DNA of 64,000 bases from the NCBI RefSeq assembly GCF_001447785.1, contig NW_015165283.1:62001-126000 (forward strand). The letters are read 5' to 3'. The position numbers and the translations under genes were made by a program. Numbering within the stretch: the first letter of the stretch is position 1; every line of letters begins with the position of its first letter. Under the pieces are notes generated by a model, which was given only the letters and a program-made list of their open reading frames with translations, was not told the origin of the DNA and did no database searches. This document shows positions 1 to 64,000 of this stretch, piece by piece. The DNA is from Gekko japonicus (taxonomy: Eukaryota).

Positions 1-49
1 TAAGACAGAAAGCAAATAAAGGTAGGTTGGTTGTTGGGTGGGAAGGAGA

Positions 50-477
50 TAGGGTTGCCAACTCCAGAGTAGGAAATTGCTAGAGATTTGGGGACTGGAG
101 ACTGGGGAAAGGAGGTTTTGAGGAGGGGAGGGACGTCAGAGGGGTATAATGCCATAAACCCCACTCTCAAAAGAATCCAGTTTCCCCAGGGGAACTGGGG
201 TTGCCAACCTCTAGTTGAGGGCTGGAGATCAGCCAGAATTACAACTGCTCTCCAGATGATGGAGGTCAGTTCCCCTGGAGGATGGATGCTGTGGCATTAT
301 ACCCTGCTGGGGTCACTTCCATCTCCAAACCTAGGCCTCCCAAGGCTCCACCCCCAAATTTCCAGGAATTTCCCATCCTGGAGCTGTCAACCCTAAGGGG
401 GAACTGATCTCTGTAGCTGGAAGATCTGTTGTGATTCCAGGACATTTCCAGCCCCCACCTGGAGGCTGGCAACCCTA
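50..477. mobile_element. Non-autonomous hAT-like MITE (TIR TAGGGTTGCCA) with a second copy of the family nested inside
   Basis: Termini tagggttgcca (50) and tggcaacccta (477); flanks gaaggaga/gaagaagt (6/8, putative 8-bp TSD). The same family recurs at 19530, 36869, 46091 and 53517. Confidence 0.8.
196..395. mobile_element. Inner copy of the TAGGGTTGCCA MITE, opposite orientation
   Basis: tggggttgcca...gtcaacccta flanked by aggggaac (188-195) and agggggaac (396-404). Confidence 0.75.
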
Positions 478-1247
478 GAAGAAGTGAAGGAAGCAGGAAA
501 AGGGCATGGGGGCTTTCAGGAAAGAGAAAGAGTAAATCGGGGGGGGGGACCTTGAAGTGAGATGCCTCCCGCAAGTGCTTGCACTTTCCCATTTGTAAAT
601 GCATGCTGTAAACTGAGGAAAGAATTTTAATTGATCAGTCATTGTTCTTTTAAGCCATCAAGTGGTTACATTTTTAAAATATACAGTTTAATAAGCAGAA
701 GATGCTAGATACAATAAAAAAGCCATTATAACCCCCCCACACACCTTTCCATTATAGCAACAGCTGTACTAATTGTCCTGACAGACATCCAGGAGGGCAC
801 ATTTTACAATCCTGTATTGCTTTATGGAAGAGATTATTCATTGGTAAAATTAATTAGTATGAGATCAGTGAAGTCTAGTGGCAAGAGATAGTATGATATT
901 TTTAAAAGATGTTTAAACAGCTTCAAACCTTGAAGGTCTAAAAAGTAGGTGCTGAGACATGTATTAGCCTTTTTTTTTTTTTGGTTACTGAATCTTCTGA
1001 ATATCCTACTTAGAAAAATCAAATAGTCTTGAAAAGTTAGGCCATTCTGGACTTGCCTGGTCTAATTGAGACTATGTCTGACCAAACTGGAGATAAATAT
1101 TAATGTTACGTTATTAATGTTACTTCTAAGATTGCCAAAGGTTTAGATAGTCTGATCATATTATATAAATCAGAAGTGATGATTATATTTGACTCTGTAC
1201 TTGATTAACTGGGGATTTTTTAAAAAAATCAAATATAAGTTACTATG

Positions 1248-2333
1248 GATTTTCTGACCAGGCTTGTAAAATGGCATACATTTTGTTAGCATGCAAGCAT
1301 TAAAAATGTGCTTGTATATGAAAACACAGGAAGTCTGGGTTCTCTACAGATGGAATAGAATATAGATGTGTGAGATGGTCAGTCAAATGACAATTGGCCT
1401 GAATAAGAATGGTCAGCCCATGCCTGAATTTGGCAGACAGCTGTTTTTTTAAAAAAGTAGATTTGATATGATGCTTGTGAATTTCACTTATGTTGGTAAT
1501 TTCAGGGACCAGCATATAGAACATATAGAGTGGGACCCAAGCACTGCCAAGCAGAGCAAAACTCAGGGCAGGGGTCTGTGTCCAAACCCCTGCATTTTCT
1601 AAAAAAGTCTTGTGAAAGCTGGTGGGCCCTAAGACACAGAGGAGGATGGCGGATGGCTGCAGTGGAAAAGAAGAGTTGGAGGAATAACCCCCCACACTCA
1701 TGCTCTCTTGTGCAAACTCTTCTGTGAACAAAGCAAGAGCTTGCAAGTGTGTGTGTGTAAATTTCTGCTGATGCGCCATTCCTGTTGTAGCTGAAAGTGG
1801 CTGTTAAAGGTCAGGGTTTTACTCAGGAACAATGCGGAATACCGTTCCACATTACTTGAGTAAAAACCCTGACCTTTAGCAGAGGTTCAGTAGGCTGGAA
1901 GAAGAAGGGGAACCTAACATCCCTTCCATAAACTCTGGTCTAATTATGAACATTTGGAGCAAACCAATAATAAACACGCATACATATAATTGTACGAGCT
2001 CGTGAATTTGATTATTATCCGTAACATAGTGCAAGCTAACTTATATAATTAAACACCAATTTAAAACTAGCCATACAGATACATGCAGTATTTTCTGAAT
2101 TCTAGACAATGCTTAGGAGCGTTATGAAATATATTGTGTCTTGCTCCTCTGTTCTGAACAGGACAGCGTGGAGAAATAATTTCACACTGCATATAATACA
2201 TTTGATATGAAGGAAACTTGAAAATTATTTAGTTACAGATTCTCTGACCAGGCTTGCAAAATGGCATACATTATGTTAATAGAGAAGCATTTGAAAATGA
2301 AGTTGAATATTAAACACAGGAAGTTTAGGTTCT
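1248..2333. repeat. Diverged ~95-bp direct repeat pair (1248-1343 and 2238-2333)
   Basis: Both copies read gatt.tctgaccaggcttg.aaaatggcatacatt.tgtta...aagcatt..aaa..aaacacaggaagt.t.ggttct. Confidence 0.8.
1801..1882. repeat. 82-bp near-perfect inverted repeat (foldback or MITE-like hairpin)
   Basis: ctgttaaaggtcagggttttactcagg pairs with cttgagtaaaaaccctgacctttagcag; inner aatgcggaa/ttccacatt also pair. Confidence 0.85.
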
Positions 2334-2474
2334 AATGTGAAGGTAGGCATAATCTTAAGGAAAAAAGCTTGTTTTAGTAGTTTCATTTCTCTCATTAAGT
2401 TACTGTCAACTTGAATGACAGCTTAACTGATGACAGCTAAATCAGAATGCTTGGATTTAAACATAATGAGATTA

Positions 2475-2563
2475 ACAGTATCATTCTTGGCAGAGTTACA
2501 CCCTTCTAAGCCCTTTGACTTCAACAGATTTGGAGTGTGCAGCTCTCCTTGGGATGGCATTGT
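2475..2563. mobile_element. Short palindromic MITE-like repeat (old)
   Basis: cagagttacacccttctaagccctttgacttcaacagatttggagtgtgcagctctc is an imperfect palindrome; related copies lie near 47655-47740 and 39972-40060. Confidence 0.5.
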
Positions 2564-2911
2564 AAACAGACATTGTAGAAAAGGTCATTTGTCTTGTGGA
2601 TTACAGTTTCCAAAATATGAAAATCCCTGCCTGTGACCTTCATCTGCTCTACCACCCCCAGCTTTCTGAGGGTCTGCTCCCTTAAATGGCTCCACCCTTT
2701 CTCCCTGGCAACCTATAGCTAATCAGATTTGCCTATATAATTGATCTGTGGTGGGCAAACAAAGCCCTTCATATTGTCCTCTGTTTGTGGGGTGGGGAGA
2801 GAAGGAATTCGTTCTGCTGCCCAGACAATTCGGTCAGTGTTCCTGGTTTCACCATGTAGTTTTGTTGTCTGACAGCACTCTTCACGGAGACTTTGGTCCC
2901 CATCCAACTTC

Positions 2912-3020
2912 AATCACCCTCTCATAGTTACATATAAATAGTTTGTGTGGAATATGGATAGGGATCGTAATCACCCTCTCATAGTTACATATAGTTTGTG
3001 TGGAATATGGATAGGGATCG
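2912..3020. repeat. Tandem near-duplicate (~57 bp x2) next to an N-gap
   Basis: 2912-2968 and 2969-3020 differ by a 4-bp indel. Confidence 0.9.
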
Positions 3021-3564
3021 ATATTGACTTGTATTCAAATGTGCATCCTATTGAAAGTAATATAGTGTGACTGGGCANNNNNNNNNNNNNNNNNNNNNNN
3101 NNNNNNNNNNNNNNNNNNNNNNNNNNNNNCCACACACACATAACTGGAGAAAAGGAGACCACAGTTTTTACTGAAAAAAACAATCACAGGAGCATTGGTG
3201 CAACATGGGGCATAGATCCAGCAATGGATGACACGTCTGTTGGTTGATAAGACAAACTGTGGCCTGCTGGGGGAGCCATGGTGGGATGGCAAGCCCTGAG
3301 GATCCACGTGGGTGCAAGTCTCTGCACTGTTCCCTCGCCATCTGGGGTGAGGGCCAGGTGACAAGCTCTCGAGCTGGGCATGTTGCTGAACAGCTGCCTT
3401 CACAAGATCCCTTATGGGGTTGCCCATACCTGGGAAGGCAGGCACACTGGCTCAGCCTCCCCCCAAACTAGATACACCCTGATGCATACCATCCTTACAT
3501 TCTTCTTCAACTAATCCACTGGCTGAATTGGGGCAAGGATTCCCCCCCTATGATGGGTGTGAAT

Positions 3565-4115
3565 TAGGGGTGTACAGAAAAACACCCAGTATTTCGGGGG
3601 TTGGGGTTGGGTATACCAAACCCGCAAAATATCGGTATATACCGATATTCCTGAATCCTATTATCCATATTGTATTGGGATTCAGAAAGAGATCGGTATT
3701 GCTGAAAATATTCAGCTATTCCCCATCTCTTTCCTAGCTGGCCCACCGTGGCAGGTTGGCTGGGGAAGAAGGGATGACACAGAAGGGAAGGGGGGGCATT
3801 TAAACATGCCTCCCTGATCTGTCATTCATTCCCCAGCCAGTCTGCTATGGCTGGTTCGCTGGGGAAGGGAAGAAAGATCAGGGAGGCATGGGAACTTGTC
3901 TCCCCATTCCTTTCCCAACTGGCCTGCTGCGGTGGGGTGGCTGGGGAAGGGGAGACAGATTGGGGAAGCATGGCTGGAAGGCATTTCAGTGCTCCCTTTT
4001 GCTCCCTCCAGTTCAGAGTGGGGGAAGTGAAAGGGAGTACTAAAATGGCTGCCAGCCATTTAAACTTAACAGCTGACAGGCAGGCCACCTGTCAGCTGTT
4101 AGGTTTAAATGGCCA
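3565..4115. mobile_element. Non-autonomous DNA transposon fragment (hAT-like) with internal hairpin
   Basis: Starts taggggtgtac, followed by ccga/tcgg subterminal repeats (atatcggtatataccgatat); 26-bp-arm hairpin at 4055-4113. Confidence 0.5.
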
Positions 4116-4119
4116 TACA

Positions 4120-6130
4120 AAACACAGTGAGACACACAGTGAAATTGTAACCGGCAAAACAACTGCATGTACATTTTTTTTAACCTAAGCAAAGATAATT
4201 AAACTACTCAAACTATTCTATGAAAAATAATGTTATATCATATACACAATTCATAAATACAAATTCCAAAGGTATTCATATACCAACAATATCAAAATTC
4301 AAATTCTCACATCATAGGGCAATAAACCAAACAATCCCACAGTCCATCAAAGGCTCATAAATCACTCTGCTGAAGGTGCTCAGGTGTCTTCAGTTTTCAG
4401 AAATAGAAGTCACGTTCCAAGTTGAAACTAGACAACTGAGCCACAGCGCTGATATCCAAAGACAGCGTTCCTGGTGAAGTCCTCCTATGGGCACGCTAGC
4501 AGTGTTCCGCATTTTACCTGGCAAGGCTTTTCCAAGTAGGAACCACTTTCTGAAAACAGGATATCACTATAAGATGAATTATGCAAAGTCTTAAAAATGC
4601 AATATACTTCAACATGCCTTATTACAAATAATTTAAAAAGTAAAGGTAAAGGTTTCCCTTGCTCAAAAGTCAGTTGAATCTGACTCTAGGGGGTGGTGTT
4701 CATCTCTGTTTCCAAGCCGAAGAGCCAGCGCTGTCTGAAGACTTTTCCATGGTCATGTAGCCGGCATGACTAAACACCAAGGTGCAAGCCGGCATGACTA
4801 AACACCAAGGTGCATGGAATGCTGTTACCTTCCCACCAAAGTGGTACCTATTTATCTCCTTGCAATTTCTTGCTTTCAAACTGCTAGGCTGTTAGGAGCT
4901 GGGACCAGAGACAAGAGCTCACTCCATCATGCGGCACTACGGTCTCCAACTGCCAAGCTAAAGACCTTCCAGTCTGCAGCTCAGCTTCTTAACCTCTGAG
5001 CCACTGCAGCCCCTTACAAGCAATTGCAACAATTTAAATAAACTGGGGCTGAATCCTGACAATTGAGTTAAAATTTACATTGCCTGAACCAAAAACTCAG
5101 TCATATTCTTCCAAAATACCTTTTCAAGGCTTTCTTCTGGTTTGTAACTGCTCTTAGCTTGAACCATATCTATCATACATATTAAAATACCTCCATGTAA
5201 CTCAATTCAGGTTTACAGCTTCTGTAATACAATCAGCCCTTAAAGGTACAGTACAACAAATGTATACCCACTTAAACAAAGCAGGATAAATCGTTATGCT
5301 GATTCAAACCCAACGGGGAGAAAGTCTAAAAATCCACTGTGCCTCAAGTTACAGCAACATCGGTAGTGGAAAATCTTCTGCTATGCAATTCGCAAATAAC
5401 GAAAAATCTTAAAGAGTCATCATCATGTAGGTGCGAGACAAAATGTTCAGTCAGGGAAGCCTCCGTAATTTTATTCCTGATGCATGAGTCTAATCATACT
5501 TCCAACGTATAACTTTGGACATGGGCAGAAGACCCCATAAACAGTTCTTCTCATGTTGCAGCTGGTGAAATCTGTCAGCTGTACTTTAAAACTAGTGTCT
5601 GGATGTATTCTTTAATCTCTAGTGCCATTCCACAAGCTGTGCAGGTCCTGCACTTATGGTGGTACTTTAAAACTGTATCAGATTTTATTTAAAAAATCAC
5701 ACACATTTTTGGTTCTTTTGAAATCTACTGGAGAGAGGGGCTGTTGACATCCAGGAATCTTTTTTTATACTAAACCAATATTTCTCATTATCTCTTTTAA
5801 TGGAAAGTGCTCTTGGAGAATACTGAAAAGAACAAGTTATGCTGTCCTGTTTCTTACAGCTAATTTGTTGTCATCAGTCCTAAAGAACACTGTATCTAGG
5901 AATTTCACAATATCGCTATTGCTATTAGATGTAAACTTAATAGTATTATGGATACTATTTGCCCATTTGACAAATCCCTGAACTTCCTCTGCCCCTTGAA
6001 AAATGACAAACAATTTGTCAATAAATCTCTTAAAAATAATAATATTTTCAAAATAAGGATTAATATGGGGATTACTTAGGAAGTCTGTTTCAGGTATGTG
6101 GCATAAAGTTTCCCAACAGTAGAAAGCCAA
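4120..6130 (-). mobile_element. Penelope-like retroelement (Neptune-type), degraded: RT C-terminus, Cys linker, GIY-YIG endonuclease and 3' region
   Basis: ORF 5837-6130 has FKRFIDKLFVIF...NSIHNTIKFT...VKFLD (Penelope RT). The minus strand gives HHKCRTCTAC at ~5630-5665 and FTSCNMRRTVYGVFCPCPKLYVGS (GIY-YIG) at ~5490-5580. Interrupted by a SINE at 4634-5013. The left boundary is approximate. Confidence 0.85.
4634..5013 (-). mobile_element. Sauria SINE
   Basis: (ACCTTT)n tail read as aaaggtaaagg, tRNA-derived head at the right end, approximate TSD ttacaaataatt/ttacaagcaatt, and an internal 28-bp duplication at 4759-4814. Confidence 0.85.
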
Positions 6131-6134
6131 CTAG

Positions 6135-7510
6135 GAAGAGGGCAGTCTCCTTTTTTAAAATATAGGGACCATTATCGCGTTTGTCTAGGTTTCAGGTATT
6201 ATGGCCATGAACATAGCAGCCAGAAAGAGGGTCTACCACTCAGGGAATGCCTTAATCAGCTCAGGAGGAATAGCATTGGGACAAGGGGCCTTCCCTGGTT
6301 TAATATGTTTAATTAATAACTCAATCTCCTCTATATGGACTGGTGGCTACTCTGGATAATCGGCCAAATTAACATCAACATTCTCTAAAGGGCTGACTTT
6401 GCTCTCCTTAAAAACCTGTGAAAAATAATCATACCAGTCATTAGGTGAAATTAGACTGTTATGGGCACACTTACAGTCCAGAGTCTCAGAAATCAAAGCC
6501 CAGAATTTCTTGGTATCATTCTTTAATGTACATTGGATAAGAAGTTCCCAACATTAAGCCTTTTGTTTAATTCTATAAAGTTGGTGTAGTTGAGCTTCTA
6601 TCTGAAAATATTCCATTGGGAGTCTTCCTAATCCAGATACACTATACCAGTGGTGGCGAACCTATGGCACGGGTGCCAGAGGCGGCACTCAGAGCCCTCT
6701 CAGTGGGCACGCGTGCCATCACCCCAGCCAGGCCCAGACCATCATTAAAGTGTTGAATTCTCTGCCAAATAATTTTAAGTAAATGAAAGCATTTGGGATG
6801 GCTTTCCTTACTTTGTTTGGATCATCTTAAGTTAATGTATGAGTTGTTCTTTCTAAAGTAAAACCTCAGTATTCAGGTTAAATTGCCGTGTTGGCACTTT
6901 GTGATAAATAAATGGGTTTTGGGTCACAGTTTGGGCACTCTGTCTCTAAAAGGTTCGTCATCACTGCCTTATACTGATGATATATAGCACAGACATAAGA
7001 TTTCATTTGGTGGCATTCACTGTCAAACCAAACCTACTTTCAGGCTTAGTTCACTGTTGTTGCTCTGATTGTAACCTAAGAAATTCTGTGCATTCTAGAA
7101 ATCTGGTTCAGGGATTCCAGTCTTGCACCCTCAAGTCTCCAAAAGGAGAAAGGAGGCTCAATAACAAGAGAGAGAGAGAGAGGGAGATGGTCACTATCAA
7201 CATGATCCCTTATTGAAAAAGCTCTCACTTGTTCCAGCGAAATTAGGAAATAATCACACTGCATCCTCGACTCGAGGCAAAGGTGAATTTGCCTGGAAAA
7301 TCATGAGGTGGAACACCATTCAGGATGGACAAATTAAGCCTGAGGCAAAATTGGACAAGACGAATCCCTGATTCATTAATTTGAGAATCCTTAGAAAGTC
7401 TAAAATTAAACAGGCTATCAAGCAAGGGATTATTTGGATGAAGACCTAAGCCCTTGGCAAGGGCAAAACCATCCTGTCCTAGTCTGGTATTAAAATCACC
7501 CACCACTTTG
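6135..7510 (-). mobile_element. Degraded non-LTR retrotransposon ORF2 (APE endonuclease plus RT N-terminus), RTE-X-like
   Basis: GDFNTRLG...SKDSQINESG...LSILNG..HDFPGKFTF...DY...SDHLPL (APE). The minus strand at 6150-6560 reads KKFWALI...DWYDYF...IEEIELLIKHIKPGKAPCPNAIPPELIK...MVPIF. Clade assignment is tentative. Confidence 0.8.
6648..6966. mobile_element. hAT-Charlie-type MITE (OposCharlie1/OC1-like termini)
   Basis: TIRs cagtggtggcgaacct / aggttcgtcatcactg; 8-bp flanks cactatac/ccttatac with central TA. Confidence 0.85.
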
Positions 7511-7667
7511 CACTTCTGAATCACTGTAGTGTGCTGTTTAAAATGTTTACAGCACTTCTAATATTTCTGTTCTTTCCCCTCACCTTTTTGCCATGTGATC
7601 GTCCTTGAACTTTGTTTTAACATTCTAAGTTAAGCACTATAGCGCTAGACCAACATAGCTACCGCAG

Positions 7668-7830
7668 CCAGGGGTCATTTCGTAGAAAAAGAGGTGCAGG
7701 AGCTTATTAGCATAACTTATTTGCATATGCCACATCCCATGACATCACCGGAAGTGTGTCAGAAGGCAACACCAACTGCTCAGGCTCCACCCCAAAAATC
7801 TCCAGGTATTTCCCAACTTAGAGCTGGCGA
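7668..7830. mobile_element. hAT MITE fragments (CAGGGGTCATTTCGTAGAAAAA family plus a TAGGGTTGCCA-family piece)
   Basis: caggggtcatttcgtagaaaaagaggtgcaggagcttattagcataacttatttgcat; a matching half occurs at 15476-15546. Confidence 0.65.
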
Positions 7831-9774
7831 GCCAGCTTTACACTTTTTGACTAAAGACAATTTAGGTTTCCTTTGCTCTTGCAGGGAAGCTACCCTACAA
7901 CCATGAAAATACAGATCACCCTAGGAAAACCTCCAGCTAGTAAACGGATTAGTCTGCTACAAAAGCATCTGAAAGTCTGGTGGAACCACAGCTTTTATCA
8001 GGACAAATATGTACACTGGCCCTATCAGGCAGTGGGAAGGCGGAAGGGCGGGCTCCTGTCCACGGCTGGCTGAGCAGGGCACAGCCAAGGCAGAGGCTTC
8101 TCCTCTTCACACTCCCCTCCGCCTCCCCCACTCCTGGCAGGGTGAACTTCCCCCTCAGGTGGGCATTCCTCCCTCACTCCTCCTCCTCCTGCCCCCAAGG
8201 ACAGCTGAAGGGATGCTGCTGAAGTTTCTCTAAGCTGCCCTCCCCCTCGGTGCAGGTGGGCCAGAAATGGCAGCAGCGGTGGTGGGGGGAGGGGAGGGGG
8301 GCTCTTTACTGCCTTATTTCCGGCAGATAAGACCCCTGATGGCAGCACTGTTGAGATGCCTTTGCACCATTGAGATACATTGAGATTGTGGCTGTTGTTA
8401 CATGGATTCCAAAAGCCAAGTTACTGCCCTACAGTTAGTGTTTATAAAGAGGCCTTCAGCCAAATGGAACTGGGTCTTTGTTGTTGCTCTATTACAGAAA
8501 AGCAACACACATTTCTTTTGCCAGCATGGCAAATGAGCCCAGAGAAATGTATGGAACATAAACCCTTTCTTAGCTGAAGCCCAATGGACAGAGAGGAATA
8601 TCTAGTCTGGAATGTCATAAAAGGCATTCACTTCATATGTGACAAACGATAATTTTTGGGGAAAGAAAATATAACTGGGATTGCTGCTTATTTGACTGTG
8701 TCAGAAGTCAAGAACATTACCTCAACTGATGGTAGCCAGCCATACAGATTTTAGCCCTACCAAAAACCACCCCCCAGCAGCTCCTAGGCCCCACTCCTAT
8801 TGCATTCAGGAAGCTTTTGTGTTCCTAAATCGATGTGTGTGTGTGTGTGTGTTTAAAATCTTCCCTGAAGCAATATATTAGTGGTAGAGCTAAGTGGCAG
8901 AAATAGTTCTGGGCACCTTGGGAAAGTCCAACTGTGATCAAAACTGCTGTTCGCTGGCTGAAGTTGTTCAAACACAGCTGCTTTTACTGGCATTCTGAGA
9001 GTGGAAGTGCACCTGTGAATTGTCAACACTGCCACTGCATTCTCCCATTAAATCTCTGTACCAGGGTGTAAATACTTCAGAATCAACTAGGTCCAGAATA
9101 CATTATATTGTGCTTTGCTTCCATTCATTTCTCTCGCAGTCAGAAATGACCTCGTGCTTGGAATGCTTTGTTTCCTGGCTGCCTGGGAAATGTGACAGTA
9201 TTCATTTGCTTACAGGCACAAAAATGACTGATTGTTCCTTCGCAGTCAACAAAAAAACCAATCGAGAATCAGGACAGTGGTAATAAGTACTGTAGTACTT
9301 TGCTTTTTTTTTTGGTTTTTGTTATAAGTGAAGGGACGTTAATGGCAAAAGCTTCAAGATAGAGTAACACACACACACACACACGAACACAGACAAGCAC
9401 ACACTTTGATTGGCCTGTTAGAACGTCATCAATTTATACTTAACTGAAATGTCACACTTTGCTACTTGCAAACCCCTCACTATTCTGCAGAATTGTCTCT
9501 GCAAGTTTAACGCACAGGAGGCTAATAGTTAACAGTAAACATGTTTTTCCCAGAGCATATTTCTGTTGAAAGAGCAAAGCATTACAGTAGACCGGATGTT
9601 TTAGGTCATTTATTTTGTTTTTGCTCTGGGTCATTTTACAAAAGCACGTCTGCTCTTTAGCGTTAAAATGAGAGCCATTCTTACTCCCCAGATATTACCC
9701 AGAAGCACTTGGAGGCTCTTAATGATTAATACCATCACAGTCCAGCCACAAACCTTTCTGGCGCAGATAATGCC

Positions 9775-10561
9775 NNNNNNNNNNNNNNNNNNNNNNNNNN
9801 NNNNNNNNNNNNNNNNNNNNNNNNNNNNNNNNNNNNNNNNNNNNNNNNNNNNNNNNNNNNNNNNNNNNNNNNNNNNNNNNNNNNNNNNNNNNNNNNNNNN
9901 NNNNNNNNNNNNNNNNNNNNNNNNNNNNNNNNNNNNNNNNNNNNNNNNNNNNNNNNNNNNNNNNNNNNNNNNNNNNNNNNNNNNNNNNNNNNNNNNNNNN
10001 NNNNNNNNNNNNNNNNNNNNNNNNNNNNNNNNNNNNNNNNNNNNNNNNNNNNNNNNNNNNNNNNNNNNNNNNNNNNNNNNNNNNNNNNNNNNNNNNNNNN
10101 NNNNNNNNNNNNNNNNNNNNNNNNNNNNNNNNNNNNNNNNNNNNNNNNNNNNNNNNNNNNNNNNNNNNNNNNNNNNNNNNNNNNNNNNNNNNNNNNNNNN
10201 NNNNNNNNNNNNNNNNNNNNNNNNNNNNNNNNNNNNNNNNNNNNNNNNNNNNNNNNNNNNNNNNNNNNNNNNNNNNNNNNNNNNNNNNNNNNNNNNNNNN
10301 NNNNNNNNNNNNNNNNNNNNNNNNNNNNNNNNNNNNNNNNNNNNNNNNNNNNNNNTTCTTCCACTATTCATTTTTGATAAGAACAAAGGNNNNNNNNNNN
10401 NNNNNNNNNNNNNNNNNNNNNNNNNNNNNNNNNNNNNNNNNNNNNNNNNNNNNNNNNNNNNNNNNNNNNNNNNNNNNNNNNNNNNNNNNNNNNNNNNNNN
10501 NNNNNNNNNNNNNNNNNNNNNNNNNNNNNNNNNNNNNNNNNNNNNNNNNNNNNNNNNNNNN
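9775..10561. other. Assembly gaps (N runs 9775-10355 and 10390-10561; others at 3078-3129, 14374-14653, 23434-23482, 52080-52973)
   Basis: Runs of n in the sequence. Confidence 1.
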
Positions 10562-11769
10562 TCTCACTGTGAATCCACTTTACCTTTTAGATCACTTGCT
10601 TAACACTAAAAGTGCCAACAGAATCGCAGGCCATTATTCCAAATGTCATTCTGTGCCAAAGCCATTTCCAATGCCCTTCCCTCCAAATGAATGAATCAAA
10701 GAACATCTGCCAGTTCGGTTATCTCGTCCTTGTAAATCTTCTGTAGGAAGAGTTTAACATAACTTAATTTGTGCTCAGTTTGAGTAAAAGAGGTCACTGG
10801 TAAGTCTTTAAAAATACAGTGCTAGGATCTTAACTCTTTAAAAGTAAGGCGTTTATGCCTTAATGCTGTTTAATATGGGAAGTAGCATTAGAATGAAATG
10901 ACTTTTTTTTTCAAGGAACAAAGACTTTTCCTGTACTAATTCATCCTGCAGAAAAATCGTGCCCTTTCCTTCATGCTGAAGTCTCTGCTTCCAGCAGAGC
11001 TTTTAAAGTCAAGTAGTCCAGGTACTGGGTAGATTTTCTCCTCCAAAAGATATGCCTTTTCTACAACTTCAACATTTACAGTACAGGAATTATACTTGTT
11101 AGAACTGGTCTATCTACCTCCAGATACGTTTCATGAGACATATCTCAAGGTACATCAAGGAGACATCTGAATGAATCAAATTAAACATCTCCTCCCCATC
11201 GGAGCATTTTGTTAAGAGCAGATTGTTATATTGATTATTTCTGAAAATCCCAACCTGCAAAAGAAAAGGAGTAGATATCAACTCAACAGTTCTAGTAAGT
11301 GTTGCGCATTTCAGGCACCACAGAGGCCTTTGCATGCTAATAATAGTTGGGAGAACTAGAAGCACAGCTGTCAGCTTATTTGGTATTCCACCGAAAACCT
11401 TCCTGATGCATTGAACTGCTTTAAAAAAATGAGCACCCTGGTGCTGAACTGCATGGCAGTGGATGCAAATCCAGGAAACAATTTTTAAAAAATCAGTAGA
11501 GATCCTTAAGATGTTAGGGCAGTATCAGAGTGATACTAGTGATAGCCTTGCAATTTTAGGGTTTTTAAAAAAATAAAAATAAACATTGCACGAGTGTTCC
11601 TGCATCGTCTTTGCATGGGGCAGTATCCAGCTATCAAAGACATTAAAAGAAGTTCACAAAAATGCAAGCATTGGGGGGGGGGGAGTTAGAGGAAATACAA
11701 TCTATATCGACATCATAGACTAGACACTGTCCCAAAGGTGCTTGTGATACTCCAACAACCACATTCCAC

Positions 11770-12440
11770 ATTTATTTATTTATTTAACATTCAATTTATA
11801 TCCTGCTCGAACCCCAAAGGGTCTCTGAGTAGCTTACACACAATTTGGTTCCTAACTAGGGCCACAATAATAGGGGGGAGTGACTTCCTACCAGCACCCG
11901 GCAGCAGGGCTTGTTGTTGCTATCTGGCTCCTTCTGGTGGCCTCGGATGTCAGCGTTCCACCTCCAATGTCCTGGGGCAGATCTCTTCCGGTCCAGCGGC
12001 TTCCTCCGGCGGGCTCATCCGGTGTACGGCCCTGCGGCCGCCGCAGCTCCGACCATCATCCCTTCAGCTCCATCGCGCTGCGCCGACACGCCACCATACC
12101 TCCGTGACTCCGCCTCTGCCGGATTCTGCCGCTCAACGCTGCGCTTCACAGGGCACTCCTCAGCCGCTCCATCGCTCCACTGCCGCTCCGCCGCCGCCAC
12201 TCTGTTGCCGCCACCGCCGATGCCTCCGCTGTGCACCCCACTGGAGGAGGGTGCCCCCTGCCACCTAGGGCAGGTACCCATTTATCTACTTGCTGGATAT
12301 TAATGCTTTCAAACCGCTGGGTGGGCGGGAGCTGGGACTAGGGCCGGGAGCTCACCCCGGCCGCGGTGGGTCTCGAACAGCCATAGTGGCTGTTCGTTGA
12401 TGTTATAGCAGGCGTTCTTACTGCCTGCGCCACCGCTCCC
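11770..12440 (-). mobile_element. SINE-like composite: Sauria-type tRNA head, GC-rich unknown body and adjacent L2-type tail
   Basis: 12270-12440 resembles the Sauria SINE 5' part seen at 40260-40428 (gtacc.atttatctacttgc...gcgggagctgg.actag...gggagctcac). 11860-12270 is CpG-rich and unlike the Sauria 3' half. 11770-11840 on the minus strand is a tgtaagc...atataaat(taaa)n tail. Confidence 0.6.
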
Positions 12441-12698
12441 TATATGCACATAGCACTAATAGCAACATGATGGAGGAAAATGCCTTTTTCAAGCCATGAA
12501 ATCTTGCAGTTTGAGTCCTAGGATGAAAGGAAATAAAATATTTTCATAACAGACGAACTATTTTGAAAGGAGATATCTGGATCTCATATAATAAACCAAT
12601 AAAAACACACATTTATTATAGAATGGACTCAGTGAGTGGGATCCAAAGAGCTACTGTAGAGATCAGTGGGATTCTTGACTTTTGTCTTTGAACGACAG

Positions 12699-12890
12699 GA
12701 CTTCCATGCCATATCACAAACTGATACGGAAAAGCCCCTTCAGTTTTAAAACCAGTTTGACATGTGGTGTGAAGATCTGTTGTTCAAAGGAAAAAGAAAC
12801 TAAAATCCCACTGGGCATTCCCCAGCTCCTTTGGACATATAATGGGACGGTCCTTTGGAATTCAGCCATAGCCCAGAAATATATCAATAG
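12699..12890 (+). CDS. Candidate internal exon of an unidentified gene (TSMPYHKLIRKSPFSFKTSLTCGVKICCSKEKETKIPLGIPQLLWTYNGTVLWNSAIAQKYIN)
   Basis: Acceptor tttgtctttgaacgacag|G, donor AG|gttagt, 192 nt (frame-preserving), one open frame in non-repeat DNA. No recognisable homology. Confidence 0.3.
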
Positions 12891-13289
12891 GTTAGTCAAG
12901 AGCATCTTCTGGTCTGAAACTGTGCACACCATGCTGGTTTGACTGCCACCTGCTGTTGATATTCCTATGAGATGTTAAATGTGTCTTGCCCTACATCCCA
13001 GGATTTGTCACCATTCTGTTCCATTTTCTGGCTTTATTTAATGCAAATAACTTTATTATTTTCAAAGTTTCTGTGACCTCAGACTGGAATATGGCTTTTA
13101 AGCAAGGGCCTAACTCCATGGGGAGTCTTTCCAGGTCTTCCTGATAGTGCTCCCCTGGCCTCCTCGGTGTGTCCCTCTAGACAGCCATCCCCAGTTTCAT
13201 TGCCCTCTTCCACCTGGCCATCCCTCTGACACTCCCAACATCTGTGCTGGTAGCTGCCAGGCTCCCCGGAGCCTCCTGGAGCCTGGCCC

Positions 13290-13577
13290 ACCATTTCTGC
13301 CTCCGGTCTTCTGACCATAGACTGGTCATGTCCTTATCCACTGCACCTGGCCCTGCCTCCTGAACTCACGAGCCTCCAGCCTCCTCTTGGTTTGCTGGGC
13401 TGTCCGGAGAGTCCTGAAGCTGCCTGGGCCTTGACCATTTCTGCCTCCGGTCTTCTGACCATAGACTGGTCATGTCCTTATCCACTGCACCTGGCCCTGC
13501 CTCCTGAACTCATGAGCCTCCAGCCTCCTCTTGGTTTGCTGGGCTGTCCGGAGAGTCCTGAAGCTGCCTGGGCCTTG
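13290..13577. repeat. 144-bp tandem duplication within an LTR-like GC-rich repeat (~13072-13585)
   Basis: 13290-13433 and 13434-13577 are identical except cacgag/catgag. Confidence 0.9.
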
Positions 13578-13586
13578 CCCCCACAG

Positions 13587-14373
13587 GGGAATAACGAGAC
13601 AGACAACCATTTTGGATTAAACAAGGGCCACTTTATTAATTATATACAATTTTGGGACAGTAAAACCCGGCAAGGGAGCACTTCAAGATTAGCGGAACAG
13701 ACAAGGCAGGTGTCAGGCTGACCAGCCTCCTTGTCTGATGCAAATGGGCGATGCACCAACCCCGGTCCTGGGCCATTAGCCTGGCTTGCGACCAGCAGCC
13801 TAGCCGCGGGTCGCCTCCTGGGAGCGCCTACCCCTGAAACCTTACAGCTTGCAGAGAGGCGCTTTACCCAAGAGGCTCCCCTAGGGGGTCCCCATTTACC
13901 GCCCGGGGCCTTAATAGCCCGCAAGCCGTTCCTGGAGACCCCCCAGTTCCCAAAAGACGGGACGGCTTAAGGTGCTCACCGATTCCGCTACCTTATCCCT
14001 GCCCTACTCTACAAAAGTGACCGACCTATTTACTGCAGCCACACCCTTACCCGTACTTCCAATGATCCAGTGTAAGGTAGGCGAAAACACCACCACCCTC
14101 ATTGCCAATCTTGGGTGATAGCGAAAAATTCCTACCTGGCCCCCAATTGGGCGACCAGCCTCAGCCTACACTAGGTTAACCGGGTGGGCGGGCGAGCACG
14201 AGGCTGCAACAGACAAAAGGGGGGCGTGGGCAGAGCCCTGCCTAGCCAGGCCGGCTCCGCCCCCTCCCCACGTCCCAGCCCTCTGTGCTGGGACGCGGCG
14301 TTCGCCCCGCCTTCCCCGCGGCGGCAAACTAGCCCCCGGCCGCCATTGCCTTCGGCGGCGGCCGGGAGCTCCC
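13587..14373 (-). mobile_element. Probable terminal repeat region of a DIRS/Ngaro-type tyrosine-recombinase retrotransposon
   Basis: The minus strand carries ggggccaggtaggaatttt...ccaagattggc...gttttcgcctacc and ends aataaagtggccc...tgtctgtctcgttatt, resembling squamate Ngaro split direct repeats as I recall them. CpG-rich; runs into a gap. Confidence 0.5.
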
Positions 14374-15385
14374 NNNNNNNNNNNNNNNNNNNNNNNNNNN
14401 NNNNNNNNNNNNNNNNNNNNNNNNNNNNNNNNNNNNNNNNNNNNNNNNNNNNNNNNNNNNNNNNNNNNNNNNNNNNNNNNNNNNNNNNNNNNNNNNNNNN
14501 NNNNNNNNNNNNNNNNNNNNNNNNNNNNNNNNNNNNNNNNNNNNNNNNNNNNNNNNNNNNNNNNNNNNNNNNNNNNNNNNNNNNNNNNNNNNNNNNNNNN
14601 NNNNNNNNNNNNNNNNNNNNNNNNNNNNNNNNNNNNNNNNNNNNNNNNNNNNNATCTTGTCTACAATCCTCAGCAAGCGTGGCTTTGCTAATTTTTACTC
14701 AGACTGCATTCTCCTGACTCCTCACTCTAACCCTTTTCAGGCGTTATATTTCTGGTACTCCTGTCCCACACACCAGGAGAGTCTTACGTATGGTCATCAT
14801 CTTGTCTGAAAAGGTCAACATGCATATTTTACATCTATGAAATGTAAATGCATATCCTTAAAAATCCAGTTTTGGGGTCGTGCATGTTCTGTAATTATAC
14901 AATGTACTTGTGGTCATGTAATGTATGCTCAGATTACTCCCACCACCCAGATAGCTGTTGTACAAATTTTCATAGCGTTCTGTTCTTATGTTAAAAGCCC
15001 TAAGAGGGAGGGGGGGGACCCTTAGAGTTTTCATTTTGAAATAATGTCTTAAACTCTCTGCATTTTTGACCGCTCATAAGGGTGCCAATGGGTGCCTGTT
15101 AAACAGTAAACAGATGTATTCCTGATTATGCTCTATATTTTAAAGCATTATATGCTCTTATCAAAGAAGGTCACTGATCTCCCCCCCCTCCCCTAATCCT
15201 AGCATTGTCAATATGTCCATCAGGTTTATCCATACTTATCTCAGACAGGTATGTTTCATTTTCTGGATGAAAAATGTACACATTAGCTCACAGATCCTTC
15301 TTCTCAGATGAATAGCATTTTCCCCAGTGAAGTGTAAGGGTTGGACTTGGTGCAACATTTCCACTTCTGCTAGAACTAGTAGAAA

Positions 15386-15638
15386 CACATGAAAAAGACT
15401 GTGGCACCCATTTACACTAAGTCAGACTTATTGCGTTCCCACTTGCATTTGTGCTTGTGAAAGGTCTTGTGTAACCAGGGGTCTTGTTGTAGAAAAAGAG
15501 CTGCCGGAGCTCATTAGCATAACTCATTAGCATAACTTATTTGCATCACATGAAAAAGACTGTGGCACCCATTTACACTAAGTCAGACTTATTGCGTTCC
15601 CACTTGCATTTGTGCTTGTGAAAGGTCTTGTGTAACCA
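15386..15638. repeat. 92-bp exact duplicate (15386-15477, 15547-15638) separated by half a hAT MITE (15476-15546)
   Basis: Copy 1 continues into caggggtcttgttgtagaaaaa; copy 2 continues into unique sequence. Confidence 0.9.
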
Positions 15639-16030
15639 ATTTCTGGAGACTGTAAGGTATAGGGAGGAGACCACTAGGTGTTGCTCAACATCTTGTGCAA
15701 GTGGACTGTGCCAAGTTTATGTGGTACTTTCTTTTACGGTCATGGTGGTCAACATGTCCCTGTGGCCATTTGTGTATTTAAGGCTAAATCTGTAACTCAG
15801 CAATTGTACGTGTTCCCATTTGGGTCAGTGCATTTAATCAGTCTGTAAAGAAAGTCCAAGCTACGTTTCTATATCATGTCCTGGGTGTCCAAGACCGTGT
15901 TGTATATGCAGCCATGTCTTTGGAAACAGGACTGGGTCTTTTGGAAACTAGAGCCTGGATACAGACTCTGAAATTCTGGCTGCACCTTCATTCCTATCAT
16001 CCTAGCTATGCACACACTGTTATCATAACA

Positions 16031-17000
16031 TCATAGAATGTTAGAGTTGGAAGGGACCTTGCAGGTCATCTAGTCCAACCCCCTGCACTCTGCAGGAGCA
16101 TAGCGGAAAGATAGCCCTACAACATACCCGAAAGATGGTCGTCCAGCCTCCGTTTGAAAACATTGATTTGGTGGTGTGTTAGTTTGTCTCACTTCTTGGT
16201 GAGGTATAGTTGTTAAAAAATTAATAAACAGATTATATATATATATAAAAATAAAAACATCCAGCGAAGGAGCATCCACTATCTCCCGAGGCAGACTGTT
16301 CCACTGCTCAACCACTCTTACAGTTAGGAAGTTTCTCCTGATATTTAGCCGGTTAAATATTTAACCCATTAGATCTAGTCTTGCAATCCAGAGCAAGAGA
16401 GAATAGATCTGCTCCATCTTCTACATGACAGCCCTTCAAATACTTGAAGACTGCAATCATGTCCCCTCTAAGCCTTCTCTTTCCCAGGCTAAACATACCC
16501 AACTCTTTCAGCCTTTTCTCATAAGACTTGGATTCAAACCCTCTCACAATCCTGGTTGCCCTCTTCTGGACATGCTCGAGTTTGTCAACATCCTTCCTAA
16601 AATGTGGTGCCCAAAACTGGACACAGTACTCCAGGTGAGGCCTGACCATAGCAGGATAGAGCGGAACTAACAATGCTTCTGTTAATACATCCTAAGATTG
16701 CATGAGCTTTCTTCACAGCCACATCGCACTGCAGGCTCATGTTTAGCTTGTGATCAACCAGAACACCCAGATCCCTTTCACATGTGCTGCTGTCAAGCCA
16801 AGTCCCTCCCATTCTATATCTGTGCCGTTGATTTTTTTTGTACCTAAGTGTAGGACTTTGCACTTCTCTCTATTGAAATTTATTTTATTTGTCTCAGCCC
16901 ACTGTTCCAGCCTATCTAGATCATTTTGAATCCTGACTCTGTCTTTTTCAGAATTAGCAATCCCACCCAGCTTCGTGTCATCTGCAAATTTGATAAGCAT
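16031..17000 (-). mobile_element. CR1 LINE, 5'-truncated (RT C-terminus and 3' UTR)
   Basis: LIKFADDTKLGG...LDRLEQWAETN..FNREKCKVLHLG; [13 protein letters not shown]; [16 protein letters not shown]; 3' end ...ttccaactctaacattctatga. Confidence 0.95.
16164..16253 (+). mobile_element. Short LINE 3' tail inserted in the CR1
   Basis: AATAAA and an A-rich end, flanked by aaaacat direct repeats (16157-16163, 16254-16260). Confidence 0.6.
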
Positions 17001-17185
17001 CAGATTCCTGGATCTGTAGTTTGGCTGTAAATGATCATGAATAATTTTATCTCTATTTTATTTATGTTAATATATTTGTGTGCTTTCTGATGTGTATATT
17101 TGTGGTAATTGGCTATGTAATATTTTAGATTGTTTAGTGTCTGTAACAAATGCCTAATAAAGGTTCTGTGGTGATGATGGTTTCC
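17001..17185 (+). mobile_element. LINE 3' UTR remnant
   Basis: T-rich tract ending atgcctaataaaggttctgtggtgatgatgg. Confidence 0.4.
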
Positions 17186-18067
17186 ACTTTCAGATCGCTG
17201 TACCCGAGGCTAAGTCTTTGACATTTACTTGCGTACTTATGATGCTAGTTTAAAAGGGGGGGGGGAATCCTTTCCAAAAACACTTTAGAATATCACACAG
17301 AAGCTATAGTCATTCTGTCGACAGAGTTTGGAAGATGCATAAAATGGGAAGATAATATTTGGGTTTAATGTTGAAAAAAATCTAGGTATAATTTTTAATT
17401 TGTTAACCTCGTTTCAAGGTCAAAAACTCTGCAAAAAGTTGTAATGACATCAACCAAGCTGATATACTTCATTTAGTTAAAAAAAAAAGTCTCTGTTTTG
17501 AGGATTCAGTAACTGCTCACTGATTCATTCTGCCAGTGGTGGCACTGAAATAGCATGGTGGAACTTCAGCATGAATCTCTCTGAATGGTGAAAGGGAGAG
17601 ACTTGGGCTGGTCCGTCACTCCACTATTTCAACACCATTCCCAGCTGAACAAACAAACAAGGGCTCAGACATTCACTTTCCCCCTAGTCTGCATTGAGTC
17701 AGCTGTGTTCCATTCATAGCTACTTTTTCAAGCCTAAAAGGAAGGAGAATATATGGGTAATGTGAAAAAATACTTGAGCCTCAAAGCATCACTCCTTCAT
17801 GTTTGTGGGAAATGTGAGGCAATGATAGATTTGGGGGAATTACATATATACTCCCTTTGCAAAATGCAAACAGCTGTGGCATCCTCCTACAAGAAATAGA
17901 TATATGGAAATAAAAGCAACCTGTACAGATGTTAGAATTCTTTTGTTAGTCTGATAAAGTAATGGTAAAACTTTGATATGTCCCTATGAGCCATGCAGAT
18001 AGCCTGTTCCTCTAGAGTGTGAGATTTCCCACCTTGGGAACTTCAAAATCAAATATGCATTAAATCA

Positions 18068-18600
18068 TGGCTGCAGTCACACGGAACAGAAGCCACACAA
18101 GTGAGACGGAAAACAGGTGGAGTTTCCGGGCGCGATCTCACCGGCACATCTGGGAAGCGTAGCACTCCCGTGGCACAACCGAGGCTTCCAGCCGAAACTG
18201 CGTGGCAAAAAACTAGTACCTCGGAGGTACTAGTTTCCGGAAACTGCGGGGCAAGGGCGGGCGTCTGATCGCGTTTCCGGTGGCATCCGGCACCCGCCCA
18301 TGTCCCCTTGCAAATAAGGTGGGGTTTTTTGTCCACATCTCTGTGGATGCGCACACGCACCCAACGAAGCATGCACATTCGTCGTGTACACACAAAAACA
18401 AAACAGTTTGCCGCGGCGCGCGCTTCTTCGTTGTGCGCCGGCTTGTCCTGTGATCAGCACCTCTCCCTTGCCATGGAACCTCCACGGTACCTCCACAGGA
18501 CCTCCACAGGAGGTCTGATCGAGTAACTGCGCAGTAGTTTGCCCCAGGGCAAACAGCCACGCTTCTCCCCCGCAGTTTCCTGCCCGTGTGACCGGGGCCC
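18068..18600. mobile_element. CpG-rich non-autonomous DNA transposon, PIF/Harbinger-like
   Basis: Termini ggctgcagtcacacgg / ccgtgtgaccggggcc; internal palindrome aaactagtacctcggaggtactagttt at ~18210-18236. Confidence 0.65.
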
Positions 18601-19529
18601 AAGTTGTTTTGTTGTATATACTGACCAGAGGCTTTCCAAAGCTTTAAAGTACCTCTGACAGTTTTTTTAAAAAACAATTCAATAAATCAGTCAAAATAGA
18701 AACCAGTGGGCTGGATCTATATCCCCCATTCTATGAATAGAAGCACCTCTTCTTGGATAAGATGTGGGTATGATTTCTGTTATTCCCCCCACAGCTGTAG
18801 GCCCCTCCCCATCAACTCTCCTGCCACTCTTAAAGATGCACCAGCTGTCATGACCATCTTTGCAAGAGGCTGAAATACGAGGCTAGAATGCAATGTTCAC
18901 GAACAGAGCTTCCACCTATTGTTCTTTGCATCCATCCTTTTGCCTGTTTTTTTCCAGGTTCACAAGAGTTGGATTAATCACAATAGTTATGGAACTCTGT
19001 TGAATAATATTGGTTACTCAAACCATTGTGTAAAAACTCCATCTGGAAAGCTGCTGAGCTTATAATACATAGGCTTCAAAATGTATAGTAAACCATAAAA
19101 AGAACAAAACGTTCTGCGAGAACAAGAACATGACTTTAAATGGTAAAATTATTAAAAATTAGATTCAAGTTTATTAAAGTTTTGATACTTCATTTTTCAA
19201 GAAAGCAAAAGAAGTCCCATAGAAGCAGGACAGAGAACCAGAAGACAGAATGTTCACATTCAGCTTTTAGTAAGTGGTAAAGGGAATTCCATTACTTGGC
19301 TTTAGGAATGAACTTCAAATATTCTGTTTTCCCTGGATACAATGTCAGACTGACATTGGTAAACATGCAGTTTTGTATGGTTATGCCACCAAAATTCATA
19401 ATCATCTGCTTCAAAGTAGTAATTTGGATCATTTGAAGTGTTTGGTTATATCACAAACTGAACATCACATCCTCAAGAAGTCCTTCTATGGCTCAGAATG
19501 CAGATTGATATTTCACACATGCACAGACT

Positions 19530-19746
19530 GTGTTACCATCTTCAAGGTGGGACCTGAAGTTCCCCTAGATTTTTAACTGATTTCCAGACTAGAGACATCA
19601 GTGCCTCTGGAAGTAACTGAAGCTTAATTTGACAGACTCTATGGCATCATATCCCTGCTGAATTCCCTCCTTTCCCCAAATCCCACGCTTCTCAATTACC
19701 ACCCCTAAATCTCCAGAGCTTTTCCAAGCTGGAGTTGGCAACCCTG
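19530..19746. mobile_element. TAGGGTTGCCA-family MITE (older copy)
   Basis: Ends ggagttggcaaccctg; the body resembles 196-395. Confidence 0.75.
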
Positions 19747-20899
19747 AGGTTGTACTTTCAATTGTAGCTCCAAGGGAATATTCCAGGAAAAAGTAGGCAA
19801 GCATTGAGATGTTCTTAAGCATCAGAGGAAAGAAGCGGTGCAGTTTTAGTCTTTGCCTTCAAGAGGCATCCAAACCAGAAAGCTAAAGGAATCAGCACCA
19901 CCACCACTTCTTTTTTCCTTCTTAGCTTTTATTTTTTAACCCTTTCTGCTAAAGCAAAAGCAAAAACAGTCCTTTTAAGAGCCTCAGATTAAATGCATTT
20001 GCATCAAGCATTTTCCTGTTAACCACTGATGACGCTCATAATTTGGACCCAGTTCCAAACTGAGCTGAGGGCAATACTCCAATCACTAGTTTGTGGTAAT
20101 GGACATGGGAGTGGAAGAGGTAGAATCACTTCTGGCATTTTGGGAGAATTTCCCACCAAATCATATTCTTAAAGACAGATTATCTGGGACAGCATCTCCT
20201 AAAGTCTACCTTGTCTACTACCTTGGGGTAGTAGTTGTAGGAGCTGATCTCACAAAGCATAAAGAGACTATGGCTCCAATCTAAAAATAGTCACACTTGA
20301 GTATCATTAAATTAATGGGACAAGTTAGTCATAATTAAAATCTCACTGATTACAATTACGTTTAAACATGATTCTCTTTTTTCTCGAGATTTATATGTAT
20401 TTAGTATGGACAGATAGAAAATAAATACAAAGGTGGGCACTGGGCTGTGTTTATAAGGCAACAAGGGCATCTGGCACAGAGAGATGACTGATTGCACTTA
20501 TCTGAATGTGCAGCAAGGCATCTATGGAAGGATGTTATAATCATTTGTTGGAGAACATGTCATGTGAATTTCTTAAATAACTCAGGGTCCAAAGGTATCA
20601 GCTGGTGCTAACTTGTGGCAGATTGGCAGCTCAGAAAGGAAAAGGAATGAATTGAACTAACTAATAAAGACAAGCATAACATCAAGAAGGAATGGCCTAT
20701 CAATTAATGGTGATGATGAAAGGATATGCACCTACTTGCCTAGGGTGGTCAGGGATTTGTATAATTCAAGAGAGTTTGCAGCATGTGTCTGACTTGCTGT
20801 TGAAATGGACTGGTGTTAGTTCCACAATGCAATTATAATATTATACAACATGTGGAATTTAAGGGATTATACCTCATGGTGTGTACCTTTAAATAATGG

Positions 20900-21092
20900 A
20901 ATTGGTCCTTTCAAGAATTCATCTGAGATATCATCTAGATATTTTTTGGCAACTTTATGTAAAACCCCTCTGATGGGTGTTTCAAAAGATCAAATTGGTC
21001 CTTTCAAGAATTCATCTGAGAGTGGGTATCCAAGGCTAGATATTTTTTGGCAACTTTATGTCAAACCCCTCTGATGGGTGTTTCAAAAGATC
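20900..21092. repeat. Tandem near-duplicate (~92/100 bp)
   Basis: 20900-20991 and 20993-21092 differ by one complex indel and one SNP. Confidence 0.9.
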
Positions 21093-21169
21093 TTAGATTC
21101 AAAGAAGGAGTAACCCTGGGAGATTCATCTCCTCTGCGAAGTGGTTCACACGTTTTTTAAAAATTATTC

Positions 21170-21388
21170 ATTTACTTCATTTATACCCAACCTTTCTCTG
21201 CAATGAGGACCTAAAGTGGCATTCATCGTTCTCCTCTCTTCCATGTTATCCTCACAACAACTCTGAGAGGTAGAATAGGCTGAATTCAGGTAACTGGCCC
21301 AAGGTCACTCAGCAAGCCTTCATGGCAGAGTGGCGATTTGAACTTGGGTCTCCAAGACTCTAATCCAGCATTCTAACCACTACACAAT
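21170..21388 (-). mobile_element. Old tRNA-derived SINE (Squam3/MIR-like)
   Basis: tttatacccaacctttct...atcctcacaacaactctgagaggtag...cccaaggtcac...aaccactacac. Confidence 0.7.
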
Positions 21389-21639
21389 GTGAAAAACATT
21401 CAGATGTGCAACTGATTTACGTACTCTTATTTATTATGTACATGGGATGACAGGCATATGCCTGAGCCCAAATTCCAGTGGCAAAACATTTCTGATGTGA
21501 AAAGGGGGGAGTTACGGGGCTCCTGAATTAAAATTTCCCTTCACCAAGAAAACCAGCATAGTAAGCAAAGAGAAACAGTAGAAACTTTCCCTGTTGTTTG
21601 TCTGTTTGCATCTGTAGGCTGTGGTGCTGTCCACTTGCA

Positions 21640-23165
21640 AAGAAACCCACCCTTGACCCAGGAGATCTCAATAATTATCAACTAATGTTCAACTCTTCAA
21701 CGAGGTGATTGAACAGGTGGTGGCTGGACAACTGCAAGCCTTCTTGGATGAGGCAAAGTGTTTAGATCCCTTCCATTCTGGTTTCAGGCCTAGTAATAGG
21801 ACTGAAACAGTCTTGGTCATGCTGGTGGATGACTTGCGGGAGGAGATGGACAGAGGGAGTGCAACCCTCCTGGACCTCTCAGCAGCCTTCAATACCATCT
21901 ATCATGGTATCCTTCTGGACTGCCTATCTGGACTGGGATTGGGAGGCAACATTTGGCAATGGTTCGGGTCCTGCCTGAAGGGTAGGTTTCAGAAGGTGGT
22001 CTGGGGGACTGCTGTTCAGCCCCTTGGCCTTTGGCCTATGGGGTCCCACAGGGTTCCATCTTGTTCCCTATGCTCTTTAAAACTACATGAAACTGCTGTG
22101 TGAGGTCATCTGGAGATCTGGACTGGGCTATGTGGATGACACTCAGCTCTATCTCACACTTCCAGCTGATCCCAGGGAGGCTGTAGAAACTCTGAACCAG
22201 GGCCTGGAGGCAGTTTTGGACCGGATACAGGTTAATGAACTAAAGCTTAATCCCAACAAGATGGAACTGCTACTGGTGGGCAGAAGATCTGGTGCAGGAT
22301 TTAAGGTGCCACCCATTCTGGATGGGGTTGCACTCCCCTTGAAGAAACTGGTCTGTACTCTGGGGGTGCTCTTGGTTCCAGGCCTACTGACAGATATGCA
22401 GGTGGCAGCTGTAGCCAAGAGTGCCTTTTACCAGCTTCGACTGGTTAGCCAGCTGCAGCCAAGATCTGTCCACTGTAGTACATGCTATGGTTATGTCCAG
22501 ATTAAATTACTGCAACACACTGTACATGGGGCTGCCCTTGAAAAGTGTTCATAAACTTCAATTTTTACAGAATGTGGCAGCCAGGATGTTGACTGGAATG
22601 GGTCATATGTACTATATCACTCCAGTTTTGGCCCATCTATACTCACTTCCAATTTGTTTCTGAGCACAATTCAAGGTGATGTTCTTGACCTTCAAAGCCC
22701 TATATGGTCTGGGACTAACATACTTGAAGGACTACCTAATCCCTTCTGAATCTACTGGACCATTAAGGAAATCTTTGGAGGCCCTGCTTCAAGAGTCTTC
22801 CCCTTTCTGAGATTAGGTGGGTGGCAACCTGGGAGAGGGCCTTTTCAGTCATGGCACCAAAGCTCTGGAACTCTATCCCAGAGAGATTCATCTGTCCACT
22901 TCAGTTGCCTTATTCCACCATCTGGTGAAGTCTTTTTTGTTTCCTTTGGTATTGCCTCCATCCCTCCTTCCTAACTAGTGTGTTTTTTTATATTTTGTAT
23001 GTATTTGAACTGTTTTGTGTGCCTTTTAACTGTTTTTTAAACTCTCTTAAAATTATTTCACGTATGTATGTTAATGTAATTTTATCACATATTGATTAAA
23101 TTGTTAGCCATCTTGGCAGCCCTTGTATGGGCAGAAAGGTGGGATATGCATTTTGTAAATAAATA
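21640..23165 (+). mobile_element. L2 LINE, 5'-truncated, degraded RT and 3' tail
   Basis: LDPFHSGFRP..TETVLV...LLDLSAAFNT; YVDDTQLY; LKLNPNKMELL; SRLNYCNTLYMGLP; tail tgttagccatc...gggatatgcattttgtaaataaataa. Confidence 0.93.
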
Positions 23166-23387
23166 ATATTTTTATGCAAAGAAACATTGAAAGCCGGTAT
23201 CCACCACTTGCAGCCTGAAGTGGTGCATACAGTCCACTTGACCATCTCTGGTCTCTGCTTCTGCATTGCCATCTCATTCTCCTGCATGTGTGAGGACTCA
23301 GACTGGCAGCAGAATGTGATGGGAGATTCCACTAAAAACACTGTTCAAAAAGCTGTCAGTTTTATTGGCTACAATTCTATGATGACT

Positions 23388-23389
<2 letters not shown>

Positions 23390-23433
<44 letters not shown>
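23390..23433. repeat. (TC)n microsatellite running into a gap
   Basis: Read directly. Confidence 0.95.
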
Positions 23434-23494
23434 NNNNNNNNNNNNNNNNNNNNNNNNNNNNNNNNNNNNNNNNNNNNNNNNNATATGTTGCAAG

Positions 23495-23700
23495 CAGTGT
23501 TCCCTCTAAGCTGAGTTAGTGTGAACTAGCTCACAGTTCTTTAGCCTCCGGCTCAGACATTTTTGTCTTAGCTCAGGAAGGATAGCTCCGGAGCAAACTA
23601 ATTTATACAGCAGCCAAATCACCTGCTCACAACTTTAACGCCGGTAGCTCACAAAGTCGAATTTTTGCTCACAGGACTCCACAGCTTAGAGGGAACATTG
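23495..23700. mobile_element. 206-bp hAT MITE
   Basis: TIRs cagtgttccctctaagctg / cagcttagagggaacattg; perfect 8-bp TSD gttgcaag (23487-23494, 23701-23708). Confidence 0.93.
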
Positions 23701-23927
23701 GTTGCAAGAGCAGCTTTGCATTCTGCAATGAGTATCAAGAAGCAGATTATTGTGCTTTAATGTTTGCAGTTATTGGGATTCTAGATAATGTAGAAAGAGG
23801 GTACTGAGATACCTCACTATTATAGGGAGAGTAAATTTATGATGAAGGTCCTTATACTGAGTTGAACCATTACTCTATCAAGCCCACTTTGGCCACTCTG
23901 ACAGACAGTCACAATTCATGGTCTCAG

Positions 23928-24084
23928 GAAGAAGAGGAAGAAGATGAAGAAGAACAGGGGGAGGAGGAGGAGGAGATTGGATTTATACCCCGCCCTTCAC
24001 TCAGAGTCTCAGAGCAGCTTCCAAACTCCTTTCCCTTCCCCTTCACACAACAGACACCCTGTGAGGTAGGCTGGACTGAGAGAG
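23928..24084 (-). mobile_element. 5'-truncated Squam3-like SINE with a (GAA/GAG)n tail, abutted by (CCTAAC)3
   Basis: Matches the 3' half of 44908-45188; telomeric repeats at 24085-24102. Confidence 0.85.
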
Positions 24085-24121
24085 CCTAACCCTAACCCTA
24101 ACTCTGAGGTATTATAGATAC

Positions 24122-24430
24122 TGTAATGTATCCATCTCCGACCGTGTGCGCGGCTAGGTCGCCATGCGGTCAGGCAAAGCGGCCGAGCTTCGCTCTCAGG
24201 AACAATGGGCCAAGCAGATCCTAGCCCACATAAATATGAGGGCTAGGCTCCCGGCCAAGAGCCCATGGAACTCTCAGCCACTATAATGACCAATCACTTG
24301 TGTGTGGGTGTGTTTTGGATGTGGGGTTGTTGCACATATAAACCGGCCTGCGAGCTGGGTCTTGTTGTCTTGTTCCGAACTAAATAAAAGTATGAGACCT
24401 GAAATCGCTAGTAAGTCTCAGTACTTTTCA
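24122..24430 (+). mobile_element. Solo LTR of the Gypsy family found at 49665-53408
   Basis: TG...CA ends (tgtaatgtatcc...gtacttttca), TATAAA and AATAAA, flanks gatac/catac; homologous to the reverse complement of 49665-49961. Confidence 0.9.
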
Positions 24431-25154
24431 CATACAAAATATGTACCACTGAGGTATGGGCTCCTCCCTAAAGGTTTAAGTCCCCGCTGACTGACACAGG
24501 TGGGTTGAAGACCTCATATGGGACAAAAGCACCATAATGAAGACACTCTGCAACACCCACAGGTATGAGAGGGGTGGAAGTTCTCCCTCACATGTTGCCC
24601 AGAAGTTCACGTGTACATGTGCACCCCCCCCTGCAGTAAAACTGCAAATCACTGGAGAACTCACTTTGTGCCATCTCTCATACAAAATGTAGTGGTTCTG
24701 AGAAATTCTAATAGATCGTGTTATGCAAATAATCAAGAACTACTTTTATTTCCAGGGTTCAGTAAAAGTCCACTATGTTCAGTACTTGATTGTTATTTCA
24801 ATTAAATCCCACTAAATATCCATGGAGGCTCACATCCTGACCTTTATGGATTGTAGACTAGTACTTGGCTGTTGCAAACAGAAAATTACTTCTGTAGGGA
24901 ACACCTAATAAGGAAGTCATGGTGTACTGGGGATTTTCAGTTGTGTTTTAAAAATGCTTTCAGTACAATAACAGCATCAATGAATTTGTTTGAATTTTAC
25001 ATTTCACATCCACACTGATTAAAACAAATAAATTTCCCTGTACCTCAAACAGCATTTATGTGTCATGAAAGCAAACATCAATCCTATTTGGAAATGGCTT
25101 TTCTATAAGCATTGTAAAATATCCTGCACATTCCCTTCCTCTCTTTTATTCTAG

Positions 25155-25224
25155 GATCCAATTTCATGAAATGAACCTTCCTGTCCTTGCAAACTTCCAT
25201 ATTCCAAGATCATCATGGGAATAA
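25155..25224 (+). CDS. Candidate terminal exon (IQFHEMNLPVLANFHIPRSSWE*), phase-compatible with 12699-12890
   Basis: Strong acceptor ttcccttcctctcttttattctag|G; short open frame to TAA. No homology recognised. Confidence 0.2.
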
Positions 25225-26693
25225 AACCCTACATAAGTATTCTTGACAATATAGCCTCATTTACTGTTTCTGTAACCACTTCTTTCAAGAAATCCAAAGA
25301 CAAAGATAGTCAAAACAGGAAACACAATAGGAAAGTTTATGACGTATAAAATGAATTCTTCAAAAGAATTTTGCTTTAAAATGCCAAGGGTGATAAGTCA
25401 ACGATATACAGACCGTATTATTATTTATTACCTTGCATTTGGCTGAAATTCATCTCTTATGACAAGCTTGGATAAATCGTGTTACATATTTTATTAAATA
25501 TGAGAGCTGGTCCTTTTCTGAAGACATTCCTTAAGTGAACTTGCTTCTACTAGCTGCATCCTAGCTACTTTACGTTCCCATAAGACTAGTACTTTCTTGG
25601 AGTTCTCTGGCAGCTAAACCAAGGCAGAAAATGTATTTTTTTTCCTTTCAAAAACATGCAAAAGGTTGATTGTGCATCCAGTTTTAGAGCACAGACTGAT
25701 GACTAAATAAAAATGGAGATGGAAGCTTCATCTTTGAGCAAATGTAAGGAATGAAAGCATAATTTTTTCATTGTGTTTAAATATGTGCAATACTGCTCAG
25801 AGAGTGAGGCTTTATTGTGAATATATTTTTTTTATTCCTGAAAGCTCATTATTTTACAGTGAGGTTACTGAACCTAGACCATGGAGTGCAGATTATCCAG
25901 CATAGCATTAATCAAAATATACATGGCAAATGGGATTCAAAACACTGCCAAAGAGGCATCTGCTTTTAGCAAAGAACAAAAATTCATTTAGCTCTTTTAT
26001 TAAAAGGTATTATGGACAATTTATTTTTAAACCATCTCTCTAACACCATTAACTAGCATATAATTTAATGTACTCTCAAACAACTTGACTTTTACATTTT
26101 CTTCAAAACATTAATTTGCTCTTGCAAATTGATGTAAAAGATGCCTTTGACCCCCAGGAAAGATTCAAACTATTAACAATAAATTAAATTATCTTTCAGA
26201 AGTATATTGCCATTATTTTTTTTAGTTCAGAAATAGCATGTTTACAGTTGTCACTACTGACGTAATATTGCATAATGTAAAAATGAAACTTTTAAAACTA
26301 TATTTTTGTTGTAACAATGCTATGTCTAAATGATTTATTTGGGACAACTGGTAGGTAATACCCCACTGACTAAGACTTGAACCCAAAAGCTATTTACTTC
26401 AAAGTAAGTAGTCCCATTGACTTAAAAGGATGAGTCCTAAACTGACATATCACCAGGCCCAGATGGCATACATCTAAGAGTTCTGAAAGAACTCAAATGT
26501 GAACTCATGGAACTTGTAATAAAAATATGCAATTTATCACTAAAATCTGCCTCCATTTCCACGGACTGGAAGGTAGTTAATATAACCCCTATCTTTTAAA
26601 AAGGTTCCAGAGGAGACCCAGGAAATTACAGGCCGGTCAGTCTAACATCGATACTGGGTAAATTGGTGGAATCCATTATTAAAGATAGAATTA

Positions 26694-27991
26694 ATATTTA
26701 TTTATTTATTTGATTTATATATCACCCTCCCCATAAATGGGCTCAAGGAGGTTTCCATCAATTAATATAATACAATTAAAACAACATTAAAATGATAGTT
26801 TACACAGAATAAAATAATAAAATATCGTGTAAAAACAAGTCCCGCAGGGCCCTGATCTCATACAGGAGCTCATTCCATCCGATGAGGGCCCTGGTCAAGG
26901 CTAATTGGATGTCCCTGGGGCCAGGGACCACCAAGAGATGTTATTTGTGGACCTCAGTGCCCTATGGGGCTCATATGGGGAGAGGTGGTCTCGAAAGTAT
27001 GCTGCCCCCTGGCAATATAGGGTTTTAAAGGTAAGCACCAGAACCTTGAAATGGATCCGGAATTCAATAGGCAGCCAGTGCAGTTCACGCAGCACTGGGT
27101 GGACATGAGCCCACACAGGCATTGCTGTCAACACCCATGCTGCCACATTCTGCCCTAGATGCAACTTCTGGAGTGGAGTCAAGGGCAGCCCCACATAGAG
27201 AGAGTTACAATAGTCCAGTCTGGAAGTGTCCATTGCATGGGTCACTGTAGCTATGTCTTGGGGAGTGAGATATGGGGCCAACTGCCTGATCTGTCTCAGG
27301 TAGAAAAAGGCAGACCTGACAGTGGTAGTGACCTGGGTCTCCATGGAGAGGGAGGCATCCAGGAACACCCCCAAACTCTTCACACCTGATGTAGGCACCA
27401 GTGGAGATCCATCAAAGTCTGGGAGCCTGATCCTCTGACCCAATTCCCTGTGACTCAAGTACAGGACCTCCATCATAGATGGATTTAACTTCAGTTGGCT
27501 CTGTTGTAGCCATCCAGCCACAGCTTGTAATGCCTTGTCCAGGTGTCCTGGGCCATGTCCGTGCTGCCGTCCATCAGTAGATAGAACTGTATGTCATCCA
27601 CATACTGGTGACAACTCAGCCCAAATCTCCAGATAATCTGGGTAAGGAGGTGCATATAGATATTAAACAGCATGGGGGAGAGAATCACTCCCTATGGGAC
27701 ACCAGATTCCAGTGCGTGCCGCTGGGATAACTCCCCCCCCCATGTGCCACCCTCTGTCCCCAACCCTGGAGAAAGGAGGATAGCCACTGCAAGGCAAGCC
27801 CCCATATCCTGGCATCAGTGAGGCGGTGGGTTAATACCTCATAGTCAACCATATCCAATGCGGCTGATAGATCAAGAAGAATCAGCAGCACCGATCCGCC
27901 TCGATCCAGGTGTCTCCAGAGATCATCCACCAGGGCAATCAGCACCATCTCCCTCCCATGGGCTGGGGGAAAGCCAGACTTGAAGGGATCC
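26694..27991 (-). mobile_element. L2 LINE inserted into CR1
   Basis: LDPFKSGF...LLDLSAALD; YVDDIQFY; LKLNPS; SRLDYCNSLYVGLP; LHWLPIEFRIHFKVLVLTFK; (TAAA)n tail at ~26694. Confidence 0.93.
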
Positions 27992-29016
27992 AGGCACATT
28001 GATGAACAAAAGGTACTGATGAAAAATCAGCATAGATTCTGTAAGGGATGATCTTGTCTCACAAAGCTTTTGGGAGTTCTTTGAGGGGGTGAGCAAACAT
28101 GTAGACAAGGGTGACCCAGTAGATGTTTACCTAAACTTCCAGAAAGCTTTTGAGGAAGTTCCTTATCAAAGGCTCCTAAGTAAACTCAGCAGTCATGGGA
28201 TAAGAGGACAAGCCCTCTTTTGGATTAAAAACTGGTTAATTAACAGGAAACAGAGAGTGAGTATAAATGGGTAGTTTTCACAGTACAAGGTGGTAAGCAG
28301 CGGGTTACTGCAGGGCTCAATTCTATGTCCAGTGATTTTTAACTTGTTCATTAATTATTTGGAGTTGGGAATAAGCAGTGAAGTGGCTAAGTTAGTGGAT
28401 GACACTAAGTCGTTCAGGGTGGTGAGAACCAGGGAGGACTGTGAGGTATTCCAGATGGATGTGTTGAGGCTGTGCAAGTGGATGTTAACATGGCAACTGA
28501 GGTTCAATGTGGGCAAGTGCAAACTGAGGCACATTGGATCCAAAAATCCTAACTATAAATATACGTTGATGGGGTCCGAACTGGTGGTAACTGACCAGGA
28601 GAGAGATCTTGGAGTCTTGATAGCTCGCTGAAAATGTTGACTCATTGTGCAACAAATGCTATGCTGGGGATTATTAGGAAGCGGATTGAAAACAAATCAG
28701 CCTGTACCATAATGCCTCTGTATAAATCTATGGTGTAGCCTCATTTGTAATATTGTGTGTAGTTCTGTTCACTGTATCTCAAAAAAGATAGCATTGGAAA
28801 AAGTACAGAAAAGGCAACTAAAATGATTAAGGGGATGGAACACCTTCCCTATGAAGAAAGGTTAAAGAGGTTAGGGCTCTTTAGCTTAGAGAAACAACGA
28901 CTGAGGGGTGACATGATTGAGGTTTACAGAATTATGCATGGGATAGAGAAGTTAGAGAAAGAAGTAGTTTTCTCCCCTTTTTGCAATACAAGAACTCATG
29001 GGCTCTCAATGAAATT

Positions 29017-29174
29017 TGTTTAAATTAGGATTTTTAAGGTGTACTGTATGTTTTTAAATTATTATGTATATTATGTTTTATCATGGCAAGGTTTTGCCTT
29101 GCCTCTGTAAGCCGCCCTGAGCCCACGGGGGAGGGCGGGGTATAAAGATGAAAAATAAATAAATAAATAAATAT
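29017..29174 (+). mobile_element. L2-type 3' tail inserted into CR1
   Basis: tgtaagccgccctgagccc...gggcggggtata...(aaat)n, flanked by aaatt repeats. Confidence 0.8.
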
Positions 29175-29458
29175 AAATTAATGAGCAGTAATCTTAGAAC
29201 AGATTAAAGGAAGTACTTCTTCACCCAAAGAGTAATTAACACATGGAATTCACTGCTGCAAGATGTGGTGGTGGCTACAAGCATAGATGGCTTCAAGAGG
29301 GAATTGGCTATTAGCCACAAGGTATAGATGGAACACTATGTCTGGGGCAGTGATGCTGTGTATTCTTGATGCTTGGGGGGCAACAGTGGGAGGGCTTCTG
29401 GAATTCTGGCCTCACTGGTGGACTTCCTGATGGCACCTGGGTTTTGTCCACTTTGTGA

Positions 29459-29850
29459 CAGGCCTGTAGCTACAGTGGGACATTTCAGGGCTCTGCCCCC
29501 TCAAATGTGAGGCATGCCCCACAACTGCTGCTGCCCCTTCCCCCACATTAAAACAGCCCTCCAGCTGATTGGTAGGAGCATGTAGCCTGCCAATCAGCTG
29601 GAGGTCCCTTTAAATCTTGCAGGACGGGAGGGAGGGGCACCTGCATGCCTTCCCTGAACTCCAGTGTGGTCCCTTTAAATGGTGTTTTCCAAGCAGGGGC
29701 TGTCCACGCCTGAACTCCAACCAGCGAAATCACCACTTGGAGTTCAGGGAAGATGTGTGGGGCCCCCTCACACTCCCTCCTCCCCTTCTCCTGCTTCCCC
29801 ACAAAATTTTCCCATGCCCCACCAACCCAAAATTTCTGGCTATGGGGCTG
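29459..29850. mobile_element. hAT (Tip100-like) MITE inserted in the CR1 3' UTR
   Basis: TIRs caggcctgtagcta / tggctatggggctg; perfect 8-bp TSD ctttgtga (29451-29458, 29851-29858). Confidence 0.9.
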
Positions 29851-31360
29851 CTTTGTGACACAGAGTGTTGGACTGGATGGGCCATTGGCCTGATCCAACA
29901 TGTTCTTCTATTATGTTCTTTTGACCTTGGACCAATCACACACACTCAGCCTGTCATGGACAAACAGTCAAGGTTAACTTTCTGGTGTTAAATGAACTGG
30001 TCCACTTACACTAATTTTGTACCATTCAAGTAATTCTGATTACTGTTCTTTTCTTTTCTCTGTTCCTTACTTTAATCTCAAAAATGTCAGCTAATTTGTT
30101 AAGGATACTTGCATATATTTGATGTCATTCCAGTGCAGGAATCTGACTAGATGACCTTTTGCAAGCCTAGTCCTGCCCCAGAATTCTATGAGAGACACCC
30201 CATTGTGCATCCTCCACAGTGGAGAAAGAAAAGCAGTGCTTATTGAACACTGCTCACTCAGCCAGAAAACTAATTAATAGGGATTTCAAATGATTATTTT
30301 TAGCTGATTAATAGTCTTTCTGTTTATTTGATTAATCAGTGAAAATGAACTTCAAAATATCACACTAAAAGTGTCATCTTGATGTTTAATGCAGAGAGGC
30401 TTTGTTGTCGAAATAAACTAAGCTAATTAATATTTGGAAAATCATCTTAAGCATCTCGCCTGAAAAATATTGCTCAGTTGTGCTACCTTTTAAACCATAT
30501 AATGCATTAGCCAAAATGGTTTGGGGTTGGCAAAATCCTGTGCTTTGGAGAACTAAACCTCGTGTCACTATGGAAAGTAATTGGCAACTTGAAGTATGGA
30601 AATTTCTCTTTCTGTATGAATAGAGTCACTACACAGGGGCGGTTAGGTAAAGATGCTTAAGTATTTCCATGCTTGAGGGTATTTTTCTTTTCTTTCTTTG
30701 CTTTTGAACTTCACTATGTTTTTACATTTCAGATGTTAGTTTTGTATGCCTAGATTTTCCCCATGAATGAACAAAATTACTTTCTTCTTTCCACATATGG
30801 GACAAACTGGACAGCAGTGTGAGCTGTATATAACTGATCTTTACATTGTGTGTATGTCATGTTTGAGTTAATTGAACTGGGGTCACTGAAGAATTGCAGG
30901 GAAGAGAAACAATATGAAAATCCCACCTTGCCCTTTAAAAATATTCCTTCCAGGATTCTCAAAGTTCTCAGGGACTTGAGCAAGCTAATTTCTCCCCCCA
31001 CTTTTCTCCCTTTCCTTGATACTTAGTTGCTGGGGGCACAACTAGATGTTATGGTGTGCCCAGGATGCTTGGGTATGCCACCACCATTTTAGAGCTGAAC
31101 ATGGGCCATTTAAAAATGCAATGAGGGTCCTTGCATTTTAAAAAATGCTGCAAGAACCCGCATGGCGTTTTTAACACAGATTTTCTTCAGCACACACAAA
31201 ATTTGGATATTTTGGTACTGTTTCCCCATTAAAAAATTGGTTACTGCACGCAGACATCCCCTCATCGAATGTAATTAATATAATTGTTATTGCCCCTATT
31301 GACTTTGTGGCAGAACCATCCTGCTCTGGTCTGCAGACCCTGTTCCATGCTGCCCTCCAA

Positions 31361-31633
31361 GAAGAAGAAGAGACTGGATTTATAGCCCGCCCTTTACTTG
31401 GAGTCTCAGAGCGACTTACAAACTCCCTTCCCTTCCTCTCCCCACAACAGACACCCTGTGAGGTAGGTGGGGCTGAGAGAGCTCTGACAGAAACTGCTCT
31501 TTTTCAAGAACACCTCTGACAGAACTGTGGCTTGCCCAAGATTATCCAGCAGCTGTGAGTGGAAGAGTAGGGAATCAAACCCGGTTCTCCCAGATTAGAG
31601 TCAGCACACTTAACCACTACACCAAACTGGCTC
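31361..31633 (-). mobile_element. Squam3-like tRNA SINE
   Basis: Reverse complement of the 44908 copy, with a (TTC)n tail. Confidence 0.9.
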
Positions 31634-31698
31634 CATTTCCTCAACATCTGGAAAGACTTTTCTCTCTCTCTGGTAGCCTGCCACCACCACCTGACTTT

Positions 31699-32578
31699 TG
31701 TAGGAACTGCCCACTGGGAGGATCAGGACTCCCAGCTTCCCTTCCAAGTTGTGAGGCCTTGTCTCTGTGTTTCCTGCTGTACACTGCCTGGTCACCACAG
31801 GGACAGTTTACTGCCTTGTACACCCCTGGAGGAATAGCCTCTTGTCAACTGACTGCCTTCCCTTGGTGCTCCTTTTAAAATAGTGTGTTCAAGACAGTGG
31901 AGGTCTATGTGGTACAGAGAACCACTTCCAGGATCAAACGTTATAAAATATTTATTAAAAAGAAAATATTTACAAGCATAATCTTAGCACAGCACCAGAC
32001 TGAGCAAGAGATTCAAAAGAAAAGGGTAAAACACAATTCCTATGTCCCTCCCTCTATACATGCCCTATCTGTTGTTAAATATAAGGCAGGGCCCTTAGCT
32101 TAGAAAGTTACAGATCTCTACAGTGTCCTCAATTACCCGGAAGGCTCCCTCAAGTGTAGGCCAGCACATGGCAATAACTGCCTCCTCCAGACCTCAGTTA
32201 AGAGTTCTGTCTGCTCTGATGGACTCAGCACATCCTTGCTGCAAGGAGTTTATATCATATCTGTTTCTCCACCCACTGACCATGTCAGGCTAGGTGAAAG
32301 AAGCTTTTCCTGAAGTCTCCAGGAGCTTCTTCCTGAAGTCCTTCTAGTCTTTAATACTTCCAAATCCCTGCTTGGGGGGGGGAGGATTTTCTCTAGCTGG
32401 GCCTATTAGCATTTTTAAGAGGTAGCTGAGGTGAGGCTGGAAAGCCATTGAATTGACTTATTCCTCCCTGCCCAGAGAGAAAACTTTTAAAACCTCCTGG
32501 TCAAAGTTTTACTCAGGTCAAACCTCTACCCCAAAAATGCACTTCTTCATGGACTTCAGTAGATCTTAAATTGGGACA
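31699..32578. mobile_element. Possible old LTR-like repeat
   Basis: tgtagg... start, tttatt polyA signal on the minus strand, ...gggaca end; no TSD confirmed. Confidence 0.3.
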
Positions 32579-33114
32579 TTATATGAAGAGAATGGATGGC
32601 ACATACTTGTTCTGTAGAACACTTTAACTTTTATGTTAGACTTCTCCTTTCTTTTCATTAAAAAAAATTTAAACTGCAGATGAAAATCATTTTTCATATT
32701 TGTTAATATAGCAGCAACCAAGACAGCACTTATATCTGCTATCTTGTTTTATTTTGTGGTATCTCTTTTCAAAAGTATTTTTCAATATGGATGTTTCAGG
32801 GTGTGTAAGAACTGCTTGAATAATGAAACCATTTAACGATATCTTTGCAATGAATGATTGGGTGGATTATTTTTCATTAATCAACCAGTGTTATGTACTT
32901 GCATAAATCATTTCAAAATGTACAGTGATTTCTTAAATTATCTAAATAGGATGGGCATGCTTATTAGTAATTTGTTCAACATGCTGTATTTTATTTCACT
33001 CTTTTACAAATCCTGCATTTGATATCAAAAGCATAGAGACAGAAATATTGGGGAAAATAAAATAGTTAGGTTGGCATCTGAATGAGAGCATCAAAAAAAC
33101 TCTGTTTTCCCCTC

Positions 33115-33830
33115 AAATGGCTGTGGCCCTGCCCCCAGCGTGCGACGTCACATCCGGGTGACATGCACGCGGGGGTGGGGTTTTCCCCGGGCCCGATTTT
33201 TGTTGCGTCGAAAATCGGGTCACCAAAGCGGGGGATTCCCGCTCTTGACCTCTGCTGCCAGCTTGCTGCAGCTTCTTCCCTTCTCTCCACATCACTGCTA
33301 CATGTCCAGCATGGCTCCTGGGCTGCATAGCCACCACCGAACCCAGTGAAGAGCCCTGAACTGTGCTTCCGCTGGGCCCAGCTTGGCTCCTGGGCTGTGC
33401 GGCTACCTCCATCAGGCCTAACTTGGTTCCCAGGCTGTGCAGCCGCCACTGCCAGATATAGCATGGAGCTCTGGACTGTGCAGCTGTTGGTGATTGCCTG
33501 GGCTTGTCCCTCAAAGCCAATGAAACCAAAGAGGAGGCTTTGCACAGCAGCGGATGGGAACACTCTTCCTTCCAGGGTCAATGGAGTCTCACTGGCCCCA
33601 CCAGAACTTCTAACCCCCAAGCTGCCCCCACACTGATGATCCCAAGACATCCTTTGGTGACCTGAAGGATCACTCTGGGGCTTCGTTCCATGTGGGAAGT
33701 GATCAGCTCAGGAACCTGGTTGGCACATAAGAGAAAAATTGTGAAAACAAACAAGGACAAAGTTCAGATGGCCCCGCAGCTTCATAGGAGCAGGGGAGCA
33801 GGCCCAGCCCCCTGAGACTGCCTGTGGCCT
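33115..33830. mobile_element. GC-rich non-autonomous DNA transposon remnant (unclassified)
   Basis: CpG-rich start with tgcgacgtcacatccgggtgac; right end ccccctgagactgcctgtg resembles a hAT terminus. Confidence 0.35.
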
Positions 33831-33974
33831 TGCCCCATGCCCCCTCCCACCTTTCTAATTGTTACAGATAATTTAAGAGAAGGATCTAGGTAGCCAAGAT
33901 TCTGCTGGATTACACTAGCATTCCACAATATGCTAGTTTCAATATGAAGAATGTTTTGGAGAACATTAATTCAT

Positions 33975-35014
33975 ATGGCAGGTCCTTAAAGAGATGGGAG
34001 TACCAGACCACCTCACATGTCTCTTGAGAAACCTGTATAAGGGTCAAGAAGCAACAGTTAGAACCGGATATGGAACAACTGATTGGTTTAGCATAGGAAA
34101 AGGAGTACAATAAGGATGTATATTGTCCCCTTGCTTATTTAATATATATGCAGAGTACATCATGCGAAATGCTGGCCTGGATGAATCACAAGCAGAAATT
34201 AAAACTGCTGGGAAAAAGATCAACAACCTCAGATATGCAGACGATACCACTCTAATGGCAGAAAGTGAAGAGGACCTAAAGAGTCTCTTGCTCAGGGTAA
34301 AAGAGGAGAGCGCAAAAGTGGGCTTGAAGCTCAACATCAAAAAAACCTAAGATCATGGCATCCGGCCCCATCACTCCTTGGCAAATAGAAGGGGAAGTCG
34401 TGGAAGTAGGGACAGACTTCACGTTCCTGGGATCCCAGATCACCGCAGACTGTGACAGCAGCCATGAAATTAAAAGACGCCTGCTCCTTGAGAGGAAAGC
34501 AATGGCGAACCTAAACAGCATGACAAAAAGTAGAGACATCACCCTGCCAACAAAAGTCCGCATGATCAAAGCAATGGTATTCCCAGTAGTCATGTATGGC
34601 TGCGAGAGTTGGACTATAAGGAAGGCCGAGCACCGAAGAATAGATTCTTTTGAACTATGGTGCTGGAGAAGACTCTTGAGAGTCCCTTGGACTGCAAGAA
34701 GATCAAATCAGTCAACCCTAAAAGAAATCAACCCTGACTGTTCCCTGGAAGGCCAGATTATGAAACTGAAGCTCAAATACTTTGGCCACCAAATGAGAAG
34801 GGAGCACTCACTGGAGAAGACTCTGATGCTGGGAAAGATTGAAGGTCAAAGAAGACGGGGACGGCAAAGGATAAGATGGTTAGACAGTGTCATAGATGCA
34901 ACGAACATGAAGTTGAGCAAACTTCAGAGGACGGCAGAAGACCGGAAGGCCTGGCGTGATCTGGTCCATGGGGTCGCGAAGAGTCCGACTCGACTGTGCG
35001 ACTGAATGACAACA
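33975..35014 (+). mobile_element. BovB (RTE) LINE, 5'-truncated
   Basis: LKEMGVPDHLTCLLRNLY; INNLRYADDTTLMAESEEDLKSLL; GLKLNIKKT; VFPVVMYGCESWTI; FELWCWRRLLRVPWTARRSNQS; 3' end catggggtcgcgaagagtccgactcgactg. Confidence 0.97.
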
Positions 35015-35016
35015 AA

Positions 35017-35080
35017 TTCATAGGGTCGCCATAAGTTGGAGGCGACCTGATGGCACTGCAAACACACACACAAACACACA
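35017..35080 (+). mobile_element. Second RTE/BovB-type 3' tail with (CA)n
   Basis: catagggtcgccataagttggaggcgacctgatggcac(ca)n. Confidence 0.7.
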
Positions 35081-36046
35081 GCTTGGCTGGGTCAGGTCTG
35101 ACTCCCTCCCCCACTTGCTCTCAGATAAGAGAGAAAAAAAACTTTGTAAAACTCAAGGTAAATGTTTTGTACAGTCCAAACCTCCAAAGTAAAACACATT
35201 TCTGCACAGTCCACAAACAGGTTTACCACCATCTGTGAGAACTAGGCCACAGTACTGACTTTGTTTCTATACTTTTCTGTCATCAGACCTTCCTGCTATC
35301 ACACACTCTCTTTCTCCCAGGAACTCTGTGCAATATGTCAAGAATGCAAAAGTACTAAAGAATGCACCCGATTCTATTGTGTAGTTGGACAACTGTGCCT
35401 TAAACATTTTAATCTCAAATATCAAATCACCCCTGATAGTACACAGGCATCTATTGCTTCAGGGTACTGGCATTTTTATGTTTCCACAGTTCACTGTTCC
35501 ATGGAATGTTATTTGCAGGATGCACATGATGGTGGGATTTCTCTGTTTAGCTTTTCATGATAATAATCTTCACTGTAGGCCAGTGGGACATAATGGTATG
35601 ATGCCTTGGCCTTCTAGCTCCTTTACATTAATGGACTCAGCATTTGGCCATTAGGCAGAGGAAGATCCGTGAAACCAGCAGCCTTGGAGTTTGTTGTCCA
35701 GGTATCCCCACCTCTGTGAATGCATCAGTTTCACAAAAGTACAGACAGTGAAGTAAAGGTCCTCCTACAAGGGCAAAAAGGAAATTTACTACTAATGGAA
35801 ATGGGCTACTAATTCTTTGTTCACCCTCATAAAACTCTTGCAGTACAGCATGGAAAAGAAATTAAGGAAACATTTGGAAGGTCACCATCAGAATATTATA
35901 TAAATACCTAAGGATAGAGAAGGGTGAAATTAAAGTATCTAGGAATGTAAAACAAGTGTCTGTTCTTTTGACATGGCTATTTGCAGATAATATTTTGTCC
36001 AAAGAACAGCAATAAAAACCTTATACTTGGAAAAGGCAAATAGGAA

Positions 36047-36047
36047 A

Positions 36048-36122
<75 letters not shown>
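36047..36122. repeat. (GAAA)n microsatellite
   Basis: Read directly. Confidence 0.98.
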
Positions 36123-36123
<1 letters not shown>

Positions 36124-36868
36124 CTGGTAACAAAAGATTTCCAACATAACTGCAATGCTATGGATTAACAACTAGTTATTTTGGTGTACTTTATTAATGG
36201 GATTCTCTGCAAGAAGCTTCTGCCCTTTACAGGTTCCTTTTCATTTCCCCCCACATATCCATCATATTATACTCAGTGGTATCCCCACAATGACAAGCCC
36301 TACTGTTCATTTTTAACTTTGAAGAAAGAATCTATTCTATGTACATGTAAGATTCCTAAGAGTATCACCAGCTGTTTAAAATGATTTACCTATTGCTCCC
36401 TGCCCCCAAATCTCTAAATTTTAATTTAAGTTTTACTGAAAATTGAAATGAATGTGAGATTATGGCAGAGACAGTGATCAAAAATATGGAGAAAATAGTG
36501 GCATAGAAGAAAATAGAGATGGCAAAGAACTCAGGAGGAAAGCTGGGGCAGAGGCTTTTTAGTCACCAGGGATTTGTGAATAACACTTTATGTCTCCTAT
36601 ACCGTTTTTGTCATTTTTCTTTAGCTTTCAGTGGATTGGATCCTACAGCCCCTTTCTGCTAAGTGAGGAGCCTTACTCTAATGGAGGGAACCTTCTTCTG
36701 ATGCAACACTTCTGCCTCCATGGCAAGGCTCCTCACTTAACAAAAAGAACAAAGAGGGTTCAACCCAGTATATACCTGATGAGATGGATATATGGTTGTT
36801 GGACCATCAGTTTTCTCTTTATCAAGTATAAAAAAGAGATCCATGGAGGCATGGATGCTGGCTATTTC

Positions 36869-37081
36869 TAGGGTTGCCAACTCCAGGTGGGGAAATACCT
36901 GGATATTTTGGGGGTGGACCCTGAGGAGCCTGGGGTTTGGGAATGGGACCACAGTGGAGTAGAATGCCATAGTTCACCTTCCAATGCAGCCATTTTCTCC
37001 AGTTAAACTGATCTCTGTCACCTGGAGATCAGTTGTAATCCCAGAAGATCTCCAGATACCACTTGAAGGTTAGCAACCCTA
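36869..37081. mobile_element. TAGGGTTGCCA-family hAT MITE
   Basis: TIRs tagggttgccaac / gttagcaacccta; 8-bp TSD gctatttc/actatttc. Confidence 0.9.
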
Positions 37082-37315
37082 ACTATTTCATTGCAGAGGT
37101 TCCCCCGCTTCACGAGGCTCCCCCACGTTACATTAATTGTTCCTAATGTTAGATTTTCATCTTCTTCCTAAATCAAATTCCCAGAACTTATGAAGTCTCA
37201 GTTTTATTTGGGAAAACTTTGTTTTAAAGCATTCTACTGTCCCAAGCATATGATAATAATTTTAAAACTATTTTTCTATGCCTAAGGAACTAGTTAGAAT
37301 TCAATAATGTGGAAC

Positions 37316-37908
37316 TAGGGATGGGCACAAACCACTACAGTTTGTGATGAATTTTGGCTGGTTCACGGTTCATGAACTCAAGTTCATGGCAGGTCAACCT
37401 GCTTGTGGCAGTTCATGCCAGTTTGTGAATGGATACATTTACAGACAGACTGTCTCTGTGCAATCTAAATGTTGACCAAACTTCAAAGCAAAAGAGGGGT
37501 GGAAATTGGAGGGCAGGTAGAGAAGCATCCAGGAGAGGTCCCTTGAGATTTTGATGGCCCTAGCTTGCATAGGATCTATTTTACACACTCCTGAACTGGC
37601 ACCTGTCATTTCCCCAGAAAGCTCTTTCCTCAGGTAACCTTCTTTTTTTGGGGGGGGGGCATAACTCAGACCCTGTAAAACCAGTCCTCACAAAACTTGA
37701 AGGACAGATAGAGGTGAGTCAGCTGGAGATCCCCTGCAAGTATGTTGTCTCTAGCACACCGGGGGGGGGGGCTTTCTACCACATCACAAACCTCATGAAC
37801 CAAACCAGTTTGTATGGTGGCTAAAAATCCATTGCGGTTTTTGGTTTAAACTGGTCATGCCATGAACCATGGACCAAATCGTATTTTTCTGGTTCATGCC
37901 CATCCCTA
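37316..37908. mobile_element. 593-bp non-autonomous hAT (Ac-like TIR TAGGGATG)
   Basis: TIRs tagggatgggca / tgcccatcccta; perfect 8-bp TSD tgtggaac; subterminal catgaac/gttcatg repeats. Confidence 0.93.
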
Positions 37909-38443
37909 TGTGGAACCATATCATAGGAATTGTTTTTCCTATAGTTTCCCCCCCCCCAGAGTAGAATTCTGCTTTATATTGTATGTATTGATCTTTGTAG
38001 AGCTCACCTGATTCTGATATTCATCTGAGATGATAGTGGACATTTTTAATATATAGCAGTAAGTTGCAGTAAGGCTATTTTGGTTATTCATGGGCATCAA
38101 CAATAGCCTTCCTAAACAAAACTCACCATTATAGTGATGCCTTAATTAATCTCTTTTAAAAAAACAAAAAAAACCCCTCTGTTGCTGATAAGCTATGGGT
38201 TGAATCCAGGCAACTTTTCTGCTTGTGAATGAGAGGACCCCTTTGACCACCTGAAATGGTTATGCTGGGAATCATGGGGCCTGCATGGAGATGAAGGGTG
38301 TAGTAAGGAGGAGAATTAGGGAAGATGAATGAAAAAGCTGGCTGGATCAAACCCATTTAGCTTTTATTTTACTTAGCTTTTCCAGTATAGTAATATTAAA
38401 ATATTCAGCAATATTCCAATGTTAGTGTTCAACTAAAAGCTGG

Positions 38444-38812
38444 ATAGAATCATAGAATCACAGAGTCAGAAGGGGCCATACAGGTCATCTAATCCAACCC
38501 GCTGCTCAATGTAAGATCAGCCTAGAGCATCCTGGACAAGTGTTTGTCCAGATACTGCTTAAAGACTGCTAGTGAAGGGGAGCTCATCACCTCCTTAGGT
38601 AGCTGATTCCACTGTTGAACAACTCTTACTTTAAAAACGTTTTTTCCTAATATCCAGCCGGTACCTTCACACCCTTAATTTAAACCCATTATTGCAATTC
38701 CTATCCTCTGATGCCAACAGGAACAACTCCCTGCCCTCCTCTCAGTGACAGCCCTTCAAATACTGACAGAGGGCAATCATATCCACCCTCAACCTTCTCT
38801 TCTCCAGACTGA
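38444..38812 (-). mobile_element. CR1 3' fragment
   Basis: (ATTCTATG)n tail read as atagaatcatagaatc; homologous to 16031-16490. Confidence 0.9.
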
Positions 38813-39472
38813 TCACCCAACAGTTTTAGGTATTTCATGACCTAGTCACTGCTAGACAGCTTCATATTCCAAGTGCAGGGTTCGCACATTCAAATGCTCC
38901 ATGAAGAGTTAGCTGCACGTATTGTAGTTTTCTATATGGTGGAATATTTTTTTAGAATATAGGAGCCTTTAGTCATACAGGCCTCCCCCCTCCACTCTGA
39001 ATTGCTACATCCCAGTCACAGGTTTATCTCCCTACCAAGAACTAGGCCAAAGCAGTGAAACCAAGTTGAAGTGTGAACCCTTCAGTCAAGACAAAAGTTT
39101 TGGATGTGCATTTTGATTGCATCTCTCCAGAGTCATTCTACAGAGTGTGTCAAAAATATCTTCACATGCAAGATCTAGACTGCTAAATAAATTAGCAATT
39201 TATTCTCCTTATTCCATTTGGCATTGCCACTGGATTTGCTCTTTCTTTGCCCCTTATATATCCTCCTTTGTGACACTTCTCAACACAGGGCTAATTTAGA
39301 GGAAATACAAGATAATTGACAATTTGGACACCCTGAGGAATGAGATAATGGCCTTGGCCTTCCTGGGAGGCTGGCATAGATATAGGCTGCTAGTGTTTAA
39401 TGATATGAGACTCTGGTGTGGCTGTATCTTGAACAGTCTTGGGCTCTTTTTGTCTTACAGATGAAACCTTAC

Positions 39473-39602
39473 CTTTCAGAACACGGAAGACTCTGTTAAT
39501 AAGAGGGGGACTCTGTTGTGCAGTCAGAAGTTTAATTGATTCATCCTCATTTCTTTTTATATTTGAACCTGTTGTACAACTACATAGAAGGTGCAATATT
39601 TC
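39473..39602 (-). CDS. Weak candidate exon (EILHLLCSCTTGSNIKRNEDESIKLLTAQQSPPLINRVFRVLK)
   Basis: Acceptor ttcttgcag, donor G|gtaagg, open frame; no homology recognised. Confidence 0.15.
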
Positions 39603-40081
39603 CTGCAAGAATACCTTTCACCACTCTTTGGAAAGTGTGGATTCATCTCTTGAGTAGGGATGTCTGCTAGGATCACTTCTCCAGAAGGTTACTTGCCAGC
39701 CTTTTATGTCTAATGAAAATGATATAATAATCCAGTGTTTATACATACATTCATATGTCACAGTGAAATGCCCCAGTCATGGTATAAGCACACAGCAATG
39801 CAGTTGTATCCCAAGAGAGTAGTTGAGGATACTCATTTTGACCTACATTACAAAGCAGATGGAACTATGCACCCAGTTTCTATGTTGTTCAAAGTCCAGC
39901 AAGGAATCTGCAGATGTATGTCACTTGTTGGATTGCAGAAAAAATATATGACTCATTTCTTACCTTACTAAGACTGCATTCCTATAAACACTTAATAGAT
40001 TGTAAGTTCCATTGAATTACAGGGGACATTCTTTTGAGTAAACATGCATAGGATCAAGCTGCTAGTTTATTTAGATATATT

Positions 40082-40428
40082 AGGTAAAGGTAAAGGTTCC
40101 CTTGCTCGAAAGCCAGTCGAATCCGACTCTAAGGTTGTGGTGCTCATCTCCGTTTCAAAGCCGAAGAGCCAGCGCTGTCCGAAGACGTTTCCATGGTCAT
40201 GTGGCCGGCATGACTAAACACCAAGGAGCACGGAACGCTGTTACCTTCCCACCGAAGTGGTACCTATTTATCTACTTGCAATTTCTTGCTTTCGAACTGC
40301 TAGGTTGGCGGGAGCTGGAACTAGAGACGGGAGCCCACTCCGTCATGCGGCACCCGGGTCTTGAACTGCTGAACTACCGACCTTCCACAGCCTGCAGTTC
40401 AGCGTCTTAACCACTTGAGCCACCACTC
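40082..40428 (-). mobile_element. Sauria SINE (young)
   Basis: aggtaaaggtaaaggttccc tail; closely similar to 63621-63967. Confidence 0.92.
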
Positions 40429-41984
40429 AATCACCAGTGGAATTCTTTTAAGGCACTTACCATGTGCTAGTGGTGCAAAGCAGTGGATAAAGAACATAAA
40501 ATGGGATGGAAAGGTATGTCGGTGAGAGAGTAGGAAAAGAAATAGTTGTCTTAAAAGCAGATGTGAAGATGCTGATGCAGTATTGTGCTTCATGATAGGG
40601 TAAATTGAAAGCTTCCTCTAGTATTTTGACAGACAAACAAATTGACAGTATGTCTTCTGGGACTATTGGTAGAATGGTAAATACCCTCCCCCCAACATAA
40701 TTGAGACTGCAGTCTGTTACACATTACATTTTCCTGTGGTGAGCCACTATGATATGGTGCCTCCTTTCATCCTGCTGGCTTACTTCATGAACTCTGTACA
40801 TATGACCCCTCTCTGTGTTGATTGATCGTGTGGAAAGGGAGACTGGGCATGAGCATGATGGCTTTACTCACCACCTCTGCATTATCGTCAGGTTATGAGC
40901 ATGGCACTTACATGTGGAGGCAGTGTCCATGTGTATGTTCCCTCCCTGTGTTTGCCAACATGTGGAAAGTAGTGTCCTCAGTCATGAAGGGAGAGTGTAT
41001 GCATGAAGACTGCCTTCACACATAGATGGCCCTCCATACATGTTCAGTCACCACGTGGAGGGGTCATGTGTAGATGCTACGAATAGTCATGATCATGTGG
41101 AGCATTTCTTTGCCAGTACTGGATATCCCTGAAAATAACTGTCATTGTATGGAAATAGTTTGATCCAGAGGATCCATTGGCTAAGTGTTCTTAAACAATG
41201 TGAGAAGAGTCCATTTCCAAGAGACATATTTCTTCCTCTGTGCTGTAGCATTTATAACACTCACCACATGATCAACACAAACTATCAATTGCCAAGTGTA
41301 AATTTCAACACGTATATAATCACCTGCTAAGTCTGTCATCTGTATTGACCTGCCAAGTGGTAAGGAAAATTTAGCATCCTATTTCCAACAGTGACCAGCC
41401 AGAAGACCTAGTGGAGTGTACAAGCAGAGCCCACAGACGTCCTTACCTAGTGAAGCTCCCAGCATTTGACAGTCAGAGACATTATGCTTCTAAACATGGA
41501 GGCCCTATTCGGCTACCATGACTAACAGCCAACAATCCAATAGCCAATGTAAATCTGTCCAACCTCCTTATCAATACATCTAATGAGCTGTTCAAAGTTT
41601 TGAGTAGCTTTTCATCTGCATAAGTGATGGGATTAAGCCTGGTCGCTGTTAGCACATGCTCACAATCTACTGGCTAACTTGGTTTATATATGTCCCAATG
41701 TTTTCATGCACCATTGAAAACCAGCTACGTTTTGAATGTATGTGTTGTGTTTGTGCCTGTGCAGTTGGTGGCATGTTGGTGCATGATCAGAGTTCGTTGG
41801 ATTAAAGTACATACCCCAATTACAGTGAAATGATGTACAAGACAAAGTGTTGGGAGTCAAATAGGCAAGGGGGGAATCCTACAGACCCCATCCATACAGC
41901 CTCCCCACCACCATTTTCCCAGCACAATCAAGACAATAAAAAGTACCTCTTCTGTAAATTATAACTATTCAGTATGTTTTGACC

Positions 41985-42195
41985 CCACTCTTCCTCTAAG
42001 ATGTTTTAAGCAGCATACATGGTTCTCTCTCTTCCATTTAATCTTCACAGTAACTCCAAGAGGCAGTTGAGAGAGAGAGAGAGAGAGAGAGAGGTTTCCC
42101 AATGAGTTTCATGGTGAGTGGGGAGTTGAACCTGCATATCCCATATCCTAGTGCAATACTGTTTCCACTACACTACACTATACTACACTGGCTCT
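41985..42195 (-). mobile_element. Old tRNA SINE (Squam3/MIR-like) containing (GA)n
   Basis: atcttcacagtaactc...gagtttcatgg..gagtggg...ccactacactacactatactacactggctctc. Confidence 0.65.
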
Positions 42196-42264
42196 CCAGT
42201 TATTTTTTTTCCCCTGCAGTTGAGTGGAAGACAGAGAATAGAGAGCTTCAAGAAAATACATGCT

Positions 42265-44046
42265 GGGACTTCCGGTTTTGGCAACTCAATGGCAGATTTG
42301 TTTCTTGTGTGCTCCTGAGGACACGATCCGTGAATGAGCAGATTGAGAGGGGGTGTGATCGTATGCAACCCCACAGGGGCCCGTCCAAGGGCTCCAAGCC
42401 ATGGGGTGCTGAGGGTCGCCTCTCCACCGGTGCATTGCCGGGGGATTGAGGCACACCAAATGCCACGAAGCTCTCGCCACTGCGTTCCCACACTGGGACT
42501 AAGAGGTGCAGACCAGGACAAGCGTGTGGAGATCGAGCGCTTTAAACGTTTGAAGGCGAGATCAACATGATCAACATTAAAAGTGAGTCTGGTTGAAACA
42601 AGCACCAGAGAACCGGCTGAAAGTCCCCCTTAAACTAAGCAAGGGGGAGGGCGGGTACCCCCCCCATGGAATTAAAATGGACTAAAAGCATGATTGTTTG
42701 AGGGGGATGGAACAAAAGGAGATTTGGGACTAAAGTAAGGAACTTACAAGAGATTTCCAAGCATTTTCCAGACTTTAGAGACTTTTGGCAAAATAGAGTA
42801 AATGTAAGCATCCTCAATGATGTCACACAAAAACACAGAGAAAGACAAGCTTGCGAAACCTAAGCCTCCTTGAGGAAGTGCGAGCCCAGCGAGTGCAGTC
42901 ACGCGACCAGACACAACCATAGACTTTTCAAAAATGCGAACAGAGGCTTTGCGACCCCTGCTGGAGCAAATGAAAATGCTCAATGAAAATTTTGCCGCAC
43001 AACAACAACAGCTAAACGAAACTGGAAAAAACCAGAGCAAACAGCAGAGAATTGGAAAGAAGTGGATGTCACTACAAAAAAACTTTAAAAACAAATGCAA
43101 TAAATGGAAAAGAAGAGAAGCTCTGATGAAGCACAATTACTACAAATGGAAAAGGCAAGCTTTATCCTGAGGTTTCAGGGGGTTCCTGAGATTAAAGGGA
43201 AGAACCTCAAACAGACTATGGCTGATGCTTTGGGACGGGTTGCAGATTTAAAAGCGGATTTCCTTTTAAGCAAGATGGATGTGATCTATAGGTCATATTC
43301 AGAATATATAAACAAAAATAATCTGCCCGGGGAGGTGGTGGTGAGGTTCTCCAGAAGACAAGTGAGGGACCAGATCCTAAAAGCTACAAGTGGAACTACC
43401 CTTAAAATCGATGGTAATGAGATAAGAGTTTTAAAAGACATTCCCTTTGAAATAAGAAAAAAGAGGAATAAATACAGAGACTTGGCAGTGTTTTTACCAA
43501 AGAATAACATCTCTTACAAATGGATTCTACTGGAAGGATTACTCTTCAAATATAAAGGCAAGAAAGAAAAAATTGACTCTGTTATGAAAGCACAAGAGTT
43601 TTTGAGGCAGCCATCGGGACCAGTGGGAGAAGATGATGAGGACAAAGGGAACGACGATGAATCACCTGCTGAAGAAGGCTCAGACTCGGAACTTGAAGCG
43701 GCTGCTCCTAAGCAAGGCTACCATTTAAGAGAAAGAAGACATAAAAAATGAGATGCTGATTCTCTCTGAAGTTTGCTTTTAACTTTATAATAGACTCTTG
43801 TTTAGAACCTTACCAAGTCAGATTACCTGGACTCCAAGTACATAAGCTAGTTTTATAATTCACTTGCAGTGTAATAATATAACCTTAAATATTACGAGCT
43901 AAGATATGTAACAATTGTAGTATCTCCACCTCTTGGGTTTTTAGTGGTTATGCTTTACATTCTCCCATAGTTTGTAGTTTCCCCATCCAGTTTTTTCTTG
44001 TAGTTTTAGAAAATTAAAAAAAAATGTTAAAAAAATAAAATAAAAT
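42265..44046 (+). mobile_element. L1-clade ORF1-only element (HAL1-like), bounded at both ends
   Basis: 12-bp TSD aaaatacatgct (42253-42264, 44047-44058), 5' end gggacttccgg, ~550-bp 5' UTR, ORF1 42820-43751, ~295-bp 3' UTR and an A-rich tail; no ORF2. Confidence 0.88.
42820..43751 (+). pseudogene. L1 ORF1p (coiled coil, RRM, CTD, acidic tail) with a TGA at 42871 and a frameshift and stops near 43030-43100
   Basis: LRFQGVPE...DVIYR...LPGEVVVRFSRRQVRDQIL...IRVLKDIP..IRKKR..Y....FL...ISYKW...EGL (L1 ORF1 RRM/CTD); tail EDDEDKGNDDESPAEEGSDSE. Confidence 0.88.
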
Positions 44047-44907
44047 AAAATACATGCTAAAGCATTTACAATATGATCTGGAATGCCTGATAAAACTTTT
44101 TGAGCATTTGTGCAGCAGAGTGTTGTCCCATCACTGCTTCTACCAAGTTCTCAGTAAATAAACAGATATTAATATGACACGATCTGCTTCAAGTGCTCTC
44201 TTCTCATCCAAAGGAAACTAAACCTTGTAGCACTGCACTAAAACCTCTTGCTGCTTGGGAAAATGGGGACCCCCCCCAATATTTTTTGTTAGAGAATATT
44301 ATTCTACTGTGAAATTATGGGACTGATTGAATGTTGAGTTAGTTGAGATGTGGTTGTGCCACATTCTTAATAGCTGCCAAAGAGAGGGTAGTTCTTTTGC
44401 TATGCTTTCCCTTCAGCAAACATTGCCACAGCATACAATTTTAAATAAGAAGTCTGCTTCTGACACTATTCTACAGGTAATTGATTTAAGGTCAGGTGTT
44501 TAGTGACATGTAAGCAGGATAAATATGGACTTGTTGTAGAGGTACATTATATTTTAGCTGATCTTTTCTGTAAACATTTATTCATTTTTGTTCCTGAGTT
44601 TAAGCCTTAAAATAAGGTTTATAAATGTAAGCAAAAATTACACCTTTAAACAAGCAATAGTTCAGGACTTAGATACTGGTATAAAATAAGGTTTCATACA
44701 CAGAGAAGCAAGTTCTCCTGAGGGCCTATTAAGAGCAGTGTAGCAACAATCATATACCATTTGAATTATAGACTTATTTCTATTTCTCTACATCTGATTT
44801 CCATACATTTTGAGCTGATTCACACATGCTTGTAGAGAATTTCTCTAAAGCTGATGATTGTATATATCTGATGATTTGGCACTGAACATGTGACTTGACT
44901 TCCTTTG

Positions 44908-45188
44908 GAGAGCCAGTTTGGTGTAGTGGTTAAGTGTGCAGACTCTAATCTGGGAGAACCGGGTTTGATTCCCAACTCCTCCACTTGCACCTGCTGATGT
45001 GACCTTGGGTCAGTCACAAGCTCTGGCACAGCTGTCCTTGAAACAGGGCAGTTTGTGTCAGAGCTCTCCCAGCCCCACCCACCTCACAGGGTGTCTGTTG
45101 TGGGGAGGGGAAGGGAAAGGAGTTTGTAAGCCGCTCTGAGACTCCAAGTGAAGGGCGGGGTATAAATCCAATCTCCTCCTCCTCCTCC
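44908..45188 (+). mobile_element. Full-length Squam3-like tRNA-derived SINE
   Basis: A box tggtgtagtgg, B-box-like ggtttgattcc, L2-type tail tgtaagccgctctgag...gggtataaat(ctc)n, TSD tcctttg. Confidence 0.92.
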
Positions 45189-46090
45189 TCCTTTGAAAGC
45201 ATTGTGTTTGAGCTGGTGATATCTAATTTACCCTATGTTTTGTAATGTTCAGAGCAACTTACAAATTATATTTAAACAACCATCCCTGAAACATTAAAAT
45301 ATCAGATAATTAACTATGTCAATAAATTAAGAAAACAGTACATAAATAACTAGTATAGATCAGCAATTTAAATCTTTAAAAACAGAACATATGCAGAGGA
45401 TTCTCATTGCCAGATGTTATATATGTGGCCTCATTAGTGCTGAAGTTATTTCCCAAGAACTCAACAGCAACCAAGCAGCCAGAGAACGCTCGTCATTTTT
45501 TTACTGTGCTGAGAGTCAAGGAACAGGAAATAAAAACTAAAGGAGGGTAATATTTAAAGGAATGATGCATCACAATTTGGATCTTTAAAATAAAAAAAAT
45601 CATAAAGCAACCAGAGTGCAGCTCAACAAGACAAAAGTCACAACTGGGGAAAAAACAACTACATCTTAAACCAAAGTCATCACCTGCTGAGTCAACCCAG
45701 ATAATGTCCTAGACAAACCTCAAGGGAGAGAGAGTTCCACAGACATAGTATTGAGAAGACCTTGGCCAAGGTCACTACTGCCTCCCTGCAGAAGAGCCTC
45801 TCTGCAAGTTTTCATCACTTAATCAAGACTTAGTCAATATATAACATCACTCCAGATTAAAGGGTTGATGGAGCACTGGAAATGTTGTCCTTTGCATAGG
45901 TGCCACTGTGTGTGTGTTTCCCATCGAAGTGTTCTCACTGCTCCAGTCTGTTGCACTCCCATGGGTCTCAGGCTTGATTGACAGTTGTGGTTCTCACTCT
46001 GCGAGGCAGAACAGCTGGGTGGAAGGAAAAGAAACATTCCAAGCATAGATAAGATTCTGAGGTAAGTGCAGCTTTCACCCCCCCCCCCCA

Positions 46091-46310
46091 AGGTTGCTAT
46101 TCTCCAGGGGGTGGTTGGAGATCTCCTGGAATTACAACTAGTCTCCAGGTAACAGAGATTAGTTCACCTGTAGAAAATGGCTGCTTTGGAAGGTGTACTC
46201 TATGGCATTATACCCCACTCCTTCCCAAGTCCCTCTCCTTCCCAAGCCCCACCCATCCTAGGCTCCGCCCCCCAAATCTCCAGAAATTACCCAACCCAGA
46301 GCTGGCCTAC
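46091..46310. mobile_element. TAGGGTTGCCA-family MITE (degraded)
   Basis: ggttgc...ggagatctcctggaattacaact...tatggcattataccc...ccccaaatctccag. Confidence 0.75.
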
Positions 46311-46752
46311 CACCACATCGGCTAAGATCTAGGAAAGCTGAACTTGATTGGTCGAGAACCCTACACTGGATTTGTGGGGTGACTGCAGCTTCATTGTTAC
46401 ATGATTCCCCAATACTTTGGAAAACAGAAGTCAAGGGGGAGGTACCTTCCTGCCCATTTTCACCTACAGAAATCCTTTTCCTGAAGCCCAAATTAATGCT
46501 GCAGTAGAAAAATGTGATTCCATATATTCCTTGCAGATAATTTACTAATTTCTCAAGTAGCTTTTATTGCAAAGTAAAGGAGAGGAGGAAAAGGTGTAGA
46601 AAACAGCACAGCTGTAAAATCAGTTTAACTGACAATTGATATTTGGAATGAGTTCAAGTTGCTATTGAGTTTTTTTGTATCTCAGGCTGCCGATGTGTCT
46701 CTTCAGCGATATTTGAATGTCTAATAATAATGATGATGATGATGATGATGAA

Positions 46753-47066
46753 ATGTTATTGTTGCTCTTCAGGTTAGATCTGCAAGGCATTTCTGACAGA
46801 GTAGACAATGATGTGTTGTTAGATCGTCTGGAATCAAGAGACAGGATTTTTAAAGGAAGACATTAAATTGGTTAGAAATGTAATTATCTTTGTCAGCAAA
46901 CTCTCCAGCTGTATCAGGTATATAGCTCATCAGAAACACTTCTATAAAATATGTTTTCCTTCTGGGATCTATTGCTGTCCTTTTATTTGTGTATCTCTAC
47001 ACTTTGCTTGGCAGCATTATTAATAGATCCAGGCTATGTTATCACGTTGCTACTGATAATGCTCAG
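46753..47066 (+). mobile_element. Ancient L2 RT remnant (absent from the ORF track)
   Basis: LLFRLDLQGISDRVDNDVLLDRLES (cf. LLDLSAAFDTVDH.ILL.RL) and GSIAVLLFVYLYTLLGSIINRSRLCYHVATDNAQ (cf. GSILGPLLF.IY..LG.II..HGL.YH.YADDTQ). Confidence 0.7.
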
Positions 47067-48947
47067 AAGAACTAACTAGTTCTTAAAGACCCAAACAAAG
47101 CACTCTCATCTGACACTTTGCTTTATTAAATTTGAATTGAATTGATTTTTTAGATCAGCATTCAGAAGGCTGATCTACTTCATCCTGATGTAAAATGCTC
47201 TTGATATTAACCTTCCCTTGCTTATCTTCTAGTTGATCATGCTTATCTTTCTACCTAGAATTTACATTTTGTTCTGATAAGAGGGGGAAAGAAATTCTTA
47301 TGGCTTAAAAAACATTGCAATAACCAAGGATTGTATCCAGACTGAATTGGCAGTTTTTACTGATTCCCACTTTTTGCTGCAGACATTCCTCACATTGTTC
47401 CTCAGAGCCTCCTGTCCCCAAGAGCAGCATTTATTGGTGATCAGCTGGCTGCCATGGGAAGTGGGGAGGCAAGAAATTGCCATTCTAGTGATAGAAAATT
47501 TGGTCTAGATCCAACCCTGAATCTGTTTACAAGGAAAACTTAACATGGCGAGAGATCTCTGTAGTGCAGCCACTTCCACTTGCTCTTATTAAACATGCCT
47601 CCCAATGCTTAAATCAAGATGCACCCAAATAACTGTTCCTATTAAAATTACTAGTTCAATTCTAAAAAGATTTGCATGTTTCTAAGTACATGGAAGTCAG
47701 TGGATTTAGAAGGGTGTTACTTGGCTGTAGATTGTGCTCTAAATCAGTTTTCAATGGTTGCATTCCATGGGGGTTCATATTGTTGCAAAAGAGTTGTGAT
47801 TTGACATGAATGTAGTTTTTATTGAGAATATTCTGAAGTTTCATAAAACAGTTATGAGTTACCACTCACAACTATACATTTCTTTAGAATGTCAAATGGA
47901 GGTGGTGAACTGCCATTTGAACATTTGACTGTGATATATCACAACGTTAATATGAACACCACCACCATACCACCATGTAGTAATTTCAGCACTTCATCTA
48001 AATGCACCACTGATGATTCTGAGGACTGAAACTGGGTATTTCTGGAATACATTGTGGAATACATTCCACTGATGGATATCATTTAGGTCTTTCAATTCTT
48101 CAACTGAATAATGGTCGGGGGGGGGGTTGATTTAAGTGGTAAAATATAAGATTCAGGGAGTAAGGGAGCAATTTAAAGTGGCATTGCTCCTGAAAGATGT
48201 ACATAATATTTCAAATATTTTTTGAAAAGATCCATGTTATACAATAGAAGTGTTTGTCAAATTGGTGCATTGTCAGTCAGAAACTTTGTTATACATGGGT
48301 TCTTTTATCATCTCACCATGTTGCTAAGCTTTTGACTGACAAGGAATGTTATTTTAAATAGATCTGACGTGTCATTAGGGTATAACAAGGGTTTTGACTG
48401 ACACCTTCACAAAAGAAATGTTACACCAACCACATACTGTAGAAGTACTTGTAATAATACTTATTATTCTTAACTGCCCCCCAAAATCAACACCATTTTT
48501 TAAAATCCCTTCTTGTTCAGGTTTCTCAGGTATAGTTATAGCAGAACTGTTGTGTGGTGACTGTGCAGGTTACACCTGAATTCAGCAGGGCTATAATTTG
48601 TGGTCTAGTTATCTCACTTGCAGTTGGCAGGGTTTTAATATCCACATAAAAGGGTATTTCACTGTCTGCACATCTCTGGTTTATTTTATATGTAGTGCAA
48701 AACCTCAGAATGTTCTCTTTAATAACTTGAAATTTTAATAAGGACCTAAGGAACAGTTGAAATGTGAGTGAACTTATATTTAAATGAGGGCTTTGAGAGC
48801 TTGGAGAGTCTAACTTGGTGAACTCTAATTAAATCCCACAAGGCCACCAGGTCTGCCTCCTTTGCTCTTGATAGTAAAAGTGAGGTCTTCAAAAAGAGTC
48901 CCCTGGCAGTATACAAGTGGGAGGAAAAAGAATCCTTCAACCCTGCA

Positions 48948-49032
48948 CTATAGCATTTTATAAAGCACGAATTCCAGAAGGAGTACCAGAGAGAGGAACA
49001 ATAGCAAGAGCATGAAAATGAAAACTCGCAAA
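48948..49032 (-). CDS. Candidate terminal exon encoding a hydrophobic tail anchor (LRVFIFMLLLLFLSLVLLLEFVLYKML*)
   Basis: Acceptor ttacttttaatactccatgcctatttttcag|T; 27 codons, including a ~17-residue hydrophobic run, then TAG. Gene not recognised. Confidence 0.3.
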
Positions 49033-49664
49033 CTGAAAAATAGGCATGGAGTATTAAAAGTAAATCTGTTAACATAGTTGTCTCACTGGACATACTGCAT
49101 TATATTGGGGTGAGGTAACAGCGAGTATACATCAACAACTTTAATTAAAAATAAATTTAGACCTTTACAGTTGAATGCCAGTTCTGTTAGTTAGTCATTT
49201 GAAGCCAAAAATTTGAGTACTGTACTGCAGCTGGAACTGTAGGGAAGGACAAGACTTTTCTGTTATTTCAATGGACATCTTTGCATTTCATAACAGTGGC
49301 ACCTACATATTGGTAGACAGGGACGAGAGGCACTTTGTGCCAAACAGGATCAGCAGACAAACATAGCATTTTGGACAGGCATGATCATATATGAATAAAG
49401 CCTTGGATATCTTTGCCTTGCAATGTCAGACTTGAGCAGCTGCCAAACAGTTTTCTGCTGTACAGTAGCTGTGGTGATGGACTTTCTTTTCCTCCCACAT
49501 TGCAGCTGTCTCTATATCTGTGCAGTAAATGAAATTGATTCTCCCCCTGGACCAGGGGTGCAACTCCAAAAGGTTGTGTGAAAATGCACATGCAAGGAAT
49601 AATGTTGAAAACATGGACTTAGATGAATACCAGAGGTAAGATTTTTTTTTAAAAAAAACAAAAT

Positions 49665-52600
49665 TGAAAAGTACTGAGACTTACTAGTGATTTCAGCTCT
49701 CATACTTTATTTCAGCTCAGAACAAGACGAGAGACCCCAGCTCGCAGGCTGGTTTATATGTGCACAAACCCCGCTCCCCAAACACACCCACACACAAGTC
49801 ATTGGCTATTTACAGTGGCCGAGAGTTCCTCAGATCCTGGCCTGCCGATAGGTGCCGGCTAGGATCCGTTTGTCCCATTGTTACTGAGAGTGAAGCTCGG
49901 TCGCTTCGCCTGACCGCGTGGCGAAATGGCCGTGCATGTGGTCTGATATGGATACATTACACCCCTCCCCCCTTGGTCCAAAAGACACACACACACATAG
50001 TCCTGCAAGTAGGAAGGAGCTTTACGGGTTCTCGTAGAGCGGCAAGGTGCGGGAACTGGGGTGGAAGGTGACACCGGAGCACTCGGCTGCGAGGTGGGTG
50101 GTGTTGGCAGTTGGGGTGCTGGTAGCGCTGTTTCTCAGGGCCTGGTCGTGTGGTCAGCAGGGGCCTCGATGGAAACCTCACTTTGCTGGGCCAGGTTGTC
50201 TGGTAGCTGAGGCGGAGTGGGAATCTCCAGGGTGTCTGGGTCCTCGCACTCCTCGGGGTCGCGTGGCAGTACCTGTCGCCGCAGCTGATCGATGTGGCGT
50301 TGAAGTATCTGGCCGTCTTCGCTGGTGACGTCGTAGGACCTGGATCCCCAGACTCTCACCACCCAGACCGGAATCCATGGCGGGCCTTGCGCATAGTTCC
50401 GGGCGTAGATCAGGTCCTCGGGAAAAAGCCCTCTGGCCGACTCGGGTGACTCCATGGCCAGTTCCTCTTCTGGTGCTCGATCGGGATGAAGGTGGTCCAG
50501 CCGGGTCGTCAGGTGCTGTCCTAACAGGAGCGCTGCTGGGCTGTGTCCCGTCACGGTGTGGGGCATCATTCTCTGGCCAAAGAGGAATGCAGCCAGCTTG
50601 TAGTCCCAGTCCTTGCTGTCCAGGTGACGGAGCACCTCCTTGGTCGTCCGAATCATGCATTCGGCTTAGCCGTTGGTTGCTGGGTGGAATGGGGCCGATC
50701 TGACGTGGTGAATTCCATAGTAATGGGTGAAGTCCTGGAATTCGCTAGAGGTGAAGGCCGTGCCGTTGTTAGTGACCAGGGTGTCGGGAATACCCTGGGC
50801 CACATGGCCTGGATGGCGGCTCTCGAGGAAGTGGACAGTACTGTAATGACCTCGAGCCATTTGCTGTACGCAATGTGCCACATGGCCTGGATGGCGGCTC
50901 TCGAGGAAGTGGACAGTACTGTAATGACCTCGAGCCATTTGCTGTACGCATCCACGAGTATAAAGAATATTTGACCCTGGAACAGTCCCGCAAAGTCCAA
51001 GTGGAGCCGAGACCAGGGCTTGTGCGAGGACTCCCAGGCTCTAGCGGGAGCCCAGGGAGGCTCGGGCCGGGATTCTTGGCAGGGCTGACAGCTCTTGACC
51101 CGGTCCTCAATGTCCTGATCCAGCCCTGGCCACCAGACATAACATCTGGCCAAAGCTTTCATCTGGCCATATGTCTTGTGGAGCTCCGTGAGGACTCTTT
51201 CCTCGTAAAGGGGCTGGAATCACCACTCTGCCTCCCCACATCACACAGCCTTTGTGGGCTGACAGCTCATCCTTGTGGGATGCAAAGTCCATGAAGTCCG
51301 CCCCCCCGGGGCTGTAGGCCACCCCCTTCTCACCCAGTCCAAGACGTGGCACAGGATCGGGTCTTTGGCAGTGCGGGGCGCCACTTCCCGAATGTGCACC
51401 GGTTGACCGGGAAAAGCCTCCAAAAGCGCAACTTGATGAGCGGGAGCCAGGTCTGGATCCTTAGACGGCAGCGGAAGATGGCTCAAAGCGTCAGCATGTC
51501 CCATTGCTTTCCCAGGCCGATGGATGAGCGCATACGAGTAACCTGCCAGGAAAAAAGACCAGCGGAGCACCCGGGGAGACGTCATCTGGGGTTTTTGGCG
51601 TTCTGGGGCCAGGAGGCCGAGGAGCGGTTTATGGCCCGTCAGGATCATGAACGGCTGACCGTACAAATAATGGTGATTTTTTCACCCCTGCCACAATAGC
51701 CAGTGCCTCCTTGTCAACCTGCACATAGGTACGCTCGGCAGATGACAAAGTGCGAGAGTAATAAGCAACTGGGACCTCCCGGCCATCCAGTAACTGGTGG
51801 CCCAAGACCGCCCTGACCCCGTACGGAGAGGCATCGCAGGCCAGGACCACAGGAAGGGCCTCATTGAAGTGGGAGAGGACCGAGTTGGAGACCAGAAGGT
51901 CCTTTACCGCCTGCCGATAGGTGCCGGCTAGGATCCGCTTGTCCCATTGTTATGAGTATGAGGAGCATATAGCAAAAAACATAAAGACCAACAATAAATC
52001 TTCCTTCAAATACATTAGAAGCAGGAAACCAGCCAGGGAGGCAGTGGGGCCCTTGGATGACCAAGGGGTAAAAGGAGTANNNNNNNNNNNNNNNNNNNNN
52101 NNNNNNNNNNNNNNNNNNNNNNNNNNNNNNNNNNNNNNNNNNNNNNNNNNNNNNNNNNNNNNNNNNNNNNNNNNNNNNNNNNNNNNNNNNNNNNNNNNNN
52201 NNNNNNNNNNNNNNNNNNNNNNNNNNNNNNNNNNNNNNNNNNNNNNNNNNNNNNNNNNNNNNNNNNNNNNNNNNNNNNNNNNNNNNNNNNNNNNNNNNNN
52301 NNNNNNNNNNNNNNNNNNNNNNNNNNNNNNNNNNNNNNNNNNNNNNNNNNNNNNNNNNNNNNNNNNNNNNNNNNNNNNNNNNNNNNNNNNNNNNNNNNNN
52401 NNNNNNNNNNNNNNNNNNNNNNNNNNNNNNNNNNNNNNNNNNNNNNNNNNNNNNNNNNNNNNNNNNNNNNNNNNNNNNNNNNNNNNNNNNNNNNNNNNNN
52501 NNNNNNNNNNNNNNNNNNNNNNNNNNNNNNNNNNNNNNNNNNNNNNNNNNNNNNNNNNNNNNNNNNNNNNNNNNNNNNNNNNNNNNNNNNNNNNNNNNNN

Positions 52601-53408
52601 NNNNNNNNNNNNNNNNNNNNNNNNNNNNNNNNNNNNNNNNNNNNNNNNNNNNNNNNNNNNNNNNNNNNNNNNNNNNNNNNNNNNNNNNNNNNNNNNNNNN
52701 NNNNNNNNNNNNNNNNNNNNNNNNNNNNNNNNNNNNNNNNNNNNNNNNNNNNNNNNNNNNNNNNNNNNNNNNNNNNNNNNNNNNNNNNNNNNNNNNNNNN
52801 NNNNNNNNNNNNNNNNNNNNNNNNNNNNNNNNNNNNNNNNNNNNNNNNNNNNNNNNNNNNNNNNNNNNNNNNNNNNNNNNNNNNNNNNNNNNNNNNNNNN
52901 NNNNNNNNNNNNNNNNNNNNNNNNNNNNNNNNNNNNNNNNNNNNNNNNNNNNNNNNNNNNNNNNNNNNNNNNNGGATAAAAGGAAGTACTTCTTTACCCA
53001 AAGAGTGATTAACACTTGGAATTCACTGCCACAGGAAGTGGTGGCGGCTACAAGCATGGACGGCTTCAAAAGGGAATTAGATAAGCATATGGAGCAGAGC
53101 TCCATCAGTGGCTATTAGCCATAAGGTATAGACAGGGGCTCTGGGGCAAGTGATGCTCTGTCTTTTTGGTGCTTGGGGGGGTCAACAGTGGGAGGGCTTC
53201 TAATGTCCTGGCCCCACTGGTGGACCTCCTGATGGCACCTGGTATTTCTGGCCACTGTGTGACACAGAGTGTTTGACGGGATGGGCCTTTGGCCTAATCC
53301 AACATTGGCGTCTCTTATGTTCTTATGTTACTGAGAGTGAAGCTCGGTCGCTTCGCCTGACCGCGTGGCGAAATTGGAGCGCACGCGGTCTGATATGGAT
53401 ACATTACA
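49665..53408 (-). mobile_element. Gypsy (Mag/K02A2.6-like) LTR retrotransposon, internally deleted
   Basis: 5-bp TSD aaaat on both sides; 3' LTR 49665-49961 with PPT gggggagggg; RNase H LACDASPYG...EALAIV, HKPL, ADALS; integrase MKALARCYVWWPG, PWSRLHLDFAG, VDAYSKW, PFHPATNG; 5' LTR pieces at 51909-51952 and 53326-53408. Confidence 0.95.
51953..53325 (+). mobile_element. CR1 LINE inserted in the Gypsy 5' LTR (mostly N-gap)
   Basis: EYEEHIAKNIKTNNKSSFKYIRSRKPAREAVGPLDD; 3' UTR like 29200-29920; tail cttatgttctta; tgtta duplicated on both sides. Confidence 0.9.
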
Positions 53409-53516
53409 AAAATGTTTGTAATAACTGATTCTTTATCTAAACAATTAGCCTTGGAGTGGTGCCCCATTATGACAGATCTGCAGGTGAAGAAACTAGGACT
53501 TTCCATCAGGCTTTTG

Positions 53517-53933
53517 TAGGGTTGCTAGGCCCCCACTAGGGGTGGGAGTCCCCCTGTTTCAGAGCTGCTCCCCCCTGGTGCTGATCAGCTGGCCAGTGGA
53601 GGACTTACCAGTCGCATAAGAAGACCTAGGCCTTTGTTGCTGGCAATGTGGAGATATCACTTCCAGTGCACATCAGAAGTGACATCATCACATCACTGGT
53701 GATTCATAGCCACACTGGTATTTGGGCAAAACCTCTATGGTAGTAGTAACTTTTGTCATAGAGTTTTTGCCAAAATACCAGAGTGTCCCATGTTGCTGGC
53801 GATGTGATGAGGTCTCTTCTGGTACACACTGGAAATGACATCACTGCATTATCGGCAATGCTGGCATAGGTTTCTCTTTGCTTCTGGTAAGCCCCCCCCC
53901 CCGCTGCTTGCCAGGGTGTACATGGCAATTCTA
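53517..53933. mobile_element. Longer TAGGGTTG-family hAT MITE
   Basis: Termini tagggttgctagg / tggcaattcta; internal inverted segments (gacatcac/gatgtgatg, tggtatttgggcaaaa/ttttgccaaaatacca). Confidence 0.65.
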
Positions 53934-54229
53934 AGGCTGTGTGAAAACATGCATGCATGAAATGCTGCTTCCGGTATCCTGCCCTGTTTGAATACACAGA
54001 AAATAACCTGCTAAATAGGCTTGAACTGATCACAAACAGCCAATCAGCTAAAAAATATGCCTGAGCATTACTAATATTTACTTCTAAAAATAGATACCGA
54101 ACTTCTACAAGGATTGTAACAAACCAGCCAAATGACATCCACAGGAGGATAAAATTCAATAATAAAATCCAAACAAGATCATATGCAAAAATCCACCCCA
54201 CAGTCAAAACAACAGGAAAACAAATACCT

Positions 54230-54440
54230 TTTGCAGAAAACCAGCCATGAAGGCTCCTTCAGTCAGTCATTCCATAAATTTGGCATCAGCAATTGGGATG
54301 GCAGCAGAAGACCCAACAAGCCTAGGTAGAGGAATGGTGACGAGAAGGTGACTTGACAAGCATAGCTGGTCTTCATATGGGGAAGGATGGTCCTTTGGAT
54401 ACATAGGCCTTAGGTTGTAAATGGCTTTAAATGTGAATAG
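54230..54440 (-). mobile_element. Old L2 3' fragment
   Basis: catatggggaaggatggtcctttggatacataggcc...ggctttaaatgtga parallels the L2 at 26960-27040. Confidence 0.55.
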
Positions 54441-56740
54441 TTATTTCAGAAAATGGTTTGCATCCTTGTGCATTATTTACTTATTTACTCATTTAAATGG
54501 TTAATTGTACATTATTTCTGTTTGGGAATGAGCCTTGTGCTTCATTTTGTTCACATTATTATGTGGGAAACTAGGCTGATCTACATCCCTATTCAAAGAG
54601 CTTGCTTGTTATTGCTCATCTAATTCTGTGTGCAGTGTGTTGACTGGGCTGTTGTGCCTCAGCTTCTTCCTATGAAGCATCATAATCACTGTGCAACTCT
54701 GTATTTCCATTTCTGAGATAGGCTTACTCATGAAAGATGTTGCTCAAAACACACTGTGTTTGCTTCCCTATCTTCCCTTTCCAGCAGATCTGTGGTAACT
54801 ATTCAGAAATCTGTTGCTGTATTCAACTGCAAATACGCAAGTTTAACCCCACCACACCCCCAAATTAAAATTAAGATGACTTGTTGGATCTGTAGCAGTA
54901 ACATGCAAAGAAAGTTTAGAGTCCTTAGTGAAACACTTTGATGGATTTCAGACAGCCGTTTCAGGAACTGGTTACTAACGGTTAACCTTGTCATTTCAGA
55001 CAGACCTGTTTTAGTAACTGGTTCCTAATGGAATATATTTACCTGTTCCCATTTGGGAAGCGTGTCTGAGGCATTGTTGATGAAAATTGCTTTCCTCAGG
55101 TCTTCAATGCCTTCTTCTGGATCTGAATAGCTACAGTGAGCTGTGTAAAATACTCCATAGCGCTTCCTACAGTGATGGGTTTTTCGCACCCTCCCCCCCC
55201 GGCACGCAATCTCTCCTCTCTTTTTTTAATGCTCTATTGGGAGCACTATAACACTGAACAGGACATCAAATCAGTGTCATAGCTCTCCCACTAAAATGTT
55301 CAAAAAAACACACCACCTTTCAGGGAGATCGTGCGTGCGGAGGAAAATGGTGGGAAAAGAAAGTGGCACAGTTTGAAATGGCCACAGTGCTTCAGAGACA
55401 GCTCCTCACTGGAAGGGAAATGCTGTGTGAAACAGCCATCCCTGTACCAGTTTCCTCCATGATGGGCCAGTAACAGAAACCATGTGGTTTAAAAAGGTAA
55501 TGTGAAATCAACTTTTCTGTTCCTTGACGCCAGCTATTGCTGTGATACTCAGAAAAGCTCAAGATGCTGGAAAAATCCTTCCAGGACCAGAAGTACCATA
55601 TGTTGTGATTACAGTGTGGGTACAAAGTAATCATGTGCCTATAGATCTGCAATATACAAAGCATTCTATATATAGTATTCTTTTATGGCTGCAAATGGGA
55701 TTACCTTATCATTCTAATGGCAATTAAAATCTTTCAGGCTTGTTCCAAGGAGCTGCATGTTGAAGCTATCATTTCTCAGAGCTTGTTCACTGTCAGTCTC
55801 ACAGCTTTTTACTCAAATAGGTGACAAATTAATGGACTAACATGTGCCACTTTTAATCTTACAGTGTTTAACATTCGGTGACAATAACATTTCCCCTTCA
55901 AATGCAGCATATGCTTGGGAGGACCTGACATTTTCTGAAATGTCCTACATCTCATCCACCAGGGAACTTTGCCATTGCTACAAATGAATGTTGCTTTTTA
56001 TATTAAAATATTTTAATAATATCCTTTATATAGCTCAGATTGACATTTCCACCTCCTCAGCCTCACACATTCTGATAAAACAGCCCTTTCATGACAAAAT
56101 TAGTGTTTTAAGTGCATACAGTGTTTTTTTAATTATAGGGAAAATAGGCGGATTAGAAACAAACCCACAAAATGATTAGCTTAAAAAAGCTACACTCTGA
56201 TTTTATTATTGATATTTGTATTGTAATACTTCTGAAGGATAGAATGATGGTGGCACACTTTTCCAGAATGACCAGCACTCTTCTTTATATTGCATTCTAC
56301 AAGTACTTCGTCACAGTTTGTCCTTTATTTATTTATTTTATTTATTTATTACTTTTGATTTATATCCCTCCTTGCCAGGTCAAGCTTGGGGACTACCACA
56401 GGAGGGGCCACATATCATGATGATCTGTAGAGCTAGTGGATAAATGATTGTAACTAGTTAGCAGAAATGAGTGAATTTCTCCCATTTCATTCTTTTACTG
56501 ATCTGGATTTCCTTCTGTGCCACATTCTTTTCCTTCTTAATTCCAGTAAACTAGAAGAATTTCTAAAATCAATGCTTAAGTTAGAGAGTGTACAGTTCAC
56601 AAAAGGCTTTAGTTCCTTCCATTGTACTCCCCCACATTATCAATGCACATGTATACAAAAAAGCCATCCTGATGTGTCCTGTGTACTGATTCACACATGT
56701 GCTCTTGTGCAGTGGCAAGATACCACACAGCAGTAATCTT

Positions 56741-56782
56741 GGTGTCTGAAGAAGTGAGCAGTGACTCACGAAAGCTCATACC
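56741..56782 (+). ncRNA. Minimal type I hammerhead ribozyme motif (Penelope-associated repeat)
   Basis: GGTGT-CTGAAGA-A-GTGAG(cagtga)CTCAC-GAAA-GC-TC-ATACC: stem I GGUGU/AUACC, stem II of 5 bp, complete core, palindromic AGCU helix III. Confidence 0.75.
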
Positions 56783-57084
56783 CTGCCACATATTTTGTTA
56801 GTCTTGCTCTTTTCTCCTGTATCTTGATTCAACTGAATCCTGATCATATCACATCAAGATTTTTTGTAGTGTTTTATCAGTATACCCATCGCACTGGAAA
56901 CAAGGGATGAAAAATCTGAAAACACACAGAAGGAAATTGTGGCAAAAGAAATGTGCAACATTCTGCGAAAAATGGAGGATTTCTAATGTATCACTTCTGC
57001 TACAGAAAGAAGATCAGGGAAGTCTAACCTCCAAAATGAGATTAATTTCAAAACAATTCTTATTACTCAAAACATGCATTGACT

Positions 57085-57290
57085 TCCTGGAAAGAAAAAG
57101 GCCATTCTGCATCCAATCAGACCAAAGGCCATCCAGTCCAACAGTAAGTCTCCAGCTATAACTAGCTGAATGTCTTTAGGAGGTCATAAATAGATTATGA
57201 TACTGCGTCAGCCACCTTCTGCTGGTTTAGACTTATAGATTTTAGAGGCATGCTGCTTCTGAATTTGGCAGTCCCTCTTGGCTATTATAT
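57085..57290 (-). mobile_element. Old CR1 3' UTR fragment (a similar one lies at ~41370-41590)
   Basis: atcagaccaaaggccatccagtccaaca...agaggcatgctgcttctgaa. Confidence 0.5.
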
Positions 57291-59451
57291 CAGTGTAAAA
57301 GTGAAAACTGGGACCCCACAAAAGGGTGCCCCTCCATTTCTGGTGATTTTTCACATCCTCTTATGAAATGTTGTAGAATTATTAACAAGTTAAAGGTGAT
57401 GAGTATTGGAAGAAGGGGATGTGTGTGTGTTGCCCTTTGCCTATAGAGCCAATTGCTCCCTTGCTGCAATACAGTTATGGATAGAGGACTATTGTGGCAA
57501 AATATGGAAGGGATATATCTTCAAATGCTCATCCCATTAATAGGTGCACAGGGTGGATGGATGGTATCCACATTTCATCTGCACTGCATTGTTTGCACAG
57601 TGCTGCTAACTCTACATCTATCCATATGTACGTTCCCATCCATATTATTGTATAATTCATCACAGATAAACAGGGATGAATAGAACTGAATCAGGGCAAA
57701 AAATCTTGCCATTCAGTATTGCAGGTAATGAAACGTTGGCTCAGTTTCCTTCAGCTTGTACACATTATCCTGCATTCACAGTGCAGTGGGAATGTTGCAT
57801 TTGCCCTCATTGATATTGTCGGACAGCCAGCCAAATCTGATTGGTTTTCTGGTGTCATGAGGTTATTACATTCACTGATTGATTTGTATCGCACAATAAA
57901 GAAGATATTAGCCTTTTAAAGGCTCTGGTTGCATTATATCAAGGCTGTGAACTGGTGAGAATGAAAAGCAAAAGACTGCTAAGGAAGGGAGTTGTTGAGG
58001 GGGGGATACATCTCTTTCCCCTTGAAAATGTGTGAGTTCAAAAAATTTAGTGCAGCAATAATATTTTCTTATAGGAATGTATTTCCCTGTCTTTTATGAG
58101 AATATTCAGTTCTCCAGAATAAGAATGTATTATTTTCTTCCATGCGACCCTAAATGATAGGGGCCCTAGTTATTTGGATTAGGGATGTGCCCTTTAGCTG
58201 CTCAGTCAGCAGGCAGTTGCTAACCATTCTGCAATGGGAATACTGGATAATGACAGGATAGTGATAACTGGTTTTAATTATATTGCACTCTGGCTCTACC
58301 ATATTGACCTCAGCCACCATCTGTGCTCTATCACAGAAGCACAGAACTAAATCAGCAGGATGCCCCTAAACTCAATGGCAATTTATGTTGCTCATGAATG
58401 CCTTAATAGACATTTATCTGATCGATTAGCAGAGTTTACCTGGACTGAAGTCTAGTGATGGTCTGTTGCCAATGTTTTGATAGCTTGTTGGCTTATTTGC
58501 AAAATGGGTACATAAAAGTGAAGTGCAGTGGAGTCCCATGAAAATCAAAAGAAACCAATGTCTTCACAGAGCAAAGTATCTTCAGACACAGCAGCTGCTT
58601 GACCAAAAGAATATTTATGTATTTGTCTGAAACTTATTATCTGTTTCACACTGTAAATCTAGAAATGTTTCAATGAAATCAATATTATTGTATTATGATA
58701 AAATGGACATCAGCAAATGCATATGCATCAGATATCTTGATCGTGAGAAAGACATTGGAATGTGAGTTTAATCATCTTCAATTCATGAAAGTGTTCTTTA
58801 ATGAAGAGGACATTGGGTTAGATCTGATAACAGATTGAGAATTTTTGTTTTCACAGCTATATAGAAACATTACAAGGAGGATACCTTCAAAACCATTGTC
58901 TAGTATTCATATAGCTCCCTCATCAGTGAATTATTGAGAAGAAGATTAAAGTTCAGCACTTGCCATTTAGATCACTTGTGAATCCAGGTAGACTCTTCCT
59001 TGAAGTTCTTTTCAATAAGGCTTTGACCTGAAAGAGGCATTGAAGTATTGTTGGGCACCTTTGTTCTTCTGAGTACAAGATGCCAAAGGCATTGAGTTCT
59101 CACCTCTTTTGAACTCACTTGACAAGTGCATTAACAAAGCTTTCATAGCTTGGTCATGAAAGTGGTTGCATCAGTTTTTGGAAAATAACAATAACATAAA
59201 ATATGTGACAGACTCAAGTGGTTCACTGATTAAAGCTTTTCTTATCGAACCAGGCATATTATTTCAGAATCAACTTGCAAAGTGGAGAGTAAGCCATTTT
59301 TAGTGCAACCAACACCCCTTCCCTAGGCCTGGGGGAACAGATGGAAATTATTTGAGTCATCACATAGAAACATAGAGCTGGAAAGGACCCCCAAAATGTG
59401 AGGATCCCACCCTCTCCTTGGTTAGTGGAGTCCCCATCTTGTTTGAGACTT

Positions 59452-59500
59452 AGATCAAGATGGTTAGCCATGTTAGTCTGTCTGTAGCAGTAGAAAGGAG
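59452..59500 (-). mobile_element. Terminal fragment of the Penelope-associated repeat seen at 56741-56830
   Basis: The reverse complement tttctactgctacagacagactaacatggctaaccatcttgatct resembles the downstream flank of the hammerhead copy (cttttct..ctg..atcttgat). Confidence 0.5.
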
Positions 59501-59762
59501 CTTTCTACTTTGTACTGATCTTTTCTACTGTTCTTTCCTACTATTTTGGACTTAGTTGTTTTAAAAGGCACCCCCTTTTACAGCCTAAGTGCCAAGGATA
59601 GCTGAAACTAGGGAGTCTCATAAAGGCACCTGGGTTCTTCCATGACAGGGATAAGACCCAGGGATAAGAGAGGAAGGTTATGCTGGCATCACAAACTGAT
59701 TAAGTGCTATCTACCCTAGCTCAGAGTTCTCAATCACAATAAGACTTAATTCTCAGTAACAA

Positions 59763-60022
59763 AAGAGGAGGAGAGATGGGTTTATACCCCACCCTTCACT
59801 TGGAGTCTCAGAATAACTTACAATCGCCTTCCCTTCTCGTCCCCACCACAGACACTCTGTGAGGTAGATGGGGCTGAGAGAGCTCTGAGAGAACTGCTCT
59901 TGAGAGAACAGTTTGAGAGAACTGACCCATGGTCACCCAGCTGGCTGCATGTGGAGGAGTGGGGAATCAAACCCAGTTCTCCAGATTAGAGTCCACCTCT
60001 CTTAACCACTACACCAAACTTG
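59763..60022 (-). mobile_element. Squam3-like SINE
   Basis: Homologous to 31361-31633. Confidence 0.9.
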
Positions 60023-60591
60023 GCAACACTAGAATATCCTGGTATATCTCAGAGGTGTCTGCCCAGTCCATGGAAGTTGCTATTTCATTAACCAACATCT
60101 GGTTCCTCTTTTTTCTTTTTTTTACTCAATCAAGAAGGGCACTCAAGTCATTAATTTATGCTCCATCCTGTTTCATGAGCTATCTTGATTCACCTAAACT
60201 TTTGTGTCAATACAGATCTAGCTCACTTTAACCTACTTAAAGTATGTTAATCATGTTGTTTCACCCAGGCTGATTATGCTCATGCAGATTTGGCTCACAA
60301 TAGCCTAATCAAGGTATTTCCCCCACTTTCCCCACCAAAGTTTGACAACAGTTAACGTTAACTGATTTTGGAGCAATCAGGTTCCCGGGAAAGTGGGTTC
60401 CCATGTCTAGCTATAGCTTCCCCGTAAAAAGACCATCCCAACTCAGTGGAAAGTGTGCCAGGTTCCCCATTACCTGAAAACTCATGCAACTGTGTGGCAG
60501 GCTCCTCTCCAGACCTCAAGCCCAGGATTTCAGGTCATATGTCCCTTCCCTAAAACTTCCTCATTTCCTCTGTGCTACCTTTTATATTCCA

Positions 60592-60665
60592 GTGCTGAAG
60601 ACAGGAGGGCCTGGCGTGATGTGATCCATGGGGTCGCAAAGAGTCGGACTCGACTGTGCAACTGT
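60592..60665 (+). mobile_element. BovB extreme 3' end
   Basis: gaagacaggagggcctggcgtgat.tgatccatggggtcgcaaagagtcggactcgactgtgcaactg matches 34935-35005. Confidence 0.88.
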
Positions 60666-60807
60666 AAGTGTGTGAGTGTGTGGTTACTTAGGGAATTAGT
60701 TCTTATGTGTCCAGTGTAGGTTCTTTATATTTTAACTTCTTTTATTTTATTTTGTGTACAATAAAGCTATTTGTTTGTGTTTAAAATCCCTCTCATGCTC
60801 TTTGTAA

Positions 60808-60880
60808 TTTTATATTTATTTATATTTACATTTATGTCCCACCCTCCCCACCATTCGGCAGGCTCAGGGCGGCTAACAGC
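60808..60880 (-). mobile_element. L2-type 3' tail (a similar one lies at ~56327-56400)
   Basis: (ttta)n followed by cccaccctccc...ggctcagggcggctaaca. Confidence 0.7.
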
Positions 60881-61061
60881 ATATATAAAAATACATTAAA
60901 ATTCCATTAAAACTGTCAATCAATATAAAATCATACAACTTGTATTAAAAGATGGCAAATCTTCCGATATTGACTGTCAACTGAACACTGTCCACCAGCT
61001 CACGCCCAGCTATAAAGCCTCGGTTGGTGGCACTGTTGGTACTTTTGGTAAAAACTCCACC

Positions 61062-61319
61062 CTCTACAGATGGATAACTCCAGAAGGACTTATCTTGAAC
61101 TACAAAGAAAAGAAGCAAAAGATTGGCTCTGTTACAAAGGTAAAGGCATTTTTGGAACAGCACCAAACAACAGCGAATGATGGAAGAGCAGAGGACAACA
61201 GCGTAACAGAAGAAAACATTGAACATACATCGAGAAGCAGTGAAAGTTCTTCAGGCAGTCGTCTAGAAGATTCAGACTCCAATAAGGGAATGACAGCTAC
61301 CAAGTTAATGAAAGCCTGA
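61062..61319 (+). pseudogene. L1 ORF1 C-terminal domain fragment with an acidic/Ser tail
   Basis: LYRWITPEGLILNYKEKKQKIGSVTKVKAFL aligns to YKWILLEGLLFKYKGKKEKIDSVMKAQEFL at ~43515-43605. Confidence 0.8.
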
Positions 61320-62017
61320 TTAACCTGTTTTTATAACTGGAGCACAGGCACCATCTTTGTCTTCAAAGCCCTCTGTGCAGACACATTTGAAGCCACCGGG
61401 AGTATTAATTTTGGGGTACGCCTACTGAGAGCCACTGTGATAAACATAGGTCAAAGTCCTGTACCATTCCTTTCTAGGACCCTTTTTAAAGCTAATTTCC
61501 CCTTCTCTGAGTTCAGTTTGGGTAAAAAAGGGTCTCCACCCCACTCCTTGATAGCATGAAAATGTTCCTGCAAGATAATCTGATTTTTGGAAATGAATTG
61601 TTGTAATGTTTGACCAATGAAGTTTAGGGATGAACAATGTTACTTTTTTTTGTAACTCTGTGGTTCTAGGAAAATTCCATGATGTCATTGAAAAATGTAG
61701 TCTGGATTCATCCCAATGATTGGAAATATAATGGACATTTCCTAATACATTGGCTTCATTTCAGAGAAAAAGGCCAAGTAATTTGGAAGTCAAAAAACAG
61801 GGGACAAATTGTGAAGAGAATTTCAGAAGTATCCTTAAGAAATCAGCAGTATCAAAAATGTACTAGCAGTTTTTAGAAACCGATTTAAATTAACAGTTCC
61901 CCTGGAAAGACTCAGTAGGTAGACTCTGCTTGTACTCAGAATCCAATTATCATATTGGAAAATACTCTGTTTCCTTGCATGGTAGATGAGCTGGAGCCTT
62001 ACTTTCTTTGGGGTATC

Positions 62018-62395
62018 TGTCAGCTATGCTGCCATGGCTGGTACGTATGCACGCGCAGTGGCTGATATAGTATTTCTTGTTATGCTGGAATGTTATCTTT
62101 CACTTCTTCTCGCGGGTCTTTTCTCCCAGCCTGGCTGTCTGACCTTGGTACCGCTCTCCTGATCTTTGCTGGGAATGTGAACCCGTTAGTTTAGGCGTGC
62201 TGTAACTATTTCCCTGATTGGCTTCATCTAATCAGGGGACCCCACTTTGAAACCTGTATATCTATTCACCTCCCACCTTTGCAATCAGTTCTGACACTAA
62301 ATGTATGCACAGAAGACTCACCTTTACTGTATTCAATAAACTTGAACTTCTCTGAAGGAATGTTGTTGAGAACTGATTGCTGCAAGACTCTGACA
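62018..62395 (+). mobile_element. Solo LTR (378 bp)
   Basis: TGTCAG...CTGACA inverted ends, perfect 5-bp TSD gtatc, TATA-like gtatat and AATAAA at 62335. Confidence 0.88.
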
Positions 62396-63620
62396 GTATC
62401 TCAGATTGGGGAATTTTGGGGTCTCTCAAGATTGTTTTCTGTATTTAAATCAGCTGGAGGTATTTCTTCTGTAAGCATTATGTGAATGATTCTGCCTCTT
62501 GGTCAGTGGCTGGACGTAATAGTCCTTCCAGACTCTGCATTCTGTTGCAATGGATGGATGTGGGTGTATATGACAAGACTCATTCACATGTTCTATCTCT
62601 TTAATGTGTGAAATCAATCCCTTGCTGCTACATCCCTTGCTACTATAAGAAGGCAGCATTTTAGGTTTTGATAAGGGAAGCAAAAAGATTTGTCATGGGG
62701 GCAAGAGGCATAGCAAGGAACTGTGAATTTTTAGAAGATTAAATTGCAAAAAAAGAGCAGTGTATTAAGAGCTTTTATTGTAGTTAAGCATGCAACACTA
62801 CCTTATGTCATCACACCATTGGTCCAGCTAGCTCACTGTATGAAGCAGGCAAAGATCTTTCCCAGCACCCAAGGTCCTTTAACTATTTTAGAGACTGAAA
62901 CTGAGATCTTCTGTTTGTAAAGTATATGCTCAATCCCTGAGTGATTGCCTCTTCCCGATCTGGAGGTGAACATGTACCTGGGGAACATTTTTATATCTAA
63001 TGTTAACAAGAAATAGTAGTTCCCATCCTCCGGAAATCAAATGTCTGTTTTAATTGGCACCATAAGCCCCAGATTTCCTTAACTGGTGTGCTAGCTTTAT
63101 CCTCTAATAACCATGTCAGGCAGTAGAAGCCAGGGCTCATTCCTTACATTTTCCTTCTCCCAGTGTGGGCAGTAACAGCACTGTCCTACTCTTTTCATAA
63201 TGACCTTTTGCATGCTAAATTTTAGGAAAGTTGAAAATCTATTGATGTCTCTGAATGACTGTGAAGTATCTATACAATGAATTTACTCTCGTTTAAATGT
63301 ATATGTGGTACTTCTACCTGCCTTGCATAAGCCCTTGTGGAATTAATCACAGTCAAGTTTACAGACTATTTCTTATCTGTTCAGTGATTAGCCACTGTTA
63401 CTTCCTACAAACCAGGTGAATATACTAATTCAACCACAAATGAACAGAGCATAAGAACCTGTCACTCAAAAGTGCCTGTCTACAAAGTATTGTACCTTGA
63501 GAGAGCTCCAGTTACAAGGAAAAAAATCCCTTTGTGACTGATAATAGTAATTCTTTCGAGTAATAATGGGAAGGGATAGGACATGAGCAAAATGTGAAAT
63601 ACACAGACTATCCCAATATA

Positions 63621-63967
63621 GTAAAGGTAAAGGTTCCCTTGCTTGAAAGCTAGTCGAATCCGATTCTAGGGTTGTGGTGCTCATCTCCGTTTCAAAGCCA
63701 AAGAGCCAGCGCTGTCCGAAGACGTTTCCGTGGTAATGTGGCCGGCATGACTAAACACCAAGGCGCACGGAACGCTGTTACCTTCCCACCAAAGTGGTAC
63801 CTATTTATCTACTTGCAATTTCTTGCTTTCAAACGGCTAGGTTGGCAGGAGCTGGAACTAGAGACAGGAGCTCACTCCGTCATGCGGCACCCGAGTCTCG
63901 AACTGCTGAACTATTGACCTTCCACAGCCTGCAGTTCAGCGTCTTAACCACTTGAGCCACCACAGCT
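63621..63967 (-). mobile_element. Sauria SINE (young)
   Basis: gtaaaggtaaaggttccc tail; TSD caatata (63614-63620, 63968-63974). Confidence 0.92.
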
Positions 63968-64000
63968 CAATATACTGCAGTATATATCCCAATATATATA

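Follow-up and report, generated by a model that had tools for sequence, protein, structure and literature searches.

A 64,000-nucleotide stretch of the Gekko japonicus genome (contig NW_015165283.1), hereafter the window, carries a member of an old ORF1-only, L1-derived family whose source elements have an intact ORF1. We read it, with a probability of about 0.88, as a HAL1-type element that would use its own promoter, its own ORF1p in cis and L1 ORF2p in trans through the poly(A) end. The kind is known from HAL1; the clade is unusual in depth and abundance. These ORF1-only elements rank among the main repeat classes of this reptile genome, covering ~2% of sampled bases, with saturated synonymous sites and with young members whose ORF1 is intact.

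The element spans 1,782 bp (42265–44046; this and all features below are on the + strand), and both copies of its target-site duplication (TSD) directly adjoin its ends. The perfect 12-bp TSD reported by the first-pass annotation is there: AAAATACATGCT occupies 42253–42264 on the left and AAAATACATGCT occupies 44047–44058 on the right, each extending to 15 nt with one mismatch (from 42250 on the left). Sibling copies set the ends independently, starting at element positions 1–6 and ending at 1750–1782. An L1-type 5′ terminus (42265–42294) consists of GGGACTTCCGGT at 42265–42276 and then ATGGCA at 42289, and resembles the 5′ consensus described for anole clade-1 L1s (PMC5381506). The same start is common to the window element, to the related lineages B and C and to a young autonomous L1 of this genome, and is likely the beginning of an internal Pol II promoter. 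The 5′ UTR (42265–42819) measures 555 nt, against ~1.05 kb in the autonomous family. ORF1 (42820–43751; 312 codons in the family) follows, with a basic N-terminus, coiled coil, RRM, CTD and acidic tail. The 3′ UTR and A-rich tail together take up 295 nt (43752–44046), comprising a proximal part (43752–43915) that is unalignable between deep subfamilies, a conserved distal block (43916–44025) with a motif at 43930–43944, pyrimidine tracts and ATTAAA at 44013 (AATAAA in most siblings), and the A-rich tail (44010–44046). These measurements agree with the initial description of a 5′ UTR, a ~295-bp 3′ UTR and an A-rich tail lacking detectable ORF2, as we too found no ORF2 similarity within the element.

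The sole L1-ORF2-like match in the 64-kb window lies outside the element, at 33970–34347. This RT-like ORF2 fragment is 33% identical to autonomous L1 ORF2 of this genome and may come from another LINE clade. A fragment at 61035–61320 resembles the CTD and acidic tail of L1 ORF1 and is terminated by a stop; it matches clade and autonomous ORF1s at 26–54% (best E ~1e-11), with no ORF1 upstream and no recognised family tail.

ORF1 of the window copy is dead. Stops at 42871, 43086 and 43101, together with deletions of 1 nt (frameshifting, near 43030) and 6 nt (near 43142), leave a longest open piece of 215 aa. In the majority sequence of 28 close copies, an uninterrupted 312-codon ORF maps to 42820–43748; the ~310-codon ORF1 first annotated therefore holds for the family but not for the broken window copy. 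At non-CpG sites the window copy diverges from its subfamily majority by 6.0%, the median of the 28 copies being 5.6%.

The protein identity of ORF1 rests on relatives as well as on the window copy, whose open piece matches Pfam PF02994 weakly (E=0.02, below cut-off). An intact relative, L092, matches human L1 ORF1p (PDB 2ykp) over coiled coil, RRM and CTD at E=1.5e-5 (2.7e-5 by profile). An AlphaFold model of the clade ORF1p, of modest confidence (mean pLDDT 62.8, pTM 0.33), consists of a long helix and then an RRM-like domain; the top 11 Foldseek matches to it are all human L1 ORF1p, to which the clade protein is only ~20% identical. By sequence and by fold, the element's ORF1 encodes L1 ORF1p. 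Its acidic C-terminal extension, singled out in the first reading, is present but unspecific, since the autonomous L1 ORF1s of this genome share it. A protein search with an intact ORF1 had 0 of 1,847 candidates scored. An HMM search returned 616 ORF1 relatives, the best two of which fall inside lineages C and B, and the named relatives among public proteins are from gecko and coral snake. One gecko protein annotated as 'apolipoprotein A-IV-like', XP_015280709.1, is an L1 ORF1p with 44–47% identity to the autonomous ORF1s of this genome.

The first-pass annotation proposed an ORF1-only family, expecting the ORF1-stop/3′ UTR junction to recur genome-wide in many ~1.8-kb copies with distinct TSDs and an ORF1 dN/dS below 1, and taking copies that continue into ORF2 as evidence against it. 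The junction search returned 1,474 candidates; each of the 40 that were scored spans the junction, at 83–100%. Full-length copies are ~1.78 kb long with distinct TSDs, and dN/dS is far below 1 between subfamilies. From the 5′ end, 908 candidates were found; 22 of the 30 loci taken contain the family 3′ end and 8 do not, and ORF2 follows ORF1 in 0 of the 30. Protein searches recovered deeper subfamilies of lineage A, down to ~52% identity, and the clade as a whole comprises lineages A, B and C, with B and C at 40–45% protein identity to A and to each other. The proposal of a multi-copy family was right, but it understated the scale: this is a deep three-lineage clade, not one family. A further ORF1 type, ~42% identical to lineage A, occurs at L074.

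We then looked for ORF2 in 199 testable distinct copies (A 109, B 43, C 47), having dropped 31 duplicates; another 25 A/B/C hits could not be tested. None of the 199 shows the start of ORF2 within 500 nt of ORF1, and the family tail is present in 189. Three copies have mid-ORF2 sequence beyond the tail because they sit inside older L1s. The positive control recovered ORF2 in 47 of 49 testable autonomous L1s. Unselected tails give the same picture: the first 30 places of the A/C tail motif have clade ORF1 upstream in 25 cases and ORF2 in none, and the first 30 of the B tail motif in 22 and none. Neither the element nor its family has the ORF2, with endonuclease and reverse transcriptase, that marks an autonomous L1. 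What they do have is the HAL1-type combination of an L1-type ORF1p, no ORF2, a multi-copy family inserted as a unit by TPRT, and maintained ORF1 coding.

Autonomous L1s of this genome were sampled as 20 Pfam-led loci, one young family and a few fragments. Their ORF1s at the 20 loci are 27–38% identical to the clade, and none of the sampled autonomous L1s has the matching ORF1 or 3′ UTR of a parent or partner. The 3′ UTRs of ~20 sampled L1 ends and of the young family match the clade only in A-rich ends; a 3′ tail common to clade and autonomous L1s was rejected, the only further similarity being a 17–19-nt match at E=0.03. The young family (loci L281–L300 and L331–L340) has 144 of 144 scored ORF1s identical in protein, a figure that the short-read assembly may inflate. 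All 10 fetched copies have an intact ORF1 and a 1,272-codon ORF2, and the nine with a TSD measure ~5.84 kb. Its first 14 bases are those of some B copies, and its 3′ UTR is G-rich and unrelated to the clade. This family could supply ORF2p to the clade. Elsewhere, L111:1325–4857 shows two near-identical tandem ORF1 blocks ahead of one ORF2, possibly an assembly duplication.

In a phylogenetic tree, A, B and the autonomous set each fall on one side of a branch (98/97, 100/99 and 100/100), with long branches meeting. A quick, midpoint-rooted tree to which C, the young family and 24 public proteins were added placed A, B and C together (SH-aLRT 99) with only two public proteins. Judged from these sequences, the three lineages may descend from one origin.

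The best-surviving alternative holds that undetected autonomous L1s with an ORF1 of this clade gave rise to the short copies repeatedly, in which case ORF1 would have been under selection in those full-length parents and the short forms would leave no descendants. The inter-ORF spacer reported for lizard clade-2 L1s, 270–384 nt, is near the length of this 3′ UTR (PMC5381506), and parents could hide in a fragmented assembly (191,500 contigs) from which only the best 40–150 candidates per search were scored. Yet none appeared among the 199 copies in three lineages or the 60 unselected motif loci, while full-length 5.84-kb L1s of another family do assemble. The 5′ end of the clade is of clade-1 type, and the tail block with its poly(A) signal and hairpin is kept across near-saturated subfamilies. 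Hidden parents are improbable on this evidence, and we retain the HAL1-type reading.

The abundance of the clade is considerable. A 15-nt A/C tail motif has 7,817 exact matches (10 for the reversed control) and the B tail motif 935 (control 0), both lower bounds on copy number. In 40 position-chosen 10-kb stretches (390 kb without N, from large contigs each with at least one hit elsewhere), a hand count gave seven clade elements and, roughly, the ~2% of bases cited above, with one further 82-nt piece excluded. Extrapolation yields ~45,000 copies (Poisson range ~18,000–92,000). The same stretches contain no autonomous ORF1, and 3 of the 40 contain L1 ORF2 at ≥35% identity. Thus, in unselected stretches the clade outnumbers recognisable autonomous L1 pieces (seven elements against three stretches with ORF2).

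Several loci have composite structures. Some clade copies have inserted into autonomous L1s, usually in the orientation of the L1 around them, and the 3′ UTR of a B copy harbours a C copy (L112, L129, L143, L151, L079, L116 and L215). A preference for inserting into L1 was rejected, as five clade copies in 4 of 20 L1-centred loci compare with ~4 expected from background density; one of 60 unselected motif loci has flanking L1 ORF2, against 3 of 40 random stretches. Also rejected were dual-ORF1 or chimeric L1s at L143, a nested insertion with its own tail, and at L149, which is joined across an N gap. Internally deleted elements that keep both ends occur at L010, L045, L004 and L143; the L010 deletion removes element positions 603–1069 (window 42867–43333), and its junction is also present in two contigs of DNA run X1. 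Tail-to-tail pairs, with a second element inverted in or at the clade copy's 3′ UTR or A tail, are seen at L074, L092 and L277.

The insertion signature of the clade resembles that of L1. Of 132 copies put through a strict search, which missed the window's own copy, 42 (one counted twice) have a TSD of at least 10 nt next to the 5′ motif, with a median TSD of 17 nt, a range of 10–23 nt and a median length of 1,776 nt. Clade target sites have a pyrimidine at −1 in 78% and A at +1 in 60%; the corresponding values for nine autonomous copies are 100% and 78%.

At the 3′ end, the last 110–130 nt of the 3′ UTR keep 76–82% identity across A subfamilies that are nearly saturated at ORF1 synonymous sites; the proximal part is unalignable between them. 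Just 5′ of the A tail, 26 of 30 unselected A/C copies have a terminal hairpin with a G+C stem and a 4-nt loop (shuffles: mean 0.43, maximum 3; one of the 26 calls, L260, is a different pairing). Stems differ between lineages yet stay paired. A UUCG-specific loop was rejected, as the loops vary. Most of the clade has the hairpin, but in the window's subfamily just one copy of 29 scores for it, and it is therefore dispensable. The conserved distal 3′ UTR and the hairpin probably aid 3′-end formation or ORF2p capture. Lineage B 3′ ends (for example L147 and L314) form a 7-bp stem with a T-rich 4-nt loop, which we take to be superficially like the histone mRNA stem-loop; the poly(A) signal precedes the hairpin in some subfamilies and follows it in others.

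These 3′ ends also bear on whether a non-L1 LINE (CR1, L2, RTE or Tx1) mobilised the clade. A conserved 3′ hairpin is reminiscent of the stringent 3′-end recognition practised by other LINE clades, and no 3′ UTR is common to the clade and any sampled L1. However, elements of the CR1 and L2 groups mostly terminate in short repeats and lack long TSDs, whereas the clade has a poly(A) tail, TSDs of 10–23 nt and target sites with the same kind of pyrimidine/A-rich bias as autonomous L1s in this genome. Mobilisation by such a LINE is accordingly a still weaker candidate than hidden parents, and L1 remains the preferred source of ORF2p.

Selection on ORF1 is strong and acts at a particular level. In lineage A, the intact ORF1 core has a median dN/dS of 0.14, with all 96 unsaturated pairs below 1 (mean dS 1.6; 9 of 105 pairs saturated); in lineage B the median is 0.09, with 91 of 91 B–B pairs below 1. 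These intact ORF1s were picked for open frames, and CpG decay raises dS in close pairs. Autonomous ORF1s give 0.10 (6 of 21 pairs unsaturated), and the youngest B copies differ by a dS of 0.05–0.07. Among the 28 close copies, singleton changes have an N:S of 311:85, which against a site ratio of 3.85 is 0.95; the ratio falls to 0.35 for changes in 2–3 copies and to 0.19 (N:S 45:62) for changes in at least 4. Shared changes are purified and private changes neutral; therefore, selection acts on source elements, and inserted copies, the window copy included, decay neutrally. This pattern bears on the question of ORF1p's role. Selection on source elements suggests that ORF1p serves its own encoding RNA in cis, separately from ORF2p.

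Purifying selection of this strength, together with many copies that have an intact ORF1, might also be expected of processed pseudogenes from one or a few domesticated L1 ORF1-derived host genes under host selection, for which L1TD1 offers a precedent (PMC4161310). Against this, the tree is deeply nested, with many subfamilies in three lineages, each bearing the 5′ terminus of an L1 and TSDs of its own, which fits serial source elements better than pseudogenes of a fixed gene, and the copies number in the thousands; we regard a host-gene origin as very improbable. A one-off deletion or a prematurely polyadenylated autonomous-L1 transcript behind a single insertion, which the A-richness and many internal poly(A) signals of squamate L1s might favour (PMC5381506), is refuted by the same junction and tail in every scored candidate and by the absence of any copy, among the 199, that reaches the ORF2 start.

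On the HAL1-type reading, and as the anatomy suggests, Pol II would start transcription of a source copy at the L1-type 5′ end, and the element's own signal would direct polyadenylation. The element's own ORF1p would then coat its RNA in cis, a need to which selection on the sources points. ORF2p from an autonomous L1, the presumed donor, would bind at the poly(A) end, cut the target at an A-rich site and reverse-transcribe the RNA, so that a TSD of 10–23 nt results. Since the clade has no 3′ tail in common with a LINE, we infer that L1 ORF2p acts in trans via the poly(A) end. Inserted copies decay neutrally thereafter, as the window copy did. The original loss of ORF2 may have come about through an internal deletion or through polyadenylation downstream of ORF1. 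A bolder version, which we advance tentatively and think somewhat more likely wrong than right, is that ORF2 was lost once and that the clade outlived or outran its parent L1, radiating into at least three coexisting lineages (~2% of the genome, more numerous today than autonomous L1) with its own non-interchangeable ORF1p and a structured 3′ end that captures ORF2p from successive unrelated L1 families. If a single ORF2 loss and radiation did occur, the clade would offer a natural setting in which to study how L1 cis preference is beaten and why ORF1p is needed in cis. RT-based L1 surveys are blind to ORF1-only elements, and L1-driven insertion load in reptiles may therefore be under-counted.

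Mammalian HAL1 (half-L1) was reportedly described by Smit in 1999 and by Bao and Jurka in 2010. According to published accounts, ORF1p is the sole product of HAL1, which originated on several occasions in mammals (PMC5753468), guinea-pig HAL1 kept ORF1 coding for ~29–44 Myr (PMC3627910), and HeT-A, HAL1 and Ag-Sponge are all ORF1-bearing non-autonomous LINEs (PMC5786205). As there described, HAL1 and the gecko clade are alike in being L1-derived, ORF1p-only and multi-copy, with a long-kept ORF1 and presumed ORF2p in trans (PMC5753468, PMC3627910, PMC5786205, PMC13756887, PMC4161310). The clade differs in its reptile host, in an ORF1 that groups with reptile L1-type ORF1s, in its three coexisting lineages, in outnumbering autonomous L1 pieces, and in its conserved 3′ block and terminal hairpin. 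Its origin is likely independent of mammalian HAL1, judging from its reptile-type 5′ end and ORF1 neighbours rather than from HAL1 sequences themselves. Our literature search found no reptile HAL1; Repbase and Dfam lay outside it, and a deposit there under an L1 name is possible.

Other ORF1-bearing systems are further removed. HeT-A is telomere-specific, whereas the gecko copies are dispersed. HeT-A (Jockey clade) and Ag-Sponge (CR1 clade) are described as non-autonomous LINEs that likewise keep only an ORF1-type protein, but they belong to other LINE clades and insect hosts (PMC5786205). Hetero-multimerisation with a helper ORF1p, proposed for elements of the HeT-A/Ag-Sponge type, would be less likely here, where clade and autonomous ORF1s share 27–38% identity. 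L1TD1 is also an ORF1-derived coding sequence without ORF2 and under selection, but is reported as a fixed host gene (PMC4161310), whereas the clade is mobile and multi-copy, and its inserted copies decay neutrally. Compared by published description, clade-1 L1s of the anole have a similar 5′ terminus (GACTTCCGGTGN8ATGGCG), a coiled coil–RRM–CTD ORF1 and a ~300-nt 3′ UTR with C/T tracts, poly(A) signal and tail (PMC5381506). Against that same description, the window element is 1.8 kb rather than ~6.4 kb long, has a 5′ UTR of 0.55 rather than ~1.3 kb, and lacks ORF2 (PMC5381506).

RNA reads resembling the family are few. Three RNA runs from one study contributed 627, 122 and 380 reads to the window stretch, almost all of them inside the element. 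These reads are mostly 88–95% alike to it, occur in both orientations and derive mainly from other copies. At a young B copy, RNA depth is low inside the element, and most reads fall on a flanking repeat. Family-like RNA therefore exists, and read-through is a possible source.
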